Assembly: GCA_031414955.1 (NCBI GenBank)
Contig: JANOQV010000273.1
Span: 1-18,763, forward strand
Reading direction: 5' to 3'
Length of the DNA: 18,763 nt
DNA from: Pedosphaera sp.
GTDB taxonomy: Bacteria > Verrucomicrobiota > Verrucomicrobiia > Limisphaerales > SIBH01
In this document: one piece after another, positions 1 through 18,763 of the stretch
Layout of the letters: each line of letters starts with the position of its first letter
Numbering within the stretch: the first letter of the stretch is position 1
Notes under the pieces: generated by a model
Told to the model about the DNA's origin: nothing
Databases searched by the model: none
Seen by the model: only the letters and a program-made list of their open reading frames with translations
Made by a program: the position numbers and the translations under genes

Positions 1-55
1 TGGGCCGGGGCTTGGGCGCGGGACTGGGTTGACTTGGGGGCGATGCTTTTTTCAT
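1..55 (-). CDS. 5' end of a possible CDS running off the left edge (MKKASPPSQPSPAPKPRP...)
   Basis: ATG at 55 on the minus strand, frame open to the window edge, downstream of and co-oriented with the 128..1801 gene. Only 18 codons are visible. Confidence 0.35.
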   Translation of the reverse strand, partial: MKKASPPSQPSPAPKPRP

Positions 56-127
56 GTGACGACACGACAGCCATGTTCTTGTTTTTGCCGGTCGAGGAAC
101 CGTGACCACCTCACTTTAAGAACAGTG

Positions 128-1801
128 TCAAGATGCACCCCGTGCGAGGTCGGCGGGAACGCCGTGCTCCACTTTGAACCAGGGTTGCTGGAGGGTCTTC
201 AATTGGCGTGGTCCGAAGACGAGGTTGGTGACCACGCGTTGGGCATCGATAAAAAGGTCGCGCTCGATCTGGATCGTGCCGTCGGAATCCGTATGCGGCG
301 TGCTGCTGGTGCTGCCCCCGCCGGTCATCTGGAGGTTGAACTCAACCGGCAGGTTCGTGAGCGGCTGGCCCTGGGCAAGGAAGCGGAAGGCGACGCGTGG
401 CCTGGAGATTTGCGCCGGAACATGTTCGCCAAAGTCGCTCAGGGCCGAACTTGCCTTCTCCCGAACTCTTGCGTAGGGGGAATTAAGCCCGGCGCGCAAA
501 GCCGGCCTCGCTTCACTCCGCCGCAGTTCGGTCAGAATCCGCGCAATCGTTTCCGCCACCGGACCGCTGACGTCGGGCTGGCTCAGTTTGTCGCCGAGCA
601 GCTTGATCAGAGCGAGTTGGAACTCGGGCGAAACCGCGTTGGTCAGAGGGCGCACGAATTCCATCTCCGACCAGTGAGTGTTGAAAGTGATCGATCTCAT
701 GGCGTTGGTGGTGGAGATGCGTTCGGTGGGACCGATGATCGCGCCGAGCGCCAGCAGATAGTTTCGATCGTCCAGCAACCCGGGAACCTTCGCCATGTCC
801 ACGAGCATCCTCACGCCTTTCTCGGAACCAAACCTGGCCAACGCCCGCGAGGCTCCTGCGTTGGACCAGGAAGGGCGATTGACCAGTTCGCCCGCGTAAA
901 GGGTTTCCCAATCCAACCCGCACTTCGTGATGAACTGCCGCTTCCATGCCATGTCATCCCCCGGTATGGGCAACGACCAGTATCCTTCACCACTGAGGCG
1001 GAGCAGCGTCGCGAGCGCGGCGGCGGAATTGTTTTCCTTGAGCAGGGCGAGAAATAATGCACGGGAGTGCGGCACCTCGAACAGGTCCGAGCCGGTGCCG
1101 CACCAGCCACCCCATTTGAAGCGCAGGATTTGTTCGGACGCATTCGTCGCCCGTCCGTGCAGGAGCTGGCTGATCGTATCGTAGAAGAAACCCCAGTTGG
1201 CCTGCGCGGTCATCCAGGCATTGCTGGGAGCGGGCGGTTGAAGCGATACGACCGCCTGATACCAGCGCCCGGCCCCGGCCAGTTCGGGCGAGGCCGCGCC
1301 CGCGCCCGGCGGCGAGGTTGCGGCCATCGCCGGCAACTTGGCCCCAAGATCTGGATCTCCCCGCCATGCTTCGGTCTCCAGTCTTGCGGCAAAGTCCAGG
1401 AGCGCGTTCATCATGTATTGGCGAGGCCGGCCTTCGGCCGGAAGTTTGTCGGCGAAATCGAGCCACTGTTCGAAGTCGGCGCGGGTTCCGTTCCGCGCCA
1501 GCAGTCGCACGAGGTAGCTCATGTGCAGGCTGTGAGTAATCTGTTCCGTCCCCTTGGAGCGCGCGGTCTCCAAGCGCTGAAGCACCAGCCACAAGTCACT
1601 CGCCGGAAGGGGAGGCTGGGCGCGTGCGGCTGCGGTATGGAAGTAAAAGAATCCGGCGAAGAAATCCTTGTCGCTCATCCGGATGAGTTCGCTGGCGCGG
1701 GTCCGGGGATCGGCGGCGGGCGCGGATTGAATGGGGAAAGCCGCGGCCCAGACGCACCCGGCGCAGGCCAGCAGCTTCAAGAATGAATCAGTCACGCGCA
1801 T
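128..1801 (-). CDS. Exported hypothetical protein with a HEAT-like repeat and a C-terminal beta-rich domain
   Basis: 584-aa ORF (128..1882). Start placed at ATG 1801 because MRVTDSFLKLLACAGCVWAAAFPIQSAPA resembles a Sec signal peptide. HEAT-like segment ARPALRAGLNSPYARVREKASSALSDFG; C-terminal FRFLAQGQPLTNLPVEF..TDSDGTIQI resembles a prealbumin/carboxypeptidase-regulatory-like fold. Confidence 0.7.
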   Translation of the reverse strand: MRVTDSFLKLLACAGCVWAAAFPIQSAPAADPRTRASELIRMSDKDFFAGFFYFHTAAARAQPPLPASDLWLVLQRLETARSKGTEQITHSLHMSYLVRLLARNGTRADFEQWLDFADKLPAEGRPRQYMMNALLDFAARLETEAWRGDPDLGAKLPAMAATSPPGAGAASPELAGAGRWYQAVVSLQPPAPSNAWMTAQANWGFFYDTISQLLHGRATNASEQILRFKWGGWCGTGSDLFEVPHSRALFLALLKENNSAAALATLLRLSGEGYWSLPIPGDDMAWKRQFITKCGLDWETLYAGELVNRPSWSNAGASRALARFGSEKGVRMLVDMAKVPGLLDDRNYLLALGAIIGPTERISTTNAMRSITFNTHWSEMEFVRPLTNAVSPEFQLALIKLLGDKLSQPDVSGPVAETIARILTELRRSEARPALRAGLNSPYARVREKASSALSDFGEHVPAQISRPRVAFRFLAQGQPLTNLPVEFNLQMTGGGSTSSTPHTDSDGTIQIERDLFIDAQRVVTNLVFGPRQLKTLQQPWFKVEHGVPADLARGAS

Positions 1802-1948
1802 TGGACGGCAAAGATGCCCGTTTGTTCCGCCCAGGTTGAGCTTTATCTCCTGGGCGAGGAAGCCGTCCTCCTTAGAATCCACGGCGGGGCATGGCCTGCC
1901 AAAGCTCTCCCCAGTGATTTTTCGGAGAGCGCAAACCGGTGCAGATGT

Positions 1949-3259
1949 TCAGAGCGCGCCCGCCACTGCGGAGAGTTGAGGCACGGCGCTCAACGGAGGG
2001 GGCGTCTTGCGGCGGTAAACTTGAATCTCGTAGGGGCGGCTGGGCGCGTACTCGTCGAGCATCTCGGGAAGTTTCATCAACACCCAGGGTTGCTGCGGGT
2101 TGGCGCCGTTTTTGGTGAAGACCACTTCGTCGGCGATATGGACACACATGTGCAGCGCCTGGTGGTCGCGACCGACGAGCAGCAGCACGTCGCCAAATTG
2201 TTTCGAGCCGTCGCGCACCCGGAGGTAGTCCTCACGGAGCGCACGCTGGGTTTGTTCCGGGTTGAAGAATCCGTCGTCGGGTACGGGGTTGAAAAAATTC
2301 ATGGCCGTCCAGAAGCAGTCCTGGTGGCGCAGCTTCGGGTCACGCGGGGCGGGATAAGTGTAGAGCCGCAGCCGGGCGAAGGGCGGCAGCAGGTCCGCAA
2401 TGTTGAGGCTCGATCCATCGGGCACGCGCGCCATCGATTCCAGCAGCGGCTTGTAAGTGTGGGCCGGGCCCAGCGCGCCCCAGTATTTCAGGAGCGCGTC
2501 CCGATCCGTCTTCGCATCCAAATGGAGTTGCATGACGAAGGTCGGGACGCGCCAGAGGCTCTTGATCAGGCATTTGGTTTCCTCGGGGGTGGAGACTTGG
2601 GAGAAGGTGGCGGCGTCGGCGAAGCAGAGGCTGTTCTCCTGTGTGTAGGTCAGGCTGCGGGCGAGGTCACGCTTGGTCGCGGGCAGGCCACAGTCGGCAA
2701 ACCATTCATCAAATCCTCCGCGCCGGAAGCGAAAGGGCATGGCCTGCGGCACGTTTTCCGGGTTGGCCCCGAGCAGGCCGTAGAGGCGCTGTCGGGTGGC
2801 GGTGCTCAATCCCAGCACCACCTCCGGCGCGGGCGAGAGGCGGATGCCGTCCGGGAGCATTTCCCAGTGGGCGCGGTTGCCCAGTTGCGCGCGCGCCACG
2901 CCGTTCAAATCGAGCGCGGCCAGGAGCGCGGTCAGTTGTTGCTCGGTGTGATTGCGGAAAATCCAGACGGGCCTCTCGCCGTGGCCCAGGTCCTGATTGA
3001 AATGCGCCTCGGGACGGTCGAGCGCGATGGGCATGTACTCGATTTGTCCCCACGGAGAAGTCTTGGTGGCGGCGGCCGGTTCGCCGGCTCGCGCGGTGGC
3101 GGGCAAGGCGCGGGGACTCAGCGCGCCGTGCCCCGGCCAGAACAGAAACTGGAGCAGCAGCATCAAGCCCATGCCGGCCGCAATAAAAAAGAGGTAGGAG
3201 ATGACTGTGCGACCCGCCTGCTGGGCGGTGGAACTGGCCTGTTTGTTCGGACGTTTCAA
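1949..3259 (-). CDS. Membrane-anchored hypothetical protein with a putative C-terminal papain-like (NlpC/P60 superfamily) domain
   Basis: Long ORF (to 3454). Start uncertain, TTG 3259 chosen because the upstream part runs through promoter-like and repeat DNA. One TM helix (VISYLFFIAAGMGLMLLLQFLFW). C-terminal DCFWTAMNFF...FGDVLLL...HMCVHIAD..FTKNG. Confidence 0.7.
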   Translation of the reverse strand: MKRPNKQASSTAQQAGRTVISYLFFIAAGMGLMLLLQFLFWPGHGALSPRALPATARAGEPAAATKTSPWGQIEYMPIALDRPEAHFNQDLGHGERPVWIFRNHTEQQLTALLAALDLNGVARAQLGNRAHWEMLPDGIRLSPAPEVVLGLSTATRQRLYGLLGANPENVPQAMPFRFRRGGFDEWFADCGLPATKRDLARSLTYTQENSLCFADAATFSQVSTPEETKCLIKSLWRVPTFVMQLHLDAKTDRDALLKYWGALGPAHTYKPLLESMARVPDGSSLNIADLLPPFARLRLYTYPAPRDPKLRHQDCFWTAMNFFNPVPDDGFFNPEQTQRALREDYLRVRDGSKQFGDVLLLVGRDHQALHMCVHIADEVVFTKNGANPQQPWVLMKLPEMLDEYAPSRPYEIQVYRRKTPPPLSAVPQLSAVAGAL

Positions 3260-3433
3260 AATGAGGGCGGAAAATACTCGGCTTCCGGCAAAAAACAAAA
3301 AATTCCCACGCAGGTTGAGTGACAATCCTGTCACGGAAGCAGTTACAAGAATCGCTGCCGCCGTGCCCCGGTTGGATTTGCCGACGTGTCTAAGAGCACC
3401 GCCCCGCAAACAGTCTGTGCTCGGCGATGCCGC

Positions 3434-3612
3434 AGAGCCGGTCTGAAAAGTCACTGGGGCAGCGCAAGCTGCCAGTCCCGGAGTGCGCCCGTCCCCGGGC
3501 GCAGCAACGTGCGAACCTCAGCGGGTATGGGATTTTCCGACGCGCTCCAAGTCATCACGTGGCTGCGCCCGGGGACGGGCGCACTCCGCCTCCGAATTTT
3601 CAGACCGGCTCT
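3434..3612. repeat. Nested inverted-repeat element (REPIN/MITE-like)
   Basis: Outer perfect 16-bp IR AGAGCCGGTCTGAAAA (3434-3449) / TTTTCAGACCGGCTCT (3597-3612). Inner perfect 27-bp IR CGGAGTGCGCCCGTCCCCGGGCGCAGC (3479-3505) / 3562-3588, extending to 33 bp with one mismatch. Confidence 0.85.
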
Positions 3613-4802
3613 CAGAGCTGAGGCGATTCGCCTTCCGATCTTGTCCTGAGCATCGTGGCCGCGGCGATCACGCCGAGCAGGCCGCAACCGATCCAGAGCC
3701 AGAACGGGGCGGCGGCGTGAAGGCGCACGCCCGTGCCGGGTCCGAGGGTGAGTCCGAGCGCCCAGACCAATCCGTACGCGCCCATGTATCGACCGCGCAT
3801 CTCCGGCGGCACTCCGCCCACGATGTAAGCTGAAGCCACCGGCATGGCGATCATTTCGCCCAGGGTGAAGACGAGCACGACGAGGATCAAAGCCGGAATG
3901 GTCGCGGCCCAGCCAATCAGCGCGAACCCAACCCCGATCAGCAGATACCCCGCCGCGATGGTGGGCCTGGTTGGCAGGCGGCGGGTCCATGCGGTCAGCG
4001 GCAATTCAAACAGCACGATCAGCACCCCGTTGAGTGAGAGCAGCAGTCCGTAAATCTTGAGGTCCAAGCCACACGACCGGACATGCAGGCCAAAGGTGGA
4101 ACTCATCTGGAGGAAGACGAGCGCAATGGCAAACTGCGAGAGCAGCATCAGGTGCAAGCGCCGATCCTGCCGCATGACGCGCCAGGCGGCGCTCCACTTC
4201 AGCGCCGCCGTGCCGGCCCGCACGCCGTGCGGCAGAAAAAACCACGCCAGCAGTCCATAGAGCACCGAGGTGATGGCATCGCCAATGAAAAGCCACTTGA
4301 AGGAATACTGCGCGAGAAAACCGGCCGTGGCCGGCCCGAAGGCAAAGCCCGCGTTCAGGGCCCAGCGCAATGCGGCGAAGGCCGTCACGCGCTGCTCCGG
4401 CGTCACCAGATCCGCCAGCAACGCCGTGCTGGCCGGTCGATACAACTCCGTCGTCAGCCCGGCCAGCGCCGTCAGCGCCATGATGGCTGGCAAAGAGTCC
4501 GCCTGCGCCAGCAACAGCATGGACCCGGCCGAGGAGAACATGGAGAGCGCAATGGTCTTCCGGCGGCCGATGCGATCCGCGAGATCACCGCCCACGAACG
4601 CCGCCACGAAATGGCCCGCTCCGTAGGCGGAGAGCGCCAGCGCCGCATCCCCGTCCGAGAAGCCGCGCTCGCGCACGTAGATGGTCAGGAACGGGATGAC
4701 GAATGAACCAAAGCGGTTGATGAACGTGCCCAGGTAGAGCAGCCACGCCTCGCGCGGCAGCGACTTCAAGCTCGCGGCCAATCCCAACTGGTCGGCCTTC
4801 AT
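3612..4802 (-). CDS. MFS transporter (MdtH/DHA1-like)
   Basis: 396 aa with ~12 hydrophobic segments. MFS motif A GGDLADRIGRRK; N-terminal LYLGTFINRFGSFVIPFLTIY; PPEMRGRYMG motif in the second half. Confidence 0.92.
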   Translation of the reverse strand: MKADQLGLAASLKSLPREAWLLYLGTFINRFGSFVIPFLTIYVRERGFSDGDAALALSAYGAGHFVAAFVGGDLADRIGRRKTIALSMFSSAGSMLLLAQADSLPAIMALTALAGLTTELYRPASTALLADLVTPEQRVTAFAALRWALNAGFAFGPATAGFLAQYSFKWLFIGDAITSVLYGLLAWFFLPHGVRAGTAALKWSAAWRVMRQDRRLHLMLLSQFAIALVFLQMSSTFGLHVRSCGLDLKIYGLLLSLNGVLIVLFELPLTAWTRRLPTRPTIAAGYLLIGVGFALIGWAATIPALILVVLVFTLGEMIAMPVASAYIVGGVPPEMRGRYMGAYGLVWALGLTLGPGTGVRLHAAAPFWLWIGCGLLGVIAAATMLRTRSEGESPQL

Positions 4803-4818
4803 GGTGCGTGCCTCGCCT

Positions 4819-5718
4819 TCAAGCTTGTCGCCCCAGCCGGTCCCCCATGCGCGCGTACAGCTCCGTGCGCCGGGAGGATTGCGCCACCAGATCGTCGGCT
4901 AGGCGGACGCGCCCGCGCTCGAAGAGCGTGATGGTCGAGGAGCCGCCGAAGCGGAAGTAACCCTTCTCCGCCCCCTTGGCCACGCGCGCCCCCGGCCGGA
5001 AGGTGTATTCAAATCCGCCCACGCAGGTCGCGCCCACCTCCAGCATGAGCACCGTGCCGAACTCGGGCGACTCGATGCGCGTCACCGCGCGCTTGTTCTC
5101 GCTGAAGATATGGATGTTCTTGCGCAAGGCGATCGGGCTTACCGAATAGAGCGGTCCGTTGATCAGGCGCGGTGCGTTCGCCACTCCGGCCACGGGGAAA
5201 TGAAACCGGTGATAATCCACCGGGCAGAGCCGCGACATCACCATCGCGCCGTCGCGGAAATGTTCCGCGAGCGTGTCGTCGCCGAGCAGTTTGCGCAGAT
5301 CGAAGACCGCGCCTTTGACGAAGATGCCATCGAGCTGGGAGAGATCCTGAAAACCCAGATGCCGCCCGTCCGCCGGGAAAATGGCGGTGGCCGGATCGGG
5401 GACGATGGGCCGCGCCTCCGGCTTGAGCTTGCGAAAGAAGAACTCGTTGAAGGTGCGATAGGAATCCGGCGCCGCGGCGAACTCCGCCACGTTCACGCCG
5501 TAAGTCTCGATGAAGGGCGCGACCTTGGCCCGGCTCGCCGCCCGGTCCATGCGCCAGCCGTACCAGCGCGAGAAGACCGAGCGTTTCACCAGCGCGTGCA
5601 AGGCCAGTTGCCCGAGCGGATTCCCATAGCTGAAACGCAGAAAGCCCTCGCCATAGACCGTCTCCGTCTCCATGCGTCCCGTGGAGCGGTTGAAATACTG
5701 AATCGGCTCCGATGCCAT
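4819..5718 (-). CDS. psd: Phosphatidylserine decarboxylase proenzyme
   Basis: Motifs YRTFNEFFFRKLKPEARP, FPADGR, RLCPVDYHRFHFP, EVGATCVG and KGAEKGYFRFGGSST (autocleavage GS/S region). Confidence 0.95.
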   Translation of the reverse strand: MASEPIQYFNRSTGRMETETVYGEGFLRFSYGNPLGQLALHALVKRSVFSRWYGWRMDRAASRAKVAPFIETYGVNVAEFAAAPDSYRTFNEFFFRKLKPEARPIVPDPATAIFPADGRHLGFQDLSQLDGIFVKGAVFDLRKLLGDDTLAEHFRDGAMVMSRLCPVDYHRFHFPVAGVANAPRLINGPLYSVSPIALRKNIHIFSENKRAVTRIESPEFGTVLMLEVGATCVGGFEYTFRPGARVAKGAEKGYFRFGGSSTITLFERGRVRLADDLVAQSSRRTELYARMGDRLGRQA

Positions 5719-5778
5719 TCTGATCAGCCTAGCGAGTGGCGCGGCGGCTAATCAAGGCGTGCATCTCGGCGGGGTGCG

Positions 5779-5830
5779 ATTGTAAGTGGCGGGCACCAGG
5801 AGTTGGGTTTTGTCGCGCTGCGACAAAACC
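5779..5830 (-). promoter_or_regulatory. Possible psd promoter (-10 TACAAT) with an upstream 11-bp palindrome
   Basis: TACAAT on the minus strand at 5779-5784. Perfect IR GGTTTTGTCGC-gct-GCGACAAAACC at 5806-5830. No consensus -35. Confidence 0.35.
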
Positions 5831-6134
5831 AGCCCGCGCCGAGCGGGCGGTTCGACAGCACGGGGATCAAAGTCGCGCCCACCATCCTCCGCGCCGTTCT
5901 GCGCGGCGCGACGGCTCGCTGCGCGAGCAGTTCGCATCGAGTTCCAGCAGCGCTTGGAACAGCGGCGCGGGGAAGGCGACCCGGCGGAATCCTGGGCCGT
6001 GTTCCGGCGCGACTGGCGGCGGGGGGGCGGAGGACTTCGCGCAATGCCTGGCCGAACGACCGGACGCGGCCTCCACTGGACGTAGGAAGCGAGGTTGAGT
6101 TGGCGGCGCACGACCATCGCTCGCGCCAGCAGCC

Positions 6135-6162
6135 TTGAACTTTCCGCCCGCCCCGCCACCCT
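6135..6162 (+). promoter_or_regulatory. Possible sigma70-type promoter for a leaderless transcript of the methyltransferase/R-M block
   Basis: TTGAAC (6135-6140), 16 nt, CACCCT (6157-6162), then ATG at 6170 with no Shine-Dalgarno. Weak -10. Confidence 0.3.
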
Positions 6163-6229
6163 GCCGCGCATGGCACGCAAGCAGGCCGGCGACGCACCGG
6201 CGAAAACTCCGGCTCCCGCCGCCGACTCT

Positions 6230-6272
6230 CCCTCTCCGCCTCGAACGGGGAGAGGGACCAAGGGTGAGGTGT
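6230..6272. repeat. CCCTCTCC..GGGGAGAGGG..GGGTGAGG-type palindromic repeat inside the methyltransferase 5' region
   Basis: CCCTCTCCGCCTCGAACGGGGAGAGGGACCAAGGGTGAGGTG hairpin, resembling a widespread REP family. Confidence 0.6.
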
Positions 6273-6297
6273 CGAAAACAAATTCGAGCACGCCGAC

Positions 6298-6369
6298 GGA
6301 GCGCGGCGTTCACGCCGCTTCCACGTCCGCCGACCAGAGCAGCGTGAAGCGGGCTGAAGCCCGCGCTCC
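6298..6369. repeat. GGAG-family REP doublet (REPIN), in-frame in the methyltransferase remnant
   Basis: GGAGCGCGGCGTTCACGCCGCTTC (6298-6321) and inverted GAAGCGGGCTGAAGCCCGCGCTCC (6346-6369). Each has its own hairpin, with compensatory stem changes between copies. Confidence 0.8.
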
Positions 6370-6738
6370 TCGCACCTCTGCCCTGCTCGACACCCGCGTC
6401 GTTTACTGCGGCGACAATCTGGAACAGCTCCGCAAGCTCCCGCCGCAGTGCGTGGATTTGATTTACATCGCCCCGCCCTTCAACTCGAACCGCAACTACG
6501 AAGTGTTCTGGGGCGAGACCAAGGAGATGCGCGCCTTCGACGACCGCCACGAAAACACTCAGGCTTACATCGACTTCATGCGCCCGCGCTGCATGGAACT
6601 GGCCCGCGTGCTCAAGAAGACCGGCAGCTTCTACTACCACTGCGACTGGCACGCCGCCCATTACGTCAAGGTGATGCTCGACCAGATTTTCGGGGAGAAT
6701 AATTTCCAACGCTCAAGTTTTTCTGCATCATCTAGAAA

Positions 6739-7956
6739 ATGTTGAAAGTTTTGGACACATTCGCGGGAGCCGGAGGGTTTAGTCTCGGATTTGAACTGGC
6801 TGGGTGCGCGGTTGTGGGCGGGATTGAGATGGATTCCTGGGCCAGTGAAACCTTTGCCCACAATCACCCAAATGCACTGGTCATTACGCGGGATATTCAA
6901 CTCGTCAGCGACGACGAACTGCGTGACGCCTTCGCGGATCGACGTCCCGACATTCTACTTGGTGGCCCGCCTTGCCAGGGTTTCTCACTGTGCCGGAAAA
7001 ACGCCGGCGATCCAATGGACCCAAAGAATTCTTTGTTTGTCGAATTCCTGCGCATCGCCAGAGCCTTGGAGCCGGATTACGTGATCATGGAGAATGTTCC
7101 AAACATTGAAAACGCGCGCACCCACGGTGGTCAAACTGTGATCGAAATCATCAAGCGGGAGTTGAATGCCTTGGACTACCACGTTTCTCACACTGTTCTT
7201 GAAGCCACGGACTTCGGCATCCCACAAATTCGGAAACGCCTCTTCGTTGTAGCCTCCGCGCCAAATCTTGAAACACCCTTTCCAATTCCGACGCATTGCA
7301 TCCGAAGAGGTGTGGACGATTTATTCGCCGGTTCGCTGGAACCCTGTCCAACGCTATGGGACGCGATTTCTGACTTGCCCGCTTTGAAGGCGGGTGAAGG
7401 GAGCGAGTTGCAAGATTACACAAACGATCCAGAGAACGAATATCAGCGCCGACTTCGGGCCGACAGTGAATCGCTTTGGAACCATAAAGCCATGTGCCAC
7501 TCGAAACGGGTAATTGAGCGATTTGCTTCCATGACCTGTGGCCAGTCGGTTTCCGACGTTCCGAAGCATCTGCGCCCGCTCCAACGGAATGGCAATGGCA
7601 AGATTTCGGGAAAGGTCTATGACCAGAACAATCGCCGGCTTCACCCTAACCGGCCGTGCCACACCATCCCCGCATCATTTTACGCCAATTTTGTTCACCC
7701 ACATCAACACCGAAACTTTACTCCTCGCGAGGGAGCAAGATTGCAATCATTCCCGGACCGGTTTGTGTTCAAGGGCAAACCAACGGTCGTCAGCCACAAA
7801 TTGTTGGCTCGTGAAGGCCGCACCGATGAAAAGCATCTGTGCCAGTACAATCAGATTGGTAATGCAGTGCCGCCGCTGCTGGCAAAGGCCATAGCCGAGA
7901 ATCTGCTGACTCAGACGCGATACGAACCGACAACCCGATATGCATGTTCACGGTGA
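6739..7956 (+). CDS. DNA (cytosine-5)-methyltransferase of a Type II R-M system, M.DdeI/Bpu10I-like
   Basis: C5-MTase motifs in order: I DTFAGAGG, IV GGPPCQGFS, VI ENV, VIII PQIRKR, IX REGARLQSFPD, X QIGNAVPP. Variable region (NHKAMCH..ISGKVYDQNN..ASFYANFVHP) recalls the CTNAG-core M.DdeI clade. Confidence 0.95.
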   Translation: MLKVLDTFAGAGGFSLGFELAGCAVVGGIEMDSWASETFAHNHPNALVITRDIQLVSDDELRDAFADRRPDILLGGPPCQGFSLCRKNAGDPMDPKNSLFVEFLRIARALEPDYVIMENVPNIENARTHGGQTVIEIIKRELNALDYHVSHTVLEATDFGIPQIRKRLFVVASAPNLETPFPIPTHCIRRGVDDLFAGSLEPCPTLWDAISDLPALKAGEGSELQDYTNDPENEYQRRLRADSESLWNHKAMCHSKRVIERFASMTCGQSVSDVPKHLRPLQRNGNGKISGKVYDQNNRRLHPNRPCHTIPASFYANFVHPHQHRNFTPREGARLQSFPDRFVFKGKPTVVSHKLLAREGRTDEKHLCQYNQIGNAVPPLLAKAIAENLLTQTRYEPTTRYACSR

Positions 7957-8809
7957 CAATCTTCAACAGAAAGAAACTGCCGAAGCAAAATATGCCGATG
8001 CGGAGTCTCGGCGATTTTTGCGAGAAATTCGCAAACAATACGAAGTGTGGCGAAATGCGAATCAGGAACTGAAAGGGCCGGGCAAGATAGCGACTGCTCA
8101 TGACAGCGAAATTCTCGGCAAGCGGGTGGTTTTGTTCACGACTTACAAGGATTTCATCGACCAACAAAAATACGCGGAGAAGTTTGACTCGCGCTCGAAT
8201 CTTCACTCGTCCGTTTTGGAAGAATTCATCTACTACCTGTTCCGCGACCTCGTGAGTGAATTCACTGAGCGAGCGCTCATCGGGAAAGCGCACACTTTCA
8301 AAGACATTTTCTTCATGCCGCCAAACTATACGGCGATGCTCGACGCTCCCCACGCGCGAATCGAAAGAAAAGATCATGACTTTGCCATTGGGGTCAGCGT
8401 GAGTGCCTGCCTGAATTGTGCCGGCCAGGAAAAAGGCGAGGTGCATCACTTTCAAATCCCAGCCGTGGCCATCGAGTGCAAAACGTATTTGGACAAAACC
8501 ATGTTGGAAGGTTCTTCAACCGCTGCCGAGCAGTTGAAGTTTCGGAATCCCAACGCGCTTTACCTCGTGGTTTCCGAATGGCTCAAGCTAACGGGCAATG
8601 TGAACCTCCGAAAATTCAAGGTGGATCAGATTTACGTGCTGCGGAAACAGAAGAACACGGATCGCGAATTTCGTTTTCTGCCGGACTACGAAAAGAACCC
8701 GGTCTACCTCGATGTTGTCGAACATCTCTTCAAGACTGTTTGCGCCCATCTCACATCGAATTGGGAAGGCGGTGTTTCTTATGGATTGCAGAAGGGCTAT
8801 CTCCTCTGA
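7940..8809 (+). CDS. Bpu10I-family Type II restriction endonuclease
   Basis: 289 aa, overlapping the MTase 3' end by 17 nt. Motifs HGDNL..K, FDSRSNLHSSVLEEF, KDHDFAIG, AIECKTYLDKTML (PD-(D/E)xK) and IYVLRKQK. Confidence 0.9.
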   Translation: MHVHGDNLQQKETAEAKYADAESRRFLREIRKQYEVWRNANQELKGPGKIATAHDSEILGKRVVLFTTYKDFIDQQKYAEKFDSRSNLHSSVLEEFIYYLFRDLVSEFTERALIGKAHTFKDIFFMPPNYTAMLDAPHARIERKDHDFAIGVSVSACLNCAGQEKGEVHHFQIPAVAIECKTYLDKTMLEGSSTAAEQLKFRNPNALYLVVSEWLKLTGNVNLRKFKVDQIYVLRKQKNTDREFRFLPDYEKNPVYLDVVEHLFKTVCAHLTSNWEGGVSYGLQKGYLL

Positions 8810-8855
8810 AGAAAAGCTGCGCGCCATCCCGCCGTTCGAGTTCGAGAACTGGGCC
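8808..8855 (+). pseudogene. Remnant (EEKLRAIPPFEFENWA) resembling the start of the C-terminal Mrr-like domain of MTase-endonuclease fusion proteins
   Basis: High-GC3 codons resume immediately at the REase stop for 16 codons. The LR.IPPFEFENWA motif is recalled from the same family as the 6170 remnant (recall, not a search). Confidence 0.6.
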
Positions 8856-8998
8856 GAAAAGAGGTCGATTCCTAGTTTCTGCAAGTCGATTTTCCTCAGG
8901 CGCAACCCGGCGGATTCCACTCATGAAGCGCATCAACCCAGAAAGCTCGCGTTTCGAGCACCCACCAGCCTGAAATCATATAAAGGGCTGTTTGTCTG

Positions 8999-9442
8999 AT
9001 GGTTAGCTATCCATTGGCATGTCACTTCTGGCGGAAACGATGTTGTTTTTCGCAAAAACAACACTGCTTGGGGCGTAAACAGTACTGCGCGGCCCGTGGC
9101 CCATACTGCGCGGCTGGCCAGCAGTATGGCCCCGCCTCGACCGTATGGAGCGGGAGCCGCGCGCAGTGTGGTCCGGCCTCGGGCGTATGGAGCGGGCGCA
9201 GTTCGCAGTGTGGTCCCGGCTCGACGGTATGGAGCTGGGAACGTGCGCAGTGTGGTCGGGTGGCGCCGGTATGGAGCGGAGCGCGGGAGCAGTGTCGCGG
9301 GAGGCCGGGAGTATGGAGCGCGGGTCGTCGGCAGTACTGCCCGCGGCGGTCGGAGTGTCGCGCCAGCGGTGGTTCGGGTCTCGCCCGAGGCCGGGAGTAC
9401 GGTTCACCTCGCGCGCCGGGTCAGGTTCGCGGTCGGGAGTAG
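8999..9442 (+). CDS. Possible 147-aa heptad-repeat Cys/Trp-rich ORF spanning the array (may be non-coding)
   Basis: ATG 8999 to TAG 9442 is in phase with the 21-bp units, giving (QCGxxxx-VWSxxxx)n. No clear RBS, and several other frames are also open. Confidence 0.3.
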   Translation: MVSYPLACHFWRKRCCFSQKQHCLGRKQYCAARGPYCAAGQQYGPASTVWSGSRAQCGPASGVWSGRSSQCGPGSTVWSWERAQCGRVAPVWSGAREQCRGRPGVWSAGRRQYCPRRSECRASGGSGLARGREYGSPRAPGQVRGRE

Positions 9443-9445
9443 AGT
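9038..9445. repeat. 21-bp-period array of alternating conserved 9-mers and 12-nt variable segments (42-bp higher-order unit)
   Basis: GTATGGAGC at 9143, 9185, 9227, 9269 and 9311. CAGT(G/A)TGG(T/C)-like motifs at 9122, 9164, 9206 and 9248, with variants at 9080, 9290, 9332, 9353, 9395 and 9437. About 19-20 units, all in 21-nt phase. Confidence 0.92.
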
Positions 9446-9536
9446 GGGCGTGGGGCGCCGATAGATTTTAATGGTGCTTGCTGCGCTCGGGCGAAAGTTC
9501 AGTGTCGGCCCGTCCACCGCCATGCCGAACACTATT

Positions 9537-9634
9537 GGTTTTCAACCCGCAGCACGCCGCTGCCGCCGAGGATCGAAATAGTTCCTGTGACTTCCGCCCC
9601 AGCAACCTGCTGCGGGTTGAAAACCCGCGCTCCG
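9537..9634. repeat. GGAG-family REP doublet (left copy truncated)
   Basis: 18-bp perfect IR GGTTTTCAACCCGCAGCA (9537-9554) / TGCTGCGGGTTGAAAACC (9608-9625), followed by CGCGCTCCG, matching the ends of the 3562-3588 and 6346-6369 copies. Confidence 0.8.
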
Positions 9635-9741
9635 GCCCAGCTTCGCTGGCGGCCTCCCGGTGCGACTTCGGAGTTCAGGTCAAGTCCGGCCCATCATCAC
9701 GCCATGCGCCACGCACCGTGCAACCACCCACCAGGAGCGGA

Positions 9742-9832
9742 TGGATGAATCACGCCGTTGGCGCTCATGGGTTGGTTGCGCCGAGGACATGGGCGATGCC
9801 CCATGCTGGCATGGCCACGGGCCGTTGGCCCT
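9742..9832. repeat. Degenerate REP-like element downstream of selO
   Basis: CGCCGTTGGCGCT ... GGGCGATGCCCCATGCTGGCATGG ... GGGCCGTTGGCCCT: internally repeated GCCGTTGGC mini-hairpins. Confidence 0.5.
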
Positions 9833-9852
9833 CACCCACCACCGCGCTCCTC

Positions 9853-11358
9853 TCAGGTGCCGCAGAAGGTTCGGCAGATCGGAGTGCCGGGGGGCGGCGG
9901 ATTCAGCAGGGCGGCGGGTTGGCCAGCTTCGTCGTAGGGGTTGGCCAACGCGGCGAGGAGGCGTTCCAACGGGGCGAGATCGTTGCCGTTGGCGGCGGCG
10001 AGGGCGGCTTCCACTTCGTGGTTCCGGGGAATCACCGCCGGGTTGTGGGCGTGCATGAGCCGCAGTGTTTCTGTCCAAGGCTGGGTTTGCCGCGCGAGGC
10101 GGTCGGTCCAGCGTCGGTGCCAGGTGATGAATGTCCCTTCGGCCGGAGGAGTTGTTTGCGGCGGGGCTTGGGGTCGCAGGTTCCGGAAGGTGTGGGTGTA
10201 GTCGGCCCGAGCTTGGTGCATCCAGCGGAGCAACTCGTCGCCGAGGGAAGTGTCTTCCGGTTCAGCGGTGAACAGGCCGAGCTTGGCGCGCAGGGCCGCA
10301 AGCCAGTGTTGCTGAAAGCGCGTGGAGAAAGTTTCGATCACCTGCTGGGCGCGGGCCAGGGCGGTCTCTGGTTCCGGGTGCAGGAGGGGCAGCAGGGTCT
10401 CGGCGAGGCGGGCCAGGTTCCAGGCCGCAATCTGGGGTTGCTGTCCAAAGGCGTAGCGGCCGTGACGGTCGATGGAACTGAACACAGCCGCCGGATCGTA
10501 GGCATCCAGGAAGGCGCAGGGACCGTAGTCGATGGTTTCGCCGGAGAGCGCCATGTTGTCGGTGTTCATGACGCCATGCACGAAGCCGACCCGCATCCAG
10601 TGGGCGAGGAGCGAACCCTGTCTTTCCATCACTGCTTCCAAAAGTCCGAGCGCTGGAGGCCCGGACTCGACCCGGTTCGGAAAGTGGCGGCGAAGCGTGT
10701 AGTCGGCCAGGACGCGCAGAGCCTCGGTGTCGCCGAGCGCGGCGAAGTATTCGAAGGTGCCGACGCGGATGTGGCTGGCGGCGACGCGGGTGAGCACCGC
10801 ACCGAGAAGCGGTTGTTCGCGGAAGACCGGTTCGCCGGTGCTGGCTACGGCGAGGCTGCGCGTGGTCGGGATGCCGAGGGCGTGCATGGCTTCGCTGATC
10901 AGATACTCGCGCAGCATGGGGCCGAGGGCGGCCCGGCCGTCGCCGCGGCGCGAGTAGGGAGTCGGCCCGGCGCCTTTCAACTGGATGTCGAACCGCTCGC
11001 CCGAGGGTGTGCGGTGTTCACCGAGCAGGATGGCGCGCCCGTCGCCGAGCCGGACAAAATTTCCGTACTGATGTCCGGCATAGGCCTGGGCGATAGGCTC
11101 GGCCCCGGGAAGGATTTTGTTGCCGGTGAAGAAGGCAGCCGCACCCGCGCCGGTGCAGGCGGCGGGGTCGAGTCCGAGGGCTCGGGCCAGCGGATGGTTG
11201 AAGAGAACGAGGCGCGGTTGGGTGACCGGGGTGGGATTGACCTGGGCGTGGAACACTTCCGGCAGGCGGGCGTAAGTGTTGTCGAACTGCCAGCCGGCGG
11301 GACGCGGGGCAGCTTCGGAGGTCTGGCGAACCGGCTGGCCCGTCTCATCGTTCATCAT
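9853..11358 (-). CDS. selO: Protein adenylyltransferase SelO (YdiU family)
   Basis: Motifs AQAYAGHQYG..LGDGRA, QLKGAGPTPYSRRGDGRA, REYLISEAMHALGIPTTRSL, GFVHGVMNTDNM, IDYGP, NPAVIPRNH and C-terminal TFCGT. Start at MMNDE (11358). Confidence 0.96.
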   Translation of the reverse strand: MMNDETGQPVRQTSEAAPRPAGWQFDNTYARLPEVFHAQVNPTPVTQPRLVLFNHPLARALGLDPAACTGAGAAAFFTGNKILPGAEPIAQAYAGHQYGNFVRLGDGRAILLGEHRTPSGERFDIQLKGAGPTPYSRRGDGRAALGPMLREYLISEAMHALGIPTTRSLAVASTGEPVFREQPLLGAVLTRVAASHIRVGTFEYFAALGDTEALRVLADYTLRRHFPNRVESGPPALGLLEAVMERQGSLLAHWMRVGFVHGVMNTDNMALSGETIDYGPCAFLDAYDPAAVFSSIDRHGRYAFGQQPQIAAWNLARLAETLLPLLHPEPETALARAQQVIETFSTRFQQHWLAALRAKLGLFTAEPEDTSLGDELLRWMHQARADYTHTFRNLRPQAPPQTTPPAEGTFITWHRRWTDRLARQTQPWTETLRLMHAHNPAVIPRNHEVEAALAAANGNDLAPLERLLAALANPYDEAGQPAALLNPPPPGTPICRTFCGT

Positions 11359-11461
11359 TCTGGTTTCAGCATGGCGTGGCGGCTGAAAAATGGGAGGCAG
11401 AAGGTTGGAGGCTCCGCATCCTCGGGGCTGGTGCGCTTGCGCTCTGCACGCGCATGGCCGC

Positions 11462-13531
11462 TCAAGGGACGCGGCGTAACTGGTAGAAGTGGTGCGAATT
11501 CGTCGTCGGCACGGTGACGATCTTGCGCCGACTGTTCGTGGATACCGTGCCACCCGGCGGCAGCCATTGGGGTGAGGGAAGGTTCGGCGCGGCCACCAGT
11601 TCGTAATCCGGGAAGGAAGTTGGCCAGGTGATCACGGCGTTGGTCTGGGCGCGCGCAATGGTCATCGTGGGCTGCGGTGTGCCGGGGTAGTCGCCTTTGA
11701 AGATCGTGAAGGAGTCGTCCACCGTTCCGCCGGCCGTGACGAAGCTCGCGTCCAGCTTCAATCCATCCACATCAATGACCAGCGCCCCGGCCGTGAGCAC
11801 CGAGTAGGCCATGGCCGGATGATCAAGCGACCCGCCGCCATATTGCCCGCCGGAACTTCCATCCACGACATAGACCGTGCCGCGCCGGGCCCCGAGTCCG
11901 CCGGCAGGCTTCAAGTAAGCGCCCTGCCCGTTGGTTTGACCGTTGCCACCGTTGAGGTAATTGGTCGCACTGACTTCCGAGGAATATCCATAGAAGCCAT
12001 CGATCAGGTAAGAGCGTTCATAGGAGTGACTGTGGCCGAACAGGACCAAATCCACCCCGGCCGCTTCCAGAATGGGCAGCACGTTCCGCCGCATCTGGAT
12101 CAGTTCAGGCTCAGCATCCGAGTCGTGCGAGCCTTTGGTGTAAGCGGGATGATGCCAGTAGGCGATGACCCAATCGCGCGTGTTGTCGGCGAGGTCGGCC
12201 TGAAGCCATTGCAGCATGGCGCTGCCGGGCTGGCGAAAAACGGCGGTCATCGAGTCGAGGCAGACGAAGTGGATGTTCGCGTAGTCGTAGGAATAGTAGT
12301 GCTCGGTGCCCGAGGCCAGCCCGCCGGCCTGGCCGTTCGTCGGCATGGTGAAGATGCGGTAGTAATCGTAATCATCCGTCAGCACCTGGCTGCCGGTGCC
12401 GGTTTCATGATTGCCGATGGTGGGCCAGACCACGGTCTGGCGGAGCAACGACGGGTAGATGTTGAACACGTACGATTGATACTGGCTGTCGTAGCCCTGG
12501 CCATAGGCGTTGTCGCCCAACATCAGCCACACGTCGGTGTTCCGGTTGCTGGTGAAATTGTAGTAAGCATCGCGCACTTGATACTGCGGGCCGTAGCCAG
12601 TGCCGAAATCGCCGATGGCCCAGATGCGCGTGGGCTTGGCCGGGCCGGGCCGGGGAGAAGTGTGAAAGAAGTAGCTGGCATCGCCGGCCAGGGACTGCGT
12701 GAGAATGCCGATGGCGTAGAAGTATTTCGTGTCGGGCACCAGGCCGGTCAGCGTGATTTCGTGGTCGGTGACGAAGGTCGCATTGCTTACGCCCAGGTTC
12801 AGATTGGCGAGATTGGTTCCATACAGCACGCGCGTGGTGCTCGGCCCGCCGGTCCTCCAGCGCACCACCAAGTTGCTGGAAGTGCCCACTTGGAGGTACG
12901 GCCCGCGCGTCACCGTGGGCGTGACACCCCCGCCGGGATTGGCCAGCAATTCCAAGTCGAAGCTCAGGTCCGGGCTGGCTGGCTCGTACTGATGCACCTC
13001 CACCGCAATCAAGTTGTAACCGGAGACGAAGAGCGAAGGGCTTAACGTGGTGCTGCTGAGGTCGGCCTCATCGGGGTAACTGAGCCGGCTGGCCGCGTAG
13101 GTTTCACAGTCGATGATGCCGCCAGGCATGTTGTTGCGAAAAACCTCCTGGCCGTTCACATACACCACCGCGCCGTCATCGCTCAACAGGTTCACCACCA
13201 ACGAGGCATACTCGCCCGGGTCGGCGATGAGCACGTAACCTCGGAAATAGGTGGTCACGTACTTGTCCTCGTCATCCGGGCCGTAGCTGATCGACGTCTC
13301 CTCATCGCCGTCGCCATAGCCGAATTGCGCAAAGCCGAAGCTCCAGCCGTAATCACCCTCGTCGTAACCCAGTTCAGACCAGTTCGAGCCGGGCGCGTAG
13401 CCCTGATCAAAAAAGTACCAGCCGGAGTAAAACGGAAGCAGGGTGGTCGCCCCGTGCAGCCGGTGGGACGCCAGGACGAACCCGGCCAGCGCGAGCGCGA
13501 GACAAAGCCAGTTACTGAGATGCCGTTTCAT
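11462..13531 (-). CDS. Secreted purple acid phosphatase-family metallophosphoesterase with an N-terminal beta-sandwich, an FN3-like domain and a C-terminal tail domain
   Basis: Signal peptide MKRHLSNWLCLALALAGFVLA. Metal motifs GDFG, LGDNAY, GNHE, HHP and GHSHSYER. RGPYLQ..VRWRT PAP N-domain; SDDGAVVYVNG..N.IAVEVHQ N-terminal domain. Confidence 0.93.
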   Translation of the reverse strand: MKRHLSNWLCLALALAGFVLASHRLHGATTLLPFYSGWYFFDQGYAPGSNWSELGYDEGDYGWSFGFAQFGYGDGDEETSISYGPDDEDKYVTTYFRGYVLIADPGEYASLVVNLLSDDGAVVYVNGQEVFRNNMPGGIIDCETYAASRLSYPDEADLSSTTLSPSLFVSGYNLIAVEVHQYEPASPDLSFDLELLANPGGGVTPTVTRGPYLQVGTSSNLVVRWRTGGPSTTRVLYGTNLANLNLGVSNATFVTDHEITLTGLVPDTKYFYAIGILTQSLAGDASYFFHTSPRPGPAKPTRIWAIGDFGTGYGPQYQVRDAYYNFTSNRNTDVWLMLGDNAYGQGYDSQYQSYVFNIYPSLLRQTVVWPTIGNHETGTGSQVLTDDYDYYRIFTMPTNGQAGGLASGTEHYYSYDYANIHFVCLDSMTAVFRQPGSAMLQWLQADLADNTRDWVIAYWHHPAYTKGSHDSDAEPELIQMRRNVLPILEAAGVDLVLFGHSHSYERSYLIDGFYGYSSEVSATNYLNGGNGQTNGQGAYLKPAGGLGARRGTVYVVDGSSGGQYGGGSLDHPAMAYSVLTAGALVIDVDGLKLDASFVTAGGTVDDSFTIFKGDYPGTPQPTMTIARAQTNAVITWPTSFPDYELVAAPNLPSPQWLPPGGTVSTNSRRKIVTVPTTNSHHFYQLRRVP

Positions 13532-13615
13532 TGGGTATGGGACGAAGCCTATCGCAAGCACGGCTTGGTGGCCAGTAACTCCGCAGGCCAAAACTCGCTG
13601 CGAACGCGCCGGGCG

Positions 13616-14458
13616 CTATTTCACGGGTGCGACGACCGGAGAAGTCGCCGCCAGCGCCGCACGAATGCGCCCTTCCAACTCCAGCGTGGCTCGAGTGCTG
13701 CGATGCGAGGGCGGGAGCCGGTCAATGGCCGCGAGGGCGTCCCGATAATTCGCGGCGGCCTCTGGCTCCCGGCCCGCCTGGCGCAATACCTCGCCGCGCC
13801 GCATCAACCAGGTCTCCTTGCGTTGCAGTCGCGCGCTCACTGCGTCGATGCGCGCGAGGGCGTCGTCGAAACGCTTCATGGAAACCTCCACTTCGATGGC
13901 TGGCAGTTCAAACGTCACGAGGGGGCCAAGGCGCTTGATGCCCATGTCCAAAGTGCGCAACGCCTCCTCTGGTTTGCCCATTGAGCGGAAGGCGGCCGCG
14001 CGCTCGATGAACAGCTCGGGGTTGGCGGAACCGAAGCCGATGGCCGTGGCGTAGTCATCCGTGGCGGCCTGGTGCTGGCCCAGTTTCGCCAGGACGCGGG
14101 CGCGCACGGTGTAGGCTTCCTGATCCTTTTGCGGCCGTGCGAGGTAACGGTTCAGCGGCGGGAGTGCCGCTTGCGGCTGGTTCGCCTCGAAGTGGACCAG
14201 GCCAAGGCAAAAATCGACGCGGCGCAACGACGCATCCAACGCCGCAGTGCGCCGGAGATCAGTCAGCGCATTGGTGAAATCGCCATCAATGCGGTAAAGC
14301 TCGGCGCGATTGAAGTAGAGCGAAGCATTGGTGGGAGACTGGGAGATCTGCTGCGTGAGAAGCACAATCCGATCATGCACGTCGCCATGGGCGCACAAAT
14401 TCAGCGCCAGGCCCAAGGAGCCGGCGAGGAATAAAAAGTTTCTCAAAATGCTGACCAC
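13616..14458 (-). CDS. Exported tetratricopeptide repeat protein
   Basis: Signal peptide ending ALNLCA|HGDVH. Repeated TPR patterns (LYFNRAELYRIDGDFTNALTDL, AYTVRARVLAKLGQHQAATDDY, WLMRRGEVLRQAGREPEA). Start uncertain (GTG 14458). Confidence 0.85.
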   Translation of the reverse strand: MVSILRNFLFLAGSLGLALNLCAHGDVHDRIVLLTQQISQSPTNASLYFNRAELYRIDGDFTNALTDLRRTAALDASLRRVDFCLGLVHFEANQPQAALPPLNRYLARPQKDQEAYTVRARVLAKLGQHQAATDDYATAIGFGSANPELFIERAAAFRSMGKPEEALRTLDMGIKRLGPLVTFELPAIEVEVSMKRFDDALARIDAVSARLQRKETWLMRRGEVLRQAGREPEAAANYRDALAAIDRLPPSHRSTRATLELEGRIRAALAATSPVVAPVK

Positions 14459-14660
14459 GTCCGCGCACGATACGCGCCTCCGCCGAATCGGGCAAGGCTC
14501 ACCGCGGCTCACCGCTTGTCCCTGGTCCGGTGATGTTTCTCAACTGCGATGGTAAAGCGTAGGGCGCGGGAGAACATCCGCTGCATAATTCCGAAGCTGC
14601 CAGAAAAAGCTCGAGATGGGGAAGGCGCGCAAATCCGGGGCTTTTCTATCCGCGAAGGAC

Positions 14661-14735
<75 letters not shown>

Positions 14736-14903
14736 CTCCGACTGGCGCGAGAAATTCCCACATCTCTCCTTGATGGCAAGAGTTTTGTCAGGCCCGGCCG
14801 TGGGGCGCGGGGGGATTGAGAATGCGAATCAAAGCGCCAGCGGCCGGGGCACCGGTGGGCCGGTCGGCAAACCAGGATTTTGCCGTGGGCGATAAAACCA
14901 GCC

Positions 14904-15317
14904 CTACATCCTGGTTCCACCCAAGGTCAGCACTCGTAGGAACTGCGCGGTGTTCAGCGGAGTGACGGAGAGGCGCGACTGCTTCACGAGCGGCAGGTCG
15001 GCCAGCACTTTGTCGGCTTTGATTTGCTCCAACGTCACGGGTTGGGCGAGCGCCTTCACCGGAACGAGATCCACGCACGACCAGTCGCCTTCCTTCGCCG
15101 TGGCATCGGGGTAGAATTCCTTCTCGACCCGCGCGAGGCCGACGACGTGTTTGTCGGTGACGCTGTGGTAGAAGAGCACGAGGTCGCCGCGTTTCATGGC
15201 GCGCAGATTGTTGCGCGCCTGGAAATTCCGCACGCCCGTCCACGCCGCGCGCTGGTCTTTCACAAAGGTGGCCCACGAGTAAGCCACAGGTTCTGATTTC
15301 ACGAGCCAATAATTCAT
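14904..15317 (-). CDS. EVE domain protein (PUA-like)
   Basis: Motifs MNYWLVKSEP..YSW, WTGVRNFQARNNLRAMKRGDLVLFYHS and QSRLSVTP. Confidence 0.95.
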   Translation of the reverse strand: MNYWLVKSEPVAYSWATFVKDQRAAWTGVRNFQARNNLRAMKRGDLVLFYHSVTDKHVVGLARVEKEFYPDATAKEGDWSCVDLVPVKALAQPVTLEQIKADKVLADLPLVKQSRLSVTPLNTAQFLRVLTLGGTRM

Positions 15318-15328
15318 GCGCGTGGAGT

Positions 15329-15393
15329 GTAGCAGTCGAGGTGTCGAGGCTCACTCTCGTTTTTGATCAGAGCCTCCTTGCGTCGGCTGTTAC
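15329..15393. repeat. Degenerate GTAG-family REP doublet
   Basis: GTAGCAGTCGAGGTGTCGAGGCTC (15329-15352) is an imperfect inverted partner of 15370-15393 (reverse complement GTAACAGCCGACGCAAGGAGGCTC). Confidence 0.6.
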
Positions 15394-15398
15394 GAAGG

Positions 15399-17258
15399 TC
15401 AGCGCGACTCCTCGACCGTCAGCATTGTATCCACCTTCTCCGGCGTGAGGGTCTGCTTCTGTCCGCTGGGCCAGGTGATTTCGAGCGAGTCCACTTTCGT
15501 GGCGGTGCCGAGGCCGAACGTGACCGGCAGTTCGGAGGCCGCGAGATAACTTCGCGCTGGGTTCACCTCGCGCAGGAGAGTCTGGCCGCCGACTTTCGCG
15601 GTCAGCTTCGCCCCAATGGCGCTGCGGTTGGATTTCGTGCCGACAAGCTTCACCCGCAGCCAGTGATGCTGGAGCTGCTGATCGTTGCGGAGGAGCAGGG
15701 GAGCGCCTCCCGTTTGCGTGAGCACCACATCGAGATCGCCGTCACCATCAAGGTCGGCGAAAGCGGAGGCCCGGCCCACCAGCGGCTTAAACAAATCTGC
15801 GCCCGCGTGCGCAGCATCGACCACGGCAAAACTCGCACCGCTCTTCGCGCCCGTGTTCCAGAAAAGCTGCGCGGGCTGGCGGTAGCTCTGGCTCTTTTGC
15901 AGCTTCACGATTTCCTCGTCGAGATGGCCATTCGCCGAGAGCACGTCGAGGCGTCCGTCGAGATCGTAGTCGAAGAAAAAAACGCCAAACTTCAGCAGCA
16001 GCCGGCTGGCGGGACCGATGCCCTCGGGAATGGCCTCGTCGGTGAAGCTCATGCCGCCGGGCTGCGAGACGTAGAGCGCGGTCATCTCGTTGGCGAAGTT
16101 GCCGATGGTGATGCCAAGCGCGGCGTCGTTGCGATAGTGCGCCGCGTCGATGCCCATAGCGCCCCGCGCATTGCCGTAGCTGTCAAAGGCCACGCCCGCG
16201 CTCGCGCCAATTTCCTTGAAGGTGCCGTTCTTCTGATTGTGGAGGACGAAGTTTGCCGTGGTGTCGTTGGCGACGACGAGATCCATGAAACCATCGCCAT
16301 CCAAATCCACCGGCACCACGCCGAGGGTCTTGGCGGCGGGCACGCCCGTGGAGGCGTTCTTGATCTGCACGCCGGCTTGCGCCGAAACGTCGGTGAACTT
16401 CCCATGGCCGTCGTTGTGATAGAGCGTGGGGAAGGTGCCGCCGAAGTTCATCGGCTGGCCGTAGGCGCGGGTCTTGCCATCAATCTTGTAGCCGACCTCC
16501 GCATCAATCTCGCGCGACCACTTCACGTAATGGCCCACGAACAGATCGAGCTGGCCATCGTTGTCGTAGTCGAAGAAGCACGCGGCCGTGCTCCACTCCT
16601 TCGCATCGCCGCCCACGCCGGAGCTGGTGGTCACGTTCTGAAATTTTCCGCCGCCGAGATTTTTGAAGAGGTGGTTATCAGAGACGCTAGTGACGTAAAG
16701 GTCGGGCAGGCCGTCGTTGTCGAAATCGCCCACGGCCACGCCCATGCCCAGCAGGCTCACGTCGAGGCCGGAGTCGCGCGTCACATCGGTGAACTTGCCG
16801 GTGCCGTCGTTGGCGTAGAGCCGCAGCGTCGGCATCGCGCCGCCCCACGGGGTGCCCGGCCACGGCCGGCCATTGATGAACAGCAAATCCTGATCGCCGT
16901 CGTGGTCGAAATCGAAGAAGGCCACGCCCGCACCCATCGTCTCAGGCAGCAGCTTCTCCGGTGACGCGCCGTTGAAGTGCGTGAAGTTGATTCCAGCGGT
17001 GGCGGTGATGTCGGTGAATTTCACCGTGGGAATTTCCGCCGCCTGGCTCGCCGCCGCCGTGGGCGCGCTGAGCTGCGTGACCTGGGGCGTGGCCTTCGGC
17101 TTGGTGCGCCTGGCGTAAAGAATTCCGCCCAGCATGGCCACCGCGAGGACGACGAGCACCACCGCTGACCACGAGAACGCCCGGCCGACAACTTTGTCGT
17201 CGAGATGCGTGGTTTCCTCCTCCGGTCCGGGATTCTGTTCTTTTGGGTCAGTGTTCAT
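15399..17258 (-). CDS. CRTAC1-family protein (FG-GAP/VCBS repeats plus ASPIC/UnbV domain), N-terminal membrane anchor
   Basis: Repeats DFDHDGDQDL, DFDNDGLPDL, DYDNDGQLDL, DLDGDGFMDL, DYDLDGRLD and DLDGDGDLD. PETMGAG start motif; C-terminal NRSAIGA..SYLAASE..FGLG..ITWPSG. Confidence 0.93.
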   Translation of the reverse strand: MNTDPKEQNPGPEEETTHLDDKVVGRAFSWSAVVLVVLAVAMLGGILYARRTKPKATPQVTQLSAPTAAASQAAEIPTVKFTDITATAGINFTHFNGASPEKLLPETMGAGVAFFDFDHDGDQDLLFINGRPWPGTPWGGAMPTLRLYANDGTGKFTDVTRDSGLDVSLLGMGVAVGDFDNDGLPDLYVTSVSDNHLFKNLGGGKFQNVTTSSGVGGDAKEWSTAACFFDYDNDGQLDLFVGHYVKWSREIDAEVGYKIDGKTRAYGQPMNFGGTFPTLYHNDGHGKFTDVSAQAGVQIKNASTGVPAAKTLGVVPVDLDGDGFMDLVVANDTTANFVLHNQKNGTFKEIGASAGVAFDSYGNARGAMGIDAAHYRNDAALGITIGNFANEMTALYVSQPGGMSFTDEAIPEGIGPASRLLLKFGVFFFDYDLDGRLDVLSANGHLDEEIVKLQKSQSYRQPAQLFWNTGAKSGASFAVVDAAHAGADLFKPLVGRASAFADLDGDGDLDVVLTQTGGAPLLLRNDQQLQHHWLRVKLVGTKSNRSAIGAKLTAKVGGQTLLREVNPARSYLAASELPVTFGLGTATKVDSLEITWPSGQKQTLTPEKVDTMLTVEESR

Positions 17259-17305
17259 GCGTTGTTGAATGTGCTGCGTCCGGGCCGTGCGTTGCTGCCC
17301 TGCTG

Positions 17306-18763
17306 CTATTTGGCGGCGCTGGGCCGGGACGCCGCCACGTCTTTCTTCGGTTCCAATTCCGGCGCGCCATTCCGCTGGAGCGGATAAATCACCGTCGCCT
17401 GCGCGGCGTGGTCGGCGGCGGGATCGCGACGGCGGGCGGCGGCCACGGCGCGGTCGCGGGCGTTGTCGTCGGGGCGGTAGCGCTCGTGGAGTTTGCGGTG
17501 CTGCGTGGCAAGCTCAGGCTGGCCGAGGCGTTCGTAGATGAGCGCGAGGTTGTAGTGCGCCGTCACGTTCTCGCTGTCGATTTCCAGCGTGCGTTTGAAG
17601 CGAGTGATGGCGTCCTGCAACCACTTCTTCTGGGCCGCTGCGTCGCCGCGCTCCTGCTTGGCCCGCTCGAAAAGGGTCTGGCCCAGTTCGTTGATCACCT
17701 CGTAGTCGAGGCTGAAATCGAAGCCGCGCCTGTCCAGTTCCTCATAGCGGTCTTCGAGGATGCTGGTGAACTCGGTGATGGCCTTGTCGAGGTAACCGTT
17801 CTGCTTGTTCACGAGGCCGTTGAACCACGCCACGGTCCAGCGCGGTGCGGGCGGGTTGAACTTCGCGGCCCGTTGCAGTGCGACCACGGCGTCGTCGAGC
17901 CGGCCTTCCTTGAAATAGACACGGGCCAGGTTCACCGGACCGTCGTAGCGGCCCAGCTTCTCGACCTGCTCGAAGGCTTCGGTGGCTTGGCGTAACTGCC
18001 CCTTCTCGCTGCCCTTGTCCGTGCCTTCGAGGAGCAGGCCGATGCCGTAATCATTCCAGCGCTGCCACTCGGGGACGGTTGAGAGTTGGGGGGGGGAGAG
18101 TTGAGAGTCGGAAACAGGGAACGTGATCGAGTCACCCGCGATGGTGGTGATGGGCAGCTCGTTGGTGAGCTGGAACGGCGCGCCATTCGAGTAGCCCTTC
18201 CCGAAGACGTAGTTCATGTAGATGGTGTCGAACTTCCGGTAGTTCAGCTTCGCCTCGAACGTCACGGCATCGCCCGCGTCGGCCGGCACGGTGAAGGTGT
18301 AGTGCGCGATCTGCGCCGCGCCGGGCGGAATCTGGTGGTTGTAGAGCGGCGTGAAAATGTCCTGCGGATTCCGGCGGTCGATGCGGTTGCCGTCGCGGTC
18401 GAGCATGAAGACGTTCAGGAAGTGCGACCACGCATCGACCTCCTTGTGCCTGCCGAGACCGCCGCTCCGGCCGAGGATTTTGCCCGCGCCCGCCACCTTG
18501 GCATCCACCCAGACTTCGTTCGAGTCCACCGTGCCCTGGGTGAAAGGATGACCGACGCGGAGCGTGCGGAGCACCACTTCGATGAGATAAGTCTGACCAC
18601 GTTTGAGCACCGGCAGCGTCGGGCGCAGCGGGGCGAGGAGCTTGCCGTCAATCGTGCCGCCTTCGCGCACGCCGAAGATGTCCACGCGCAGGGAGCCTTT
18701 GAGGAACGCCTCCTGGGTTTTGATGACGGCGTCGAGTTCATTGCTGGAGGCGCTCGTGTAACT
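17306..18763 (-). CDS. C-terminal part of a large TPR protein (5' end outside the window); family often carries N-terminal multiheme cytochrome c and pairs with CRTAC1 genes
   Basis: Frame open to the window edge. Motifs VGHPFTQGTVDSNEVW, YNHQIPPGAA and WQRWNDYGIGLL, then TPRs (VNLARVYFKEGRLDDA, AHYNLALIYERLG). No CxxCH motif in the visible part. Confidence 0.85.
   Translation of the reverse strand, partial: SYTSASSNELDAVIKTQEAFLKGSLRVDIFGVREGGTIDGKLLAPLRPTLPVLKRGQTYLIEVVLRTLRVGHPFTQGTVDSNEVWVDAKVAGAGKILGRSGGLGRHKEVDAWSHFLNVFMLDRDGNRIDRRNPQDIFTPLYNHQIPPGAAQIAHYTFTVPADAGDAVTFEAKLNYRKFDTIYMNYVFGKGYSNGAPFQLTNELPITTIAGDSITFPVSDSQLSPPQLSTVPEWQRWNDYGIGLLLEGTDKGSEKGQLRQATEAFEQVEKLGRYDGPVNLARVYFKEGRLDDAVVALQRAAKFNPPAPRWTVAWFNGLVNKQNGYLDKAITEFTSILEDRYEELDRRGFDFSLDYEVINELGQTLFERAKQERGDAAAQKKWLQDAITRFKRTLEIDSENVTAHYNLALIYERLGQPELATQHRKLHERYRPDDNARDRAVAAARRRDPAADHAAQATVIYPLQRNGAPELEPKKDVAASRPSAAK

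Follow-up and report, generated by a model that had tools for sequence, protein, structure and literature searches.

Genomic neighbourhood of the array

The window (the whole stretch of 18,763 nt that was analysed) contains an array of 21-nt repeats at about 9038 to 9457 on the plus strand. It is found at a rearranged junction, flanked upstream by a methylase gene that a cassette has cut and downstream by a MITE-like element, beyond which comes the 3' end of selO. The 5' third of the native N6/N4 DNA methylase gene occupies positions 6095-6745 (plus strand); it is cut off at about 6711 and matches positions 1-74 only of the 221 in the PF01555 profile. The corresponding protein of a same-genus relative has about 557 aa, and nucleotide identity to G003:C36 is 88 % over 6371-6711. 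A low-G+C cassette (6739-8809, plus strand), which encodes a C5 cytosine methylase at 6739-7956 and, at 7940-8809, an endonuclease of the Bpu10I family, takes the place of about 720 nt of the native gene, and the restriction-modification island placed directly upstream of the array in the preliminary description was thereby confirmed. A 52-nt remnant of the native gene at 8805-8856 (plus strand) corresponds to aa 410-439 of the relative's protein, with 90 % nucleotide identity to G003:C36 and a tblastn E of 2.5e-6; similarity to relatives ends at 8856. Of 401 genomes from the phylum, 3 encode homologues of the endonuclease, which are 33-36 % identical to it.

On the other side of the array lies a copy of a dispersed MITE/REP-like element (9537-9680) with terminal inverted repeats of 18-27 bp (GGTTTTCAACCCGCAGCA). 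Its 18-mer occurs 27 times in the genome, BLAST matches of 60-150 nt to the element were obtained on more than 25 contigs, and depth spikes were seen at the element in sequencing-run contigs. The next gene, selO, encodes a protein adenylyltransferase (9853-11553, minus strand; Pfam PF02696, E 2.4e-107), and since its 3' end faces the array, the array is placed between two converging gene ends. The selO gene was found in 4 of 15 genomes; downstream of its best orthologue (G018, 78 % nucleotide identity) lies an unrelated gene, and repeats are absent there. The synteny of psd, MFS and an ORF is kept in four same-genus genomes, the DNA upstream of psd being different in each.

Layout and register of the array

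The repeats were laid out as 21-nt rows with the first GTATGGAGC at 9143 as the anchor. They follow a single 21-nt register throughout, with zero net indels between 9038/9059 and 9437. Self-similarity at lag 21 was 0.48-0.67 across 9013-9097, and at lag 42 it was 0.57-0.81 across 9097-9300 and 0.48-0.60 across 9349-9411, returning to background by about 9450; lags of 20, 22, 41 and 43 gave background-level self-similarity only. Tandem Repeats Finder reported 9121-9295 as 4.2 copies of period 42 with 75-79 % matches. The array consists of three parts: a 5' part of period 21, a core of period 42 and a decayed 3' part of period 42.

The 5' part (9013-9121, plus strand), delimited by the lag-21 identity and the unit table, has unit starts at 9038, 9059, 9080 and 9101 and carries the sequences CAACACTGC, CAGTACTGC and CCATACTGC. 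Its unit borders are marked by AAA followed by C (9035-9038, 9056-9059 and 9077-9080). The first unit includes a perfect AT-rich palindrome, GTTGTTTTT-CGC-AAAAACAAC (9042-9062), which occurs once in the genome. It might form a weak hairpin, its RNA fold having -7.8 kcal/mol and z -1.75, or be bound by a dimeric protein. Another perfect palindrome, CAGTACTG, is found in the edge units at 9080 and 9332.

The core (9122-9331, plus strand) is built of five 42-nt units, each comprising motif A (9 nt), 12 nt of filler, motif B (9 nt) and another 12 nt of filler. Motif B, GTATGGAGC, first occurs at 9143-9151 and is repeated exactly at 9185, 9227, 9269 and 9311. Motif A, CAGTGTGGT, is exact at 9164-9172, 9206 and 9248 (plus strand) and appears as the variants CAGTATGGC at 9122 and CAGTGTCGC at 9290; in all core units it is immediately preceded by G. 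The decayed 3' part (9332-9457, plus strand), recognized by the lag-42 identity and the unit table, opens with CAGTACTGC at 9332 and continues with two alternating series, GAGTGTCGC, GAGTACGGT and GAGTAGAGT at 9353, 9395 and 9437, and TCGGGTCTC and CCGGGTCAG at 9374 and 9416. The G+C content is 0.72 in the array versus 0.52-0.54 over 8800-9099.

What the preliminary description had reported from the letters alone was reproduced: the register, the strict alternation of A with a motif B identical in five of five copies (9143 to 9311), the ten 12-mers and the AT-richer lead-in before the array. Its coordinates were correct as well, but the array is divided into three parts that differ in period or in decay.

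Conservation of motifs and fillers

In comparisons between core units, 166 of 180 motif positions were identical versus 117 of 240 filler positions, the split into motif and filler having been defined after inspection of the data. This contrast gave Fisher p<0.005 in eight of ten unit pairs; for units 2 and 4 the matches were 18/18 in the motifs and 9/24 in the fillers (p=1.3e-5). Column identity was 0.84 for motif A, 1.00 for motif B (45 of 45 positions invariant) and 0.48 and 0.50 for the two fillers. The longest run of invariant columns reached 9 of 42, with p=0.006 by column permutation; for column identity the autocorrelation at lag 1 gave p=0.001. The pattern of the array is beyond chance, and the earlier argument that uniform drift does not explain it has statistical support from the Fisher, permutation and autocorrelation tests.

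The units are 57-79 % identical to one another. Their fillers have 80-87 % G+C, compared to 62 % for the genome, and a pairwise identity of 0.47-0.50 versus 0.38-0.40 expected at random for their composition; this near-random identity shows that the copies in the array are old. Unit length has stayed constant despite the divergence of the fillers, with no base gained or lost. The neighbouring fillers A1-A3 are 58-83 % alike, in agreement with a caveat raised earlier about the first three A-spacers, and distant fillers are at the random level. Such a gradient of likeness fits growth by tandem duplication and not spacer acquisition.

The conserved letters do not follow a reading frame. Mean column identity by codon position was flat (0.65-0.70) in every frame; the degenerate third positions of motif B were invariant in every frame, with unpreferred codons (GTA, GGA, NGT), and first codon positions varied (CGT/GGT/AGT) while the degenerate motif sites stayed fixed. 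Conservation of the motifs is thus at the nucleotide level and not at the amino-acid level.

Motifs A and B have a common core, GTRTGG, with a 2-bp offset between the motifs, so that the core-to-core spacing alternates between 19 and 23 bp. In the 6.55-Mb genome (both strands) GTATGGAGC occurs 14 times, five times inside the array and nine times outside, and CAGTGTGGT occurs 33 times outside it; from composition, about 49 occurrences would be expected for each.

Searches for related arrays

The exact pattern GTATGGAGC-N12-CAGTGTGG was found at 33 loci in genome_contigs, 2 in viral_contigs and 46 in metagenome_contigs, as single matches with no array among them; we estimate that about 69 chance matches would be expected in 596 Gb of uniform composition. 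With up to three mismatches allowed, the counts in 401 genomes of the order were like those of a reversed-pattern control, and in the genome of the array itself the pattern matched 7 times forward and 10 times in reverse, the control 3 times each. BLAST of 9000-9470 against 40 relatives returned one 45-nt match only (E 9.9e-4, G015), the plasmid and phage collections contained no match to the array, and genome-wide Tandem Repeats Finder analysis listed other arrays of period 21 or 42, none with these motifs. The search for similar arrays elsewhere, proposed in the preliminary description, was therefore negative in the genome itself, the 40 relatives, the roughly 400 genomes of the order and the metagenome, viral, plasmid and phage collections. 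Among the collections searched, the array is an orphan known from a single locus in the 6.5-Mb metagenome-assembled genome of one uncultured sediment bacterium, with no relative or partner gene found.

A proposed phased array of protein-binding sites

We tentatively read the array as a duplication-derived, helically phased array of protein-binding sites, possibly a relic, and regard this as plausible though some way short of probable. It is the best fit to the conservation of the motifs at the nucleotide level combined with the exact 21/42-bp spacing, lengths of 21.0 and 42.0 bp being equal to two and four turns of B-DNA. Duplication of a 21-bp and then of a 42-bp unit would have given a non-coding tandem repeat, in which 9-11 bp are kept per motif and two motifs per 42-bp unit. 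On double-stranded DNA these motifs may be contacted by a single protein or by a pair of proteins or domains, as the common core GTRTGG of A and B suggests. The G+C-rich fillers would serve only as spacers that keep the sites on the same face of the helix, at distances of two turns (21 bp) and four turns (42 bp), and the bound proteins might cooperate or wrap the DNA, by analogy with plasmid centromeres and iteron origins. The palindrome CAGTACTG, whose shape is typical of sites for dimeric DNA-binding proteins, was counted in favour of this reading as a putative site of that kind.

Several observations count against it. The alternating 19/23-bp core spacing is not ideal phasing for one protein, the array lies between converging gene ends and not in a promoter region, and the 34 scanned ORFs of the window include no DNA-binding protein, par or rep gene next to the array. 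The binding-site proposal of the preliminary description thus kept its motif conservation and its 21/42-bp phase and found no binding protein among the window ORFs; binding itself stays a prediction. As the rest of the genome shows no enrichment of the motifs, no regulon is visible, and as no homologous array occurs in the collections searched, the constraint is not confirmable by comparison. Together with the rearranged junction and the eroded ends, the lack of a partner gene suggests that the array may be a relic brought in with foreign DNA, its binding protein being encoded elsewhere or lost.

Among known systems, the sopC centromere of plasmid F, as described in PMC3177203, comprises 12 direct 43-bp repeats, each with a 16-bp inverted-repeat SopB site. 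The array resembles it in its many units, each spanning about four helical turns, in having only a short motif of the unit as the (here predicted) contact and in a predicted role as cis-acting DNA; like a partition centromere it consists of tandem repeats in helical phase with a motif, with exact 21/42-bp periods and conserved 9-mers. It differs from that account of sopC in having no sopA/sopB or parA/parB nearby, in core motifs that are not inverted repeats (CAGTACTG being confined to the edge units), in carrying two motifs per unit and in its diverged fillers. Pfam profiles detected no parA/parB, sopA/sopB or parM/parR family among the 34 window ORFs.

Iteron arrays usually contain 4-7 direct repeats about 21-22 bp apart beside an AT-richer stretch. 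The array likewise has direct repeats at about this distance and adjoins an AT-richer stretch, but it has about 18 units and two alternating motif types, and classical iterons keep more of the unit than the 9-11 of 21 bp kept here. There is no rep family in the window, and the lead-in, with a G+C content of 0.52-0.54, is only moderately AT-rich, so the rep gene and AT-rich unwinding element of an iteron origin are not in evidence. Should the motifs prove to be real protein contacts, this phased array from a little-studied lineage, with two motifs and about 18 units, would be unusually long, and it would open a way to a protein of DNA-organising or segregation type that annotation does not show.

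A possible non-coding RNA array

It is also possible, though rather unlikely, that the array is transcribed from the plus strand as a non-coding RNA, from the AT-richer lead-in to a weak hairpin and U-run at 9447-9469. Such an RNA would either be cut into 42-nt units with two 12-nt variable segments, in the manner of TIGR arrays with an unrecognised effector, or act as a decoy that offers an RNA-binding protein many sites. The fixed unit length would be expected equally of a processed RNA array, and the adjoining restriction-modification cassette provides a defence context. The terminator-like site, a weak hairpin of five pairs followed by GATAGATTTT (9447-9469, plus strand; fold -9.0 kcal/mol, z -0.68), lies exactly at the array end, but the terminator scan found this one site versus 1.0 +/- 1.2 in shuffles, which is not significant, and the promoter scan found none. 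Folding of the whole array as RNA was not better than that of shuffles (z -1.15 and -1.48), no structure common to the units was obtained (the same hairpin formed in only two of five), and Rfam returned microRNA-type noise only, at E>=0.32.

In the TIGR-Tas sources (Faure et al. 2025, PMC12045711; Xu et al. 2026, preprint 10.64898/2026.09.09.750476), dual-repeat arrays have two distinct alternating repeats of 8-12 nt, spacers of 9 nt and exceptionally up to 12, and most often 5-15 units with a terminator at the end (PMC12045711). Box D (UG) opens both repeats and box C (CCA, or an equivalent that covaries) closes them, giving all spacers like flanks, and TIGRFinder takes spacers of 8-10 nt. 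The layout of the array agrees with this published outline. Over five units the 9-nt motifs A and B alternate; the core GURUGG common to both recalls the TIGR demand for like edge and loop repeats; and at least five units, degenerate boundary units and a hairpin with a T-run after the last unit are further likenesses. The 12-nt spacers are at the published extreme and outside the TIGRFinder range, the unit has 42 nt versus 36, and variable parts anchored on the common core would measure 13 and 17 nt. A and B lack common box D/box C letters on either strand, their termini being CA..GU and GU..GC on the plus strand and AC..UG and GC..AC on the minus strand. The variable segments, at 80-87 % G+C in a genome of 62 %, are partly related by descent, and the host has a 6.5-Mb genome of free-living type and is not a phage or a parasitic bacterium.

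The earlier remark that no Nop-domain gene is in the window held for the window ORFs by Pfam profiles, which a very divergent Tas could escape, and it was extended to the whole genome (95.9 % complete), with zero matches to PF01798 at E<=1 and a best E of 0.08 for PF21572. PF23667, which is in the profile set of the TIGR paper, is a CUB domain in Pfam and irrelevant here. No unexplained ORF with a coding signal was seen beside the array. A TIGR array in the strict sense was rejected by two defining features, the Nop-domain gene and the box D/box C termini. Of the RNA-array proposal in the preliminary description, the TIGR-like layout was upheld, while the Nop gene, the box termini and a common RNA fold were not found. 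A new kind of dual-repeat guide-RNA array, with 42-nt units and two 12-nt guides between GURUGG handles, working in a large free-living bacterium with an effector that is encoded elsewhere and not recognisable as a Nop-domain protein, appears very improbable. Were the array RNA, the recently opened class of arrays with two short repeats would no longer be confined to Nop-domain systems; the main practical value of the locus is as a worked example that a TIGR-like layout alone is insufficient for a TIGR call.

Two other RNA types were compared. The minimal CsrA site is A(N)GGA, and the AUGGA in five of five B motifs fits it; of 11 same-genus genomes, 4 have CsrA. A sponge RNA of the CsrB/RsmZ type was nevertheless rejected: AUGGA is not consistently placed in loops, and the idea was dropped since a search of this genome for CsrA (PF02599) was negative. 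The ToxI antitoxin repeats of type III toxin-antitoxin systems are near-identical to one another and immediately precede a toxN-type gene. The array resembles them in its tandem units of about 36-45 nt, defence neighbourhood and closing hairpin; its units, however, are only 57-79 % alike and no toxin ORF follows: the MITE-like element and the selO 3' end come next, and no ORF with a family match was found downstream on either strand.

Less likely readings: a minisatellite or a repeat protein

That the array is a functionless minisatellite, a tandem duplication decaying at the junction whose contrast between motif and filler arose from mutation or conversion bias and not from selection, seems to us improbable. 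The single locus in one genome with no relatives found, the position between two gene 3' ends, with a MITE-like element and a truncated gene as neighbours, a setting that tolerates junk, the erosion of both ends and the greater likeness of adjacent than of distant units all agree with it. Against it stand the motif-filler contrast of units 2 and 4, with the like in eight of ten pairs, and the unchanged unit length despite divergence. In motif B, moreover, A/T and G/C letters alike are kept in five of five copies beside fillers that are near random, and a bias sparing exactly two 9-mers would be without known precedent.

Were the array to encode a small protein of 14-residue repeats, or to be the remnant of one, the candidates would be QCG....VWS.... 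(ATG frame 8999-9442) or AVWS....MER... (frame 9145-9471). All three plus-strand frames are open through the array and the unit length is divisible by three. In the frame from 9124 the core has GC3 0.81 > GC1 0.71 > GC2 0.64, and both the A/G change in motif A and the TCC/TCG change after the motif are synonymous. The log-odds per codon were nevertheless below zero in six of six frames (best -0.057) versus +0.26 for selO and +0.48 for psd, two real genes nearby, and array-like units are already present upstream of the first start codons of frames 2 and 3. No homologue of the frame-1 and frame-3 ORFs was found among proteins of near length, the frame-2 ORF gave 0 matches among 1.84 billion representatives, and neither the plus-strand ORFs of the array nor the minus-strand ORF 9003-9407 matched a Pfam or NCBIfam family. 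With codon usage, third-position excess and homologues all absent as signals of coding, and the codon-position test flat at 0.65-0.70, the heptad-repeat protein once suggested for the array is very improbable.

Recovery of the locus in sequencing runs

The Logan contigs of two sequencing runs, assembled independently of the metagenome-assembled genome though both runs may be its source samples, cover the array with zero differences, which indicates that the array is no artefact of that assembly. The locus is contained whole or in part in three DNA runs of one freshwater-sediment study, and a look for RNA runs that contain it gave none. In run X3 a variant 72-letter contig was observed at the locus.

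Layout of the array and conservation of its motifs

Written in 21-nt rows, the array runs in a single register on the forward strand from about position 9038 to 9457; it is a genuine feature with a statistically non-trivial pattern. The 5' part (units at 9038, 9059, 9080 and 9101) has a period of 21 with a lag-21 identity of 0.48-0.67, the core (9122-9331) comprises five 42-nt units with a lag-42 identity of 0.57-0.81, and the decayed 3' part (9332-9457) keeps the period of 42 at a lag-42 identity of 0.48-0.60. Self-similarity at lags of 20, 22, 41 and 43 stayed at background along the whole array, and Tandem Repeats Finder reported period 42 over 9121-9295. Each core unit consists of motif A, a 12-nt filler, motif B and a second filler, the spacing after every core motif being exactly 12 nt. 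Motif B (GTATGGAGC) is exact in all five core units; motif A (CAGTGTGGT) is exact in three and is replaced by CAGTATGGC and CAGTGTCGC in the remaining two. The layout of 21-nt rows, invariant GTATGGAGC and constant 12-nt segments, read from the sequence alone in the preliminary description, was thus borne out together with its coordinates. The first array unit contains, at 9042-9062, a perfect palindrome of 9+9 bp (GTTGTTTTT CGC AAAAACAAC) that is AT-rich and has no second copy in the genome. Three AAA|C unit borders (9035, 9056 and 9077) stand in 21-bp phase and may cause the DNA to bend.

Genome-wide, GTATGGAGC occurs 14 times (5 within the array) and CAGTGTGGT 36 times (3 within it). With a motif/filler partition picked post hoc, after inspection of the data, core units were identical in 166 of 180 comparisons at motif positions and in 117 of 240 at filler positions, the contrast giving Fisher p<0.005 in 8 of the 10 unit pairs; units 2 and 4 agree at 18/18 motif and 9/24 filler positions. 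Partition-free permutation of the longest run of invariant columns (9 of 42, p=0.006) and autocorrelation of column identity (p=0.001) agreed with the partitioned test, in keeping with the earlier claim that uniform drift poorly explains the array. The fillers contain 80-87 % G+C and are pairwise identical at 47-50 % of positions vs 38-40 % expected at random for the same composition, the residual relatedness being confined to the first three fillers after motif A (58-83 %), whose resemblance had been pointed out beforehand, and the first two after motif B (67 %). The copies are thus old and, as adjacent units are more alike than distant ones, were produced by tandem duplication. Two kept blocks per unit and the absence of any length change in about 18 units argue that motifs and spacing are, or at least once were, constrained.

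Distribution and genomic neighbourhood

The source MAG (6.55 Mb in 313 contigs, 62 % G+C, 95.9 % completeness, 5.8 % contamination; the window is all of its 18,763-bp contig C273) was assembled from freshwater-sediment metagenomes, or at least the genome occurs there. The array stretch was reproduced with 0 differences in independent Logan contigs from two runs, both possibly source samples; no RNA run contained the locus. The array is unique within this genome and was not found by BLAST in 40 relatives. A search allowing up to 3 mismatches in 400 genomes of the order (including the unpublished G714, which is the basis of no claim) gave counts equal to the reversed-pattern control and no array. 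The exact pattern gave single chance matches only in 185,579 species genomes, the JGI metagenome collection and IMG/VR, and plasmid and phage collections contained no array; the array is therefore one orphan locus, without partner or relatives found. Two further period-42/21 tandem arrays with unrelated units lie elsewhere in the same genome (C292:38691-38866 and C288:61222-61395). CsrA was not found in the source genome; its occurrence, in only 4 of 11 genomes of the same genus and in 16 of 31 relatives, is patchy for a global regulator.

Upstream of the array the native N6/N4 methylase gene (locus 6095-8856) is broken; the intact gene in the same-genus genome G003 encodes about 557 aa, and stretches 6371-6711 and 8805-8856 match its contig C36 at 88 and 90 % DNA identity, respectively. 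A 2.1-kb cassette of about 50 % G+C, which encodes a C5 methylase together with one endonuclease of the Bpu10I family, replaces about 720 nt of the gene. Bpu10I-type enzymes have two subunits, and since only one endonuclease ORF was found the system may be incomplete. The native methylase gene is finally cut off at 8856. Similarity to relatives stops at the same position, and neither the AT-richer 220 bp that follow nor the array has a counterpart in G003 or in the related genomes G015 and G011.

On the downstream side is a copy of a MITE/REP-like element, dispersed in the genome and about 145 bp long (9537-9680, also 9509-9549), with 18-27-bp terminal inverted repeats (GGTTTTCAACCCGCAGCA). 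BLAST matched it over 60-150 nt on more than 25 contigs (75-90 % identity); its 18-mer inverted repeat has 27 genome copies, which ties the contig to the source genome. A second short repeat to its left (9511-9538) matches near several contig ends and so probably breaks the assembly. Beyond the element, selO (9853-11553, reverse strand) turns its 3' end to the array. A search of 15 related genomes recovered it in just 4. The best match, at 76 % aa and 78 % nt identity, comes from a different family of the order and not from the genus, which suggests that the DNA on this side of the array, too, was gained from elsewhere or rearranged. The synteny of psd, MFS and the next ORF leftward is kept in four same-genus genomes, and the DNA beyond psd is different in each of them. 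The array thus occupies a junction that was rearranged repeatedly, flanked by the ends of two converging genes, and has no obvious regulatory target gene.

Possible nature of the array

The explanation preferred here, though tentatively, is that of phased protein-binding sites on double-stranded DNA, possibly a relic, which would assign the array to the known kind of phased tandem site arrays. It is based on two 9-11-bp blocks per 42 bp conserved at the nucleotide level between nearly random fillers, on the exact unit length and on the origin by tandem duplication. The conserved blocks would be protein contacts and, as 21 and 42 bp make two and four helical turns, all sites would lie on one face of the helix, which could be why the spacing was kept; by analogy with plasmid centromeres and iteron origins, such placement might serve cooperative binding or wrapping. 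Among such centromeres, sopC has 12 repeats of 43 bp with one 16-bp site each (PMC3177203). A palindrome, CAGTACTG, in the edge units at 9080 and 9332 fits a dimeric binder. Against binding sites stand the absence of a partner gene from the locus and of motif enrichment elsewhere in the genome, the spacing of the shared core, which alternates between 19 and 23 bp, and a position that is not a promoter. The array may also be a relic imported with foreign DNA.

A non-coding RNA array is unlikely. Folded singly, units 1 and 3 share a hairpin (z -1.9 and -2.7, respectively), which units 2, 4 and 5 (z>0) lack, and the whole array folded no better than shuffles (z -1.15 forward, -1.48 reverse). The Rfam scan returned only noise, no promoter-like site appeared in a promoter scan, and the one weak hairpin with a T-run at the array end (9447-9469) equals the shuffle expectation. 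Structured RNA at the array therefore has no support.

Still more doubtful is a functionless minisatellite, as might be expected of a single locus without relatives at a rearranged junction; the motif/filler contrast in most unit pairs and the constant unit length speak against it.

The heptad-repeat protein also proposed in the preliminary description is very improbable. All three forward frames and one reverse frame are open across the array, which is commonplace because it has 72 % G+C. Codon log-odds, with 1,161 long ORFs of the source genome as the training set, were below zero in each of the six frames (at best -0.057 per codon; neighbouring selO +0.26, psd +0.48), and the synonymous bias proposed as the sign of a protein was absent, mean column identity by codon position being 0.65-0.70 in every frame. 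The degenerate third positions of motif B are invariant in every frame, with codons unpreferred in the genome, and in the best-GC3 frame it is the first codon position that differs between units (CGT/GGT/AGT), the third being constant. ORFs 8999-9442 and 9145-9471 had no homologues among proteins of near length, ORF 9096-9464 had no match in 1.84 billion representatives, and Pfam and NCBIfam gave no family for any array ORF on either strand. The coding reading is disfavoured by these tests.

What probability these explanations leave falls to something not considered. A TIGR-like guide function, one form of RNA array, is very improbable. According to PMC12045711 and the TIGRFinder preprint (10.64898/2026.09.09.750476), TIGR arrays have two distinct alternating repeats of 8-12 nt, spacers of 9 nt (exceptionally up to 12 nt), usually 5-15 units with a terminator at the end, and an adjoining Nop-domain tas gene; the flanks of every spacer are alike, since each repeat runs from box D (UG) to box C (CCA, or an equivalent that covaries). 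Measured against that definition, the resemblance noted earlier is closer than had been assumed for repeats, unit number and terminator, while the 12-nt spacers lie at the published extreme and outside the 8-10 nt used by TIGRFinder. It breaks down at the two testable defining features, and the array was therefore not assigned to the family that it resembles. As had been claimed, no window ORF encodes a Nop-domain protein; across the genome, the PF01798 profile had no match at E<=1 and PF21572 a best E of 0.08. Unlike TIGR repeats, the two motifs have no common termini on either strand: they share a GTRTGG core offset by 2 nt, which leaves unequal core-to-core intervals of 13 and 17 nt. This mismatch weighs more heavily against TIGR than the missing tas gene or the relatedness among fillers. 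The fillers differ too, being far richer in G+C than the genome and partly related by descent.
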